64,000 nucleotides of DNA. Source: Candidatus Woesearchaeota archaeon (lineage in GTDB: Archaea > Nanobdellota > Nanobdellia > SCGC-AAA011-G17 > GW2011-AR18). Location: NCBI GenBank assembly GCA_018302765.1, contig JAGVZG010000002.1, positions 32,001 through 96,000 of the forward strand, read 5' to 3'. The position numbers and the translations under genes are program-made. Position 1 is the first letter of the stretch. Every line of letters begins with the position of its first letter. This document shows, piece after piece, positions 1-64,000 of this stretch. A model generated the notes under the pieces. That model worked only from the letters and a program-made list of their open reading frames with translations, did no database searches and was not told the origin of the DNA.

Positions 1-42
1 GTGAATGATCTAGCTAAAGCAGTTGGTAAGGGTGTTGCTTAA
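1..42 (+). CDS. rpl13: Probable 3' end of 50S ribosomal protein L13 (truncated by window edge)
   Basis: Frame 1 reads VNDLAKAVGKGVA-stop, abutting the rps9 ATG; L13-S9 is the conserved archaeal order. Only 13 codons visible. Confidence 0.55.
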   Translation: MNDLAKAVGKGVA

Positions 43-441
43 ATGGTAAAAAAAATTATTCAAACAATTGGTAAGAGAAAAAGTGCAATAGCGAAAGCTA
101 CACTATCTGCAGGCAAAGGCGTTGTCCGTATTAATCATCAGCTTCTTGATAGTATAAAACCAGAACTATTAAAACAAAGATTAATGGAACCTTTATTATT
201 ATCAGATGATAATTGGCAGAAAGTAGACATTAATGTCATTGTTAATGGTGGCGGAGTTCAGGGACAAACTGAAGCTGCAAGACTTGCAATTGCTAGGGCT
301 TTAGTTGAGTTTAATAAAAAACTAAAAAAACCTTTCTTGGATTATGACAGACATTTACTTATAGCTGATGTTCGCTTTAAAGAAACTCGTAAACCAAATG
401 ATTCTAAAGCTAGAAGTGCAAGACAAAAAAGTTACCGTTAA
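43..441 (+). CDS. rps9: 30S ribosomal protein S9
   Basis: GKRKSAIA, GGGVQGQTEAARLAIARAL, YDRHLLIADVR and ARSARQKSYR C-terminus. Confidence 0.97.
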   Translation: MVKKIIQTIGKRKSAIAKATLSAGKGVVRINHQLLDSIKPELLKQRLMEPLLLSDDNWQKVDINVIVNGGGVQGQTEAARLAIARALVEFNKKLKKPFLDYDRHLLIADVRFKETRKPNDSKARSARQKSYR

Positions 442-473
442 AAAAAAGAGCTTTAATAATTTTCTTATTTAAT

Positions 474-887
474 TTATTTTTTTCTATAAAATACTTTAAA
501 ATATAATCTTTTATCTTTTGAAAATATTCTAAAATGCGGCTTTCCAATAATCTTCTCTTTATCAACTTTAAATTTTTTTATTGGAGTAAAATCTTTAAAT
601 GACCTGAGAGTAAAATTTTCAAATTCTCCTTCCTCAATTTTTCTTTTTATCACAGCCAATCCTGTAGTAGTTAGCTCATAAGTTCCAGGAATAGGAAAAG
701 AAGCAAATGCAGCAAACCTCATAGCTTCAGCTTTAGCTCCATAGCCAAAACTTTTTCTTTTTGTATTGCCTTTTTCTTTATATAATTTATAATATTCATA
801 AAATACCCAACCTGGCAACAACCATCTAACATTCTTAACTTTTTTTACTTTGTTTAAGGAATTTCTTATCTTAGAGAATTTTTCCAT
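474..887 (-). CDS. Hypothetical basic protein
   Basis: 137-aa ORF with host-like composition; no family recognised. Confidence 0.6.
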   Translation of the reverse strand: MEKFSKIRNSLNKVKKVKNVRWLLPGWVFYEYYKLYKEKGNTKRKSFGYGAKAEAMRFAAFASFPIPGTYELTTTGLAVIKRKIEEGEFENFTLRSFKDFTPIKKFKVDKEKIIGKPHFRIFSKDKRLYFKVFYRKK

Positions 888-921
888 ATTAATTTACAAT
901 GGTTTAAACTTATATAATTAT

Positions 922-1635
922 TTATTCAACATTCCTTAATTTTCCAAAGTCATAAACCTTATCTTTTTCTACAACATAAGCCTGAAAATTTCTTAAATCC
1001 TGCTGCAAAAATGGACTTAATAATTTACCTCTTAAAATATCAGTTCCGACAGTTAAAGTATTGAATGAAGGCAAAACAATCAAATTTTTATCTAAATATT
1101 TTCCTTTTAAAAAACATTTAAATACTTCATATTTACTTTTTTCTCTAAGTCCAATAGCAGGATGCTCATGACCTATAATTATTAATTTGCTTTTTCTGAA
1201 ATCTTCATTGTCAATTATCTCATCACCATGGCATATTAAAATATCATCAATTTTATAGTATTCAGAAAGTTCAATACCTTTCTTCTTAGCTATAAAAGGC
1301 AGTGTAACATCATGATTTCCTTTTATTATAATTAATTTTTTAGAACGTTTCAAAAACAAGTCAATTATTTTTAATATGTTATTCCATTCTGTATTATTTA
1401 TAACACCAAACTCATGCTTTAAATCCCCTGTTACAACAACAGTTTCTGTTTCTTTGTTTTTTAATATATTATCTATTCTTTCATAAGTATCCTTGAACTG
1501 TATTTTAGGAATTAATACTCCTCTTTGATTTAAAGACTCTTCATAACCTAGATGTACGTCTGCAATAATTAAAGTCTTATATTTTTTAATATACAAACAC
1601 AAGTCTACAATTTCTATGTCCTTATAAAAGCCCAT
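922..1635 (-). CDS. Calcineurin-like metallophosphoesterase (COG1407/ICC-like)
   Basis: ADVHLG, TGDLKH, GNHD, HGD, GHEHP motifs. Confidence 0.9.
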   Translation of the reverse strand: MGFYKDIEIVDLCLYIKKYKTLIIADVHLGYEESLNQRGVLIPKIQFKDTYERIDNILKNKETETVVVTGDLKHEFGVINNTEWNNILKIIDLFLKRSKKLIIIKGNHDVTLPFIAKKKGIELSEYYKIDDILICHGDEIIDNEDFRKSKLIIIGHEHPAIGLREKSKYEVFKCFLKGKYLDKNLIVLPSFNTLTVGTDILRGKLLSPFLQQDLRNFQAYVVEKDKVYDFGKLRNVE

Positions 1636-1685
1636 ACGTATATTACAATAACAAGACTTTTAAAAATTCCTATAATAATTTTTCT

Positions 1686-2303
1686 ATGAATGCACTTGAT
1701 GAAATTAAAATTGTATTAGAAAGTTATACTTTAGATAGAGTTAATACTAGAGTTTATTCATTTCCTGTATTAGTTGTCCCTTTTCGTGCAAGATTTGGCT
1801 ATGAACTTACTAAAGTGTATGATGAAGGAAAGAAAGATTATAATATTGTAGTTGGTCTGCAACAAGGAGTATCTATTAGTGAACCTAGAGAAATTCTTGA
1901 ATTGTTATACATTCCAGAGTTTTTAATTCAAGATGAAGAACTAGCAAGAAAATCAGGTAAAATATATAGCAAAGGAAATTTAGTAGCTTTCTCTAGAGAT
2001 GATATGAATACTCTTTTTACTACATGTATTAAAAAACGGAAACCACTAGAATTTGGATATCTTGCAAGTGAAGAAGAAAGAGAATTATGTTCTTCTTTGT
2101 ATGATTTAGATGGAAATGAAAAAATCCAAATGCTAAAAACAAATGCAGAATGGAGAGGAAAGTCTAGAGACTGTAGTAAAGTATTATTGTCTGTATGGAT
2201 AAAAAAATTTTCAAATCAAAAGAATTATCCAAGAGATAAAGATCCACAGCTTTATGATGCAATAACAAACATAGCAGAATTATTCATACAAGAAATGAAT
2301 TAA
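1686..2303 (+). CDS. Hypothetical protein
   Basis: 205-aa ORF, no recognised motif. Confidence 0.6.
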   Translation: MNALDEIKIVLESYTLDRVNTRVYSFPVLVVPFRARFGYELTKVYDEGKKDYNIVVGLQQGVSISEPREILELLYIPEFLIQDEELARKSGKIYSKGNLVAFSRDDMNTLFTTCIKKRKPLEFGYLASEEERELCSSLYDLDGNEKIQMLKTNAEWRGKSRDCSKVLLSVWIKKFSNQKNYPRDKDPQLYDAITNIAELFIQEMN

Positions 2304-2649
2304 TTTTTAGGTAATTTATTAATCCTTCTATATGTCTTAACTTAGTTTTAAATAATAAATTTCTAAGTTTATTATGCAGTTTAACTCCTCTTCTTTGTAA
2401 CTGATGTCTTAATTTATTAAATAATTTTTTACCTTCAGAATCCAAATCTGTTAATATAACAATGTCTTTTCCATTAATACTTTCTATAATTTCAAATATG
2501 GGCTTATTCTTAAGAAATATAACATTAGTTATACCTAATTCATTTAGAGCTTTTTTATCTTTCTTACCTTCAACTATGACTAAGTAATTATTTTGTTTAA
2601 TTTTAGAAATCTCTTCTTTAATATTATCATTATTAGTCTTCAAATTCAT
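2284..2649 (-). CDS. Small stand-alone TOPRIM-domain protein (RNase M5/primase-like)
   Basis: VIVEGKKD and ILTDLDSEG TOPRIM motifs. Confidence 0.88.
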   Translation of the reverse strand: MNLKTNNDNIKEEISKIKQNNYLVIVEGKKDKKALNELGITNVIFLKNKPIFEIIESINGKDIVILTDLDSEGKKLFNKLRHQLQRRGVKLHNKLRNLLFKTKLRHIEGLINYLKINSFLV

Positions 2650-3166
2650 TTTCTAAGGCCTTTGCAATTGCTTCTCCAAATTTTTTTGCTGCACTTGGCC
2701 CTTTAGCGCTAATTACCCTTCCAGAAACCTCAACATCACTTCCAGTGTACACTCCACTATTTTTTTCAACTAATTCTTCTGTATCTTGCCAGCCAGTAGC
2801 ATTTTTTCCTTTGAATATTCCTGCATTAGCTAAAGTACCAGAACCTAAGCATATAGAAGCAATAATCTTGCCTTTCAAGTAAGCTTCTTTTGCAATACTA
2901 TGTGCTGTTTTATTATTCCAGTAGATAGTTGATCCTTGTCCTCCAACAAAAATTATTGCATCATAATTATTAACTTCTATTTTGTCTAAGGTTAATGCTG
3001 AAGTAACTTTTGCTCCAAGCATTCCAGTACATGTATTTGTTGTAGTGCTGGCAACAACAGTTTTTGCTTTATGGTTTTCTAAAATTCTTCTTGGCTCAAA
3101 TAATTCTTCATCTCTAAAATTTTTAGGTGCAATTATGAACAAAACTACTTTTCCAGACAAATCCAT
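2633..3166 (-). CDS. DJ-1/PfpI family protein
   Basis: NFRDEE, IIFVGGQG, ASICLG nucleophile-elbow Cys. Confidence 0.92.
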   Translation of the reverse strand: MDLSGKVVLFIIAPKNFRDEELFEPRRILENHKAKTVVASTTTNTCTGMLGAKVTSALTLDKIEVNNYDAIIFVGGQGSTIYWNNKTAHSIAKEAYLKGKIIASICLGSGTLANAGIFKGKNATGWQDTEELVEKNSGVYTGSDVEVSGRVISAKGPSAAKKFGEAIAKALENEFED

Positions 3167-3318
3167 AAATATCTTTAGATTTAATAATATTTAAAACTAA
3201 CTGAAAACCAATAAATTTATTGATATTCCTTGTTCGATCTAATGCCTTTTTCGCTAATTAAATTTCCAAATATATTAGATCAGAAAACTATAAATAGAAT
3301 AAAAGCTAAGATAATACT

Positions 3319-3840
3319 ATGAAAAGATATAAAATAAAGAATTATATTTATACAATACCTAACTTCATTACTTTGTTCAGATTTCTACTAATACCATTTA
3401 TTTTATATTTTATAGTAAAAGACAGAATGATTATTGTCTTAACTTTATTTGCTATTTCAACATTATCAGACATGTTTGATGGTTTGTTAGCAAGAAAACT
3501 AAATCAATCTAGCTATTATGGTGGGATGTTTGATGCTCTAACAGACACTATTTTAATATTGACAACAATAACGTTTTCTTATCTGACAAACCATATATCT
3601 GCAGTAGTTTTAGTGGCTTTGCTAGCGCCTAAAATAATAACATTCTTATTACTAACTTTCTTACATAAGGCAGAATACAAACCAACAATATTTTCTAGAC
3701 TATCTTCTTTATTTTTTTATTTGTCAATACCTATTTTTTTATTAGACATCCATACTGCAATAGAATACTTATTAATAGCTATAATTTATGTTTTATCTTT
3801 AATACACTGGACAAAATTGTTTATTTTAAGATTTAAGTAA
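3319..3840 (+). CDS. CDP-alcohol phosphatidyltransferase
   Basis: TIPNFIT and DMFDGLLAR...GGMFDALTD signature; hydrophobic helices. Confidence 0.92.
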   Translation: MKRYKIKNYIYTIPNFITLFRFLLIPFILYFIVKDRMIIVLTLFAISTLSDMFDGLLARKLNQSSYYGGMFDALTDTILILTTITFSYLTNHISAVVLVALLAPKIITFLLLTFLHKAEYKPTIFSRLSSLFFYLSIPIFLLDIHTAIEYLLIAIIYVLSLIHWTKLFILRFK

Positions 3841-3847
3841 TTTTATG

Positions 3848-4147
3848 TTAGCAACAAAGAAAATTTGCATCACAATCATTAACTTTACAATAAATAATTT
3901 CTCCTTGTGTCCAATCGACAATAGGGTAACATAATTGTTTTGGAAATTTTATTGTTTTCCCTGAAGAATCATAGGTCCTAACAATATTACAGGAATCATC
4001 ATTACAATCAATCTCTAAAATATATTCATTATATTTACATGTTCCATGGGCTGACATCCTATTAAAGACGTCGTATGTAATAAAAGCTTCTAATCTAAAA
4101 GGATTTAAAATGCAAGAAAATAATACTAAAGCACTTAATTTTTTCAT
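3848..4147 (-). CDS. Hypothetical Cys-rich, possibly secreted protein
   Basis: Hydrophobic N-terminus, several Cys, 99 aa. Confidence 0.45.
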   Translation of the reverse strand: MKKLSALVLFSCILNPFRLEAFITYDVFNRMSAHGTCKYNEYILEIDCNDDSCNIVRTYDSSGKTIKFPKQLCYPIVDWTQGEIIYCKVNDCDANFLCC

Positions 4148-4155
4148 ATTAAAAA

Positions 4156-4518
4156 CTAACCTAAAATTCTAACTTTTTTACCTTTAGGATTGTCTTTCAT
4201 TAACTGCTGTATTAATATTGCTTTGCCTAATTTATTTATTTTTTCCTTAGCTTTTTCAGAAAATCTGTAAGCAGCAACAGTAACTTTCTTATTTAAATCA
4301 CCTTGTGAGAGAATTTTTCCAGGAACAACTATAAATTCTCCTTCTTTAGAATATTTATCTATTTTATATAAATTAACTTCTCTTCTCTGTCTTGTAGGAC
4401 TTTCTAGATACCTAGCAACAGCCTTCCAAACTTTTACTTTTTCTTTAGTTGACAAACTCTTAAGATCTGCTATTAACTTTTTTAATTCCAATGTTGTTGG
4501 ACCTGTTCTCTTTCCCAT
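4156..4518 (-). CDS. rpl18e: 50S ribosomal protein L18e
   Basis: EVNLYKIDK, VVPGKILSQG, VAAYRFS, NPKGKKVRILG; TATA-like cttataaatt upstream on the minus strand. Confidence 0.96.
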   Translation of the reverse strand: MGKRTGPTTLELKKLIADLKSLSTKEKVKVWKAVARYLESPTRQRREVNLYKIDKYSKEGEFIVVPGKILSQGDLNKKVTVAAYRFSEKAKEKINKLGKAILIQQLMKDNPKGKKVRILG

Positions 4519-4567
4519 AGTTTTGGTTTTTTATTTTAATTTATAAGGCTTTCTAATAGTTTTGGCA

Positions 4568-4603
4568 TGTGTAGTCCGGTGACATATGTCACCGGACTAC
4601 ACA
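4568..4603. repeat. Perfect 36-bp palindrome tgtgtagtccggtgacatatgtcaccggactacaca
   Basis: The sequence equals its own reverse complement with no spacer; GC-rich relative to surroundings. Confidence 0.95.
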
Positions 4604-4625
4604 CTTGCTCTTTATTAGTGGCAAG
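4604..4625 (+). repeat. 22-bp direct repeat, copy 1 (cttgctctttattagtggcaag)
   Basis: 21/22 identical to 5775-5796; internal cttgc/gcaag inverted arms. Confidence 0.9.
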
Positions 4626-4638
4626 ACAGAAAGAAAGT

Positions 4639-4664
4639 TTTATATATTACTATTTGTAATAGTA
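4639..4664 (+). promoter_or_regulatory. TATA-like box plus adjacent inverted repeat (candidate autoregulatory operator of HTH-MNT)
   Basis: tttatatat at 4639-4647 followed by TACTATT-tgt-AATAGTA at 4648-4664, ending 18 bp before the ATG. Confidence 0.55.
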
Positions 4665-4682
4665 TTATTGTAAAATGTAATA

Positions 4683-5249
4683 ATGAAAAGCGAAATCAAG
4701 ATCTTAAAACTATTAATTAGTAGAAAAGAAGAAAATTTTACAATTAAGAAAATAGCTGAGAATACAAAAATTAATTACAGAATAGCCTACGAAACAATAA
4801 TCTTACTCGAGAAAGAAGGATTAATCAGTATAAATAAATCAGGGAATTCAAAAATTTGTAAATTTACAAACAAATTTAACAGCAAAGTATTTGATGCAGA
4901 ATACGAAAGAAAGCAGGAATTATTCAAAAATAAAGATTTTTTAGTAATTCACAACAGGCTTGCTGAGCTTAAATTCTCTTTTATCGTAATGTTGTTTGGT
5001 TCACATGTAAAAGGAAAGGCTAACAAACACTCTGATATAGATATTTTGGCTATTGGCGGGAATGAAAAAGAGATAAGAATGACACTTTCTTTGTTTCCAG
5101 AAAAATCACACTTGACATATATCACTTACGAAGAATTTATTCATATGGAACGAAGCAAAGAATTTTCAGTAGTAAGCGAAGCACTTAAAAATAATATAGT
5201 CTTGATTGGGATAGAAGAATACTACAGGTTGTTAAAAAATGCTGAATGA
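4683..5249 (+). CDS. wHTH-fused minimal nucleotidyltransferase (MNT/MntA-like antitoxin)
   Basis: N-terminal HTH (FTIKKIAENTKINYRIAYETI) and FGSHVKGKANKHSDIDIL (GS-x10-DxD). Confidence 0.88.
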   Translation: MKSEIKILKLLISRKEENFTIKKIAENTKINYRIAYETIILLEKEGLISINKSGNSKICKFTNKFNSKVFDAEYERKQELFKNKDFLVIHNRLAELKFSFIVMLFGSHVKGKANKHSDIDILAIGGNEKEIRMTLSLFPEKSHLTYITYEEFIHMERSKEFSVVSEALKNNIVLIGIEEYYRLLKNAE

Positions 5250-5769
5250 AGAAAGAATCAAAGAGGCTGAAGTTAATGTCAGGTCTTATTTAAGGGATGG
5301 GCTGCTCAAAAAGACAGACACTAATAAAGACGTGATGAAAATATTAATGTCAAATGGAAAAGAAAGTTTAAGGGTTGCTGAAGAGATACAGCAAAAAGGC
5401 ATATCTGATTTATGGGTGATAGTATGTTCTTATTATTCAATGTATTATTATGCAAATGCAGTCCTAATGAACTTTGGTTACAAAGTAGGAGATAAAATTG
5501 TTCATAAAGTAACTGCTGATGCAATAATTGTTTATATTAGAAGTAAATTAAAAGAATCTCTAATTGAAGAATATGAAAAAACAAAGGATGAAGCTCTTAA
5601 CCTTGCTGGAATAAAGGCAGATGCTTTGATAGAATCATTGGATTTTGAAAGAAATAAGAGGAGTTTCATACAATATAAGACAATTGATGTTGAAAAACAT
5701 TCAAAAGCCAAGACTTCTTTAGAAAGAGCAAAAGAATTCACAAAAGAAATGGAAAAACTACTTATCTAA
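5239..5769 (+). CDS. HEPN domain protein (toxin partner of MNT)
   Basis: WVIVCSYYSMYY helix and ERNKRSFIQY R-x4-Y/H-like motif; overlaps the MNT stop. Confidence 0.85.
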   Translation: MLNEERIKEAEVNVRSYLRDGLLKKTDTNKDVMKILMSNGKESLRVAEEIQQKGISDLWVIVCSYYSMYYYANAVLMNFGYKVGDKIVHKVTADAIIVYIRSKLKESLIEEYEKTKDEALNLAGIKADALIESLDFERNKRSFIQYKTIDVEKHSKAKTSLERAKEFTKEMEKLLI

Positions 5770-5774
5770 AAAGT

Positions 5775-5796
5775 CTTGCTCTTTATTAGTAGCAAG
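5775..5796 (+). repeat. 22-bp direct repeat, copy 2 (cttgctctttattagtagcaag)
   Basis: Starts 6 bp after the HEPN stop; cttgct/agcaag arms around a 10-bp spacer. Confidence 0.9.
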
Positions 5797-5935
5797 CTGT
5801 TGTCTCAAAAATCCTAAATTGACTCCGTAGTTGCTCCAAAATTGTTAATGATATTTATAACTTATTTTTCTTTAGTAGTTGTATGAAATTAAAAAACATG
5901 CAAATTATGTGAAAGAAGAATTGAATCTTATGAAA

Positions 5936-6217
5936 TTACAATTTGGATAATTGTTTATTATCATTAAAAGCCGCTTCAAGTACTCGATCATCTTCAATTT
6001 CTTTTTTTATTTTGTATAATTGAGCCTCACGAAATTTATTTTCATTTAATACATTCTCAAGTTCGAACTTTGTTTTTATTAACTTACTTAGCTCAGTTAA
6101 GATTTCAGGAGTAAATATTCCTTTCTTATTTAAAATTCTAAGAATATTAGTGTTATAACTTAGCATAACTGCAGAGCCTTCTAGCACAGCTAAAACCTTT
6201 TCATAACTTTTTGCCAT
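5936..6217 (-). CDS. Hypothetical protein
   Basis: 93-aa ORF just downstream of tRNA-Leu. Confidence 0.5.
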   Translation of the reverse strand: MAKSYEKVLAVLEGSAVMLSYNTNILRILNKKGIFTPEILTELSKLIKTKFELENVLNENKFREAQLYKIKKEIEDDRVLEAAFNDNKQLSKL

Positions 6218-6285
6218 AAGAATTCTTATTTAAACTTATTTATAAATTGTGTCCGACAGAGAAACGCTCTTGCTTGAAGGTATAA

Positions 6286-6437
6286 TGCGGGGAACAGGAT
6301 TTTCGTATTTGTTTAAACTTTTTCTAAAAGTTTGTTTTCGAACCTGCGTAGACCTAAGCCACTAGGTCCTTAGCTTAGCTTTCTAATCATTCAATTCTGA
6401 TTAAATCTAGCCCGTTTGGCCACTCCGGCATCCCCGC
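6286..6437 (-). tRNA. tRNA-Leu with two introns (30/31 at 6375-6406; 59/60 at 6300-6336); spliced anticodon reads AAG
   Basis: Acceptor GCGGGGA/TCCCCGC, discriminator A, D stem CCG/CGG, anticodon stem CTAGG/CCTAG after splicing, long variable arm, T stem GCAGG/CCTGT. Both inserts have bulge-helix-bulge geometry (central helices GGCT/AGCT and TTCG/CGAA). CCA not encoded. Confidence 0.9.
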
Positions 6438-6474
6438 TTTATTTATAACAATAAAATTTTATTTATTAATTTAT

Positions 6475-7521
6475 CTAATAAATTTTAGTATAAGGTTTTG
6501 TAATACTTCTATCAGGATATAAAACTTTAAGAGCATTAATTATTTTAGCCTCTATACTTCTTCTATTTTTTATAACAGTTCCATAATTTTTTTCACCTAC
6601 ATCTAAACTCTCGGCAATATAATTTCTTTCAAAACCATAGTCTTCAAATTCATAAATTTGACTGGCTAAACTGTAAGTTATTCTTTTACCAGATACAAGT
6701 TTAGAAATATTTCTAGTACGCCCATTATTATGATGTTTAAAATAGCACGCAACAACATGGTCTTTTATACCCAGGAAATAGGCAATATCTTCAGTACTTA
6801 TAGAAATATTCAATGCTCTTTCTAATGCTTCTTTTTTATACTGTGGCGTAACTTTTCTTTCTCTAGATCCATACATTGGATCTAATCCCACTCCCTTAAG
6901 AATATCACTTACGCTGGATGGATGCAGCTGCCCTTCAGCAAGATCTTCTAAAGAAACCTTAACTTTTTTACCTAAAGCATTATAATAATTTCTAAAAACT
7001 TTTATCAATATATCCCAGGAATGCATTCCCTTTTTAATTCTTCTTTTATTAGTACGATATTCTACAGCTTTTTCATATTCTGGACCAGCCTTATTAGCTT
7101 CTTCAAGTAAATAATATCTTATTGTGTCATATAAAAACTGTTTTTTAGATATTTCTAGTGATTCTTTTTTTAATCTTTCATACCTTTTATTTTTTTCATA
7201 AAGTTTTCTATTCTTTAACCAATTATTATGTTGTCCACTGCCAATTATATAATACAATATTCCCTGTGATGAAATGCCAATCCTATTCTTAATTTCTCTT
7301 AGATTCAAACCTTCATCTATTAACGTATCAATTTCTGGCCTAAATCTATATGGAATTACGTCTTCAGGCAGCTCTATTTCCTCTTCAGTAAAAACCTTAC
7401 TTAGAGTACTTGCTCTTAATCCTGTTAATCTGCATAATTCTTCTACAGATCTTGTTCCTCTACCTAATGCTTCTTTTATAATTTGAGCTGCTTTGTCTCT
7501 TAATTTTGGTCTTCCCAACAT
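6475..7521 (-). CDS. Hypothetical protein with several tandem HTH-like segments
   Basis: About five HTH-like segments (SVEELCRLTGL, NLREIKNRIGI, SLEDLAEG, STEDIAYFLGI, RNYIAESLDV). Confidence 0.65.
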   Translation of the reverse strand: MLGRPKLRDKAAQIIKEALGRGTRSVEELCRLTGLRASTLSKVFTEEEIELPEDVIPYRFRPEIDTLIDEGLNLREIKNRIGISSQGILYYIIGSGQHNNWLKNRKLYEKNKRYERLKKESLEISKKQFLYDTIRYYLLEEANKAGPEYEKAVEYRTNKRRIKKGMHSWDILIKVFRNYYNALGKKVKVSLEDLAEGQLHPSSVSDILKGVGLDPMYGSRERKVTPQYKKEALERALNISISTEDIAYFLGIKDHVVACYFKHHNNGRTRNISKLVSGKRITYSLASQIYEFEDYGFERNYIAESLDVGEKNYGTVIKNRRSIEAKIINALKVLYPDRSITKPYTKIY

Positions 7522-7631
7522 TACTATAACAAAAATAAAACAAATTATAAATCTTGTTATTTGTTACTACTATAAAATAATTTCATTATAAGGCTAGTTA
7601 AATATAAAAATACATAGTTAACTAAAAGATC

Positions 7632-9323
7632 ATGAACGAATTAATCTATAAGCATGCACTTCATAATGCAGTAAAATATGAAGGAAAAGCCAACTTAGGA
7701 GCAATTATAGGAAAAGTTCTTGCTGAAGATCCAGATTTAAAATCCAACATGAAGTCATTAGGAAAGGAAGTTGCAGACATAATTAAAAAAGTAAACTCTA
7801 TGAAACTAAAAGACCAAATTGAGGAATTAGAAAAAATTGCTCCTGAACTTTTAGAAGAAAAAAATATTGTAGAAGAAAGAAGGCTGCCGCCATTGCCAAA
7901 TGTTAAAGACCATGTGATTTTAAGAGTTGCTCCATATCCATCTGGACCATTGCATATAGGAAATGCAAAACAAATTATAATCAATGATGAGTATGCAAAA
8001 ATCTACAAAGGCAAATTATTATTAGTAATAGATGATACTATCGGGAGCGAAGAAAAAAATATAGAGCCTGAAGCTTATGACTTAATTCCTGACGGACTTA
8101 AATGGCTAAATGTTAGTTTTGATAGTAATATTGTTTACAAATCAGATAGACTAGAAATTTATTATAAACATGCTGAAGATCTGATAAGAAAAGGAATGGC
8201 TTATACATGTAAATGCTCATCTGAGAAACTTAGGGAAAACAGGGCAAACAGAATAGAATGTTTATGCAGAAAAAATAAAGTTTCTGATATTTTAGAAGAA
8301 TGGCATGAAGTGCTGAAAGACAAGTACAAACAAGGTGAAATAGCTTTGAGATTAAAAACAAGCATGCAGCACCCCAATCCTGCATTTAGAGACAGAGTTT
8401 TATTTAGAATATCTGAAAGGGTACATCCTAGAGTTGAAAATAAATACAAAGTATGGCCAATGCTTGAATTTTCCTGGGCTGTTGATGATTACTTACTAAA
8501 AATAACTCATGTAATAAGAGGAAAAGAATTAATGATAGAAAGTGATATGGAGAGATTTATTTGGGAGATTTTTGGATGGAAAGGCCCAGAATTAATGCAT
8601 ACAGGATTATTAACTATAGAAGGCGTGAAACTAAGTAAAAGTAAAAGTAAAAGCGAAGTAAAATCAGGCAAATATTTTGGATGGGATGATCCCAGAACTT
8701 GGAGTCTACAGTCTTTAAGAAGAAGGGGCTTTAAAGTAGAAGCTATAAGAAGTTTTTGTTTAAGTTTTGGAGTTAATGAGAATGAATCTACTGTTTCTGT
8801 TGATAAATTCTATGCAGAAAATAGAAAGCTGGTAGAATCTGAAGCAAATAGATATTTCTTAGTTGAAGATTCAGTAGAAGTAGAAATAGAGGATGCACCT
8901 AAAACAGAAATTGAATTAAAATTACATCCAGATTTTCCAGAAAGGGGCTTTAGAAATTATATAACAAATGGCATGTTTCATATTTCAAGAAAAGATTTTA
9001 ATAATATAGAAGATGGTAAAATAAATAGGCTAATGGATTGTATGAATTTTATTAAGAAAGGAAATAAATTCATGTTCCATAGTTTAGAATATGAGAAGTT
9101 TAGAGATGCGAAAAATAAGGGCATGATAATACATTATGTTCCTAAGGATAATTGTGTTGGTTTTGAAGTATTGATGGATAATGGAGAAATAATTAATGGT
9201 GTTGCTGAAGATCAGATTAAAAATTTAAAAATTGATGATGTAATTCAAGCTGAAAGGAGATTTTTCTGCCGCTTAGATGCTGTACAAAATGATGTTTATA
9301 AATTCTGGTTTACGCACAAGTAA
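7632..9323 (+). CDS. gltX: Glutamate--tRNA ligase (archaeal type)
   Basis: PYPSGPLHIGN (HIGH), THVIRGKE, KLSKS, GWDDPR. Confidence 0.97.
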   Translation: MNELIYKHALHNAVKYEGKANLGAIIGKVLAEDPDLKSNMKSLGKEVADIIKKVNSMKLKDQIEELEKIAPELLEEKNIVEERRLPPLPNVKDHVILRVAPYPSGPLHIGNAKQIIINDEYAKIYKGKLLLVIDDTIGSEEKNIEPEAYDLIPDGLKWLNVSFDSNIVYKSDRLEIYYKHAEDLIRKGMAYTCKCSSEKLRENRANRIECLCRKNKVSDILEEWHEVLKDKYKQGEIALRLKTSMQHPNPAFRDRVLFRISERVHPRVENKYKVWPMLEFSWAVDDYLLKITHVIRGKELMIESDMERFIWEIFGWKGPELMHTGLLTIEGVKLSKSKSKSEVKSGKYFGWDDPRTWSLQSLRRRGFKVEAIRSFCLSFGVNENESTVSVDKFYAENRKLVESEANRYFLVEDSVEVEIEDAPKTEIELKLHPDFPERGFRNYITNGMFHISRKDFNNIEDGKINRLMDCMNFIKKGNKFMFHSLEYEKFRDAKNKGMIIHYVPKDNCVGFEVLMDNGEIINGVAEDQIKNLKIDDVIQAERRFFCRLDAVQNDVYKFWFTHK

Positions 9324-9408
9324 TTCTTTATTATTCTTGATAAATTGGATTTGGACTTATAATATATTGATTAACAAGCTTTAAAATTTTTTCCTAAATA
9401 GCATATTT

Positions 9409-9933
9409 ATGTTAAAGGTATTAACTATTCCACAAATTTTAGCAGAATTAGATATTTCTAAAAGCAATAATGTTGAAGGATTGATTGGCGTAGAAGCTTT
9501 AATAGCAGCTGCAGATTTGAGAGGACGTCAAAATAATCATCTTGAACTACTTTTGGAAGATAACTCTGGTTTAGTTGTAAATTATCAATGCCTAGGTGAA
9601 GATTATGTTAAGATGCAAGAAGTATTAAGATATGGTATTTCATACAACGTACCAGTAAAAGTTGTAGGAAAAGTATATAGGCGTGCAGCAGAAAGTGTTC
9701 CGCACATGAAAGCAGAAAGTGTGTCTATAAGGTTAAATTTTAATTATGATGATCCAAGACCTGACTTTGTAAATAAGTTAATGGGAACAGAGAAAAAAAC
9801 CATAAATGGTTATAACACTAAAATTATAAGAATTGATAAAGAAAATTTTGTTTTTTATGCCCCTGATGGTAAAATTACACCTAGCTCATTTGGAATCTCT
9901 TTTTTATTTACAACTGAAAAAGATCAATCCTGA
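9409..9933 (+). CDS. Hypothetical protein, possible OB-fold
   Basis: LLLEDNSG...VKVVGKV beta pattern reminiscent of OB folds (weak). Confidence 0.55.
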   Translation: MLKVLTIPQILAELDISKSNNVEGLIGVEALIAAADLRGRQNNHLELLLEDNSGLVVNYQCLGEDYVKMQEVLRYGISYNVPVKVVGKVYRRAAESVPHMKAESVSIRLNFNYDDPRPDFVNKLMGTEKKTINGYNTKIIRIDKENFVFYAPDGKITPSSFGISFLFTTEKDQS

Positions 9934-10220
9934 ATGTATTTTTCTGTATTTTCAAGACACTTTTTAGCCCTGTTTAACTCTTTTTCCAAATATTTTACAT
10001 GATCTTCTCTGCTTACTAGTTTATTGTCTTTAACCCATCTTAAAATTTCTTCTGGATTTTTAGAGCTAAAATCTTTATTTATGATATTTTTTCCAAATCT
10101 TGCTTTTGAATGAGTGTATTTTATCTCTTCGTATTTACAAAAAGCTATTTCTATCTCTTTTTTATCTTGATTAATCCTTATTAAAAAATAACCCACTGGA
10201 TCTAAAATTAACTCTGACAT
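9924..10220 (-). CDS. DUF4346-like small protein
   Basis: LDPVGYFLIRI N-terminus and HVKYLEKELNRA C-terminal helix. Confidence 0.7.
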   Translation of the reverse strand: MSELILDPVGYFLIRINQDKKEIEIAFCKYEEIKYTHSKARFGKNIINKDFSSKNPEEILRWVKDNKLVSREDHVKYLEKELNRAKKCLENTEKYIQD

Positions 10221-10298
10221 GTAAATAAATAAATTAGTTTTATTTATAAAATTATTTACACAGAAAACTTAATATAGAGCTTTACAGAAAAATAAGTA

Positions 10299-11375
10299 AT
10301 GGACATTGAAGATAAAATAAATATAATAAAAAGCCTTGCAGCAGAAATAGTAACAGAAGAAGAGCTAAGAGAACTATTAAAAACAAAGAGACAAATAATT
10401 GCATATGACGGTTTTGAACCTTCAGGCCAAATACATATTGCACAAGGACTAATGAGAACAATTACTGTAAATAAATTGACTTCTACAGGAATAAAATTTA
10501 GATTCTGGGTAGCAGATTGGTTTGCAATGTTAAATAATAAATTTGATGGAGATATGGGTAAAATAAGATTAGTTGGTGAATACTTTATAGAAGTATGGAA
10601 GGCCTGTGGCTTAAATATGAAAAATGTAGAATTTATCTGGACTTCTGACTTTATAAAAAAACATCCTGAATACTGGGAGACTGTTCTTAGGTTGTCAATG
10701 CATGCTTCTGTTCAGAGAGTATTAAGGTGCGGTCAAATAATGGGCAGAGAAGATAGTGTAAACAATCCTGCAGCACAAATACTTTATCCTTTAATGCAGG
10801 CTGCAGACATACATCATTTAGAAGCAGACATTGCGCAACTTGGGTTAGATCAAAGAAAAGTAAATATGCTGGCAAGAGAAGTATTTCCAAAACTTGGCTT
10901 TAAACCTCCTGTTGTTATTTCCCACCATATGCTACTGGGATTACAATTTACTGAATCTAATTTAGAAGGCATAGAGAAGAAAATAGCTATAAAAATGTCA
11001 AAGTCCAAGCCAGAGACAGCTATTTTCATGACAGATTCAAAAGAAGAGATTTTTAGAAAATTCTCTAAGGCCTATTGCCCAGAAGGCCAAGAACAAGATA
11101 ATCCTATATTGGAATACGCGAAATACATAGTGTTTGAAAAATGCAATAAAATTACAATAGAAAGACCTGCAAAATTTGGAGGTAATTTAACAGTAAAAAG
11201 TTATGATGGATTGAGGGATTTATTTATAGATAAAAAAATACATCCAATGGATCTAAAGAACTGTATAGCCAAATATATTAATGAACTGCTGGAACCTGTA
11301 AGACAACACTTTGAAAATAACAAAAAAGCAAAAGAGCTTAAAGAAAAAGTCCTAAGTTTTAAAGTAACTAGATAA
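10299..11375 (+). CDS. tyrS: Tyrosine--tRNA ligase (archaeal type)
   Basis: YDGFEPSGQIHIAQG, YPLMQAAD, GLDQRK, KMSKS. Confidence 0.97.
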   Translation: MDIEDKINIIKSLAAEIVTEEELRELLKTKRQIIAYDGFEPSGQIHIAQGLMRTITVNKLTSTGIKFRFWVADWFAMLNNKFDGDMGKIRLVGEYFIEVWKACGLNMKNVEFIWTSDFIKKHPEYWETVLRLSMHASVQRVLRCGQIMGREDSVNNPAAQILYPLMQAADIHHLEADIAQLGLDQRKVNMLAREVFPKLGFKPPVVISHHMLLGLQFTESNLEGIEKKIAIKMSKSKPETAIFMTDSKEEIFRKFSKAYCPEGQEQDNPILEYAKYIVFEKCNKITIERPAKFGGNLTVKSYDGLRDLFIDKKIHPMDLKNCIAKYINELLEPVRQHFENNKKAKELKEKVLSFKVTR

Positions 11376-11436
11376 ATTCAAATAAATATAGAACTACAAT
11401 AAATTTTATAAATAGTATCTTAACACTAAATTTCTT

Positions 11437-11766
11437 ATGACAGATGTAATCCCAATAAATATAAGAAAAGATAGAGTAACAATAGAAAGAATATTAGATG
11501 AACTAAGTTCTACAACCATAGCTACAATAAAAGAAATGTTAATTCAAGAAGGTTTTGAAGTACGTGGACAGCATGGAGGACAAATTCATGTTCAAAATCC
11601 TTTGGAAAGTCATCCAGTATACTGTAAGAGACTTTTACCTGTTGGCTATTTAGGAGTAGATCTTGATGAAGGACAGAGTTATTTTGAATTAGTTAACATA
11701 GAATATACAAGCCTTAGTAGGTATCATGATAAACTAAGAGAAATTCCTTTACGTTTAGGAAATTAA
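11437..11766 (+). CDS. Hypothetical protein
   Basis: 109-aa ORF with upstream TATA-like ttttataaa. Confidence 0.55.
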   Translation: MTDVIPINIRKDRVTIERILDELSSTTIATIKEMLIQEGFEVRGQHGGQIHVQNPLESHPVYCKRLLPVGYLGVDLDEGQSYFELVNIEYTSLSRYHDKLREIPLRLGN

Positions 11767-13967
11767 ATTGTTTTTAATTGTTCTATTGCATTATATAATA
11801 TTAAATAGGGACAATTCTTTTTATGATAATAATCTTGGTGCTTGGCTTCTATTCTTTTAATTGCTTTTTGAGCACTGTTTAAAGATGAAACCATTACATC
11901 CCTCTTGTTATTTTTAACCTGACTATAAATTTCCAAAGTCCTGATAATTATAGAGTTTAGAAAAGCTAGTTCATATTCAGAAATATTGATATCTATATGG
12001 TCATCTGAATATTCGGCAAAACTATTAAAGTGTTTAAGCGCCACCCTGTCTAGTTCATTGTCATCAAGACATTGATATTGGTTTAGTAAATTTGCTGTGT
12101 CAAATGTCAATGGAACCAATCTTCCTTCTTCTAAGTCCAAAGCTACAACACCGCCAAATTCATCAAATTTCCAATTTCCTGGATGCCCATCTTTATTATA
12201 CACTTTTTTTATGTTAGATAAAGAATCATTTAATTGAGCTAGATTAAAATAAACAGCATCAACTAGATGCATAGGGACATCAACTGAATTTAACCTTTCT
12301 CTAATTGTATCTAAATAACTTCTTTCAGCAATATTTTCTGTATCAAATCTTGCATGGATCAATCCCATGAAATCAGCTACAGCATAGAAATCATCAACTT
12401 TTGCCCTGCCTTCCCTTATTCTGTCTGCCAGAAGATCTCCAGCAACCATTTCCATAATGTAATAATTCTTATCCTGTATTTTTATAACACCAACCGGAAC
12501 AGGAACATCACGATCTTCAAAATCAGAAGTTATTTCTGCAATATTTTCTGTAGTTCTAATTTCCCCCTCTAAGTCTTTAACATTTCCGTGTTTGGCAATA
12601 ACTTCCTCTTTTAAAAGATCATTATCAAATCTTGCAACAATGTGCTTATTTCCTAAAATGTCTTGCAAACAATTATTATTTTCTAAAATTTTGTAAACTG
12701 CTCTGATTTTCTGTGCCCTTCCAGAATGTTTGTATCCTAAAACATCTAAAACCTTCCCATACATATAAACCAAATTAGCATCTTCAGGATTGTTGTCAAC
12801 AGCAGACTTCATCTCATCAACAGCAGAAACATCTTTATTTAACAAATTAATAAATACCTTATTGATAATTGAAACCTCGTCATGCTTTCTACAGAATAAA
12901 CTCTTTATAGACCTTATTAATTTATTCAATATGAAAGTTCTTCTAAAGAAATCAGCATAGCTTATATGCTCTGATTTTTTTGAAAATAATCTTAATGCTC
13001 TTCTATAGCATCTAAAAGCATTATCTCTTTCTTCGTTTTCATAATAGTTATTACCAAGCTCTACAAGATCTTCTATAGTTTTCTCTATGCTATTTTGTAA
13101 ATTAACTATTTTCTCCTGGTAATGCAATGCTTTTCTTTTATTGCCAATAGCGGAATGATATAATCTTGCAGCCCTGTAACTATAGTCTTTTAATGTTGTT
13201 GGATGCAAAGCAGAAGTAATAACTAATAGGCTTCCAAATGTAACAGCAGTTTCAACCCCGGCTCTAGCTGCAGTAGAAGCAATAGCTCCCGGATGACTTA
13301 ATATATCTTCTAATAAATTTCCAGTTAAAAATCCTTGATATGAAGTTATTCTGCGTTGTGATCTAAACAAGTACGTTGTATAAAAATAATACAAGAAAGC
13401 TAAGCTAGATATTGCTGCAGGAGCAATATTATAAATTAACCCTCCAATAGAACTTTTTACCCTTCTGATTCCTTTTCTTATTTTTCTTAAGTTATTAAGT
13501 CCTCTGCTTGCAGCTTCAGTTAATATTCCTGCCTGAACAGCATGCGCTACTGTCAAGCTCTCTACTCCTCCAGGAACAACGTCAGCCATTTCATATTCCC
13601 CATAATAAGTAGCTAATCCTGCAATAGTAGTTCCAATCAAAGCCGCAATTTTCGGGTTATGCAAAAACCAATTGTAAATGCCTTTTGTTGCAAACTTTCT
13701 AGCTTCCAAAACATATTCTTTTATTAAACCAAGAACTGCGTATACTCCATAAGAAGATGCAAGATTAATTTGAGCAATAGGAATAATTTCTGGGTATCTT
13801 GACCTTATGTATTCAGCTACTAAAAAAGCAATACTTGAGGTAGCAATAGGGTGTCTTGATAATGGATGATCTAGAAAATATTTTATTTTAGAGCCTAATC
13901 TTCTGCTAAGTGCTAATTCATGCTCGAAATCTTCCCTAACTATATCTTCGAGAAATTTAGTCTGCAT
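11763..13967 (-). CDS. Membrane protein with TPR-like helices and C-terminal aminoglycoside/choline-kinase-like (PKL) domain
   Basis: N-terminal hydrophobic helices; LVELGNNYY...AFRCYRRAL TPR-like; YYIMEMVAG hinge, NKDGHPGNW catalytic loop, ALDLE metal motif. Confidence 0.7.
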   Translation of the reverse strand: MQTKFLEDIVREDFEHELALSRRLGSKIKYFLDHPLSRHPIATSSIAFLVAEYIRSRYPEIIPIAQINLASSYGVYAVLGLIKEYVLEARKFATKGIYNWFLHNPKIAALIGTTIAGLATYYGEYEMADVVPGGVESLTVAHAVQAGILTEAASRGLNNLRKIRKGIRRVKSSIGGLIYNIAPAAISSLAFLYYFYTTYLFRSQRRITSYQGFLTGNLLEDILSHPGAIASTAARAGVETAVTFGSLLVITSALHPTTLKDYSYRAARLYHSAIGNKRKALHYQEKIVNLQNSIEKTIEDLVELGNNYYENEERDNAFRCYRRALRLFSKKSEHISYADFFRRTFILNKLIRSIKSLFCRKHDEVSIINKVFINLLNKDVSAVDEMKSAVDNNPEDANLVYMYGKVLDVLGYKHSGRAQKIRAVYKILENNNCLQDILGNKHIVARFDNDLLKEEVIAKHGNVKDLEGEIRTTENIAEITSDFEDRDVPVPVGVIKIQDKNYYIMEMVAGDLLADRIREGRAKVDDFYAVADFMGLIHARFDTENIAERSYLDTIRERLNSVDVPMHLVDAVYFNLAQLNDSLSNIKKVYNKDGHPGNWKFDEFGGVVALDLEEGRLVPLTFDTANLLNQYQCLDDNELDRVALKHFNSFAEYSDDHIDINISEYELAFLNSIIIRTLEIYSQVKNNKRDVMVSSLNSAQKAIKRIEAKHQDYYHKKNCPYLILYNAIEQLKTI

Positions 13968-14021
13968 TAAATTTTGAAATTACAATGAAGTTAAAGATAT
14001 TATTAAGTTTCAATATATAGT

Positions 14022-14738
14022 TTATTTTGCAGCAATTAGCCATAAAATATCAAAATAATTTCTAAAACCGTCTGCCACATCTTTTTCTCTTATTATTGTA
14101 AATATTGGCTCATCTTTCCAAACAACAATAGATATATTATTTCCATAAATATATACAGACATATTAATATTATTTTTGTTATTGAGATATTTTACTTCAG
14201 ACAGAGGAACATCTTTAACAAAATTTTTATTTTTTGAGTTTATGTCAAGCAGCATTTTAATTTTAATCTTCTTCTCTGCTCTCCTTGAATTAAATCTGGA
14301 AAAATATAGGTTTATTATTTCATTTGATTCCATTAGCTTTCCCATAAATAATATTTCCCTGCTTTCTTTAATTTGATCATCAAAAATAGTTTTCAAAGCT
14401 TGTTTACCTCTGAAAAACAAGACTTCATTTTTTGTTTTTGTAGATTTATATAGTCCTTTAATCTCAGGCAGTATTGCCTTAATTGTTTCTTCCTTCTCTT
14501 TTAAAATTTCTAATAGTCTTTCAGGATTTACAGCCTCAAAATTTCTTTTATTTTCTATAATTATATTACTAACTAATCCTTTGGTTCTTAATCTATATAA
14601 AATATCATAGGCAGTTCTTCTATGAATTCCTGTTTCCTTTGCTATAACCCCCGCCAAAGAAGGACCTTTTATTACCAATGTCAAATATATCTTAGCTTCA
14701 ACTGAAGTTAATCCCATTTCCTCTAGCTCCTTTTGCAT
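14022..14738 (-). CDS. TrmB family transcriptional regulator
   Basis: MGLTSVEAKIYLTL...IAKETGIHRRTAYDILYRLRTKGLV wHTH plus effector domain; start moved to MQKEL at 14738 (track start 14789). Confidence 0.88.
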   Translation of the reverse strand: MQKELEEMGLTSVEAKIYLTLVIKGPSLAGVIAKETGIHRRTAYDILYRLRTKGLVSNIIIENKRNFEAVNPERLLEILKEKEETIKAILPEIKGLYKSTKTKNEVLFFRGKQALKTIFDDQIKESREILFMGKLMESNEIINLYFSRFNSRRAEKKIKIKMLLDINSKNKNFVKDVPLSEVKYLNNKNNINMSVYIYGNNISIVVWKDEPIFTIIREKDVADGFRNYFDILWLIAAK

Positions 14739-14827
14739 AGCATTATTAAAATTAATATACAATATAAATCTTGTGGTGAAATATAGCACCTCAAATATTT
14801 AAATAAACAAGTTAATAAACAAATTGT

Positions 14828-16189
14828 ATGGCAACAGAATCAAGAATAGAAACACCTGAACCAATACCACGAATTTACGGTTTGGCAACAAGAACAAGTT
14901 CAAATGTTCATATAGTTTATCCTATTTCAGCTTTTTTGACTGCAACAGTCCAGCTTGCCACCCAAGAAGAACTTTCCAGAGACGTTGCTCAATGGCAAAA
15001 ATATAGGAAGTGGTTAAGAGAAAGAACAGAAAAATGTGAACATACAAGACCTGATTCTCCAGTTTTCAAGCTGGGTAAAAAGGCAAGCAAGCTTGTTGAT
15101 GCCGATCCAGCAGAGGCTAAAGAAGCAATTCTAGAGGCAATAGTTAGAGATGAGGATGCAATGAACTTGTGGGTAAAAGACAGATATGAAGAAGCTCTTG
15201 AAAGTCCAAAACCATATTATAAAATAATGAACTTAACATCTGGCGTTGCCTCAAAGAGCAATTCTAGAGGAAGAAGTGCACATAGACTCGTTTCAATTGC
15301 AAATCCAAATTTAACAAGAGGCGGAAGCTTGGGCATTCAAGAATTAAACTGCGGATGCGAGGACTCTTTCTATAATGGATTAAGAAGCAAACAAAATGCA
15401 GTTTTCTGTCATCATAGCGCAGCATTATTACTAGCTTATCATGCTACTGTAACAGGAAGAGACAAACTTGTAAAATTAGCATTCACTAAAGAAATACCAG
15501 ATGATCCAGCACTTCCATTTGATATTACACCATATAATACAAGATCAACAGCTTATCTAAATATAGATTTCTTAGTAGCGAGATACGTTGAAAGAACTAG
15601 TTTATTTGAAATAAACAGGAAGTTAGCTAGATTAGGACATCTGTTATTTACGCCAGCAGTAAACACAATGCTAAGAGACGGTAGAATGTGGTTTGAAGTT
15701 GTAAGAAATGGACTAAAAAAAGTAAAAGAAAGTCCAAGATACATGGCTGATACGTTTGGGTTATTAACAAGGGTAAAAGAAACCTTGAGAGCTGAAGGCT
15801 ACAGGGGTGTTGGCTACTGCATTGAATATGAAGGAACACCTTATGAAGCAATAACTCAGAGATGGACAAGTGAAGATAAAAAAGAAGGAATATCTTTAGT
15901 TTATACAGAAAGTCTACCTCTGCACTATGTACGCAGAAGATTTATAGACGGAGAAACAGACAACTATGGAGATGCAAAATTTAGATTAACAAGTGAAAAA
16001 AAAGAGCTGCTTTCTTCACATCCATACTCCAGAATTGGTAAAGAATATGAAGACATAGATGACATGACTAGAAGAAGATCTAGAACTAAAGTTATATTGC
16101 CAGGAAATCCAAAAGCCAGGAACAGTATTGCTGTACCTACATCAGTTACAAAAAGACAAAGAGAAGTTTTTGATTCACTAGTTAAATAA
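14828..16189 (+). CDS. Hypothetical protein with SWIM-type zinc finger
   Basis: CGCED-x13-FCHHSAA fits CxC-xn-CxH. Confidence 0.65.
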   Translation: MATESRIETPEPIPRIYGLATRTSSNVHIVYPISAFLTATVQLATQEELSRDVAQWQKYRKWLRERTEKCEHTRPDSPVFKLGKKASKLVDADPAEAKEAILEAIVRDEDAMNLWVKDRYEEALESPKPYYKIMNLTSGVASKSNSRGRSAHRLVSIANPNLTRGGSLGIQELNCGCEDSFYNGLRSKQNAVFCHHSAALLLAYHATVTGRDKLVKLAFTKEIPDDPALPFDITPYNTRSTAYLNIDFLVARYVERTSLFEINRKLARLGHLLFTPAVNTMLRDGRMWFEVVRNGLKKVKESPRYMADTFGLLTRVKETLRAEGYRGVGYCIEYEGTPYEAITQRWTSEDKKEGISLVYTESLPLHYVRRRFIDGETDNYGDAKFRLTSEKKELLSSHPYSRIGKEYEDIDDMTRRRSRTKVILPGNPKARNSIAVPTSVTKRQREVFDSLVK

Positions 16190-16772
16190 TTCTTAATAAA
16201 TAAATAGCTAGGCCTGAAAACAAAGGTATTGTAAGATTATCATTTACTACAAAGTTCTTATACCTTAATTCAATAGATTCTACTATCATACCTATTACTG
16301 CTCCAAAAAATGCTTCTTTATAGTTTACAAAAATAACAGCACCGACAAAAGACAAAATAATTCCTGCTATGGTTCCTTCAATTAATTTCTTTTTGTTCAA
16401 TGGGTGCTTAATTCTCCCAAAATGTATTCCTATTAATGAACCAACAGCATCTCCTATTGATAAAATCATAATTGATGCGAGAGCTGTATTTTTTTCAAAT
16501 AAAATTAAAGATAATAAACAACCAGCTATAAAATATATTGCACCATTGCCTGGCTTATTTTTCAAATCATCCTTTCTATCCATTTGTTTTAATAACCAGT
16601 AGAAAACAGGAATTTCAATTTTTTTATTTAGAAGTGAAGTTATTATTCCTAATATTAGAATTATTCCAAGAATTAATGAATTAAATATTCCTAAATCAAC
16701 CAGTATTACTATAATCAAGCCACATATTAAATGAAAAAGTTTTCTTTTAACTTCTAGTTCGTTAAACTGCAT
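16182..16772 (-). CDS. Dolichol/phytol kinase family (SEC59-like) membrane protein
   Basis: RKLFHL, GDAVGSLIG, KKLIEG, DNLTIPL. Confidence 0.88.
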   Translation of the reverse strand: MQFNELEVKRKLFHLICGLIIVILVDLGIFNSLILGIILILGIITSLLNKKIEIPVFYWLLKQMDRKDDLKNKPGNGAIYFIAGCLLSLILFEKNTALASIMILSIGDAVGSLIGIHFGRIKHPLNKKKLIEGTIAGIILSFVGAVIFVNYKEAFFGAVIGMIVESIELRYKNFVVNDNLTIPLFSGLAIYLLRII

Positions 16773-16821
16773 GATTATATATTGATAAAAAATTATTTAA
16801 AAGTAACTTGTTTGTTTACTA

Positions 16822-17331
16822 TTAATCTTTATTACGTTTTAATATACTCTCAAGACCGCTTCTTGCATTTCTTACATCGTTTCCTATAGAACTGCCACTT
16901 CTATAACCTTTTGCAGCTTCTATTCCAAGTTCAGCAGTCATTGCACCATCTAATAAAACACTGCCGAAATTTCCACTAGCAAAATTAGACAATGCAAAGT
17001 ATCCATATAAAACTGCACCAGTTACTTTGGCTAATCTTATGTATGGATTATGAGCTAAATCTGGATAAAAAAATATCTCAGTAAGCCTTTCACTACCACA
17101 AATAACAGCACCCCAAAAATTAGCAACACTTGTTAACGGCCTTAATAATATATTTGCTCCATATAAAATACTTGGTCTAATAGTGTCGTCTTTAGTTGCT
17201 TTAACTAAATAGCCTCCTGTATTTTTAACATAATGACCTAAGTTTGTTCGTCTTTTTACAATTCTTGTCATAAAAAATATAATTATAGGACATTTATAAA
17301 TGTTTTTATTATTACTACTAAAAAGATACAA
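16822..17331 (-). CDS. Hypothetical membrane-associated protein
   Basis: Hydrophobic segments; true start probably the internal MTRIVKRR. Confidence 0.55.
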   Translation of the reverse strand: MYLFSSNNKNIYKCPIIIFFMTRIVKRRTNLGHYVKNTGGYLVKATKDDTIRPSILYGANILLRPLTSVANFWGAVICGSERLTEIFFYPDLAHNPYIRLAKVTGAVLYGYFALSNFASGNFGSVLLDGAMTAELGIEAAKGYRSGSSIGNDVRNARSGLESILKRNKD

Positions 17332-17398
17332 TAATATTATTAATTTGTAACTCTTATGAAATAGTAACTTTTATATATAACTATGTTTTACAAAAAAG

Positions 17399-19075
17399 AT
17401 GGGGAAAAAATTTTATCTTTCATTATTTATAGTTTTCTTAATGGCATTAATGCTAAATTCTTTAATAGTTTCAGCAGCTCCTACAATAATAGATACTTGC
17501 ACAATTATAGATAAACCTGGAGACTATGAACTTACAGCTGATATTATAGGTAATACTCTTATAAATCCTCTTATATTAAATCCATTTGGTGCAGGTTGGT
17601 TTTGCATTGGGATAGCTTCTTCAGACGTTAATTTGAATTGTAATGGGTATTCTATAGACAGATCAGGACCGGGTCTAACAGGTCTTCGGGGTCTAATGGG
17701 TATTTACTTAGCCCGCGAAAATGCCTTACCAAATGGAGGAATAAGTAATGTTTCAATTTCTAACTGCAAAGTGATAAATTATGAGGATGGTATTTATTTT
17801 GATGATGGTGTAAATCATACTCAAATTATAGGGAACACTGTTAAAAGTAATTATCGCGGTATTCTGGTTCAGGGTTCTCATAATACAATAAGTTATAATA
17901 CTGTTAAAGGTAACTATGAGGTTGGCATTAGAATTTATGGCGGCACATATTCTCATAGTGTATTTAATACAGTAAGTCTTAATTCTATTTCTTGGACAGG
18001 GAGAAATAAACATGAACGTGGAAAGGGTATTTCCCTAGGGGGCGTTGGTGTAAATAAAACAAGCATTTATCTCAACAAAATTTATGATAATGTGTGGGGA
18101 ATTTATGTAGCTGATGGGTCTTCTCATAACGATATTGGACTTAATGAAATTTATAAAAATGAAAGAGGGGTTTTTCTTAGAAGCATTTCACCATATTATT
18201 ACAATACCGGCAATAATTTTCTTGAGAATTCAATAAGGGACAATGTGGAAGGTGTTTTTGTTCAAGATGGATTGAATGCCTTATTTCATAAAAATAAAGT
18301 TTATGGAAATGATTTTGGTTTTGCAATTGTTAAAGACATAACTAATAGTCATGGCGATGGGTGGTCTAGAGTAGGCCCTATTAGTGTTTCTCTAAAAGAA
18401 AATGAAATTTATAACAACAAACAAGGTTTCAATGTTACAAGGGTTGCTCCTAGCGGTACAAATTCTTTATTTACTATGAGTGAGGATCATTTTTATAACA
18501 ATGATAAAGATTTGGTTGTTGATAGTGGCAACTACGGTACTATAATTAATGACACTGCAACTGACATGACTAATAATTATAAAACTTATTTACTTTTAAA
18601 TAAAGTTGTATTTGACAGCCCTCCTGGAAAAAGACATAAGTTTACTACACTTTCTATGTTAGAGGATTTAGATGAAATTATTTCAAGCCGTAAGAATGAT
18701 TTTACTTATTCAATATCCTGGTCTAATCAACCAGCACCTACACCTATTGATTTTAAATCTTTTGCTGATAAATTTATTTCAGTTGAGACTACTAAAGGCA
18801 GTCCACAAATAGATAAAATGGTATGGCATTGGAAAGACAGTGAAGTAGGCAATATTTACAAAGAAAATAGTTTTGATATTTATAACTATTTTTCCAGCTG
18901 GAATAAAATGCCAGCTACCTTAGATATAACTACAAATACTTTAACTTTAAATAACTTAATTGAACCTCATGGTGTTTATGGTATTTTAGAATTCAGGTTG
19001 CCAAGAAGACCAGGTCCTTGTACGTTATCAAAACTATCTTCATCTGAGTGTATAAAAATTGAAGAAACTGTTTAA
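17399..19075 (+). CDS. Secreted/surface right-handed parallel beta-helix protein (NosD/CASH-like)
   Basis: Signal peptide, IDKPGDYEL, repeated N-x-I-x-x-N-x-x-GI motifs. Confidence 0.85.
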   Translation: MGKKFYLSLFIVFLMALMLNSLIVSAAPTIIDTCTIIDKPGDYELTADIIGNTLINPLILNPFGAGWFCIGIASSDVNLNCNGYSIDRSGPGLTGLRGLMGIYLARENALPNGGISNVSISNCKVINYEDGIYFDDGVNHTQIIGNTVKSNYRGILVQGSHNTISYNTVKGNYEVGIRIYGGTYSHSVFNTVSLNSISWTGRNKHERGKGISLGGVGVNKTSIYLNKIYDNVWGIYVADGSSHNDIGLNEIYKNERGVFLRSISPYYYNTGNNFLENSIRDNVEGVFVQDGLNALFHKNKVYGNDFGFAIVKDITNSHGDGWSRVGPISVSLKENEIYNNKQGFNVTRVAPSGTNSLFTMSEDHFYNNDKDLVVDSGNYGTIINDTATDMTNNYKTYLLLNKVVFDSPPGKRHKFTTLSMLEDLDEIISSRKNDFTYSISWSNQPAPTPIDFKSFADKFISVETTKGSPQIDKMVWHWKDSEVGNIYKENSFDIYNYFSSWNKMPATLDITTNTLTLNNLIEPHGVYGILEFRLPRRPGPCTLSKLSSSECIKIEETV

Positions 19076-19125
19076 AGAATTCTGCATTAAAAATGTTTAT
19101 ATAATAATATTTCAATATATTTCTT

Positions 19126-20844
19126 ATGAAAAACCAAGAGGTGGCTGAAATACTTTTCAAAGTAGCTGATTTGCTAGAGTTGCAAGATGAGATAAGATTC
19201 AAATACTTGGCTTATAGAAAAGCAGCCCAAACAATAGAAAGATTATCCCAAGACATACTAGAGATTTATAAAAAAGGAGGAATAAAAGCATTAGAAGAAA
19301 TACCTTCTATTGGCTCAGGAATAGCTGAAAAAATAGAAGAGATATTAAAAACTGGAAAATTAAATTATCTAGAAGAATTAAAAAGTAAAATTCCTATTGA
19401 TGTTGATTCTTTAATGGGTGTAGAAGGTCTTGGATCAAAAAGAATAGGAACACTATATAAAAAACTAAAAATAAAAAACATTAAAGATTTAGAAGGAGCA
19501 GCAAAACAAGGAAAAATAAAAAACATTCCAGGATTTGGAACTAAAGTAGAAGAAAACATTCTAAAAGCAATTGAATTTTCTAGAACAGCTAAACAGAGGT
19601 TTGTATTAGGTTTTGTCTGGCCTACAATTCTAGAATTAGAAAAGAAAATTAAGTCTATTAAATATGTTCATAGAATTGAGATATGCGGCAGTGTTAGAAG
19701 AAGAAAGGAAACTATTGCAGACCTAGATATTTTAACAATAAGCAATAATCCTGTAAAAGTAATTGATACTTTTACTAAACTAGAGGAGGTAAAAAGAATA
19801 TTAGCAAAAGGCGGTACAAAAAGCACAGTTATTTTAAGAAACAATATGCAGGTTGATCTAAGAGTTCTCCCAAAAGAAAGCTTTGGCGCTGCAATGCAAT
19901 ATTTTATAGGAGATAAAAATCATAATGTAAAATTAAGAAGAATAGCAATTTCCAAAGGCTATAAACTCAGCGAATATGGCTTGTTCAAAGAAAAAAAAGC
20001 AATAGCTGCAGAAGATGAAGAAGAGATTTATAAATCTTTAGGATTAGATTATATTGAACCAGAAATGAGAGAGGATTCTGGAGAAATAGAATTGGCAATG
20101 AAGCATAAAATTCCAAAATTAATTCAATTAAGTGATATAAAAGGAGATCTTCATATGCATACAAACCAAAGTGATGGCTTAAATACTATGGAAGAAATGA
20201 TAGAAAAAGCAATTTCTTTAGGCAGAAAATATATTGCAATAAGCGATCATACTGGATTTTTACAAGTTGCTCATGGCTTAAATGAAAGGCAGTTATTAAA
20301 ACAAAAAGAGAACACAGAAAAAATGAAGAAAAAATATGGCAATAAAATTACAGTTTTAAGCGGGTGCGAAGTAAACATTAAGGACAATGGAAAACCAGAT
20401 ATTAGAGACTCTATTTTAAAGCAGCTTGATGTTGTAACTGCAAGCATCCATACAGGATTTAAAGGCTCTGAAGAAAAAACCACTAAAAGGACAATTGCAG
20501 CAATGGAAAATCCAAATGTTGACATTATAGGACATCCAACAGGGAGAGTACTGCAAAAAAGAAACCCTTTTGCTATTAACTTAAATAATGTCTTTGAAAA
20601 GGCAAGAGAAACAGGAACTTGTCTAGAGATAAATTCATTTCCTACTAGGCTAGATCTAAAAGACATTCATATTAAAGAAGCTATTAAAAATAAAATCAAA
20701 TTAGTTATATCAACAGACTCCCATGAAGTCTTGCATCAAGAATTTATGCAGTTTGGAGTTTGGCAGGCAAGAAGAGGCTGGGCAGAAGCTAAGAATATTC
20801 TAAATACTTTGCATCTAGATAAATTTTTAAAAAATCTAAAATGA
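19126..20844 (+). CDS. polX: DNA polymerase X with C-terminal PHP domain
   Basis: HhH GIGSGIAEKI, GSVRRRKETIADLDIL, QVDLR, PHP DLHMHT, GHPTGR, STDSH. Confidence 0.95.
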   Translation: MKNQEVAEILFKVADLLELQDEIRFKYLAYRKAAQTIERLSQDILEIYKKGGIKALEEIPSIGSGIAEKIEEILKTGKLNYLEELKSKIPIDVDSLMGVEGLGSKRIGTLYKKLKIKNIKDLEGAAKQGKIKNIPGFGTKVEENILKAIEFSRTAKQRFVLGFVWPTILELEKKIKSIKYVHRIEICGSVRRRKETIADLDILTISNNPVKVIDTFTKLEEVKRILAKGGTKSTVILRNNMQVDLRVLPKESFGAAMQYFIGDKNHNVKLRRIAISKGYKLSEYGLFKEKKAIAAEDEEEIYKSLGLDYIEPEMREDSGEIELAMKHKIPKLIQLSDIKGDLHMHTNQSDGLNTMEEMIEKAISLGRKYIAISDHTGFLQVAHGLNERQLLKQKENTEKMKKKYGNKITVLSGCEVNIKDNGKPDIRDSILKQLDVVTASIHTGFKGSEEKTTKRTIAAMENPNVDIIGHPTGRVLQKRNPFAINLNNVFEKARETGTCLEINSFPTRLDLKDIHIKEAIKNKIKLVISTDSHEVLHQEFMQFGVWQARRGWAEAKNILNTLHLDKFLKNLK

Positions 20845-21435
20845 CTAAGGTTTATGTCTACTTCTAAGTTTAGCAAACCATTTCTTAACGTCTCTTTGAA
20901 TCTGGTCTTTATGGTCTGGATTTCTTATTTTTAATTCAACACCTTGGATTCTATGCTTAGACAAAGTAACTTCTACATTATTATAAGTGTATTTTCCATC
21001 TGCGCTTGAATATTTAGACAAAACAATATTTGCCCTGTCTAATTCATAACCGGCTTGCTGCAATAGTGCTGTATGTATTCCTTTAAAATAATCAAAGCCA
21101 TTGCTTAAATCTATATAAACTTCAGCATCTCTTCCTCCAATAACCATAAGCTCTAATACTTTCTGTTCGTCTTTTCTGAAAGCCACTCTTCTATTAGCAG
21201 TAATTAGTCCACTTTTATCATATTGAACTCTTTGTATAGCAAAAGGAATAATTCCCTGACTACAACATTCTTCTATGTATTGATCTACATAGTGTTTAGA
21301 AGCCCCAAGCAGAGGCATTTCTATACCTTCAGCTACAAAAATGGCTTCTCCAGACAAAGGAGTTAGCCTTAAAGTTTTTAAAGTATCATAAAATAAGTCC
21401 TGCGAAACAATAGGTATTTTGTCTGAGTAAATCAT
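20845..21435 (-). CDS. Hypothetical protein
   Basis: 196-aa ORF, no recognised motif. Confidence 0.55.
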   Translation of the reverse strand: MIYSDKIPIVSQDLFYDTLKTLRLTPLSGEAIFVAEGIEMPLLGASKHYVDQYIEECCSQGIIPFAIQRVQYDKSGLITANRRVAFRKDEQKVLELMVIGGRDAEVYIDLSNGFDYFKGIHTALLQQAGYELDRANIVLSKYSSADGKYTYNNVEVTLSKHRIQGVELKIRNPDHKDQIQRDVKKWFAKLRSRHKP

Positions 21436-21603
21436 TTTTATTTATCCAAGGAAAAACTGGAAAATTAAATCACCCCTTATATATTATAATTAATGATAAA
21501 ATTTTATAAATGTTTTTGTTTCTCTAGAATATTAAGTAAAATACTAAAATATCTATTATAAAATCATAATAAATTATATAAACCTAGTAAAAATTAAAAT
21601 TGT

Positions 21604-22251
21604 ATGTATTATAAAGATTTAGATTATTTAAAACAAGCTTATTCTCAGAGAAAAGAAATAATACAAAATAGATTAAAATATTTCAAAAGTGTCTGGAATG
21701 AAGACGAAAAAAGAATATTTGCTGAATTATGCTTTTGCTTGTTGACACCGCAAAGCAAAGCAAAACTATGTGATGCTGCAATACAAAATCTAGTAAAAAC
21801 AAACCTATTATTTACTGGAAAGGAACAGGACATTAAAGATTATCTAATAGGTGTAAGGTTTAATAATAATAAATCTAGGTATATTACTGAAGCGAGAAAT
21901 ATGTTTACTAAAGACGGTAAAATTTTTATAAAAGACAAGATTAAACAATTTGACAATGAGTTAGAACTTAGGAATTGGCTAGTGGAAAATGTTAATGGTA
22001 TTGGATTGAAAGAGGCTGGGCATTTTATGCGCAATATAGGAATGTATGAAAATGTATCAATTTTAGACAGGCATATTTTAAAAAATTTACATAAACATGG
22101 TGTAATAGATGAAATTCCAAACCCTTTAACAAAAAAACAATACTTGGAAATAGAAGAAAAAATGAAATTATTTTGCAAAGAGGTTGGAATTGGTATTGAA
22201 GAAATAGACTTATTGTTCTGGTCAGAAGAGACAGGAGAAGTATTTAAGTAA
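21604..22251 (+). CDS. ogg: 8-oxoguanine DNA glycosylase/AP lyase (archaeal Ogg type)
   Basis: ELCFCLLTPQ, HhH NGIGLKEAGHFMRNIG, ILDRHIL, DLLFW. Confidence 0.92.
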   Translation: MYYKDLDYLKQAYSQRKEIIQNRLKYFKSVWNEDEKRIFAELCFCLLTPQSKAKLCDAAIQNLVKTNLLFTGKEQDIKDYLIGVRFNNNKSRYITEARNMFTKDGKIFIKDKIKQFDNELELRNWLVENVNGIGLKEAGHFMRNIGMYENVSILDRHILKNLHKHGVIDEIPNPLTKKQYLEIEEKMKLFCKEVGIGIEEIDLLFWSEETGEVFK

Positions 22252-23374
22252 AACTATTTATTGTTTTTATTAATTCATTTTCAAACCATTCTTCTTTATC
22301 AAATGGAACAAAACAACCAGCAGCAGTTTCGTGCCCACCACCTACACCAAGTTTAATTAAAATATTTCCAAGATTATAATCAGCTTTTTTTGTTCTTAAT
22401 GAATATTTTATAACATTTTTATTAATATCTTTTCCTCTCATAGCAATAACAATACCATATTCAGATTCATCTAGCATAATACTAGAGAACTTGCTCATAA
22501 ATCCACTTTTATGCATTCTTACATTATAAAATACCACATTACCTACTACTTTTTTATACTTGTCAAAATTTTTTCTTTCTTCATCAATTAAATTAGATAA
22601 TGTTAGATAATTTTTATTTAAATATTTAACACTTGGGTTTTCTGAACCATTGATAAGTTCTTCAAATCTAAATTCCTTATTTTCTAAAATTAGTTTTATT
22701 AAACTCTCATTTCCTGTTTCTTCTTCAATAATAAAAGGAGCCCAAAACATCAAGCTTAAATCAAAAAATTTGGTTTTTTTATTTCCAGCATAATAAATAT
22801 TATACCTGTCTAATTTATTTTCCTTTACTAAATTAATAAGCTCTGGAAATAAATTTCTGTAATCTAAAACTACAGAATTAATTTTATTCCTGCAATTATC
22901 AACCAGGTAATCGCAAACAGTACCTATAGCACTTATGTCTCTCCCAAATTTTACAGTTTCAGGCAATGCCATATAAACAATATCTGAAGTATTTACATTT
23001 GTTAAATTAGAACTTCTTGGGCTAAGATAAATAATTTCATCAAATTGTGTTAAATCTGTATATTGGATTGCATACCAATCAAAGGCAAGAATTTTTTGTA
23101 TATTGTTTTTTCTTAATTCATCTATTTGTTCTTTTTTAAGCCCATTTCTATTACCTTTAAAATTTGGAATTTTCTTGTGATATAATCCGTAAATAATAAC
23201 AGAAGTTATTCCATCTGGATCTTCATCACTAATTATTAGATCATAGTCCTCAACCAAATATATCCTAACTATTTTATAAAATTCCTCTAAATTATGAGCA
23301 GTAATAACCCTAACATTATTAAATTTATCAAATTCTACACTTAATTGATGGTGATCTACTATAACTAACTTCAT
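22244..23374 (-). CDS. DHH/DHHA1 family phosphoesterase (RecJ-like) with DHH tripeptide at the N-terminus
   Basis: DEDPDG motif I, DISAIGTVCD motif IV, GGGHETAAG DHHA1; VIVDHH at residues 4-9. Confidence 0.8.
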   Translation of the reverse strand: MKLVIVDHHQLSVEFDKFNNVRVITAHNLEEFYKIVRIYLVEDYDLIISDEDPDGITSVIIYGLYHKKIPNFKGNRNGLKKEQIDELRKNNIQKILAFDWYAIQYTDLTQFDEIIYLSPRSSNLTNVNTSDIVYMALPETVKFGRDISAIGTVCDYLVDNCRNKINSVVLDYRNLFPELINLVKENKLDRYNIYYAGNKKTKFFDLSLMFWAPFIIEEETGNESLIKLILENKEFRFEELINGSENPSVKYLNKNYLTLSNLIDEERKNFDKYKKVVGNVVFYNVRMHKSGFMSKFSSIMLDESEYGIVIAMRGKDINKNVIKYSLRTKKADYNLGNILIKLGVGGGHETAAGCFVPFDKEEWFENELIKTINSFT

Positions 23375-23511
23375 AAAATTTTAATTGAGTTTTAATATAA
23401 AAAACCTACTAAAATCAGAACAGTTTTAAATTTTGATAGAACATTATACTCATTTTTAAAATATATTTTAATCAATCTAAAAATTTAAAAGGATATATAG
23501 AAACCAAATTT

Positions 23512-24141
23512 ATGGGTTGGAATGAAGATTATAGTGTATATAAACATACTTATCTAGACGGCTTGTTATTGCTTGATGGTAACGTTTGTTTTAGTGATAG
23601 AGATTTGAGAAATGTCTACATTCCAACTTTACAATTAATGAAAGTTCATGAAGATCATCCTATAAAACTTACTTACGGAGGAAGAATATCTCTAAAACCA
23701 GAAGGAGATGAAAGATTAATAATGCAAATATGTAAAGATCCTGACCAAAATCTTTATGATGGTATTTCTATTTTATTTTGTCCTCCAAGTTATGATTTCC
23801 CAGAAGGTAAACAAAAATTAGTTGCTAAACAGGGATTTGAATTTTCTGATAATACAAAAGGAGACTTAACAGTAGGTTATGCAGAAGGAAGGGAACTTCC
23901 ACTTGGATGCGAAGGAATAAATACTGTTGTTCAGATACTGCCACCAATTGTATATTCTTATATTGTAAATTTCCTGGGAAGCAAACCCACAATATTTTAT
24001 TCAGAAAGATATTCTGAAAGTGGCTTCAAACCTTTAGGCAGAATAAATTTAGAAAAAGATCTTCTTGGTGTTTCAGACGTAACAACAGAGATGATTAAAA
24101 AATTAGAAGATAGATTCAAAATGCCTCTTTTAAAAAAATAA
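23512..24141 (+). CDS. Hypothetical protein
   Basis: 209-aa ORF, no recognised motif. Confidence 0.6.
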   Translation: MGWNEDYSVYKHTYLDGLLLLDGNVCFSDRDLRNVYIPTLQLMKVHEDHPIKLTYGGRISLKPEGDERLIMQICKDPDQNLYDGISILFCPPSYDFPEGKQKLVAKQGFEFSDNTKGDLTVGYAEGRELPLGCEGINTVVQILPPIVYSYIVNFLGSKPTIFYSERYSESGFKPLGRINLEKDLLGVSDVTTEMIKKLEDRFKMPLLKK

Positions 24142-24144
24142 ATC

Positions 24145-24999
24145 TTAAATTTTATTTCCTATCAACAGGTCTTCAATTTTTTCCAGGTCATTAATTCTAT
24201 TTTCTATTGGCAGAGCATTGCTGTGCAAATTCCAGAAAACTTTCTCTAGCCATTCCACCCATTCTTTGTCATAAATATTGTATATGAGGTAAACATCCTT
24301 ATTAATTTCATTATCTTTATAGTCACTTTTTTTCTTTTCATCCCTTAATCTAATAATTTTATCATCTATTACAAATCCCCTTAATGGCTGCTCAATATGC
24401 CTTACTTCTACAGCATCGTAGCCAATTAGATTATTAAGCTCCAAAATTTTTTTTATGTTTGCTATAGAAGCTATATCTACCCTACACAGGATTTTTATGT
24501 TAATTCTTTTTCTTGCTAGTTCTACAATAATATCAATCAATCTTTTTCCATTCTCTGTATTATTAATAAATGATATATTACCTGAGAAAATAAACAACTG
24601 TCTTGATGTATTTTTTATAAGATCTATTAATTTTTGTTCATCTGCTTTGTCATTAGGCATAACAAAAGCGTCCTTTTTATTGTGGTCAACTAAACTATAT
24701 ATATCAAAAGGGTTGAAATCCTGCTTTTTCTTCCCAGTTTTTATTTTATCTAGTAATATTTGCTGAGCTGTACTAGCTCTCATGCCTTCCAAATTAGCCC
24801 AATAAACAATCTTTAAAGCTCCTCTGGTACCACCTCTAAATGTTTTTATCTTAATTGTTCCATATTTTTCTATCATATAATTTAGATACTTGTCAGCTGT
24901 TACCCAGCTTACTTTTAGCAGTTCAGAAATTTCTTTAACAGCTCTGGGCTGTTTATAAACAAATTCATTGACTGCTTTTATAGCGTCAGGAGTAAGCAT
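24145..24999 (-). CDS. wHTH regulator with TrmB-like/PLD-fold C-terminal domain
   Basis: AVKEISELLKVSWVTADKYL HTH; QLFIFSG...IKILCR...GFVIDDK PLD-like strand pattern lacking the HxK His. Confidence 0.7.
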   Translation of the reverse strand: MLTPDAIKAVNEFVYKQPRAVKEISELLKVSWVTADKYLNYMIEKYGTIKIKTFRGGTRGALKIVYWANLEGMRASTAQQILLDKIKTGKKKQDFNPFDIYSLVDHNKKDAFVMPNDKADEQKLIDLIKNTSRQLFIFSGNISFINNTENGKRLIDIIVELARKRINIKILCRVDIASIANIKKILELNNLIGYDAVEVRHIEQPLRGFVIDDKIIRLRDEKKKSDYKDNEINKDVYLIYNIYDKEWVEWLEKVFWNLHSNALPIENRINDLEKIEDLLIGNKI

Positions 25000-25076
25000 A
25001 TTATTCTAAAACTTAAACACTATATAAGTTTTTTGATGGTTAATTACTATATTTACTAAAACACTTACATACTTAT

Positions 25077-26030
25077 ATGGATTTAGCAGTATGTGACCAA
25101 TATAAAAAAGTTAAATTACAAGTACAAATACACACAAAAGAATTAACAGATTATTTGCACAGCATAGAACATTCTTTGCAATTATTAGAAGATACTAATA
25201 AAAGAAAAGATGTAACTTCTATTTTACTGGAGTTTACAAAAACGTCACAGTTATCTCTACTTGGAGATGAAGCTAAAACTTTAGATGTAGTACTAGAAAA
25301 TTTACTGGATTTAAGAAGGGCTAAAAGACCGTTATATAAAAGGTTTAAAATAAAAGTAGGTGAAAAAATAAGAGATATATCTGTACCACAAAAATCATTA
25401 GAATTATTTCTTAAATATTATGTTTCGCCACTTATAGATCATGCAAAGTGCCATGCTCAATCACATGGTGGTGAAGTGGGATGTACTCCAAAGTACAGCA
25501 TTAAATCTATCTTACCTGTTGAATTTGTTTTGTCATTTGATCTTAAAGATGCTTATAAAAATATAGACTTGCAGTATATATTTGATTTTTATTATGATTT
25601 AATATTTGAAAAAACAAAAGACGTTGAGAAAAGCAAGCAAACTGCTGGATTTTTAGCTGGAGTATCAACTGTTTATTATGCAGATCGTGGATATGCACTT
25701 CCACAAGGATCACCAATATGTTCAAAATTATTTAACAGAGTATTGCTTCCTATTGATAATTTACTATACAAATATTCTTTAGAAATCGGTCTGGATTATG
25801 TAAGATGGGTAGATGACTTTATTTTTAGCTCTAGTGATTGTGGTTTAACATTAGACAAATTTGTTAAAACTTTAGATATTGTCAGAAATTATTTTCCTAT
25901 ATCTGAGAATAAAACATACTTTCAAAGAAAACATCCGGTATATCTTTTAGGACATAAAATTGTTGGCACAGATATAAGTGAGGCGACAACAGAGGAGTTG
26001 GAAACAAGACGCCAAATTAATTTATCATGA
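25077..26030 (+). CDS. Retron-like reverse transcriptase (atypical motifs, short thumb)
   Basis: YKRFKIK...RDISVP, SFDLKDAYKNI, LPQGSPICS, YVRWVDDFIFS, ISENKT, YLLG. Confidence 0.9.
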   Translation: MDLAVCDQYKKVKLQVQIHTKELTDYLHSIEHSLQLLEDTNKRKDVTSILLEFTKTSQLSLLGDEAKTLDVVLENLLDLRRAKRPLYKRFKIKVGEKIRDISVPQKSLELFLKYYVSPLIDHAKCHAQSHGGEVGCTPKYSIKSILPVEFVLSFDLKDAYKNIDLQYIFDFYYDLIFEKTKDVEKSKQTAGFLAGVSTVYYADRGYALPQGSPICSKLFNRVLLPIDNLLYKYSLEIGLDYVRWVDDFIFSSSDCGLTLDKFVKTLDIVRNYFPISENKTYFQRKHPVYLLGHKIVGTDISEATTEELETRRQINLS

Positions 26031-26076
26031 TATAATTAGATTAATCAGCCTATATGCAAATAGAACATGGATAAAT

Positions 26077-26400
26077 ATGAAAAGTAGAACTAATGATATA
26101 GAAAGCAAATATAGAGTTAAAAAATCATATTCACAAGTTAAACAAAACATAGAACTTTCTTATCTTAGAAGCTTGGATATTGATACAAAAATATTATTGT
26201 CTTTTTATCTATTTGGAGAAATCCCTCAAGTTTTAGTTGCTTTTATAGTAGGCGTTAAACAAGAAACTGTTTCTAGAAGTGTTAAAAGACTAAAGAAAGA
26301 AGGTAAAATAGAAACTATTGGCAGAAAAAAACAACTATATGGAAGTGTTGCTAAAGATTACAAGATTGAACTAAGTGAACTATCTGCTTTATTAATATAA
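26077..26400 (+). CDS. Small winged-helix DNA-binding protein downstream of the RT
   Basis: IPQVLVAFIVGVKQETVSRSVKRLKKEGKIE wHTH; in-frame ATG at 26077 preferred over the overlapping GTG at 25978. Confidence 0.75.
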   Translation: MKSRTNDIESKYRVKKSYSQVKQNIELSYLRSLDIDTKILLSFYLFGEIPQVLVAFIVGVKQETVSRSVKRLKKEGKIETIGRKKQLYGSVAKDYKIELSELSALLI

Positions 26401-26446
26401 AAATTAACAAAAACATTAAAATATCCAATAGATACTATATTTTACA

Positions 26447-28444
26447 ATGTTAATATTTACAAAAGAGGATTTATCATTAGACAAAGCCAAGGAAAAGGAG
26501 TGGATTATAACAAATGGCTTAGGAAGTTATTCCTCATCTACAGTTATTGGATTAAATACTAGAAAGTACCATGGATTGCTTGTTGCTGCATTAAAAAAAC
26601 CATTAAATAGAAATCTGTTATTAAGCAAATTTGAGGAAGAGGTTATAATAGAAAACAGGTCTTACAAGTTAGGAATAAATAAATATCCTGAAGTTTATTA
26701 CCCACAAGGCAATGATTATTTAGAGGGTTTTGTATTTGGTATTTATCCTACTTTTAATTATAAAGTTGAAAATATAGACATAATAAAATCAATCTGCATG
26801 ATTGCAAATAACAATGCAGTTGTTGTTTCTTATAAAATAATCTCAGAAAAACCATTTAGATTAAAAGTTATGCCATTAATTAATTGCAGGGAATTTCATA
26901 GTATTACTAAAGAACCAGGCTGGGTATTTAATCAATCAGCAGGGCAAAGAACAACAGTTATCAGGCCAAGCTATGAAGGATCTCCAGCAATAATTATGGG
27001 CTGTGATAAAGGCGTATACAAACAAAAAGGCTTGTGGTTTTACAATATGGAGTATGAACAAGAAGTACTAAGGGGCTATGATTACACAGAAAATCATTTT
27101 TGTCCTGGAGAATTTATTGTTGATATAAAAAAAGGAAATAGCATTGTAAATTTTTTAGTTGTTGGGGACAATGCTGATGAAGCTTACATATCATTTGACA
27201 ATTTATATTCTTCAGATGAGAAAGAATACAAAAAATTCTTTGAATATGAAATCAATAGGATAAAATCACTGGTAAAAACATGCTATTCTTTTAATAGTAT
27301 AAAACAAGATGTTTTACTGCCTTACTTATTGCAGGCTTCAGATCAGTTTATAGTAAAAAATCCAACAACAGACAGCAAATCAGTAATTGCTGGTTATCAT
27401 TGGTTTGATGATTATGGAAGAGACGCTCTTATTTCACTTCCAGGAATTTGTTTAACTACTGGAAGAATCAATGAAGCCAAGGAACTGCTACTGCATTATG
27501 CAAGGCAATGTAAGAATGGATTAATACCTAACAGAACAAAAGATAGTGGAGATGTAGAATATTCTTCAGTTGATACATCACTTTGGTTTATTTATGCAAC
27601 TTACAAATTCTACAAATACACAAATAATTTAGATTTTATAAGATTAAATCTGTGGAGTAAAATAAAGGAAATAATAAATTACTATAAATTTAGTACAGGT
27701 TTTGGAATTGAAATGAAGCAAGATGGTTTAATTTCTACAAATTCTGATTTACCTTTGACTTGGATGGATACAAAGTACACACTAAGGAAAGGTAAGTGTG
27801 TTGAGATAAATGCTTTATGGTACAATGCATTAAAAATTTCAGAGCTATTTGCTAAAAGATTTAAAGAAGATTTTGAAGAATATTTAGTTATTAGCAACTT
27901 AGTAAAAAAATCATTTGGTGATAAATTCTGGAATCATGAAGAGAATTGTTTATATGACAGAATTGAAAATAATTTTAAGGATGCAAGTATAAGACCAAAC
28001 CAGGTATTTGCTATTTCATTACCATTTAGTATTTTAAATCTAAAAAAAGAATACTTTGTTGTTAAAAAAATTACAGAAGACCTGCTTACACCATATGGAT
28101 TAAGAAGCTTAAGCAATAAAGACAAAAATTATATTGGGGTTTATAAAGGAAATCAAGAAGAAAGAGACAAAGCTTATCATAATGGGACTTCATGGGGCTG
28201 GCTATTAGGCCCTTATATTACAGCTTATTTAAAAATTCATGACTATTCTAAAAAAGGAAAAGAAGAAGCAACTGAAAAAATAATAAAAAACATTGTGCAT
28301 AGTTTGAAAGACTATGGCATAGGAACCATTTCTGAAATATACGATGGAGATTTTCCTTATACTTCAAGAGGATGTATAAGCCAGGCTTGGAGCGTAGCTG
28401 AGATAACAAGGGCATATGTTGAAGATATATTAAAAAACCAGTAA
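26447..28444 (+). CDS. Glycogen debranching enzyme (amylo-alpha-1,6-glucosidase family)
   Basis: EWIITNGLGSYSSS, RKYHGLL, AGYHWFDDYGRD, TWMD, RPNQ, YHNGTSWGW, SQAWSVAE. Confidence 0.95.
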   Translation: MLIFTKEDLSLDKAKEKEWIITNGLGSYSSSTVIGLNTRKYHGLLVAALKKPLNRNLLLSKFEEEVIIENRSYKLGINKYPEVYYPQGNDYLEGFVFGIYPTFNYKVENIDIIKSICMIANNNAVVVSYKIISEKPFRLKVMPLINCREFHSITKEPGWVFNQSAGQRTTVIRPSYEGSPAIIMGCDKGVYKQKGLWFYNMEYEQEVLRGYDYTENHFCPGEFIVDIKKGNSIVNFLVVGDNADEAYISFDNLYSSDEKEYKKFFEYEINRIKSLVKTCYSFNSIKQDVLLPYLLQASDQFIVKNPTTDSKSVIAGYHWFDDYGRDALISLPGICLTTGRINEAKELLLHYARQCKNGLIPNRTKDSGDVEYSSVDTSLWFIYATYKFYKYTNNLDFIRLNLWSKIKEIINYYKFSTGFGIEMKQDGLISTNSDLPLTWMDTKYTLRKGKCVEINALWYNALKISELFAKRFKEDFEEYLVISNLVKKSFGDKFWNHEENCLYDRIENNFKDASIRPNQVFAISLPFSILNLKKEYFVVKKITEDLLTPYGLRSLSNKDKNYIGVYKGNQEERDKAYHNGTSWGWLLGPYITAYLKIHDYSKKGKEEATEKIIKNIVHSLKDYGIGTISEIYDGDFPYTSRGCISQAWSVAEITRAYVEDILKNQ

Positions 28445-28606
28445 ACATAAGCTGTAATGTTAGCTACACCAAATAATATGGCAAAGCTAAATATAAATAT
28501 AAGAATTAAAAAAAATATTTATTGTCTTTTAGATACGTCCAATAAAACCTAATGCTGCCCACGAACAAATGCGAAAATTTAAATTATGAATAAATAACAA
28601 ACAATT

Positions 28607-29098
28607 ATGTATGATCCAAAAAAAGCACACTATATTGTTGTAACAGGAATAATTATTAAACATGAAAAATTTTTAATTACAAAAAGAGCGCCAACTGAAA
28701 AAGCATTTCCAAACCAATGGACTGTTCCGGGCGGGAAATTAGAATTAGATGACTACGCAAAAAGACCAAAAGACACTTCTGCCCATTGGTATAATATTTT
28801 TGAAGACTTGTTAAAAAGAGAAGTTATGGAAGAAGTTGGTTTGACTATGAAAAATATTCGTTATTTAACAAGTCTTTCATACATTCGTTCTGATAATATA
28901 CCTACAATTATTGTTAGTCTTTTTGCTGACTACCATGAAGGAGAAGTTAAACTTTGTCCTGCCCTTACAGAATACGCTTGGGTAACTCTCAAAGAAGCAA
29001 AGAATTATGAATTAATTGAAGGCATATATGAAGAATTGGAAATGCTTGATAAAATCCTTAAAGGAAAAGAAGTTAGGGTTTGGCAAAAGAAAGAATAG
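28607..29098 (+). CDS. NUDIX hydrolase
   Basis: WTVPGGKLE...LKREVMEEVG Nudix box with an insertion. Confidence 0.9.
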   Translation: MYDPKKAHYIVVTGIIIKHEKFLITKRAPTEKAFPNQWTVPGGKLELDDYAKRPKDTSAHWYNIFEDLLKREVMEEVGLTMKNIRYLTSLSYIRSDNIPTIIVSLFADYHEGEVKLCPALTEYAWVTLKEAKNYELIEGIYEELEMLDKILKGKEVRVWQKKE

Positions 29099-29270
29099 GT
29101 GCATGTGTTTTTCACTCTAATTTAGTGCCATCGCTACTTGTTCACTTTGTTCGCACCGAAATTTTCTCATATGCAGTGTAGGAAAAGAAATTAACAAGAA
29201 TTATATGTACTGCTTACTTAACAGCTCAAGTAAACAAAAACATTATATATAATCAGAAATTAATAATTTC

Positions 29271-30110
29271 ATGAGCATTGGAAGCTTAGCTAAAAAAGCA
29301 GGTTTAGGCTTATTATTAATTTTTGGAGCGCCGGCTGTAGTTGCTGGAGGACTTAAGCTTGCAGAAATGTACTTAGCAAACTTAGACAAAAAAGACCAGG
29401 AAGCATTCAAAGCTGCAATGGCTTCTTATGACAACGCTGTAGAAGCATATAACAGAAGCGACTATAGGGCTGCAAGAACACATTTAGAAAACACAAGAAC
29501 TTTATTGAAAAGTCTTAGAATGGTTCAGGACAAAAAAACTATTGACAATTTTGTTAATATGTTGGATTGCATGGTAAATGCACAAGAGCAAATAGATAAA
29601 GAAAAATACAGAGAGGCATTAGACTGGATAATTAAAGCTAAAGAATATTTAAAAGGTATAGAATTTTCAGACCTAACTAAGTATGACAATTTATACCAAA
29701 AACTAAGAGAATTAGAAAGACTTGTAGGAGAAGGTATAAAAGAAAAGAAAGTAGAAGAAAATATGAAAAAAGTTTCTCCATTGTATAAAAAAGCACTTGC
29801 TGCATTTAAAAAAAACAGATTTAAGATAGCAATGGATTTTTCATATCAGGCATTAGTTATAATGAAAAAATCTAAAGTAGAAGATGATACTGGCTTAGTT
29901 AAAAAATTTGGTGATCTTGCTACGCTATGTAAATTAATACAGGAAAAAATAATACAAGGTAATTATGGAACTGCTATGAGGTGGGTTGAAGATGGAATAA
30001 GAATTGTAAATTCTGCAGGCTTTCCGGCAGATGACAAAGACATGATACTTGAAAAATTATTAGATTTCAGATCTACAATAGAATCTGCAGGAGCACGCGC
30101 AGAGCTTTAA
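29271..30110 (+). CDS. Membrane-anchored helical (TPR-like) protein with an internal duplication
   Basis: N-terminal TM helix; two similar ~125-aa modules (AYNRSDY...EKYREALDWI vs AFKKNRF...GNYGTAMRWV). Confidence 0.65.
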   Translation: MSIGSLAKKAGLGLLLIFGAPAVVAGGLKLAEMYLANLDKKDQEAFKAAMASYDNAVEAYNRSDYRAARTHLENTRTLLKSLRMVQDKKTIDNFVNMLDCMVNAQEQIDKEKYREALDWIIKAKEYLKGIEFSDLTKYDNLYQKLRELERLVGEGIKEKKVEENMKKVSPLYKKALAAFKKNRFKIAMDFSYQALVIMKKSKVEDDTGLVKKFGDLATLCKLIQEKIIQGNYGTAMRWVEDGIRIVNSAGFPADDKDMILEKLLDFRSTIESAGARAEL

Positions 30111-30130
30111 CAATATTTATATACATATTA

Positions 30131-30946
30131 GTGGATTTAAATATAAAAAAGATGGTTAATATACAACATAAGATAAATGAATTATTAACAAATAATAAAG
30201 CATTATTTCTAGCGCTAGACCAAGGTCTGGAACATGGCCCAAAAGATTTTAATCTTACAACAATAAATCCAGAATATGTCTTTAATTTAGCGAGAGATGA
30301 AAAATTTAATGCTATAATATTACAAAAAGGTTTAGCTATTAGATATCATGAAAACTACAGATATAAAATTCCATTAATCCTTAAATTAAATGGCAAAACA
30401 GGTTTAGGTCACAGAGAGCCTTATTCTCCACAGATATGCAGTGTGAAGAAAGCAGTGAAGCTAGGAGCTGATGCTGTTGGTTATACTATATATTTTGGTT
30501 CTCCTTACGAACCAGAAATGTTTAAGGAATTTTCAAAAATTGAAGAAGAAGCACATGACTATGGATTGCCTGTTGTTTTATGGGCATATCCGAGAGGCTC
30601 TGGAGTAGAAGAAAGTAGTACTGACACTTTAGCTTATGCTGCAAGAGCTTCATTGGAACTTGGTGCTGACTTTATAAAAATAAAATACAACGGAGATTCA
30701 GAAGGCTATAAGTGGATTGTAAAAAGTTCTGGAAATTCAAAATTGTTTGCTGCTGGAGGTGAGAAAAAAGATGTAAAGGACTTTCTTTCTGATGTTTACA
30801 ATGTTATGAAGGCTGGAGCATCTGGGGTTGCTATTGGAAGAAATGTATGGCAGTCTGAACATCCATTAAAGATATCTGATGCAGTAAAAGCAATTGTGTT
30901 TGGCAATAAAACTGTAGAACAAGCCTTGAAGCTAATTAAAAAATGA
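30131..30946 (+). CDS. Class I fructose-bisphosphate aldolase (DhnA/archaeal type)
   Basis: LALDQGLEHGP, GADAVGYTIY, WAYPRG, DFIKIKY Schiff-base Lys, IGRNVWQ; start may be ATG 30152. Confidence 0.92.
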   Translation: MDLNIKKMVNIQHKINELLTNNKALFLALDQGLEHGPKDFNLTTINPEYVFNLARDEKFNAIILQKGLAIRYHENYRYKIPLILKLNGKTGLGHREPYSPQICSVKKAVKLGADAVGYTIYFGSPYEPEMFKEFSKIEEEAHDYGLPVVLWAYPRGSGVEESSTDTLAYAARASLELGADFIKIKYNGDSEGYKWIVKSSGNSKLFAAGGEKKDVKDFLSDVYNVMKAGASGVAIGRNVWQSEHPLKISDAVKAIVFGNKTVEQALKLIKK

Positions 30947-31386
30947 AAACATTTATTGGTGCAGATCATGCTGGTTTTAAGTTAAAGGAAAAATTAAAAC
31001 CTTATTTAACTAAATTAAAATATCAAGTTATAGACTTTGGAAATAAGAAATATCAAGAAAATGATGACTACCCTATTTATGGAAATAGAGTAGCAAAAGC
31101 TGTGGCCAAAAATAAAAATTCTTTTGGAATTCTAATCTGCGGATCTGGCCAAGGTGTTTGCATTGTAGCAAATAAAGTTAAAGGAATAAGAGCAGCATTA
31201 GCTGAAGATACAAGAGATGCTTATTTAGCTAGAAGAGATGATAATTGTAATATAATATGTTTGCAGGGAAGATACACTAATTTAGACAAAGCAAAAATAA
31301 TTGTAAAAATGTTTTTGGAAACTAAATTCAAAGCACTGAAAAGATACAAAAGAAGAATCAATGAGATTAAAAAATTGGAAAAATAA
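30943..31386 (+). CDS. rpiB: Ribose-5-phosphate isomerase B
   Basis: IGADHAGF, DDYP, ILICGSGQG, ANKVKGIRAA. Confidence 0.96.
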   Translation: MKTFIGADHAGFKLKEKLKPYLTKLKYQVIDFGNKKYQENDDYPIYGNRVAKAVAKNKNSFGILICGSGQGVCIVANKVKGIRAALAEDTRDAYLARRDDNCNIICLQGRYTNLDKAKIIVKMFLETKFKALKRYKRRINEIKKLEK

Positions 31387-31441
31387 TTGTGTTATATAAA
31401 ATACGGTTGTTACATAAAAATAATAGTTGTAGGAAAAATAT

Positions 31442-32065
31442 ATGAAATACAAAATAATTCCAACATTGATATCAAAAAATCAAAATGAATTGGATGATTT
31501 AATTAATAAGTATGAAAAACATTTTAATTATTTTCAAGTTGATATTATGGATGGAAAATTTGTGAAAAATAAAAGTAACTGGTTTAAATTTAAACTGCCT
31601 CAAAATCTTAAATATGAAGCACATTTAATGATAAATAATCCTGAAGAATGGATCAAGGAAAATTATAATCAATTTGATGTCTTAATTGTAAATTTTGAGA
31701 AAGTAAAAAAACCATTAGAATTGATTAAATTTGTAAAAAGCAAAAATAAGAAATTTGGTTTTGCTCTGAATCCTGAAACTCCCATTATGCTTGTTTTACC
31801 TTACTTAAAATATTTGGATCACATTCTAATATTAACAGTACATCCTGGAATGTATGGGGCTAGATTTTTAATTAAAACTTTAAACAAAATAGAAAGCTTG
31901 AGAATGAATTATAAAGGTAATATAGAAGTTGATGGCCATATTAACCCTAAAACAATTAAATTATGCAAAAATAATGGAGCAAATTTATTTGCCATTGGTT
32001 CATTTTTAAAAAAAAGCAAAGATATGAAAAAATCAATTAAAGAAATAAATAATGCTTTAAGATAA
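31442..32065 (+). CDS. rpe: Ribulose-phosphate 3-epimerase
   Basis: QVDIMDGKFV, EAHLM, ALNPETP, LTVHPG, EVDG. Confidence 0.93.
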   Translation: MKYKIIPTLISKNQNELDDLINKYEKHFNYFQVDIMDGKFVKNKSNWFKFKLPQNLKYEAHLMINNPEEWIKENYNQFDVLIVNFEKVKKPLELIKFVKSKNKKFGFALNPETPIMLVLPYLKYLDHILILTVHPGMYGARFLIKTLNKIESLRMNYKGNIEVDGHINPKTIKLCKNNGANLFAIGSFLKKSKDMKKSIKEINNALR

Positions 32066-32101
32066 GTTTTAAATAAGTCTTATTATTATTTAAATTGAAA
32101 A

Positions 32102-33928
32102 ATGGTAATAATAAATCAATTAAAATACGTTGCAAATATTCTTAGAAGGGATGTTCTTAAAATGACTACCAAAGCAGGAAGTGGCCATCCAACTACTTGC
32201 TTATCTTGCGCTGAAATTATGTCAGTTTTATTTTTTAATGAGATGCAGTATGATATAAAGAATTCATTTAATCCAGACAATGATGAGTTTGTATTAAGCA
32301 AAGGCCATGCAGGCCCAATATTATACTCATGTTTATATAGAACAGACTGCATAAATAAAGATTTGATGAGTTTAAGAGAATTTGAAAGCCCATATGAAGG
32401 ACATCCATTGCCCAATTCATTAAAATGGGTAAAAGTTGCAACTGGCTCTTTAGGTCAAGGTTTATCTATAGGCGTTGGAATGGCTTTAGCATCAAAATTA
32501 CAAAAAAGAAAATTTAGAACTTATGTTTTATTAGGTGATAGCGAATGTTCAGAAGGCTCTGTTTATGAAGCTGCAGAATTGGCTTCGCATTGTAAATTAA
32601 GCAATTTATGTGCAATAATAGATGTAAATAGATTAGGACAAAGCGGAGAAACCATGCTAGGTCATAATTTAAATGCTTATAAAAAAAGATTTGAATCATT
32701 TGGATGGAATGCAATTATTGTTAATGGTCATGATATAAAGGAAATTATAAAAGCATTCTCAAAAGCAAAAAAAGAAACAAAAAAACCAACAGTAATAATA
32801 GCTAAGACACTAAAAGGAAAAGGGGTTTCTTTTGTAGAAAACAAAGAAAGATGGCATGGAAAAGCACTAAATCAAGAACAACTTGAGCAAGCATTAGATG
32901 AAATACCAGATCCAGAATTGCCTAAAATAAAAATAAAAAATCCAAAACAGATTAATGTTAGTTTTAAAAAAATAAATTCGCAAATAAAAACAAATTACAA
33001 ATTAAATGAGATGGTTGCTACAAGAGAGGCATATGGAATGGCTTTGGTTAAATTAGCTAAATCAGATGACTGGGTTATTGCAACAGATGGTGAAGTAAAA
33101 AATTCCACATTTGCAGAACTTTTAATTAAAGAAAAACCAAACAGATTTATTGAGGCTTATATAGCAGAGCAAAATATGATAGGCATGGCTCTAGGTTTAT
33201 CTGTAAAAGGATTTAACGTATTTGCTTCTTCATTTGCCTGCTTCCTTTCTAGAGCGCATGATCAATTGAGAATGTCTGCTTTATCAAATTGCAATTTAAC
33301 TTTCTGTGGCTCTCATGCAGGCATTTCTATAGGGGAAGATGGGCCATCACAAATGGGCTTGGAAGATATAGCAATGTTCAGATCTTTACCTAATAGCATT
33401 ATATTATATCCTTCTGATGCTGTTTCTGCAGAGAAATTAGTTGAATTGGCTTATAAAACTAAAGGATTAAAATACATCAGAACAACAAGACCAAAAACAC
33501 AAATAATATACAATGATAATGAAAAATTTGAAATTGGAAACTTTAAAGTTTTAAGATACTCAAATGAAGATAAATTAGTTATAGTTGGTGCTGGTATAAC
33601 CTTACATGAGTCATTAAAGGCTTACAAATTATTAAAAGAAGGAGGAGTAAGTGTTGCTGTTGTAGATTGTTACTGTATTAAACCTTTTGACAGTAAGAAA
33701 TTTTTAAGCTTAGTAAAAAAATCAGGAAATAAAGTTCTGGTTGTGGAAGACCACTATCAAGAAGGTGGAATTTCTGAGATGATAATGCATGAGCTATCTG
33801 AAATAAGTATTCCAGTAAAAAGTCTTGCTGTTAAAAAAATACCTCACTCTGGCAAACCAGATGTATTATTAAATAAATATGAAATAGATGCTGAAGCAAT
33901 TGTTAAAACCGTCAAGAATTTTATTTAA
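32102..33928 (+). CDS. tkt: Transketolase (single chain, ~600-aa type)
   Basis: AGSGHPT, LSKGHA, ATGSLGQG, GDSECSEG ThDP motif, IAEQNM, GEDGPSQM. Confidence 0.96.
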   Translation: MVIINQLKYVANILRRDVLKMTTKAGSGHPTTCLSCAEIMSVLFFNEMQYDIKNSFNPDNDEFVLSKGHAGPILYSCLYRTDCINKDLMSLREFESPYEGHPLPNSLKWVKVATGSLGQGLSIGVGMALASKLQKRKFRTYVLLGDSECSEGSVYEAAELASHCKLSNLCAIIDVNRLGQSGETMLGHNLNAYKKRFESFGWNAIIVNGHDIKEIIKAFSKAKKETKKPTVIIAKTLKGKGVSFVENKERWHGKALNQEQLEQALDEIPDPELPKIKIKNPKQINVSFKKINSQIKTNYKLNEMVATREAYGMALVKLAKSDDWVIATDGEVKNSTFAELLIKEKPNRFIEAYIAEQNMIGMALGLSVKGFNVFASSFACFLSRAHDQLRMSALSNCNLTFCGSHAGISIGEDGPSQMGLEDIAMFRSLPNSIILYPSDAVSAEKLVELAYKTKGLKYIRTTRPKTQIIYNDNEKFEIGNFKVLRYSNEDKLVIVGAGITLHESLKAYKLLKEGGVSVAVVDCYCIKPFDSKKFLSLVKKSGNKVLVVEDHYQEGGISEMIMHELSEISIPVKSLAVKKIPHSGKPDVLLNKYEIDAEAIVKTVKNFI

Positions 33929-34461
33929 TCTCTACTCATGACGTATCTTTCATAAAGTCTGTCTATTAAAGTTTCAACTCTTTTCCTAACTGGTTCAGGC
34001 AGGCCTCTTAACTTTGTAGTTATAAGTTTTGGTTTAAATTTCTCTTTTCCCTTAGCAAGAATTTCTTCATCAGGTTCTAAATTAAATCCTTGTGGAAGCC
34101 TACTTACTAAAAATTCTCTTTGCGTTTCATTTAGTTTAAGTGCTTCAATATATAAACATAGAAATGTTCTATGTGGCTCAATACTGTCTAAGGCGGATTC
34201 CAGACTACTTGATGTAATATTGCGATTTTCAAAATAGTGTATATATGTTGATTGAAAAGTATTTGCACGTATTCTTGGGTATCTAGAGTGAATATATTTA
34301 GCTACTTCTCTTTGTGAAATTCTATTTCTTAAATGTCTTAAAGTGTATAAATTACGAGCTATTCCCATTACGTATTGATATTTATCTTCATGACTCATAT
34401 AATACAAAGAGTAATTATTTTTATAAATCTTATGGTAGTAACAAAACAAGCCTTGTAACAT
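33925..34461 (-). CDS. Hypothetical protein with XRE-like HTH
   Basis: LRHLRNRISQREVAKYI...YIHYFEN; antisense between tkt and tal. Confidence 0.55.
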   Translation of the reverse strand: MLQGLFCYYHKIYKNNYSLYYMSHEDKYQYVMGIARNLYTLRHLRNRISQREVAKYIHSRYPRIRANTFQSTYIHYFENRNITSSSLESALDSIEPHRTFLCLYIEALKLNETQREFLVSRLPQGFNLEPDEEILAKGKEKFKPKLITTKLRGLPEPVRKRVETLIDRLYERYVMSRD

Positions 34462-34544
34462 TCTTGCCTAAAAATTATAGTTATGCAGAAGATTTAACAA
34501 AGTTTATATATTTCTCAATGTTTATCAATTAAAAAGAGGTAAAA

Positions 34545-35207
34545 ATGAAAATATTCTTAGACACAGCTAACATAGACGAAATAAGAAAAGCCTTCTCTTT
34601 GGGAGTATTAGACGGAGTAACAACAAATCCAAGTTTGGCTGCAAAAGAAAATAAAAATTTTGATCAATTAGTCAAAGAAATTCTAGAAGTGTTTAAAGGA
34701 ACAGATGGTATAGTAAACCTTGAAGTGGTTAGCGAAAAAGCAGATGATATGACAAGGGAAGGACTAAAATTAGCAAATATATCTAAAAATGTTGTTGTTA
34801 AAATTCCATGCATAGAAGAAGGGCTAAAGGCATGCAAGATACTATCAAAGGCAAAAGTAAGAGTCAATGTTACTCTATGTTTTTCAGCATCACAAGCACT
34901 ATTAGCAGCTAAAAATGGTGCATATTTTATTAGTCCATTTATAGGAAGATTAGATGATCAGAATGATAATGGAATGCGTGTGGTAGAAGAAATAAAAAAA
35001 ATTTACATGAATTATAGTTTTAAAACTCAGATTTTAGTAGCTAGTGTTAGAACTGCAAGACAGGTTGTGGAAGCAGCAGTGATTGGTGCTGATGTATGTA
35101 CCGTACCATATGGTGTCTTTGAAAAACTTTACAAACATCCATTAACAGACATAGGACAAAAAAAATTCCTTGAAGACTGGTATAGTTACAAGGCAAGATT
35201 TAGATAA
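34545..35207 (+). CDS. tal: Transaldolase (small Tal/Fsa type)
   Basis: FLDTA, GVTTNPS, VVVKIP; SPFIGR (Phe) and LEV (Glu) favour transaldolase over FSA; SD-like gaggt. Confidence 0.93.
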   Translation: MKIFLDTANIDEIRKAFSLGVLDGVTTNPSLAAKENKNFDQLVKEILEVFKGTDGIVNLEVVSEKADDMTREGLKLANISKNVVVKIPCIEEGLKACKILSKAKVRVNVTLCFSASQALLAAKNGAYFISPFIGRLDDQNDNGMRVVEEIKKIYMNYSFKTQILVASVRTARQVVEAAVIGADVCTVPYGVFEKLYKHPLTDIGQKKFLEDWYSYKARFR

Positions 35208-35208
35208 G

Positions 35209-36624
35209 ATGCAAAAACATGATGATTTTAATTTTGTAATATTTGGAGCAACTGGAGATCTTACAAAGAGAAAGCTTATTCCTGCATTATACAACTTGTA
35301 TAAAAATAAATCATTAGGTGAAAATTTTATTGTTACATGCATTGCAAGAAAGGATTTTGATAATGAAAATTATTTAGAAGAACTAAAAAAATTCTACAAG
35401 AAGAACTTTAAAAATCTGGATGAAAAAATATGGAATAATTTAGCATCTCATATTTATTATTTCAGAAGCGAATTTAATGATGAAAGCAGATTATATGTTT
35501 TAAGCAATTTTCTTTCGAACATGGAGAAAAAGCATGGTTTAAAGGAAAATAGGATTTATTATTTTGCAACTATGCCTGAAAATTACCAGAACTTAATTAA
35601 TTTCATTAGGCAATACAAACTGAATAATCAAAAAGAAGGATGGAAAAGAATTGTAATTGAAAAACCTTTTGGCTCTAGCTTGAATACAGCTAAAAATCTA
35701 AATAAGATATTAAAAAAAGCATTTGATGAAAAACAAATATTCAGGATTGATCATTACTTGGGCAAAGAAACAATAGAAAATATTTTAGTATTTAGGTTTA
35801 CAAATACAATATTTGAACCTGTATGGAACAGAAATTATATTGATCATATACAAATTACAGTAGCAGAAGATATTGACATACAAAATAGGGGCTCTTACTA
35901 TGACAAAGCAGGAGCTGTTAGAGACATGATGCAGAATCACTTATTACAAATATTAAATATGGTTACAATGGACTGCCCTGGGGTTTTTGATGCTGAAAAC
36001 ATGAGGAGAGAAAAAACAAGATTACTGGAAAAAATAAAAGTTGAAGACTTTGCTTTCGGACAATATGAAGGATACAGGACTGAAGAAAAAGTTAATCAAA
36101 ATTCGAATACTGAAACATTTGCAGCTTTAAAGTTATTTATTAACAATTCAAGATGGAAAGGTGTTCCTTTTTACATAAGAACTGGCAAAAAATTGAAGAA
36201 ACAAATGGCTCTAGTTTATATAAAATTTAGAGACTTAAGATGCATTGCAAATCAAAGATTAAATATGTCTTCAAACGAATTAATAATACAGATACAGCCA
36301 GAACATCACATATACATTCATTTTAATATAAAAAAACCAGGTTTGACTATGGAAGTTGGCAGAGTGAATATGGATTTTTGTTATGAATGCATCTATGGAA
36401 ATACAGCAGAATCATATGAAAAACTTATTGTTGATATGATGGAAGGAAATCTGACTCAGTTTACAAGCTGGGAAGAAACAAAAAATGCCTGGAAAATTGT
36501 TGATCCTGTAATAAAAAAACTTCAAGCTGTAAATAATTTAGAAGTTTATAAATCTGGAAGCTGGGGTCCTGCTACTGCTGAGATACTGATTAATAAATAT
36601 AAGAGATCTTGGTATTATTACTAA
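35209..36624 (+). CDS. zwf: Glucose-6-phosphate 1-dehydrogenase (bacterial type)
   Basis: FGATGDLTKRKL, IARK, FRIDHYLGKE, RDMMQNHL, RWKGVPF; start moved to ATG 35209 after the tal stop. Confidence 0.96.
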   Translation: MQKHDDFNFVIFGATGDLTKRKLIPALYNLYKNKSLGENFIVTCIARKDFDNENYLEELKKFYKKNFKNLDEKIWNNLASHIYYFRSEFNDESRLYVLSNFLSNMEKKHGLKENRIYYFATMPENYQNLINFIRQYKLNNQKEGWKRIVIEKPFGSSLNTAKNLNKILKKAFDEKQIFRIDHYLGKETIENILVFRFTNTIFEPVWNRNYIDHIQITVAEDIDIQNRGSYYDKAGAVRDMMQNHLLQILNMVTMDCPGVFDAENMRREKTRLLEKIKVEDFAFGQYEGYRTEEKVNQNSNTETFAALKLFINNSRWKGVPFYIRTGKKLKKQMALVYIKFRDLRCIANQRLNMSSNELIIQIQPEHHIYIHFNIKKPGLTMEVGRVNMDFCYECIYGNTAESYEKLIVDMMEGNLTQFTSWEETKNAWKIVDPVIKKLQAVNNLEVYKSGSWGPATAEILINKYKRSWYYY

Positions 36625-37248
36625 ATGAAAATATATGATATAAGTATGGAATTAAAAGAAGGAATGATTGTATATTCAAATAATACTGATTTTAAAATAA
36701 AGCAAGTTAATTTTATACCAAATAGTAATACAAATGAGTCATTGCTGAGTTTTAGTACTCATACAGGAACTCATGTTGATTCTCCCAGACATATTAACAA
36801 TAAAGGTAAAACAGTTGATCAAATACCTTTAGGCAATCTAATCGGAAAATGCAGAGTTATTGATCTAACAAATATAATTTTTGAAATTAAAAAAGAAGAC
36901 ATTGTAAAATTTAAAATTAAAAGAAATGAAATAATATTACTTAAAACAAGAAATTCAAAATTCTTCAATAAATTCAATGAAAACTATATTCATTTAGGGT
37001 TTGATGCAGCAAAATACCTAGCACTTAAAAAAATTAGGTGCGTTGGTATAGATTACTTGAGTATTCAGAAATTCCATTCTGGGACACAGGAAGTACATAG
37101 AATTTTACTATCAAATAATGTAGCCATTATTGAAGGCTTAGATTTAAGCAATGTAAATGCAGGAAATTATCAATTAGTATGTTTGCCATTAAGGTTAATC
37201 GGGACAGATGGCGCACCAGCCAGAGCTGTTTTAATAAAAAATTATTAA
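36625..37248 (+). CDS. Cyclase family metallohydrolase (kynurenine formamidase-like)
   Basis: HTGTHVDSP, ILLKT, VGIDYLS, H...IIEGL, DGAPARA. Confidence 0.92.
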   Translation: MKIYDISMELKEGMIVYSNNTDFKIKQVNFIPNSNTNESLLSFSTHTGTHVDSPRHINNKGKTVDQIPLGNLIGKCRVIDLTNIIFEIKKEDIVKFKIKRNEIILLKTRNSKFFNKFNENYIHLGFDAAKYLALKKIRCVGIDYLSIQKFHSGTQEVHRILLSNNVAIIEGLDLSNVNAGNYQLVCLPLRLIGTDGAPARAVLIKNY

Positions 37249-37389
37249 ATATACTTTAAGAATTATATAATAATTGAAAGAAAATAATTTAAATTATAGA
37301 TATTAAGTTTTTTCATGGCAGCTCTTGATAATGTAATAAGAACTGCACTAGCTGCAAGACAAATATAATTATTTTTAAAATTAATAATA

Positions 37390-38286
37390 CTATTTCCTCT
37401 CAAATTTATGCCCACCAAATTCATTGCGAATGCTAGCAACAACTTTAGCTCTAAAAGTTTCCTTCTTTCTGGATTTAATTCTTTCAAGAATTGCCTGATG
37501 CAATTCAGGCATTTCAGAAAGTTTCTCTAAGTGCTTCATTTCTTCCTCAGTTTCGCCATGAGGAACAATACCTTTAACGTGCTTTAAACCTGGATCTTTT
37601 TTTAATGCATTATTCAACCAATTTACTAACTTTGATTCAATAATGCTTTTATGAGAGTAAACTCTAGCTACTTCTTCAAGATTAAAACCAAATTTATTTT
37701 TATGGTTATTAAGTGCTTCAAATCCTTCTCCCAGTGCTTCTAACATTCCGTATTCTATACCATTGTGCACCATTTTTACAAAATGGCCTGCACCAGCATT
37801 TCCCATATATCCATAACTATCTTTAACTGCTAAATTCCTAAACAAAAATTCTAATTGTTTGTATATATTTTTATCACCGCCAACCATCAGGCAAGCACCG
37901 TGCCTTGCACTTTCTAATCCACCAGAAGTTCCAACATCAACAAAATTTATTCCATGCTCTTTTAATTTATTGTATCTTCTAATTGAATCTTTATAATAAG
38001 AATTTCCGCCATCAATTATTATATCTCCTTTTGATAACAAAGAAATTAAGTCAGCTATTATAGAATCAACAGCACTTGAAGTTACCATAATCCAAATTAT
38101 TTTTTTATTGGAAAGTTTACTTACAAATTCATGCAAAGAATATGAAGGAATTGCACCTTTTTTTGACAATTCTCTAACTGGTTCTGGAGATCTATTATAA
38201 ACAACAACCTTTTGTTTCTTATCTAATAAATTCATGACCATACGGGAACCCATTCTTCCCAAACCAATAAAACCAACAACAGCCAT
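37390..38286 (-). CDS. gnd: 6-phosphogluconate dehydrogenase, decarboxylating (short type)
   Basis: IGLGRMG, IIDGGNS, DVGTSGG, GHFVKMVHNGIEY, RNEFGGH. Confidence 0.95.
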   Translation of the reverse strand: MAVVGFIGLGRMGSRMVMNLLDKKQKVVVYNRSPEPVRELSKKGAIPSYSLHEFVSKLSNKKIIWIMVTSSAVDSIIADLISLLSKGDIIIDGGNSYYKDSIRRYNKLKEHGINFVDVGTSGGLESARHGACLMVGGDKNIYKQLEFLFRNLAVKDSYGYMGNAGAGHFVKMVHNGIEYGMLEALGEGFEALNNHKNKFGFNLEEVARVYSHKSIIESKLVNWLNNALKKDPGLKHVKGIVPHGETEEEMKHLEKLSEMPELHQAILERIKSRKKETFRAKVVASIRNEFGGHKFERK

Positions 38287-38302
38287 TTAATCACCAAAAA
38301 CC

Positions 38303-38527
38303 TTACTTGAATTTTCCCTCTTTTGACAAACCTTCTATTGCAGCATTTAATTTATCTTCATATTTCTTTAAATCTCCAGCTAGTTCTCTATATATTGCTG
38401 CACATAAAGGATGACCTGCTTTTTCTGCATCTGGTACGTAATATTTTTCCAATCTATGTCTTAAAGGACATAAATGAATCAGAAGTTTTGCTTTGTTATA
38501 ATTACAATTATCTTTCATAAATACCAC
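38303..38527 (-). CDS. Small helical protein, possibly ferritin-like half fold
   Basis: 74 aa, SD-like gaggtgg upstream, helical pattern DAEKAGHPLCAAIYREL. Confidence 0.65.
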   Translation of the reverse strand: MVFMKDNCNYNKAKLLIHLCPLRHRLEKYYVPDAEKAGHPLCAAIYRELAGDLKKYEDKLNAAIEGLSKEGKFK

Positions 38528-38638
38528 CTCTTAATTATTATATATAGAATAAGTTTTTGTATATAAATCTTGGGTTTAAATTGTGAACAACCCAAAATTT
38601 AAATAGTCCCATAGTTTTAAAATTGTAAAAGAGGTAAA

Positions 38639-39595
38639 ATGTTTGACGTCATAACTGTGGGCTCTGCAACAAGAGACATATTCTTAGATGCTAGCTTTCT
38701 TAAGAAAAAACAAGATTACTTATGTCTAGATTGCGGCTATAAATTTGATATAGAAAAACCATTTATTCAAACTGGTGGTGGAGCAACAAACACTGCAGTT
38801 TCATTTTCAAGACTTGGAATAAAAACAGCAATATTAACCAAAGTAGGAAATGATGGCCCAGGTTACTCTGTAAAAAAAACGCTGCAGGATGAAAATGTAA
38901 ATACGGGTTTTATTCAAACAGATGATAAATTAGGTACAGCAATGTCTATAGTTATATGGAAAGAAAAAGACAGAACAATATTTACATACAGAGGTGCTTC
39001 AGAAAACATAAAATTAAAACATTTTAATAAAATGAAAACAAAGTGGTTGTATATAACAGCATTGAGGGGAAATTCAATAAAAATGTTAAAAGACCTATTG
39101 GTTTATGCTCACAAAAAAGGAATAAAAGTAGCAATGAATCCAGGAAGCAAAGAACTAGAAATAAAGTCTTTATTCAAATATGTGAATATTTTATTGCTAA
39201 ACAAAGAAGAATCTGAAATTCTGTCTAAAAATTTTGAAAATATAAGAGAAATAATGATGTCAATTAATGATTTGGGCCCAAAAACAATTGCAGTAACAAA
39301 TGGAAAAGAAAATGTATTTGTATTTAATAACAAAAAAATTTACTATGCTAAGCCTTATGATATAAAAATTAAAAGTACATTGGGAGCTGGAGATGCTTTT
39401 TGCTCTGGCTTTGTTGCTTCTATTATAAAAAACCAAAATGTGGAAGACGCAGTAAAATTAGGTTTGTTAAATTCATCATCAGTCATTCAGCATAAAGGGG
39501 CCAAAACAGGATTGTTGCATATTAAAAATATAAATAATTATGAAAATAGATTAAATCAAAAATTGATTGTTCATAAGGAGGAATTAGATTTATGA
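38639..39595 (+). CDS. PfkB/ribokinase family carbohydrate kinase
   Basis: GGGATNTAV...LG and STLGAGDAFCSGF signatures. Confidence 0.93.
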   Translation: MFDVITVGSATRDIFLDASFLKKKQDYLCLDCGYKFDIEKPFIQTGGGATNTAVSFSRLGIKTAILTKVGNDGPGYSVKKTLQDENVNTGFIQTDDKLGTAMSIVIWKEKDRTIFTYRGASENIKLKHFNKMKTKWLYITALRGNSIKMLKDLLVYAHKKGIKVAMNPGSKELEIKSLFKYVNILLLNKEESEILSKNFENIREIMMSINDLGPKTIAVTNGKENVFVFNNKKIYYAKPYDIKIKSTLGAGDAFCSGFVASIIKNQNVEDAVKLGLLNSSSVIQHKGAKTGLLHIKNINNYENRLNQKLIVHKEELDL

Positions 39596-40254
39596 TAAAC
39601 TTGGAAAAAAATTCAGGTTTAAAACTATTTTATAATTTAAAAACAAGAAATTTGGTTTCTAAAACATTATTTATACCTAAAGTCGATATTAGGAATTTAA
39701 ATGACATGAAAAATGTTTTAATGGATAAAGAAAGCAATGGTCCTAAAGAATTATATTACATGTATAGAAATATTCACATGCCTGAACATAGAGATATATT
39801 TAGTTTGCATGGTATGAGATATGATATTACAGTAATGCCACCAGCATTTATAGGAAAGGAATTCAATAAAACAAAAGGGCATCATCACAAAGGTGTAGAA
39901 ATATATGAGGTTCTTTATGGAGAAGCGCTTTATATATTTGAAACCAAAAAATATTTTCTAGTCATACACGCAAAAGCAGGAACTAGAGTTTATGTTCCTT
40001 ATGAAGCCTGGCATGTTACTATTAATCACAGAAACAGGTTTTTAATAATGGCAAACTTAATGCCAGAAGGAGTTCCATCAAACTATAAAGATTTGGAAAA
40101 AAGACATGGAATGGCTTATTATTATTTAAATGGCAATAGGTTTATACCAAATAAAAACTTTAGAAAACTTCCAAAAATAACAAAATTAAAGGCTAAAAGG
40201 TTTAAAGTTCCTATATACTGGCAATTTATAAAATCTCCAGGTAAATTAAAATGA
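39592..40254 (+). CDS. Cupin-type glucose-6-phosphate isomerase (archaeal PGI family)
   Basis: ELYYMYR, RYDITV, NKTKGHHH, EIYEVLYG, WHVTIN. Confidence 0.88.
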   Translation: MINLEKNSGLKLFYNLKTRNLVSKTLFIPKVDIRNLNDMKNVLMDKESNGPKELYYMYRNIHMPEHRDIFSLHGMRYDITVMPPAFIGKEFNKTKGHHHKGVEIYEVLYGEALYIFETKKYFLVIHAKAGTRVYVPYEAWHVTINHRNRFLIMANLMPEGVPSNYKDLEKRHGMAYYYLNGNRFIPNKNFRKLPKITKLKAKRFKVPIYWQFIKSPGKLK

Positions 40255-41057
40255 AAGTAATAGGTGTAGATATTGGCGGGACAAAAATAGAAGCTGCACT
40301 AATAGAAAATGGTGTAGTAAAAAATATAAGCAGAGCAGAGACATTATCTTTTACTAATAAATACTTGATATTACAGAACATTGAACATTGCATATCAGAA
40401 GTATTTGTTCATGATGTTCAGGGAATTGGTATTGGAATTCCTGGCATTGCAGACAAATCTGGAAAAATATTGTTCATGTCGCATATCAAAAAGATTATTG
40501 GTGTAAATCTAAATGAATTTATTAGTGAAAAATTTAATAAACCAACATCTATAGAGAATGATGCAAAGTGCTTTACACTTGCTGAATACCTATATGGAGC
40601 AGGAAAAGATCACTCTAATGTTGTGGGCTTAATTCTTGGCACAGGAATAGGCGCAGGATTAATATTGGATGATAAATTATATAGAGGAACAGATGGTGGA
40701 GCTGGAGAACTAGGACATAACTTGATATTCTTGAATAATAAAAAACTAGCTGAATTTGAAGAATTATGCAGTGCAAATGCTGTAATTAAAAAACAGAAAA
40801 AATTATCTAAGAATCTAAGCAAAGAATTCTATAAATATTTAGCTGTAAACATTGCAAACATAGTTAACATATTTAATCCTGAGATTATTGTAATTGGCGG
40901 TGGCCTAAGCAATTACTTAGATTATAAATTATTAAACAAGAAAGTTAAATCTTATTCTATACCTGTAAATAAGAATAGCTTTAAAATAGTAAAAAATAAG
41001 CTTGGTTCTGGATCTGGATTAATCGGAGCTGCAGGTCTTGTTTCTTTTAATAAATAA
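40251..41057 (+). CDS. ROK family sugar kinase (probable glucokinase)
   Basis: GVDIGGTKI, GIGIPG, ENDAKC, LGTGIG, GELGH; Cys-rich Zn motif absent. Confidence 0.92.
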   Translation: MKVIGVDIGGTKIEAALIENGVVKNISRAETLSFTNKYLILQNIEHCISEVFVHDVQGIGIGIPGIADKSGKILFMSHIKKIIGVNLNEFISEKFNKPTSIENDAKCFTLAEYLYGAGKDHSNVVGLILGTGIGAGLILDDKLYRGTDGGAGELGHNLIFLNNKKLAEFEELCSANAVIKKQKKLSKNLSKEFYKYLAVNIANIVNIFNPEIIVIGGGLSNYLDYKLLNKKVKSYSIPVNKNSFKIVKNKLGSGSGLIGAAGLVSFNK

Positions 41058-41128
41058 ATTATGGAATATTTAAAGAACTTGCTTTCTGTATAAGAAAACT
41101 ATAAAAATATGGTTCTATCTATAATTTT

Positions 41129-41905
41129 ATGGGTTTTTTAGACAAGATAAAAAATTTATTTTCAGAACAGGAATTTCCTGTAAAGAGTGTTAGAAAGGCA
41201 CCTGAAGAATCTAAAGAAGAAATTAAAACTGAAGAAGTTGCAGAAGAACATACTCAAGAAAAAAATGTTGCAGAACAAGATAAACCTATTGTAGAATTCA
41301 ATCCTCAAGAGAAACAGGAATTATTAGATATTCTGGATTCTGCTAAAGTTGATATTAACAACCTGGCTTTAGATAAAATACAAAGTGAATCAGAAACTAT
41401 AAGCAATTATGTCAAGGTTTTAATAAAAGACCTGGGACTACATCAAGATTTTAAAAATGAGAAAGAAAAACAAGAAGATGTGATAAAAGCAATAGGAAGC
41501 AAAGTAAGATTAATCAACAATCATGGACTAGAATTAAAAAATCTTTTGGCAAATTTAGAGAACCATTATTATGATCCCATACTTAGTGCTCTAAAAAAGG
41601 TTAATAAGAAAACCAAGAAAGATGAAATTCAAAAATTAATTGATGATTTAGAAAAAGATCTTGAAATTGTTAAAATATTAGATACGCAAATAACAAAAGT
41701 TATTGGCTATAATGATCTATTTAATCCTAATAAGAATCCTACTTATAAGGAAGATATAGAAAAAGAGGCTGTTAAAAGAGTTATTCATGGAGATTTGAAT
41801 GAATTGCTTAGCAACATGCTAGTGGCTGTTACAGACAGAACTCTTAGTGTTAAGAATAAAATAGAAAAATCCAATACTTTAGAAAGTGCTAAAAGTTTGT
41901 TTTAA
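41129..41905 (+). CDS. Hypothetical coiled-coil protein
   Basis: MGFLDKIKNLF amphipathic N-terminus, acidic linker, helical body. Confidence 0.65.
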   Translation: MGFLDKIKNLFSEQEFPVKSVRKAPEESKEEIKTEEVAEEHTQEKNVAEQDKPIVEFNPQEKQELLDILDSAKVDINNLALDKIQSESETISNYVKVLIKDLGLHQDFKNEKEKQEDVIKAIGSKVRLINNHGLELKNLLANLENHYYDPILSALKKVNKKTKKDEIQKLIDDLEKDLEIVKILDTQITKVIGYNDLFNPNKNPTYKEDIEKEAVKRVIHGDLNELLSNMLVAVTDRTLSVKNKIEKSNTLESAKSLF

Positions 41906-41947
41906 TATCATCCAAAGACTTATATATTTTAGTGTGGTGGTAAGAAT

Positions 41948-42514
41948 ATGTTAAACAAATCAGAGTTTGAAGCTATAAGAAAAGAACTAAATGAGTTTGA
42001 AGCAAAAAGAGAAGAAACAATACAAGTTTCTAGAGAAATAATAACTTTATCCAAACAAATTATTTATTCTGTTCATAGAGGTGACTTAAATGGCGCTTTA
42101 AAATTAATTAAAGATATTAAAAATAAAATAAAATTACTAGATAAAAGAAAAAATTATGACACAGGAATAAGTGGTGTTGCATTTCAGGAATATGTTGAAG
42201 CTATAACATTTTATGAATTAATTAAAAATGAAAAATTGCCTACAAAGAAAGAATTAGATGTTGAAGTAGAAGCTTTTCTTAGTGGATTAGCTGACTTAAC
42301 AGGAGAACTAGGAAGAAAGGCAGTTCACGATGCTATAAAAAAGGATTTCAAGAGTGTGTTAAGAATTAAAGAAGTAGTAGAGGATATTTATGGTGAATTC
42401 TTGAAATTTGATTTAAGAAACGGCGAATTAAGAAAAAAATCAGATGCAATTAAATGGAACCTAAACAAACTAGAAGACATGGTGTTTAGCTTGAACTTAA
42501 GTTCTAGAATGTAA
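41948..42514 (+). CDS. Translin/TRAX (archaeal C3PO-like) protein
   Basis: SREIITLSKQIIYSVHRGD, QEYVEA, GLADLTGELGR, LRKKSD. Confidence 0.9.
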   Translation: MLNKSEFEAIRKELNEFEAKREETIQVSREIITLSKQIIYSVHRGDLNGALKLIKDIKNKIKLLDKRKNYDTGISGVAFQEYVEAITFYELIKNEKLPTKKELDVEVEAFLSGLADLTGELGRKAVHDAIKKDFKSVLRIKEVVEDIYGEFLKFDLRNGELRKKSDAIKWNLNKLEDMVFSLNLSSRM

Positions 42515-43138
42515 TTATTCTTCAAATATTTTTTTAATCTCATCTAAAATTTTATGTAGTTTATCTAATTCTATGTCAAATTTTAAGAGATAATAACTTC
42601 TTCCAATACTTTTAGATTTTAAATGAACCAATTCTCTTGTTGCATTAATATCTTCTTCTAATATTAATCCTTTTATTGTATCTATACATTCTTCTGTTAA
42701 TTTAATTAACAAATCCAATTTGTCTTCTAATTTTAATACTTTTTCTAAAATATCTTTATATTGTATTGTTATATTCTTTTCACCTTTATATAATTTTTCA
42801 AGTTCTGGTTCTAATTTTTTTAATTTATTTTTTATAATATTAATTCTGACACTAACTTGTTTTTCTCCATCTAAAAGCCACTTTGCTGAAAGTAAAACAT
42901 CTTGATATTTGTCATTTTTTATATTTTCTCTGATATCCTTATGCCATCTATTCATTTCCTGAACGTCTGAATGCACTCCTTTTATATCTTCAATAATAGA
43001 ATCAATTCTTAATCTTTTTTTATATTCAGTTGTACCATCTAATTGTAAATATTTAAAATAAAGTGTTCCGCTTGTTGCTAAACTAGCTGCTAAAAATAAA
43101 ATTCCTGCTTTTTTTCTAAAAAATTTTAATATGCTCAT
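42515..43138 (-). CDS. Membrane-anchored coiled-coil protein
   Basis: N-terminal TM helix then heptad-rich helices; overlaps the minD stop. Confidence 0.6.
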   Translation of the reverse strand: MSILKFFRKKAGILFLAASLATSGTLYFKYLQLDGTTEYKKRLRIDSIIEDIKGVHSDVQEMNRWHKDIRENIKNDKYQDVLLSAKWLLDGEKQVSVRINIIKNKLKKLEPELEKLYKGEKNITIQYKDILEKVLKLEDKLDLLIKLTEECIDTIKGLILEEDINATRELVHLKSKSIGRSYYLLKFDIELDKLHKILDEIKKIFEE

Positions 43139-43953
43139 TTATAATAAGCCAAACTCTTACTAAAATTATGGGTTGCTAATTTGCTGAAATCGTCTTTCAA
43201 GAACCCGACAACCTTCTGATGCCATGGCGGTTCTTTGTAAGAAGCATTAACCATTTTGGCAGCCATACTCTTATAAGACAAAGAAACACTAGAATTTGGA
43301 TTTATCATTGTTATTGGTTTAACCTTACTTAAAGCCTCTAAAACTCTGACATTATCTTGAATTATTCCAAGTAAGGGCACACCGCTTAGTCTTTCCATGT
43401 CTGCAGGTTTAAGCTCGAAGTCTTTGCCTCTTACTTTATTCAAAATCATGCCTTTAATTTTCATGTTTTTTTCTTTAGCAAGCTTTACAGCCCTTAGGGT
43501 TGTGCTTAAAGTTGGTAAATCCGGAGTGCTTATTACATATAAGTCATCAGAAGCAGCAATTGTTGCCAACAATTCTTCATTTAATGTTGGAGAAGAATCT
43601 AATAAAACAACATCATAATGGTTCTTTAACTGCTGGACTTTTTCCTTTAGCTTCAGGTAGTTTGAAGAACTAATGCTGCTTCCCAAACCTCCAGGGAGAA
43701 CATGAAAACCAAATTCATGCTCTTTCAGAGCGTCGTTCAACTTTGTTTTTCCAGTTAAAACTTCATGTACAGAATGCCTTCCGTTTATATTTCCCAGGTG
43801 CAAAGAAATGTTTGGAGAAGAAAAATTAGCATCAATAACAGCAACTTTTTTACCAAAGTCATGAGTTAAAACATAAGCTAGATTAACAACAGAAGTTGTC
43901 TTACCAACACCGCCTTTAATTGAAATTATTCCTATTGATTTTCCTTTAATCAA
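43135..43953 (-). CDS. MinD/ParA family ATPase
   Basis: KGGVGKTT deviant Walker A, IDANFSSPN, LLDSSP, GMILNK. Confidence 0.92.
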   Translation of the reverse strand: MIKGKSIGIISIKGGVGKTTSVVNLAYVLTHDFGKKVAVIDANFSSPNISLHLGNINGRHSVHEVLTGKTKLNDALKEHEFGFHVLPGGLGSSISSSNYLKLKEKVQQLKNHYDVVLLDSSPTLNEELLATIAASDDLYVISTPDLPTLSTTLRAVKLAKEKNMKIKGMILNKVRGKDFELKPADMERLSGVPLLGIIQDNVRVLEALSKVKPITMINPNSSVSLSYKSMAAKMVNASYKEPPWHQKVVGFLKDDFSKLATHNFSKSLAYYK

Positions 43954-44482
43954 ACTTATACACCTCTTTTAATCTCTGCATTATTTGATCTTTTGTCTCT
44001 GCTTTTATCTTCTTTATTTGGGCTTTATTAAGTTTTTCATTAGTCTCATTGACGCTTATATTCTTATTATTTTTAGTTTTAGTGACTGGCTTAGTGACTT
44101 TTTTTTGAAATATTGCAGGATCTAACATTGTAACCAAAAGCTTTTTTGCAGTTACATTTTTGACTTTTTCAAGAACATTTTCCCTTGGAATCTCATTCAG
44201 GATTGATAAGCTCTCTGCCTGCTCTATTTTAAACTTAAGGCAAAACAACATTGCTTCTTTTGTATTGCATTCTAACAGATCATCAGCTAATTTTTTATCC
44301 TGATGAACATCTCTAACCCAGTTATAGAAATCATTTTTGCTGTCGTTAACATGCTGAGAAAATAATTCATTCGGCAGATGCTTTAATACACTATATAATT
44401 CATTTATACCAGATACACTTCTGCCGTCTGCTAGCCAAAATATTTTATCCTTTGGAACATTACTCAATATATCAACACCCAT
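43946..44482 (-). CDS. DUF5752-like domain protein with C-terminal extension
   Basis: FWLADG...ELYSVL...FSQHVNDSKNDFYNWVRDV. Confidence 0.7.
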   Translation of the reverse strand: MGVDILSNVPKDKIFWLADGRSVSGINELYSVLKHLPNELFSQHVNDSKNDFYNWVRDVHQDKKLADDLLECNTKEAMLFCLKFKIEQAESLSILNEIPRENVLEKVKNVTAKKLLVTMLDPAIFQKKVTKPVTKTKNNKNISVNETNEKLNKAQIKKIKAETKDQIMQRLKEVYKFD

Positions 44483-44486
44483 TTTT

Positions 44487-44846
44487 TTATTTTGCCAATT
44501 TCTTAATTATTTTCTCCATTTTGTTATTAATATACTTATGCAAAGCCAGCTCAGTCTCCAACTTATTATTAAACTTCTTTAACTCATTAGCTAAGAAATC
44601 ATCTCTAAAAACATCTTTAACCCAACTACTAAAATCATTCCTCATATCATTAACATGATGCCTAAATACATCTTCAGGTATTTTTTCTAAAGCATGCATG
44701 AGATCCTTCAGATCTTTTAGTTTCTCTCCATTTGCAAGGACAAAATGATACTTTTCCGGAGTTTCACCATAAACTTCCTTTGTGACCCAAATCTCAGCTC
44801 TTTCTTTTGGTCTAGAAACAGATTTAATTTTTTTCATTTTAATCAC
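44487..44846 (-). CDS. DUF5752-like domain protein (paralogue of neighbour)
   Basis: FVLANG...DLMHAL...FRHHVNDMRNDFSSWVKDV. Confidence 0.72.
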   Translation of the reverse strand: MIKMKKIKSVSRPKERAEIWVTKEVYGETPEKYHFVLANGEKLKDLKDLMHALEKIPEDVFRHHVNDMRNDFSSWVKDVFRDDFLANELKKFNNKLETELALHKYINNKMEKIIKKLAK

Positions 44847-46041
44847 CTCTTTTCTTGTCTTCCAATCTTAAATTTATATCATTTAGCACATTCATGAAAG
44901 TTATGAATGAATCATATGGACTATCATAAGGATTAAAATATTTATGCACATCCCCATCCGCAAACCACTTAGTGCACATATAATAAAAGTGGTCGCTTGT
45001 CTGCATTTTGCGCCAAGCTTCTACAAGGTGCTTATTGCTATTTTTCTTTATAATTTTTTCTACATTGTATAATTTCTGCAGAGCTTCCTGCTGCATTTTG
45101 TTTCCAAGCCAGGCAGAAGTGTCTCTTTCCAGATCAGCCCATGAAATAAAATGAGGAATATCTATCTCGTCTCTAACTTTGTAGCTGTCTGCAACTTCAG
45201 AAGGAGTCTTAAAATTATTGTCTGGATTTTTGAGCAACTCTTCAGGAAGTTTACCCATAAAATCAAATATTCCTGTTTCATGCCACTGATGTTCTCCAAG
45301 AGTTTCATAATCCATAAAAAGATTAACGCATTCACCATTTCCATTTATTGCACTTATCCATTGCGCATATCTGTCAGCTGTTAGAGGCCATTCTTCCCAG
45401 CTTCTTTCAGAAAATCTAAATGCAATGTCATCAGACAGCTTATAATTCTTTAATAATAATTTTATACTGCAATTCTTAGGTCTGTAAACAAAATTTGGAC
45501 TTTTCCAACCTAAAACTCTCTCCCATCCTTCTGCCAATATTGCCTTGTAGCCCATACCTTCTATAAACTGTGCAAGCTCATTATTATAAATTAATTCAGT
45601 ATTTCTAAAAACCCTTGGTTTATAACTGAATATGTCATTAATTTTTTCTTTATGGAGATTAACCTGCTCTTTAAACTCTTTTTTTGAATACAAAAAAGCC
45701 AAAGAATGATAGTATGTTTCAGACAGCAACTCTACTCTTCCTGTGTCAACCAATTTTTTAAAAGAGTCAATTACTTCTGGATAATATTTTTCAAGTTGCT
45801 CTAAAACAGTTCCTGACAAAGAGTAGCTTAATTTAAATTCTGGATGTCTTTTTAATAAATCCAGCATTAATTTATTTGCAGGAAGGTAAGACTTATTGGC
45901 TACTTTTCTTAGTACTGCTTCATTATTTAGCTTTAAATGATGTTTTTCCTCAAAATAATCACTAGAGCCTATGTCAAAAATACTATACTTTCTTAATCTA
46001 AACGGCTGGTGCACTTGAAAATAAAAGCAGACACTTACCAT
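44839..46041 (-). CDS. Glycoside hydrolase family 57 (alpha-amylase type)
   Basis: FQVHQP, ETYYHS, FRNTEL, FMDYETLGEH, QTSDHFYY. Confidence 0.94.
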   Translation of the reverse strand: MVSVCFYFQVHQPFRLRKYSIFDIGSSDYFEEKHHLKLNNEAVLRKVANKSYLPANKLMLDLLKRHPEFKLSYSLSGTVLEQLEKYYPEVIDSFKKLVDTGRVELLSETYYHSLAFLYSKKEFKEQVNLHKEKINDIFSYKPRVFRNTELIYNNELAQFIEGMGYKAILAEGWERVLGWKSPNFVYRPKNCSIKLLLKNYKLSDDIAFRFSERSWEEWPLTADRYAQWISAINGNGECVNLFMDYETLGEHQWHETGIFDFMGKLPEELLKNPDNNFKTPSEVADSYKVRDEIDIPHFISWADLERDTSAWLGNKMQQEALQKLYNVEKIIKKNSNKHLVEAWRKMQTSDHFYYMCTKWFADGDVHKYFNPYDSPYDSFITFMNVLNDINLRLEDKKRGD

Positions 46042-47240
46042 TGTCTTGCCTCATTATAAACTGTTATAACTTTTTTTGCAGGCTCATCAAGATTAAACTT
46101 ATTTACTTCATTAAAGCCATTGTTTTTTAATTCTTGATATAATACTTTGTATTTAAGCACAGAAACTATTTTGTTTGATAATTCATTAACGTCCCAAAAA
46201 TCAACTTTAAGACAGTGTTTCAAAACCTCTGAAACCCCTGACTGCTTAGATATTATAACAGGAACATTGTTTTTCAGAGCTTCAAGTGCAACAAGACCAA
46301 AAGGCTCAGAAACAGAAGGCATAACAAATACATCTGCCAACTTAAAGACTTTGTAGACATCTCTTTTGCTAAACCAGCCTGTAAAATTAAACCTGTCAAT
46401 AATACCAAGTTCGATTGCCCTGTTAATAATTCTTGGAAGCATATCTCCGCTACCAACAACAACAAATCTTGTGTCTGGCTCGTATTTTAGAACTTGGCTG
46501 GCAGCCTCAACAAAATAATCAGGCCCTTTCTGCAATGTAACTCTGCCAACAAACATTACTATTTTAGTATTAAATGGCTTCTTGACTTCTAAATGATAAT
46601 CAGGATCTTCTTCTTCTATTCCCCAATGCACAACAGAAATTTTATTTGGTTCTATTCCATACTTTGAGACTAGAGTGTTTTTAATTTTATTACTTATAGC
46701 AATTATCTTGTCTGCATTTTCAAACCCCATTCTTTCTATTTGATATTCTATTTCATTTGGTTTTAAACTAGATCTATCAAAAACAGTATTATGTATATGT
46801 ATTATCAATGGCTTGCCAGAAATTTCTTTGGCATTCATTCCTGCCTGATACGTCATCCAATCATGACAATGAATAACATCATGGTCATATTGTGATGCTA
46901 GTTGTGCTGCAGCTATAGAATATCTAATAACTTCTATATACAAGTTGTGTCCATATAAATCCCTAAGCCCAGACTTTAATTTTGCAATTCTTTCTTCATA
47001 GCTTTCAAATGTTGAGTACTGAGTCAAAGTAGAATTAACAGGTATAATTGTAATATTAGCAATTGTATTTGCTCCAACCAATTTCACAAATTCTACTTTT
47101 TGATCTTCTGGCAAATAAGGAACAACAAAAGTAATATCCAAGCCGTTTCTTGCAAGTCCTTTAGTCAAAGCATAGCAGGCTGTACCTAAACCACCAGAAG
47201 TATATGGTGGAAACTCCCAACCGAACATCAAAACTTTCAT
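46035..47240 (-). CDS. GT4 glycosyltransferase (candidate glycogen/alpha-glucan synthase)
   Basis: WEFPPYTSGGLG, HCHDW, VMPSVSEPFGLVALEA. Confidence 0.9.
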   Translation of the reverse strand: MKVLMFGWEFPPYTSGGLGTACYALTKGLARNGLDITFVVPYLPEDQKVEFVKLVGANTIANITIIPVNSTLTQYSTFESYEERIAKLKSGLRDLYGHNLYIEVIRYSIAAAQLASQYDHDVIHCHDWMTYQAGMNAKEISGKPLIIHIHNTVFDRSSLKPNEIEYQIERMGFENADKIIAISNKIKNTLVSKYGIEPNKISVVHWGIEEEDPDYHLEVKKPFNTKIVMFVGRVTLQKGPDYFVEAASQVLKYEPDTRFVVVGSGDMLPRIINRAIELGIIDRFNFTGWFSKRDVYKVFKLADVFVMPSVSEPFGLVALEALKNNVPVIISKQSGVSEVLKHCLKVDFWDVNELSNKIVSVLKYKVLYQELKNNGFNEVNKFNLDEPAKKVITVYNEARQW

Positions 47241-47896
47241 GTTTTCTTATCGCAATCTTTATAGTTCTCCGTTTTTAATTTTGCAACATGATTCTTGCCT
47301 TGAGTAGTTAGCTCAAAAATCCTTACATATTCAGAGCTAAATATTTCAGAAACAAATTTTTTTCCTATTAAATATGTCAAGTGCTTCTCCACTGTCCTCC
47401 AGTTTATACCTGAGTCAGTTGAGATTTGGTTTATGGTTTTTTTATCTTCAGCTATAGTCAAAATTATTAAATCCCTAATAACATTAAACGTTCTTTTTGG
47501 TTCTCTTGATTCTGGCTGTATATCAATAGATAAATAACTTACTTTTCTTAATATATCTGCTTGCTGTATTATTATTGAAACACCAATTACCAGATCATTT
47601 TTATACAATGGATTTGTGTTTAATATTAAGTCTAGTTCATTGCCTTCTTTGTCTTGCTTTTGAGTTCTAAAAGTAATTGCTTCTTTATTTCTTGTTTTAT
47701 TTAATATTGTTTCTAGCTCATAACTAAATTTGTTTTTCACTAACGGGTATAATTTTCCTAAAACTTCTTTTCCTTCATAACCAAATATATCTTCTGCAGC
47801 CTTATTCCAAAATATGACGTTGCCGTCTAGATCTAAAGCTATTATTATTTCCTTTGAATTTTTTACTATGTTCAAAACCAAATTTTCATCATACAA
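47237..47896 (-). CDS. PAS-domain protein with C-terminal winged helix
   Basis: IIALDLDGNVIFWNKAAEDIFGY PAS; KTINQISTDSGINWRTVEKHL wHTH; TTG start with SD-like gaggtgg. Confidence 0.85.
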   Translation of the reverse strand: MYDENLVLNIVKNSKEIIIALDLDGNVIFWNKAAEDIFGYEGKEVLGKLYPLVKNKFSYELETILNKTRNKEAITFRTQKQDKEGNELDLILNTNPLYKNDLVIGVSIIIQQADILRKVSYLSIDIQPESREPKRTFNVIRDLIILTIAEDKKTINQISTDSGINWRTVEKHLTYLIGKKFVSEIFSSEYVRIFELTTQGKNHVAKLKTENYKDCDKKT

Positions 47897-48046
47897 TTAA
47901 ACCACCTCTAACAGAATTCTTAATATTAAAGACAAATTTTCCCCTCATTTTTAACATAAAAATAACATTAAAGATGCTATATAAATATTTCTTTTAGGCA
48001 TAAGTTATGTTTATTTTACAGTAAATCTTATAATTAAAATTTTGTT

Positions 48047-48424
48047 TTAGCTTTTATGCTTTAGAATATTTCTAATGCCTCCAGCAGGATTCAAAATATC
48101 ACCATTATACCTAGGAATTATGTGCAATATTAAATGATCTACAGTTTTTCCAGCTGCTTTCCCTTCATTAACCCCTATATTATAGCCATGAACAGAGAAC
48201 TGATCATCCAATGTTTTCTTTAACTCTTTTAATAAATTATGATAATCTAAAACTTCATCTTCTTTTAGATCGAAAAAATAAGTCACATGTCTTTTTGCTA
48301 TTAGCAGACAGTGCCCTAAACTTACTGGATTTATATCATATATTGCATAGAATGACTTGGTTTGCTTTAGAATTATTGTTTTATCATTCTTTAATCTGCA
48401 GAATAAACATTCATCCTCTTTCAT
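48047..48424 (-). CDS. HIT family protein with altered histidine triad
   Basis: CLFC, DINPVSLGHCLLIAKRH, YNIGVNEG, HLILHIIPRY. Confidence 0.88.
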   Translation of the reverse strand: MKEDECLFCRLKNDKTIILKQTKSFYAIYDINPVSLGHCLLIAKRHVTYFFDLKEDEVLDYHNLLKELKKTLDDQFSVHGYNIGVNEGKAAGKTVDHLILHIIPRYNGDILNPAGGIRNILKHKS

Positions 48425-48539
48425 AATTTTTGTCCTCTAATAGTTAAGAAAAATTAATATGAAATGAAGAATCTAATTATTTAATGTCTATTGATTTATC
48501 TTTAATAAACCTTTTAAATATTTGCAAAGTACTGAGTTT

Positions 48540-49241
48540 ATGCAAGAAGGACTATATTTAAGAGACTGTTATTTGAAAGAATTTGATGCTATTATAGAAA
48601 ATGTAAAAGATGAAAAATATATAATTTTAGACAAAACTGCTTTCTATCCAGTAAGTGGCGGCCAACCCCATGACACTGGAAATATTGTTTGCAATGATCA
48701 AGAATATAACATTGTGTTTGTTGGAAAATTTGATGGAAAAATTTCACATGAAATTGATAAAGAAGGGTTGAAAGAAGGTGACAAAGTTCGTTGTATTATT
48801 AACTGGAATAGAAGATATAAATTAATGAGAATGCATACAGCAGCACATATCCTAGATAGTGTAATTCATAATGAAAGCGGCGCTATGTTTACAGGAAATC
48901 AATTAGGAGAAGATAAAAGTAGACTTGATTTTAATTTAGAGAAATTTGACAGAGAAAAGATGAAAAGTTATATTGAAAAAGCTAATGAAGAAATAAATAA
49001 AAATAAAGACGTGAAAATAACTTTTATGCCAAAAGATGAGGCTGAAAAGCTATCTATGTTACTAGACTGGGATTATGGCGATATGAAAGAACTTAGAGTA
49101 ATAGAAATTGAAGGCATAGATAAACAACCTTGCGGCGGAACACATGTTAAAAACACATCTGAGATAAAAAGAATAGAATTTGTTTCTGTAGAAAATAAAG
49201 GCCAAGGAAGAAAAAGACTTTACTTTAAACTGTCTGAATAA
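48540..49241 (+). CDS. alaX: Alanyl-tRNA editing protein AlaX-M
   Basis: TAFYPVSGGQPHD, MRMHTAAH, PCGGTHV; start moved to ATG 48540. Confidence 0.93.
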   Translation: MQEGLYLRDCYLKEFDAIIENVKDEKYIILDKTAFYPVSGGQPHDTGNIVCNDQEYNIVFVGKFDGKISHEIDKEGLKEGDKVRCIINWNRRYKLMRMHTAAHILDSVIHNESGAMFTGNQLGEDKSRLDFNLEKFDREKMKSYIEKANEEINKNKDVKITFMPKDEAEKLSMLLDWDYGDMKELRVIEIEGIDKQPCGGTHVKNTSEIKRIEFVSVENKGQGRKRLYFKLSE

Positions 49242-49310
49242 GTTGTGATTTTATTGTAAAATTATAATTGACGTACATAAATCTTTATAAAATGAAATTC
49301 CAAGGTTTTT

Positions 49311-52112
49311 ATGATGTTAGCCAAAAACGTAAGAGATCTAGATTCTATAATTCTTAAAGATACATCTCCAACAAGTGCATTAAGAAAGAATATTGGTAGT
49401 TATTTATTTTATATGTACACCAGAGATGTAAATGAGGGATTAATCCCAAGAGAAGCTTCTTTGGCTTTTGCATATAATTCTAATGGCTTAAATTTTAATG
49501 TATTTTTAGATACAGAAATAGTAACAACAGGTTCAATTGAAATACCTAATGAAGAAATTGTTAAATTATTATCTAGAAAAGATTTTACCTTAGAATATGA
49601 AACACTAACTGACAAACCTGAGAAGTTAAGAATAAAAAAAATAAATGGCAGAGATGTTTTTCCTAATTCTAGAGAATTTAAAATTGATGACCTTGCTCCT
49701 TTGGGAGAAGGGGTCTTTCTAACTAATGATCTTATTGATCTTATAAAACAAGCAAGCAGAAGTTCTGATAATATTGAAATAAAAAAATCTGAAAAAAGAA
49801 AAATAGAAGCTGCATTTAATACAAGTTTAGGTTATTATTCAATTTCCCCTGGAGACGATCTAAGTGTAAAAGCTGCAAAGTTTTTGGCTAATTTGAAAAT
49901 TGAAGGATTATATGAAGATAATAAATTAGTGTTTAATGAAAAAAAATATTCATTGGATCATATGATTACTGCTGTTGAAGGCAAAGAAGCTATAGGTGTA
50001 TCAATTAATGGCAGAGATGCTGAAATAAGAAAAGTTGTTGATTTGGAAAAGAAAAGGGGATTATTCCATCCAATTGTTGTACTATATCATATTCGTATAC
50101 CTGAAGGAAGATCTTACAGCAAGAAGGAAGATATAATGAAAGCATTATATCTAGATGACCTTGGATTGGAGGCAATGATAAAACAAGGAAAAATAAAAAA
50201 ATATGGTTCTGGTATTAAAAAATTGGCAATTATGGAACAACAAATAAAATTATACCATGATATTTGGGAATGGCTTGCAAGTAATAATTACGATGTTCCA
50301 GTTATAGGACAAATTACAGAACCTACTCAGGTTCAAGAAGTTGTAGTAGATCTTAATCGTAACAAATTAATTTTAGCTGACAAAAATTTTAGTTCAATAG
50401 CAAGCATAGTTTCTAATGATATTTATTCTATGCCTGTCGCAATTGCAGGAAAATATGGATTTCCTAAGTTAACAACGGCAAGACTGTTATTAAAAAGAGA
50501 TCATGCTGAAATATATACTCAAAATGGTTTAGTAGGAACATTTAGAATTTCAAGAGAAAAATTAGATCATTATGGTATTTTGCAAGTTTCTTATATTCCT
50601 TCACATATAACAAGTACAATAAATATAGGTGATATTATTGGTATTAATAAAATAAGTGGTGAAGAACTTTTAGTTTCTGCAGCGCAAAGATTTGGGGATA
50701 GAGAATCTAGGACGTTAGTAGAAGGTAGTGACAGAAGCAACATAGTAACTGAAGATTTGGCTGCAGTACCAGAAGAATACAAGAAAAAACAAATTACAGG
50801 TAGAAGTAATATCTGTAGATCTTTAGGGATAGGTGATGCTGACTTAGCTAAAAAAAGAGAAGAATTAATTGGGAAAAAATTATTATATAGAGGCGATGAT
50901 GGTTCTCTTTATGTTCTTGAAAGTGACATACCAGAACTTAAGAAATATTTTGGAATATCTGAATTAGTAAAAATTGCTTCGGCACCTGTAAAATCTATTT
51001 TGCCTGAAAGAAAAGAAGAGAGAACAGAAATACCTAGAAATGAGAAAAAACAAATTTATGATATACATAAACATGTTAAAGTTGGAACTATTGCTTATGA
51101 CTTTAGTGCTTTCTATACTGGCGATAATGATAATCCACACAAAGTTGCATTTGGGGTTATTGCAAGAAACTTTATTAGATTGCTAAAACAATATGATGAA
51201 GAAAAAGACCGAGATCTTATATTTGTAGAAAAAAAAGATGTTGGTAAAATTGCAGAAATATTTAATGGAAGAATTGGTTTTGATATTAGTGATAAATTAT
51301 CACAAGGAATATTTGCATTTTATTCACTTCCGTCTATAGAGAAGATAAATGTAACTAAAAACCATATTAAAATAGATTTTGTGCTTGGAAATCAAGGTTT
51401 ACATGAAAGCAATAAGGATTTTTACTTTGCGCGTTATCATCTTGCATTAACTCTAAAGGATAAAATTAAACTTGATGGAAGTATGTATCCTGTAATAGAA
51501 AAGTCTCATGAAGCAGAATTATATACTGAGATTAGTAAGTATTTAGGAAAAGAAATTTTGCCAATAAGAGAAAATCGTGGCATAAAAGAAAGATCAAGAA
51601 ACCATAATGGGAAAATAGAATATAGAAATGCAAAAGAAAATATTATTATAAATGGCAAAGAAGATATAAAAACAGAAATTGAAAATGGCAGGCGCCTAGA
51701 TCAAAACCCTGGTAAAAAACCAATAACAACACAACCAAATTATACTGCTGCTATCCTTCAAGGAATAGAAGCAATGGTATTAGGAGAAAAATTTTATTTA
51801 GGAATGTCTAAGAGAGCTTTTGGAGGAGTTCTAGAAAAGGATTATGGTACGGGTCTTAATAATTATGTAAATGGATTACATAGATATGCAGAAGAAGTAT
51901 GGGGAATAAAAGAGACTGAAAGGGACAAAACAGAAGATATTGAAGTTGCAGTTAGAGAAATAAAAGATGAATTAAAATTAGATGAGGAGAGTGCCTTAAG
52001 AGTATTAACTGATGAATTAAAAATAAAAGATAGTGTTGTACCTAGAACAAATTTAATGATTTATATAGCAAGAGTAAAATATATTATGTCTAATAATGCA
52101 ATAATTGTGTAA
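49311..52112 (+). CDS. Large hypothetical protein (933 aa)
   Basis: Long open frame, no recognised family. Confidence 0.75.
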   Translation: MMLAKNVRDLDSIILKDTSPTSALRKNIGSYLFYMYTRDVNEGLIPREASLAFAYNSNGLNFNVFLDTEIVTTGSIEIPNEEIVKLLSRKDFTLEYETLTDKPEKLRIKKINGRDVFPNSREFKIDDLAPLGEGVFLTNDLIDLIKQASRSSDNIEIKKSEKRKIEAAFNTSLGYYSISPGDDLSVKAAKFLANLKIEGLYEDNKLVFNEKKYSLDHMITAVEGKEAIGVSINGRDAEIRKVVDLEKKRGLFHPIVVLYHIRIPEGRSYSKKEDIMKALYLDDLGLEAMIKQGKIKKYGSGIKKLAIMEQQIKLYHDIWEWLASNNYDVPVIGQITEPTQVQEVVVDLNRNKLILADKNFSSIASIVSNDIYSMPVAIAGKYGFPKLTTARLLLKRDHAEIYTQNGLVGTFRISREKLDHYGILQVSYIPSHITSTINIGDIIGINKISGEELLVSAAQRFGDRESRTLVEGSDRSNIVTEDLAAVPEEYKKKQITGRSNICRSLGIGDADLAKKREELIGKKLLYRGDDGSLYVLESDIPELKKYFGISELVKIASAPVKSILPERKEERTEIPRNEKKQIYDIHKHVKVGTIAYDFSAFYTGDNDNPHKVAFGVIARNFIRLLKQYDEEKDRDLIFVEKKDVGKIAEIFNGRIGFDISDKLSQGIFAFYSLPSIEKINVTKNHIKIDFVLGNQGLHESNKDFYFARYHLALTLKDKIKLDGSMYPVIEKSHEAELYTEISKYLGKEILPIRENRGIKERSRNHNGKIEYRNAKENIIINGKEDIKTEIENGRRLDQNPGKKPITTQPNYTAAILQGIEAMVLGEKFYLGMSKRAFGGVLEKDYGTGLNNYVNGLHRYAEEVWGIKETERDKTEDIEVAVREIKDELKLDEESALRVLTDELKIKDSVVPRTNLMIYIARVKYIMSNNAIIV

Positions 52113-52260
52113 ATTCTAAAATTTTTTTTAATAATTTTTATTGAAGTACTAGGCTGAAATTATCTTAAATTACATATTACTACACAATAGAAACAACAAA
52201 TATAAATAAGTATTTTTAAAACACAATAAATTATATAAAATAGCTTATAACTGTAAAATC

Positions 52261-53706
52261 ATGCAAAAAAAGGATTTAAAGGGTATAACAATAAAAAAAG
52301 ATGATGACTTCTCTGAATGGTATAGCCAACTATTGCAAAAAGCAGATTTGATAGAATACACAGATGTTTCAGGCTGCTATATTCTAAAACCCAGATCTTA
52401 TGCTATATGGGAGATAGTTCAGACTTATTTAGACAAAAAATTCAAAGATTCAGGCGTAAAAAATGTTTATTTTCCATTATTCATACCAGAGCATCTGCTA
52501 ACAAAAGAAGCAAAACATTTTGCAGGCTTCACTCCAGAAGTTGCATGGGTTACAGAAGCAGGCAGTACAAAACTAAGTGAAAGACTAGCAATAAGACCAA
52601 CTTCTGAAACAATAATGTACAATGCTTATGCAAAATGGATTAGAAGCTATAAAGACCTGCCTTTAAGGCTAAATCAATGGTGTAACGTGGTCAGATGGGA
52701 ATTTAAGCATAGCACGCCTTTTTTAAGATCCAGAGAATTCTTATGGCAAGAAGGCCATAGCGCATTTTCAACAAAGCAAGAAGCTGAGAAAGAAGCACTG
52801 GAAATGTTAAATTATTATGCTGAAACATATGAAGATATGTATGCTGTTCCTGTAATAAAAGGAAGAAAATCCAAGAAAGAGAAATTTGCAGGGGCAGAAT
52901 ATACGTTAAGCATAGAAACACTCCTACCTAATGGAAAGGCAATACAGTGCGCAACCAGCCATTACTTGGGTCAAAATTTTTCAGAAGCATTTAATATAAG
53001 ATTTATAGACAAAGATGAAAAAACAAAGTTAGTTCACCAAAATTCATGGGGCTTTTCAACAAGATCAATAGGAATTATGCTAATGATGCATTCTGATGAT
53101 AAAGGTCTTGTTATTCCGCCAAATGTTGCAGAGAATAAATTAGTTATTGTACCTATATTGATAGATAAAGAAAAAGAAAAAATACTAAAAGCCTGCAATG
53201 ATGTCGCTAAATTGCTAAAAGAATTTAATCCAATAATTGATGATAGAGAAGAGTATACTCCGGGCTGGAAATTTAATGACTGGGAATTAAAAGGTATTCC
53301 ACTAAGAATTGAGATTGGTCCTAAAGATATAGCAAAAGACAGTGTTGTTGTTGTTACAAGACATGACAATAAGAAATCATCTGTAAAAATAAAATCCTTA
53401 AAAAATGAAGTTGGCATTTCATTAGAAAAAATGCAGAAAGATTTATTTGAGAAGGCAAAAAAATATATTAAAAATAATATTATTGTAGTTAATAACTGGA
53501 AAGAATTTGAAAAAGCTGTAAAAGAAAAGAAGCTAGTAAAAGCGAACTGGTGCGATACTATGAATTGCGAAGAAGATATAAAGAATAAAAGCGATGGCGC
53601 AAAATCATTAGTAATCCCGTTAGACGAGCCTGAATTAAAAGGCAAGAGATGCTTTAATTGCGGTAAAGAAGCTTCTTTTGTCTGCTACTTTGGAAAGAGC
53701 TACTAA
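52261..53706 (+). CDS. proS: Proline--tRNA ligase (archaeal/eukaryotic type)
   Basis: FSEWY, IRPTSET, VVRWE, FLRSREFLWQEGH, QNSWG, C-terminal Cys motif. Confidence 0.97.
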   Translation: MQKKDLKGITIKKDDDFSEWYSQLLQKADLIEYTDVSGCYILKPRSYAIWEIVQTYLDKKFKDSGVKNVYFPLFIPEHLLTKEAKHFAGFTPEVAWVTEAGSTKLSERLAIRPTSETIMYNAYAKWIRSYKDLPLRLNQWCNVVRWEFKHSTPFLRSREFLWQEGHSAFSTKQEAEKEALEMLNYYAETYEDMYAVPVIKGRKSKKEKFAGAEYTLSIETLLPNGKAIQCATSHYLGQNFSEAFNIRFIDKDEKTKLVHQNSWGFSTRSIGIMLMMHSDDKGLVIPPNVAENKLVIVPILIDKEKEKILKACNDVAKLLKEFNPIIDDREEYTPGWKFNDWELKGIPLRIEIGPKDIAKDSVVVVTRHDNKKSSVKIKSLKNEVGISLEKMQKDLFEKAKKYIKNNIIVVNNWKEFEKAVKEKKLVKANWCDTMNCEEDIKNKSDGAKSLVIPLDEPELKGKRCFNCGKEASFVCYFGKSY

Positions 53707-53762
53707 GAATACATAAACTGAGCTTTAATAAAATTTAAATATTAATAAAATACCACTATTGT

Positions 53763-54212
53763 ATGGCAACACTTGATGATGCAGAAGGTTTTCTAGTTGG
53801 CGTTGAAAATACAGTAAAAGAACTGGGAGAAAAATACAACAGCAAACAAAGCGAAAGAGTGTTATCCAGTCATGTTTGGATGTCTGACTACATAGATGGC
53901 ATGGTTAAGAACAAGGTAAATCGTTTAAGAGATGCTTTAACAACATTGAAGGATAAACATGTTGGAGAATTTAGATCAGTTACACAATTTGATGCTATAA
54001 TAACTTTCTGTAATGACATTAGCAAATTATTAAATGATATTAATACACTTTACAGAATGAGATCAAATTATGTAGATATAAAACTAAAATTTCAGTACAA
54101 TCTTCCACAAATAGAAGACAAAATAAAACATATGAGAAACAGATTTAATATAATAAAAGGACAGTTAACAAAAAAAACATTTGAGTATGAAGAAGATACT
54201 GACTGGTTCTAA
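53763..54212 (+). CDS. Hypothetical helical protein
   Basis: 149-aa ORF. Confidence 0.55.
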   Translation: MATLDDAEGFLVGVENTVKELGEKYNSKQSERVLSSHVWMSDYIDGMVKNKVNRLRDALTTLKDKHVGEFRSVTQFDAIITFCNDISKLLNDINTLYRMRSNYVDIKLKFQYNLPQIEDKIKHMRNRFNIIKGQLTKKTFEYEEDTDWF

Positions 54213-55487
54213 GTGATTTTTATGAAAAATTATGATGTAGTTATTGTTGGTTCAGGAGTCATAGGAACTTCTATAGCATATCATTTAAGTTCAAGATTGG
54301 GAACAGGAAAAGATATATTATTATTAGACAAGGCATCAACATCTTGTCATGGAAACACTCAGAGAAGCGCAGCTAAAATTCGTGATACTGTTGCTTCACA
54401 AACCAATTTAGATCTTTGCAGATCATCTATTGAGGCTTACAAATATTATCAAGACTCGGGAGTCGATTTAGGTTTAAAATTTGAGGGCTATCTATGGTTA
54501 ATGACTGATGATCAAAGATCGAGAAATCAAACTTCAATAGATACAATGCTGCGTAATGGCGTAAATATAGAAATATTAGATGAATTTAGCATAACAAAAT
54601 TATTACCAAACCTGAACTTAAAATTAGAAAAACGAACAAGAGAACTACTTAGATTAGAAGATATAACATGCGCTTTGTTTGGAAAAAATTGCGGTTCAAT
54701 AGATCCTGAGTTACTTACAAGATTTTATGAAAGAAGATTTTTAGAAATGGGTGGAAACAAATTGTACAACTGTGAAGTCAGGTCTTTGGTTTTTGACAAA
54801 TCTGATGGAGAAACAAATCATTTGCTTATGGACTTATCAAGAGTGCATGGTGTAATAACAGATAAAGGAAAAGTTTTAGCAGAAAATGTGGTTTTGGCAA
54901 CTGGAGCTTATACTCAATTTTTATTGGAAGGAAAACATGGCATTCATAGTGGCTTGAAGGGAACAAAGAAAAGACAGCTATATGAATTAGCAACTAAAGA
55001 TTTCGATAGTATAAAGTGCATTAATAGTTATTTTCCATTTACTATACTTCCATACAAAGGAATTTATTTATATCTAATAAAAGAAGGAGAAGTTGTAGTT
55101 GGCTGTTCTGACAACGTAGGAAGACCATTTACATTAGAAAATGATCCTCAGCCAGAGCCACAGTTTTTTAGAAATTGTGTCATGCCCATACTAATAGAAT
55201 ATTTTCCTTTCTTAAGTAGAGCAATTGAGAAAGGTACAACAGCAGGAATGTACGACTATAGTGCTGAAGGCGCACCGAATATAGATGAAGTAATAAATGG
55301 TCTTGTTATTGCAAATGGTTCAAGTGGTAGAGGCATAATGACTGCAGATGCTATAGGAAGAATAACTGCATCTATGATACTTGGAGAAGAAGAAACAGAA
55401 TTATTTGGCAGGAAAAAATTTAATGTTAGCAAGTTAAGCATAGATCCAAAAAAAAGAAATGTTGAGCCTGAACTATTTAGTCTATGA
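54213..55487 (+). CDS. FAD-dependent oxidoreductase (DAO/sarcosine oxidase beta family)
   Basis: DVVIVGSGVIGTSIAYHL, VVLATGAY, GSSGRGIM. Confidence 0.9.
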   Translation: MIFMKNYDVVIVGSGVIGTSIAYHLSSRLGTGKDILLLDKASTSCHGNTQRSAAKIRDTVASQTNLDLCRSSIEAYKYYQDSGVDLGLKFEGYLWLMTDDQRSRNQTSIDTMLRNGVNIEILDEFSITKLLPNLNLKLEKRTRELLRLEDITCALFGKNCGSIDPELLTRFYERRFLEMGGNKLYNCEVRSLVFDKSDGETNHLLMDLSRVHGVITDKGKVLAENVVLATGAYTQFLLEGKHGIHSGLKGTKKRQLYELATKDFDSIKCINSYFPFTILPYKGIYLYLIKEGEVVVGCSDNVGRPFTLENDPQPEPQFFRNCVMPILIEYFPFLSRAIEKGTTAGMYDYSAEGAPNIDEVINGLVIANGSSGRGIMTADAIGRITASMILGEEETELFGRKKFNVSKLSIDPKKRNVEPELFSL

Positions 55488-55513
55488 ATTTTCTAAAAGC
55501 TTACTACATAATG

Positions 55514-56434
55514 CTATATTTCCAAATGGTGTAAAGCAAATATAGAAGAAGATAAATCAGAAGTCTTAGAAACTATTGTTGATAATGAATTTAAAAGCTG
55601 TAATTCAAATTTATTTCTTGTATTTATATTATTCAATTTATTAAATAATTCTTCCTTTCTATCAACTAATGAATTTACCTTTTCAATTGAAAATTTGTAC
55701 ATTAATTCATAATAATCATTAAAAAAACTATTAACTTCTTTGTATAAATCTAGAATATCTTTACTTATTTCATAATTATTCATGGACAGATTATTGCATA
55801 TTGACTTGTATTCGTCTGCTATCTTTTCCAAATTCCAGATAATTGTAGTAATAAATAACTGCTTGTCTGGCTCTTTGTAAAACCCTTTGTTAATTAACCT
55901 AAGGCAAAAACTGGTTAATTGATTGTTGCTCATCTCCAAATTAATCAATGATTTCAAGCTAGAAAATTGTGTTGAACTTATCATATCAAGGCTTGATGAA
56001 GCTAGAGAATTTGTAACTAAAAAGGCCCTTCTCAATGTATTATTAAATTCTGATTCTACTTCGTTAGCAATATTTTTTAAGACAGTTTTCTTTGATGTCT
56101 GTTCTATAACAATAAAACCAAGCAATAGGTTCTTTATTAGGTCCTGTACAACATCATTTAATTTTGGCTTGCTATAAACTAAGGTAATTTCATCATAGCC
56201 TAATTTATGCAAGGCAGAAGCAGCGTATCTTAAGGTTCTTTCATTAAAGCCATCTATATCTATATTTATAGTCCTGACCTCGCTGCCGTTTTTAACAGGT
56301 TTAACCATAATATTATTTCCAAGCTCTTCTATGTCCAATTCGTCTCCTTTTTTTATATTAAAACGCTTTACCCAAGAATGTGGCAAAGACACAACAGAAG
56401 TTTTTCCTGCCAACTGTATTACTTTTCTTTTCAT
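55514..56434 (-). CDS. Phosphate uptake regulator (AbrB-PhoU type)
   Basis: RKVIQLAG...SLPHSWVK...KKGDEL AbrB domain; LEKIADE PhoU-like helices. Confidence 0.88.
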   Translation of the reverse strand: MKRKVIQLAGKTSVVSLPHSWVKRFNIKKGDELDIEELGNNIMVKPVKNGSEVRTINIDIDGFNERTLRYAASALHKLGYDEITLVYSKPKLNDVVQDLIKNLLLGFIVIEQTSKKTVLKNIANEVESEFNNTLRRAFLVTNSLASSSLDMISSTQFSSLKSLINLEMSNNQLTSFCLRLINKGFYKEPDKQLFITTIIWNLEKIADEYKSICNNLSMNNYEISKDILDLYKEVNSFFNDYYELMYKFSIEKVNSLVDRKEELFNKLNNINTRNKFELQLLNSLSTIVSKTSDLSSSIFALHHLEI

Positions 56435-56550
56435 ATTTAAGATAAATAATTCATAAAGCTATAAACCTTACTGTATTATAAGGTATTATATAAATTATAA
56501 GAATCAATTATAAATATTTCAAAAAATATATAGTTTAGAGGTGGTTTAAA

Positions 56551-57012
56551 ATGATTGATAAAAAAGAAATGTTAATTTTAGCAAATTTAAGAAATAATGC
56601 AAGGGAAACCTTGACAAAGATGAGCAGAAAAACATCTATTCCTGTATCTACAATATTTGAAAAACTGAAGACCTATGAATCCGGCTTAATAAAAAAATAC
56701 ACCTCTTTAATAGATTTTACAAAATTAGGATATAATACAAGAGCAACCATATTGGTAAAAACAACAAAAGAATACAGAGATAAATTAAGACAGCACCTAT
56801 TATTAGATAAGTCATTAAATAGTGTTTACAAAATAAACAATGGTTATGATTTCATGCTTGAAGGAATTTTCAGAGAAATTAAAGATGTAGAGCAATTTTT
56901 AGAAAAATTAGAAAATGAATTTGGAATTACAGACAAGTATGTTTATTATATAGTTGATGAAATAAAGAAAGAAGATTTTCTAAGCAGCCCAGAATATGTA
57001 AAACTTATTTAA
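56551..57012 (+). CDS. Lrp/AsnC family transcriptional regulator
   Basis: LRNNARETLTKMSRK...STIFEKLK HTH; IDFTKLGY. Confidence 0.9.
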   Translation: MIDKKEMLILANLRNNARETLTKMSRKTSIPVSTIFEKLKTYESGLIKKYTSLIDFTKLGYNTRATILVKTTKEYRDKLRQHLLLDKSLNSVYKINNGYDFMLEGIFREIKDVEQFLEKLENEFGITDKYVYYIVDEIKKEDFLSSPEYVKLI

Positions 57013-57881
57013 TTTCTTTTTATTTGGATTAAATTTTCCTCATTATAATCTTCTAACTTTTTAACACCATAACAAATACCATAAAAGCTGCATTGGCCAT
57101 CTTTCCACTTGCACCATGACCCAGGATTTTTATCATAATCTTTTATATCGTTACTTTCAGTATTAAATTTAATTAATTCGCATTCTCTTCCAGCAGTATC
57201 TATTAGATCCTGAGAAACATCTATATATTTTTTAGTTCCGTGTCTTAAAAAATGAAGCCCGACTTTATTTGGCAGCTTGCCGAATTTTTCATTAAACATC
57301 AAAGAGTATATTGCTAGCTGCAGTTTGTAATCTTCTGTTATGTTATCTTTTGAACTTGTTTTGTAATCTATAATATAAACTTCGCCATTTATGTTAAGAA
57401 TCGCATCAAGGTAACCATGAACGTTGTGTTTTTCTGAATACAGATGAACTTCAGTTTGCGGCTTTAGTTTATTAAAAGCATCCTGAAAAGTTCCATCATT
57501 AATGAAAGAGCTTAAAGCAATTAGAAAATCCTCTATGAAATTCTGCAGCATATAAATGCTATTCTGATAGTAATTCCTTATTGTATTTTTATCGTTCTCC
57601 AAATTCAGCAAAGAAGGCAAAGCTTTTGTCCAAGAATTATTAAACAAATTAATTAATTCGTGTTTTAATATAAATTCATAATTACTCTTGTTTATGCTGC
57701 TTGTATCAATTTTGAAAAAATTTTCAAGTGCGTCATGAACTGCTTTTCCTGTTATAGTTGAAATGTTATCTTTCCTAGGAAGGTTTAATTTATAGCTGTA
57801 ATAATATTTTCTTTTGCATAAGTTATAAGTGTTGATACTTGATGGTGACTCTTGTCTTGTCATATTTCCTCTTTTTGTCAT
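57009..57881 (-). CDS. Cas4-like/RecB-type PD-(D/E)XK nuclease (solo)
   Basis: N-terminal CKRKYYY, GKAVH, HGYLDAI, IIDYKT, QLAIY, C-terminal C-x2-C-x6-C-x5-C. Confidence 0.88.
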   Translation of the reverse strand: MTKRGNMTRQESPSSINTYNLCKRKYYYSYKLNLPRKDNISTITGKAVHDALENFFKIDTSSINKSNYEFILKHELINLFNNSWTKALPSLLNLENDKNTIRNYYQNSIYMLQNFIEDFLIALSSFINDGTFQDAFNKLKPQTEVHLYSEKHNVHGYLDAILNINGEVYIIDYKTSSKDNITEDYKLQLAIYSLMFNEKFGKLPNKVGLHFLRHGTKKYIDVSQDLIDTAGRECELIKFNTESNDIKDYDKNPGSWCKWKDGQCSFYGICYGVKKLEDYNEENLIQIKRN

Positions 57882-57971
57882 TAAAATTCAAACTAAATTA
57901 TTAATTAAGCTTTCTATATTAAAATAAACTTAAACGAAAGATATTTAATAAGTTTATTTCAGTAAATCTGC

Positions 57972-58877
57972 ATGAATACAAATTATTCTTACATGATAAT
58001 TGCAACATTTAATATTTTAGTTATTATTTTTACAGCTTTTTATTCTTATAGGTTCAGAAAAAATTTGGATGAAATGCATAGCATGATGATAGGTATGACA
58101 TTTGGACTGGTTTCTGGTTTGGTTGCATCAACATTGTTTGTAGTTCCCACAGGAAATTTTCTTTATGCTGTTATAATTGGAACTGTTGTAGGATTGGCTT
58201 TTGGAGTTCCTTTAGGAAAGCTTGGAAAACACCTGGGAATGATGGAAGGAATTATATCAGGACCTATGGGTGGAATGATGGGTGCAATGCTTGGTCAAAT
58301 GACTAGACCTTTTAATATTGAGATTTTTATTCCATTTTTTAATATTATATTTTTAATATCTATGATAGGAATTTCATATGCTATAAACTGCGGAGTTAAT
58401 TACAATACAAAGAAAAAGAAAATATCTGAAAATTTTGTTTATGTTTGGTTTACTGTTTCTTTAATATTGGTAATATTAAGCATTTTACTTCCGTTTTCTT
58501 TACAAAGCTCTTCAAATTATTCTAGTCAAGAAAGCAGTTTGCCAAGATATTTGCAAGAATTGACAAAAGAAGAGAAAGCTGAAACAGCGATAAGATATAA
58601 TGGCTCAGGACAATATCAAGAAGTTAATCTGCTAATAACATCATCAAGATATTCTCCAAATATAATACTGGCTAAAAAAGATATGCCTCTAATAATAAAT
58701 GTTAAAGCTGATACTGGTGCTGGATGCGGCAGGGAAATAATATTTCCAGACTTCGGCATAAACAAACTAATAAGGCCTGGTGGCTCAGACATAATTAAAA
58801 TTAATCCTAATAAAGAAGGCACATTTAATTTTAGATGTTCAATGGATATGTTTCATGGAAAATTAATAGTATCTTAA
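57972..58877 (+). CDS. Met-rich membrane domain fused to a cupredoxin-like domain
   Basis: MHSMMIGM and MGGMMGAMLGQM in TM helices; GCG and FRCSMDMFHGKLIV. Confidence 0.8.
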   Translation: MNTNYSYMIIATFNILVIIFTAFYSYRFRKNLDEMHSMMIGMTFGLVSGLVASTLFVVPTGNFLYAVIIGTVVGLAFGVPLGKLGKHLGMMEGIISGPMGGMMGAMLGQMTRPFNIEIFIPFFNIIFLISMIGISYAINCGVNYNTKKKKISENFVYVWFTVSLILVILSILLPFSLQSSSNYSSQESSLPRYLQELTKEEKAETAIRYNGSGQYQEVNLLITSSRYSPNIILAKKDMPLIINVKADTGAGCGREIIFPDFGINKLIRPGGSDIIKINPNKEGTFNFRCSMDMFHGKLIVS

Positions 58878-58944
58878 ACTCATTATACAAAATATATTTA
58901 ATAAAAAATATTAATTTATAAATCCTGTAATAAATTGGTTTTGA

Positions 58945-59454
58945 ATGTTTATATACTTAAGAAATGTGGCTTTAGGATTGGTGTTATTATCTTGTAGTTC
59001 TGTGCCAAAGAAAGCAGATAGTGCTTCTTTAGAGGCAGTTTGCAGTGAAATTATTGACAGAGCAATAGACTTTAGAGATCCTAATAGAGAAGATAAATTA
59101 GCTGGTTGCCAAGCATATGTAGAATTTCAAGCTTACAAATCCCAAGCAGCCAGATCGTTGTTAAATTTAAACGTCCTCTACAGCAGTTTTATATCTAAAG
59201 ATCTAAGATCTGTAGCTGCTATAATTTCTGGAAGCGATAAAATAGAGGATTATGATATGAAGTGCAGCAATTTTAAAGAAATTATATTGAGTGCTATACC
59301 AAAAATGGCAAAACAAATTGTTACAGCTGAAACTAAATTAGAACTTATGCATCCAAAAGTAGGTGTAATATCAGAATATTTAGAGCAAAAGAGAAGACTA
59401 CATAGAAGGGTTGAAGAGATTAGAATTGGAATAAATGGTTATGAATGCCAATAA
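58945..59454 (+). CDS. Hypothetical protein, possible lipoprotein
   Basis: LVLLSC lipobox-like signal. Confidence 0.55.
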   Translation: MFIYLRNVALGLVLLSCSSVPKKADSASLEAVCSEIIDRAIDFRDPNREDKLAGCQAYVEFQAYKSQAARSLLNLNVLYSSFISKDLRSVAAIISGSDKIEDYDMKCSNFKEIILSAIPKMAKQIVTAETKLELMHPKVGVISEYLEQKRRLHRRVEEIRIGINGYECQ

Positions 59455-59494
59455 TAATTAATTATATTCTTAATAAAAATTTTATATTAAAGTC

Positions 59495-59590
59495 CGCCGG
59501 CGACAGGATTTGAACCTGCAAGTCCTTTCGGACGGCAGTTTTCGAGATTCAGCAATTATTCTGCTGCCCTACCAATTAGGCGACGCCGGC
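59495..59590 (-). tRNA. tRNA-Ser(CGA) with 13-nt intron at 30/31 (59548-59560)
   Basis: Acceptor GCCGGCG/CGCCGGC, discriminator G, loop CT-CGA-AA, variable arm GTCC-GAAA-GGAC, T stem GCAGG/CCTGT; BHB central helix CAGC/GCTG. Confidence 0.93.
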
Positions 59591-59880
59591 ATACTATTAT
59601 TCTTAAAGTTAAACTTATATTTCTTTCTGAAATTATTAATTTATGAAGTTTGAAAAAACAAAGTTAAAAGCAAAATTATTAGGAACTTTTACATTTCTTA
59701 AATAATAGAATATAATGGTCTTGAAGTCTTTAACTTTACAAACTGGCGGATCTGCATGTTCTCTAAATTTGGCTACAAGTAATAATTATTCTCTTCTTAT
59801 AGGAGTAATTTTGGTCTTATCACTGCTTGGTTCTTGATTTTGCCACAAGATATTTAAATATATTATAACCAGTAATCTGT

Positions 59881-60603
59881 ATGTCACAAGATAGAATATT
59901 AAACTTATTAATGCAGAAAGATGAGATTACTTGGCAGACTATATTAAATGACTTAATAAAGTCTGGAGAGATAAATCCTTGGGATATTGATATTTCAATT
60001 TTAGCTAATAAATACATAGAAACTGTAAAAAAAATGCAGGAAGCTAATTTATTTATATCTGGCAAAGTTTTGCTTGCATCTGCAATACTGTTAAAAATAA
60101 AATCTGAAAAATTAATAATTGAGGACATAGGAATACTAGATAATTTGATGTTTCCTGCCCCAATGGAAGAACTTGACCAGTTTATGGACCCACAGAGCAG
60201 AAGGATTATTCTGGACGTAGAACCAAGACTAACAATAAAGACACCTCAAGCAAGAAAGAAAAAAGTTCAGATTGATGACTTAATCAGCGCTTTAGAAAGG
60301 GCTTTGGAAGTTAATCAAAGAAGATTAATTAGAATAGCAGAAAGAAACAGGGTGCCTACTGATTTAATTATTCCTAAGAAGAGAATTGACATTGAAAAAT
60401 TAATAATGGAAATATACAATAAAATAAAGATTGTATTTGAGAAAAAACCAACATTAACATTTATAGACTTAGTTGCTAGTGATAAAAAAGAAGATAAAAT
60501 ATTTACATTCATTCCTTTACTGCACCTATCCAACCAAGAAAAAATTGATTTGGATCAGAAAGAACATTTTGGAGACATAAATATTAAATTACTAGGCAAA
60601 TAA
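59881..60603 (+). CDS. scpA: Segregation and condensation protein A (kleisin)
   Basis: INPWDIDI, ISGKVLLASAILLKIKS, FIPLLHL...DLDQKEHFGDI. Confidence 0.92.
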   Translation: MSQDRILNLLMQKDEITWQTILNDLIKSGEINPWDIDISILANKYIETVKKMQEANLFISGKVLLASAILLKIKSEKLIIEDIGILDNLMFPAPMEELDQFMDPQSRRIILDVEPRLTIKTPQARKKKVQIDDLISALERALEVNQRRLIRIAERNRVPTDLIIPKKRIDIEKLIMEIYNKIKIVFEKKPTLTFIDLVASDKKEDKIFTFIPLLHLSNQEKIDLDQKEHFGDINIKLLGK

Positions 60604-61419
60604 TTACAATTTCTTTATATTTTTATTGAAATAAGAATTAAATAAGAAAATCCTTAACCAAATATTGGCAACTATACGCACTATAACCAATAAAATAATA
60701 GGTATTATCAGAATTACAAATGGAGAGAAAAATGTAAATTCAACAATAATACTTAATACAAAATTTATTGCAAACATTATTAACCACGTGATGAATATAT
60801 GTGTATAATTGTTTTTTGCATATTTAAAAGAGAGCTTTATTAATTCTATAGCAGAACTTAATTTAATTGTAGTCATTATAGGCTCAAGAAATAATAATCC
60901 GAACACCATAAAAAGCGAAGCAAGTATAATATAAATAAATAGAATTAAACCTAAAATAACAACTAACAATAATCCAAATAATTTGCTTATTAAAAATCCA
61001 AGAAAAATTATTAATCCTAAAATCAAAATGGGAATTAAAATTATTGAGAATTTTATCATCTGGACTTTAAAGTATAGATATGCATATTTCTTTATACCTT
61101 GCAATAGGTCTTTGTTTGTGGCTTTATAGTCTCTAGATACCAAATTTAACAAATTGATATACATTGCATTAATTACTGAAGTTAACAAAATTAACAATAA
61201 AATATCAATTAGACCTATTGGTACTGCAAAATACAAAAATCTAATTAATTCCACTCGCGGATCTGGCAATAAACCTATGAACAAAAGAAATTCTAATAAC
61301 ATCATTATTAAAAAAACCAAACCCAATGCTATACTGTAAACTAATGGAAGAAATACAATAAGATTATTTTTCATACCCATCCAGCTTTTTTTAAGCAATA
61401 AATCATATTTTATTTTCAT
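60604..61419 (-). CDS. Polytopic membrane protein
   Basis: Five to six hydrophobic helices. Confidence 0.75.
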   Translation of the reverse strand: MKIKYDLLLKKSWMGMKNNLIVFLPLVYSIALGLVFLIMMLLEFLLFIGLLPDPRVELIRFLYFAVPIGLIDILLLILLTSVINAMYINLLNLVSRDYKATNKDLLQGIKKYAYLYFKVQMIKFSIILIPILILGLIIFLGFLISKLFGLLLVVILGLILFIYIILASLFMVFGLLFLEPIMTTIKLSSAIELIKLSFKYAKNNYTHIFITWLIMFAINFVLSIIVEFTFFSPFVILIIPIILLVIVRIVANIWLRIFLFNSYFNKNIKKL

Positions 61420-61545
61420 AGATTCTAGATTTTATTTAGAAGCATTATTTATATACATTTTGGCTTCTTAAAACAGTTAATCCAAAGCTTTAAATACAAA
61501 CCTAGCAATTAAATAATTAATTAAACTAAAGGGAGGTTGTGATAA

Positions 61546-61938
61546 ATGGCGCTTGGTTTGGATGCATTATTGCCTTTATTGGCTGGATTTCTAATTGCCT
61601 TTGTAGTATTGATGATAATTCTTTATGTTTACTCTGCATTGGTATTAATGGCAATAGCTAAGAGAACAAATACTCCAAATTCATGGCTTGCTTGGATACC
61701 AATAGCTAACATATATTTAATGACTCAGATTGCAGAAGTTCCAGGATGGGTAACGTTATCTATTTTGTTACCTTTTATACCGTTTGTTGGCGGATTGGCA
61801 TTTTTAGCTGTGTTTATCTGGCTATGGTGGAAAATAGCAGAAGCAAGACATAGACCTGGATGGTGGGGTATACTAATAAGTTTAGTACCTGTTGTTAATT
61901 TAGTTCTCATAGGTATGCTTGCTTGGAGCAAAGAATAA
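61546..61938 (+). CDS. DUF5684-like small membrane protein
   Basis: IAKRTNTPNSWLAWIPIANIY, GWWGIL; SD ggagg. Confidence 0.8.
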   Translation: MALGLDALLPLLAGFLIAFVVLMIILYVYSALVLMAIAKRTNTPNSWLAWIPIANIYLMTQIAEVPGWVTLSILLPFIPFVGGLAFLAVFIWLWWKIAEARHRPGWWGILISLVPVVNLVLIGMLAWSKE

Positions 61939-62102
61939 TTTTCTTTTTTTATTTTTTAATATGAATATTTTTGTAAATATAAATACTTAAATCTGATTTT
62001 ACTGTATATAACTTATGGATATATATAAAAATTGCTTTTAAAAAAGAAGAACTTCCAATCTTAAGACAAAATTGTTTTTTAGCGCCAATATATCCAAGAT
62101 TA

Positions 62103-62576
62103 TTGTCTTTAGATTTAAGGTTTGATCTTGATATTGCTTACAGTGTTTTTGAAAATGCTGCAGCAGAATGGTATGACTACCTTAGAAAATATGTTGGTGT
62201 TTTAGGTGAAGCAGAAGAACGTTCTTATATAGAACGCGTTTTTATGTCCAGAAAATTATCAGTATTTTATGATAATGGTTTCTTAACTGTAGACCCGCCA
62301 GGTTTTTGGAAAGTAAAAGTAAAAAATCTAGAAAACGGCTTTCCTTCATTTCTATCTATTGACAATTATGTTGGAGAAAGTTTATATTTTGATAATGAAA
62401 ATAATGCTTCTGTAGTTGTGCCTAAATTGATACTATTTAGAGAATATAGACACCCACAAAGAAATAATCATATTTATGCCTATCAACAAGATAATATAGA
62501 AGATTATCCAAGCACACTATTTTTAAGAAATTGGGCAATACTTTGTGTAAATGAATGTCTAAAACAGATTTTCTAA
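62103..62576 (+). CDS. Hypothetical protein
   Basis: 157-aa ORF with TTG start. Confidence 0.5.
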   Translation: MSLDLRFDLDIAYSVFENAAAEWYDYLRKYVGVLGEAEERSYIERVFMSRKLSVFYDNGFLTVDPPGFWKVKVKNLENGFPSFLSIDNYVGESLYFDNENNASVVVPKLILFREYRHPQRNNHIYAYQQDNIEDYPSTLFLRNWAILCVNECLKQIF

Positions 62577-64000
62577 GTTGTCTTTATTAACCTATAAAGC
62601 TCGGTTAAATTAATTTCTAATGCTGCCACTGGCATTTCCAAAGTAAAATTCTCAAGAACTTGTGGATGAATCTCTCCAATATAAACAATATCAACACTAT
62701 TTACACTAATTCTTCCAACTCTTCCTTGAATGAAGCTATTATGCTCTACTTCTTTTATTTCATATTTAAAATCCAGAGCTTTTGACAGTGCATCTAGCAC
62801 TTGCTTTATTTCTGTGAAATTGGACGTACTATGACATAATACAACAGCCAGCCTAATAGATTCATCAACACCATTATCATTTTCTGAATTGTATTTAAAG
62901 ACATGCCCTGAGCTAAATATATTCTGCGGATATTCATTGTGCTTATTTTCCTTTAATATCTGCATTAATGTTGGTATGATCCATGCTCTTAATACGTCAT
63001 AACCTTCACTTATGGAATTTAGAAGTTCTACACATTTTATGTTTGTATTCATATGGCTTGTCTGGTTTTCTTTGCTGGTTAAATTATAAGTATGTGTCTC
63101 TAATAATCCAAGACTGACTAAAATATTGGATACTTTTCTTCTGAAAACTTCAAATTTGTTTTCCTGAGCTATTGTTGCAACATTTGGTATTTCTGGTTTT
63201 AAGTTATTGTAACCATAAGCTATAGCCACGTCTTCAGCTAGATCTATCTGATGAATTATATCCGTCCTATATGGCGGAATTAATGCTGTAATATATTTTC
63301 CCTTTTTCTTTATTCCATATCCCATTTTTTCTAGAAGATTAGTTATCTCTGTGCTTTTAAGTTCAAGACCAATTTTTTTATTTATATAATTAATATTAAT
63401 TTCTATTTTCTCAGGTTCCAAATTTGGAACATGGTAAATTTTTTTGCCGTAAATTAATTTTATGGAATAAATTCTGCCACCCATATCAGCCAGAGCTGAA
63501 ACAAGTATGTTTAATGCAGTATTTATAGTTTTGAAATCAGTGCCTGTTGCCTCTACAAACACATCTTTTGTATCTTCTGTTATTTTACCAACGTCATGGG
63601 AATTTATTATTGGCGGCATTGATATTATTGTATTCTTTGCATCAATAAATATCGGATATTTCTTCCATGTCTGAACCAAATGCTTGTATTTTATCCCTGT
63701 TGGATGCTTCTCTAATATTTCATTAGCAGATAATACCTCTGGGTACTCTAAAGGCCTATATTTGATTTTTTCTGGAAATTCTGTTGTAAACCTAACTGGA
63801 AATTTTATTCTTTCCAGAGGGTAAATACCAAGACCACCTTTCTTTCTATTCCTCAAAAATGTCAGTCCTAATTTCTCTTGAATTTGAATTATTTCTCTTA
63901 TTTTCTCATCATTAAGCCTTAAGTCCTTAACTACTGCTGCGACTGCGTAAGGATAATTTTCCAGAGTTTTTTCTACTTTAACAACATAGTTTGATTTATT
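62573..64000 (-). CDS. pheT: Phenylalanine--tRNA ligase beta subunit (5' end beyond window)
   Basis: SMPPIINS, PPYRTDIIHQIDLAEDVAIAYGY, GEIHPQVL; the frame stays open from the track start (63856) to the window edge (NKSNYVVKVEK...). Confidence 0.96.
   Translation of the reverse strand, partial: NKSNYVVKVEKTLENYPYAVAAVVKDLRLNDEKIREIIQIQEKLGLTFLRNRKKGGLGIYPLERIKFPVRFTTEFPEKIKYRPLEYPEVLSANEILEKHPTGIKYKHLVQTWKKYPIFIDAKNTIISMPPIINSHDVGKITEDTKDVFVEATGTDFKTINTALNILVSALADMGGRIYSIKLIYGKKIYHVPNLEPEKIEININYINKKIGLELKSTEITNLLEKMGYGIKKKGKYITALIPPYRTDIIHQIDLAEDVAIAYGYNNLKPEIPNVATIAQENKFEVFRRKVSNILVSLGLLETHTYNLTSKENQTSHMNTNIKCVELLNSISEGYDVLRAWIIPTLMQILKENKHNEYPQNIFSSGHVFKYNSENDNGVDESIRLAVVLCHSTSNFTEIKQVLDALSKALDFKYEIKEVEHNSFIQGRVGRISVNSVDIVYIGEIHPQVLENFTLEMPVAALEINLTELYRLIKTT

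Follow-up and report, generated by a model that had tools for sequence, protein, structure and literature searches.

The window, by which we mean the whole 64,000-nucleotide stretch analysed here, carries on its forward strand (25077–26030) an intact reverse transcriptase (RT). It is a real gene, and the family to which it belongs is small, restricted to tiny DPANN archaea and apparently undescribed. With somewhat better than even confidence, we read the 317-aa product as a solo, thumbless RT related to those of retrons, which is probably controlled by a TrmB-like regulator, makes short DNA, takes a template that does not lie beside its gene and has a dispensable accessory role. The prokaryotic RTs of established role are mostly parts of mobile elements or of defence modules that are organized around a dedicated RNA, usually together with a partner.

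The reading frame of 317 codons is uninterrupted, in surroundings of ~29–30% G+C, and its product matches Pfam RVT_1 (E 2.3e-10). Many retron RT models of PADLOC match it as well, the best being RT_III-A with 69 bits (E 8e-20); the NCBIfam model retron_St85 gave 67 bits, with a cut-off of 235. The catalytic residues D155, D246 and D247 are present. The first-pass annotation had described a palm that matches retron-type RTs motif by motif, and every motif that it quoted was found in the protein: Y87-x-x-F-x-I...R99-x-I-x-x-P104, D155-L-K-D-A-Y, LPQGSP at residues 208–213, Y241-x-R-W-V-D-D-F-I-F-S and K279-T. The altered retron hallmarks that it had listed are also there, namely WVDD (244–247), SIKSI (141–145) and LLG (290–292), as is the short C-terminus, with just 25 residues following G292. 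Residues A159 and Y160, in the DAY motif, occupy the location of the steric gate of HIV RT, which suggests that the enzyme is a DNA polymerase using dNTPs. The source genome (1.02 Mb, 100% complete) has a single copy of this RT. Contigs from four public DNA runs were identical to the window sequence and contained no disruptive variants or, indeed, any variants at all. Among the public runs that hold the sequence, none of RNA was listed.

We built an AlphaFold model of the window RT with ten relatives (pLDDT 86). Residues 41–307 of the model align with retron RTs, with Z-scores of 20.7 for Eco2 and 19.9 for Ec86; the part of Ec86 covered comprises residues 21–260. The rmsd to retron RTs was ~3 Å over ~235 residues at 20–22% identity. 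Other RTs scored 16.6 (group II intron RTs) or ~15 (G2L4, DGR and DRT2). The top structural matches were all retron RTs (Z 17–20.7) for two independent models, that of the window RT and that of P0043, a typical family member (pLDDT 94.9). As modelled, the fingers and palm of the window RT are thus of the retron-type fold, and neither the model nor the structure comparison revealed an extra domain.

The thumb of Ec86 (residues ~260–262 to 320) found no counterpart in the window model, from which we conclude that the window RT has no thumb. P0043 also aligned with residues 21–262 of Ec86 only, and thumblessness is therefore a trait of the whole family. An RT without a thumb is expected to have low processivity and to produce short DNA. 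At the other end of the protein, an N-terminal extension of ~80 aa had been claimed, which proved to be overstated: residue 41 of the model pairs with residue 21 of Ec86, so that the excess relative to Ec86 is only ~20 residues.

Word-indexed and exhaustive profile searches yielded ~75–85 clusters (50% identity) scoring above 110 bits, which we take as the family; beneath these, ordinary retron-like RTs form a continuum with scores not exceeding 100 bits. All named relatives come from Woese-, Pace- or Nanoarchaeota MAGs; the lone record that bears the label 'Patescibacteria' agrees with a Woesearchaeota contig in both gene map and match statistics. No relative was found among viral contigs (IMG/VR), and a viral origin of the RT was rejected on this ground. 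The profile matches also included large RT-domain proteins, one of them a protein kinase-RT fusion, whose scores fall between those of the family and those of ordinary retron RTs; as a functional clue they provided no lead. A full-text search of the literature returned no description of the family.

We computed a tree of 61 full-length members and the 63 nearest non-family, retron-like RTs. The 61 members form one clade, whose split has a support of 1.0 and whose stem measures 1.23 substitutions per site. An RT phylogeny had been proposed as a check on the view that this is an atypical retron-like RT fitting no described type, and the separate clade bears that view out. So do the PADLOC scores: ten ordinary retron-like RTs reached 118–486 bits on their best PADLOC type and mostly 100–230 bits on other types, compared with a maximum of 69 bits for the window RT, which therefore lies farther from all retron types than these lie from one another.

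Eight residues are invariant in the family (R99, D155, G211, R221, R243, D246, D247 and K279), and all eight are kept in the window RT. The near-invariant positions include H126, H130, G131, E133, W136, S141, H145 and W244. Throughout the family, NAxxH is replaced by SxxxH (S141/H145), VTG by LLG and YADD by RWxDD. A median of 41 residues follows the position of G292 (25 in the window RT), and in most members the last residues of the protein are a conserved Y-x-x-W, which WFG often precedes. The longer members from Nano- and Pacearchaeota have instead an acidic tail whose final residue is F (e.g. ...DDLPF), which to the eye resembles a partner-binding tail. Pairs from one branch of the family, termed clade B, gave dN/dS values of 0.17–0.23, with dS near saturation; together with the invariant catalytic residues and the long frames kept open in 30% GC DNA, these values show, at the level of sequence comparison, that the family is under purifying selection.

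The RT is rare. It was present in three of 400 genomes across the class and in four of 24 from the organism's own taxonomic family, and in none of 16 other families of the order. We examined 36 RT loci, which fall into three syntenic contexts. In context A, that of the window, a divergent TrmB-like gene is followed by the RT, a variable small gene and a glycogen debranching enzyme. Context B consists of topoisomerase I, the TrmB-like gene, up to two small genes, the RT and a convergent metallophosphoesterase, and context C of DUF192, a small basic protein, the RT and Kae1/TsaD. One locus (L061) bridges the contexts by joining Kae1, DUF192, the TrmB-like gene, the RT and YchF. The distances between RTs correlate with those between TrmB-like proteins (r 0.67, a value reached by 2 of 2000 Mantel permutations). 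In a sister genus belonging to the window's clade (genome G006), the RT is a pseudogene in which the YxDD region is deleted; a second suspected pseudogene (L041) was rejected, as its frame is open. We read the RT as an old chromosomal gene that is vertically inherited and frequently lost.

The clade that includes the window (clade A) looks derived within the family, to judge from its sequences. It has lost the C-terminal YxxW motif, and its ratio of RT to regulator divergence is 2.1–2.9, versus a median of ~1.25 in clade B. The window protein alone has the changes W136C and H145I, where 88% and 98% of the family, respectively, keep the original residue. On account of the changed residues, the loss of YxxW and the faster divergence, the window copy may be losing or changing its function. 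These features would also fit a relic, i.e. an ancestral RT whose frame is still open in this lineage but whose original job is gone, as would the copy without YxDD region in the sister genus and the lack of the RT in most related genomes. We consider a relic unlikely, since a frame of this length has stayed open in 30% GC DNA and all eight invariants, including the catalytic triad, are kept. Moreover, three clade-A species, ~50% identical to one another, all have a full-length RT, the start codon and promoter of the window RT are conserved, and the contigs of the four runs are free of disruptive variants.

A TrmB-like transcription regulator of 284 aa, with an N-terminal wHTH and a TrmB/PLD-like C-terminal domain, is encoded on the opposite strand at 24145–24999. 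The first-pass annotation had placed a divergent HTH-PLD-fold gene 77 bp upstream of the RT, and the gap indeed measures exactly 77 nt (25000–25076); it is a divergent promoter region common to the two genes. Orthologues of the TrmB-like protein are 65–84% identical. The gene adjoins the RT in 19 of the 36 loci. Sixteen of 41 relatives have it as well, the majority of these sixteen being RT-less, and searches of two genomes that do carry the RT (G312 and G377, 88–90% complete) did not find it. We therefore rejected the TrmB-like gene as an obligate partner of the RT.

In context A, the region 25000–25076 holds two AAACAC-TATATAA-like units, and the corresponding region of clade B (context B) has a TGACA-N6-TGTCA palindrome amid TATA-like elements. 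The 77-nt region is near-identical in related RT loci and likewise in G008 and G017, two genomes without the RT, where the conservation extends to the site of the start codon; in G008 and G017, another gene occupies the RT slot behind the conserved promoter region. Our comparison of divergent promoters comprised the window (25000–25076), L025:6020–6137 (−), L020:540–653 (−) and the intergenic regions of L037, L059, L061, L067 and L068. Across genera, the genes found behind the conserved promoter were the RT, a gene for a 125-aa Cys-rich protein, a thymidine-kinase-like gene and unknowns. At other loci, the genes of this divergent slot or operon encode thymidine-kinase-like, AAA_28, KTI12/thymidylate-kinase-like and CYTH proteins as well as unknowns. 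Going by adjacency and the conserved intergenic sequence, the TrmB-like protein probably regulates the divergent slot, and we infer that it may drive a slot of variable cargo, the RT being one such cargo. A related reading takes the RT for an anciently domesticated solo polymerase of Nanobdellota-type DPANN archaea that can do without a thumb, an effector or an RNA gene of its own. It would work on cellular RNA or gapped DNA, in connection with repair or nucleotide salvage, or would prime from a residue of the C-terminal Y-x-x-W tail, behind a TrmB-like operator with interchangeable cargo; we hold this reading to be unlikely.

The genes that flank the window RT are ordinary housekeeping genes. 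At 21604–23374 and 26447–29098 lie those for an Ogg glycosylase, a RecJ-like DHH/DHHA1 protein, a 209-aa unknown, a glycogen debranching enzyme (GDE_N/GDE_C) and a NUDIX hydrolase. Searches with Pfam and PADLOC among the neighbours between 21604 and 29098 returned no cas family.

Free-standing chromosomal RTs without a retroelement RNA have a precedent in G2L4, which is a DNA-break repair enzyme and gave a structural Z of 15. By analogy, the window RT might be a domesticated polymerase of housekeeping type that acts in repair or nucleotide salvage and is co-regulated with nucleotide-handling genes by the TrmB-like protein. Members of the family are found near genes for Ogg, RecJ-like DHH, PolX, an RNase T-like exonuclease, MGMT, NUDIX, topoisomerase I and MCM proteins, and the same slot or operon elsewhere carries the kinase-like, AAA_28 and CYTH proteins named above. 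Such a polymerase would not need a dedicated RNA, and vertical descent would suit it. However, small DPANN genomes are rich in genes of these kinds anyway, so that this neighbourhood is weak evidence, and a gene present in ~1% of class genomes is too rare for core repair. In addition, G2L4 has retained a thumb and is a member of the group II lineage, whereas the window family is thumbless and retron-like: its fold is nearer to retron RTs (Z ~20) than to G2L4 (Z 15), and TIGR04416 gave only 17.9 bits with the window RT (cut-off 300). We regard a housekeeping polymerase as quite unlikely.

The RT had originally been proposed to form a system with a small winged-helix gene that follows on the same strand. 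An ORF that ends at 26400 on the forward strand is present, encoding 107 aa from an ATG (26077–26400) or 140 aa from a GTG at 25978. Its wHTH signals are weak and below threshold (HTH_24 with 21.8 bits at a cut-off of 21.9; ArsR/MarR-like Atlas neighbours, 0.87). No homologue was found in 40 related genomes. At other RT loci, the downstream slot is taken by unrelated genes, namely those for an M78-like HExxH protein, unknowns of 140–223 aa, Kae1/TsaD or a convergent metallophosphoesterase. Homologues of the RT have thus not kept the wHTH neighbour; what lies downstream changes from one genome to almost every other, and the only gene common to all 36 loci is the RT. With an orphan ORF in a position that varies between loci, we rejected a module of RT and wHTH protein. 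The ORF is an incidental neighbour and not part of an RT system.

Other small genes occur next to the RT in individual genomes. In the closest relative, the RT is followed by the gene for a 142-aa protein (L028:4933–5361) with HELCH and a borderline match to Peptidase_M78/IrrE (22 bits, at the cut-off). Four loci, of clade B except for one from a close relative, have a small gene immediately upstream of the RT that is P-loop kinase-like, of CYTH type or an unknown (L038:3242–3841, L060:2992–3486, L065:2980–3504 and L029:3319–3867). The small gene abuts or overlaps the RT start in three of these four loci, which suggests that the two may be co-translated, and it differs between genomes. In the Nano- and Pacearchaeota context, a lysine-rich protein of 52–61 aa is encoded just upstream of the RT (L036:3624–3809, L007:4738–4896 and L034 at ~3290–3400). 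This protein (MGK-IVVKK...GHLYYVD..G.VCEA...) is conserved, has a GGAGG site and gave no Pfam match. L034, a Nanoarchaeota contig, has an unusually long spacer of 620 nt upstream of the RT and a run of N at ~3310–3320. Among ten RT-operon neighbours of other loci and three window neighbours, no significant match to a PADLOC defence family was obtained.

The window RT was also compared with RTs of single-gene defence systems (DRT2, DRT9, AbiK, AbiA and Abi-P2), which likewise have no separate effector gene. These RTs are equipped with additional domains at the C-terminus or have an ncRNA encoded upstream. Neither is found with the window RT, and no defence context was seen. DRT2 and DRT9 gave a structural Z of 13–16 against the window family, and NCBIfam Drt2 scored 24 bits (cut-off 390). 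There was no DRT or Abi model among the 25 best PADLOC matches, all of which were of retron type but for one CRISPR-associated RT.

RTs of diversity-generating retroelements (DGRs) have DPANN hosts in common with the window family, and the same genome has two DGR-type RT genes elsewhere. One lies near the start of contig C26 (674–1594, forward strand; 306 aa) and encodes the DGR-type motifs LGNLTSQ and YVDDF; the other, on contig C10 (~88629–89477, reverse strand; 282 aa), encodes the same two motifs and has no N-terminal RT motifs. Motif 4 of the window RT reads LPQGSP in contrast to the LGNLTSQ of this genome's DGR-type RTs, its structural Z against DGR RTs is ~15, and a template/variable repeat pair is missing. 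A 2021 review puts the share of retrons among archaeal RTs at only 4% and describes DGRs as dominant in DPANN (PMC8632793).

We searched for an RNA partner in several ways. A cis msr-msd was not found: the gap upstream of the RT measures 77 nt, and the searches brought up neither a significant fold nor covariation or an Rfam match. The first-pass annotation had seen little room for a classical upstream msr-msd; the gap in fact leaves none, and the promoter region that fills it is also present in RT-less genomes. Two further absences reported there were confirmed, as Rfam scans near the RT gene detected neither a group II intron nor any other RNA family, and no DGR-type repeat pair was found in 22000–30000. 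The 5' region of the RT, its 3' junction and the downstream ORF folded no better than shuffled sequences (z −1.6, +0.3 and +1.2, respectively), and synonymous change was not suppressed in the RT or the TrmB-like gene. On the basis of these values, we rejected an ncRNA both within the 5' region of the RT and within the spacer and ORF that follow it.

A further candidate lay opposite the 5' end of the regulator gene, on the antisense strand, where the window sequence folds at z −2.55. The consensus structure from seven genomes was weak (−8.7 kcal/mol), and the candidate was rejected, as the stems are not conserved (covariation term +1.06). Being coding sequence, the region is conserved to the same degree in genomes that have no RT. 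The flanks and the 5' part of the RT reading frame, for which a covariance analysis had been suggested, thus gave no support for an msr-msd. In the Nano- and Pacearchaeota clade, the small ORF upstream of the RT was rejected as an ncRNA, since it encodes the conserved small basic protein with the GGAGG site; a T-rich tract follows it. A screen of the 1.02-Mb genome for trans ncRNAs as G+C-rich islands returned the SRP RNA only, the remaining peaks being located inside ORFs. The sole Rfam match at gathering score in the 64-kb window is a tRNA (59495–59590, reverse strand), which probably bears an intron because it spans 96 nt; with introns allowed, ARAGORN found 16 tRNAs in the whole assembly.

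The closest known enzymes are the RTs of bacterial retrons (Ec86/Eco1, Ec67/Eco2, Ec78, Ec83, Eco7 and Eco8; PADLOC types II-A, III-A, VI, IX and X; NCBIfam St85). They share with the window RT the fold of fingers and palm, the layout of motifs 1–7, LPQGSP, the catalytic aspartates and a size of ~300 aa. Unlike them, the window family has no thumb, and SxxxH (SIKSI in the window), LLG and RWxDD stand in for NAxxH, VTG and YADD. It also differs from retrons in having neither an adjacent msr-msd nor a conserved effector, in being confined to archaea and in being vertically inherited. NAxxH, VTG and the thumb have been described as the means by which retron RTs hold their RNA.

It could be argued that the locus is a three-part retron in disguise, with an msr-msd that acts in trans or overlaps the coding region, exchangeable small genes as effectors and a function in abortive-infection defence. 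The candidate effectors would be the wHTH ORF of the window, the M78-like peptidase, the CYTH protein, the P-loop kinases and the unknowns. Retron RTs are nearest to the window RT both in fold and by HMM, retron effectors are modular, the distribution of the RT is patchy, and small genes at L038, L060, L065 and L028 overlap the start or stop of the RT as if co-translated. However, none of the tests for a cis RNA found one, and the very parts with which retron RTs hold RNA are missing or changed family-wide. In one large clade, the RT sits between the gene for the small basic protein and Kae1/TsaD and has no candidate effector. Furthermore, no neighbour falls into a defence family, no relatives were detected among viral contigs, and the synteny fits vertical descent and not an island. 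A disguised retron thus appears improbable to us.

We therefore favour a solo, thumbless RT. The family would be derived from, or sister to, the retron RTs, as a compact, DPANN-restricted enzyme encoded by a lone gene. Its transcription would proceed from the bidirectional promoter/operator region that it has in common with the TrmB-like gene, and for this reason the TrmB-like regulator probably controls it. The template would be an RNA or DNA that is not encoded beside the RT, such as an RNA supplied in trans, a cellular RNA or gapped DNA. Since the gene is rare and has repeatedly been lost, its role is probably a dispensable accessory one, in conflict or stress, and not an essential one. It is the distribution of the RT, and not any defence signature, that points to this accessory role.

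For the window itself, our results remove a false 'RT plus wHTH system' and identify the local copy as a member of a derived branch, which may be eroding. The family could help to root the retron lineage, and an RT of ~300 aa is of interest as a tool. If our reading is true, a vertically inherited RT of genome-reduced archaea that has no thumb, no RNA and no partner would show what a minimal RT core is capable of on its own.
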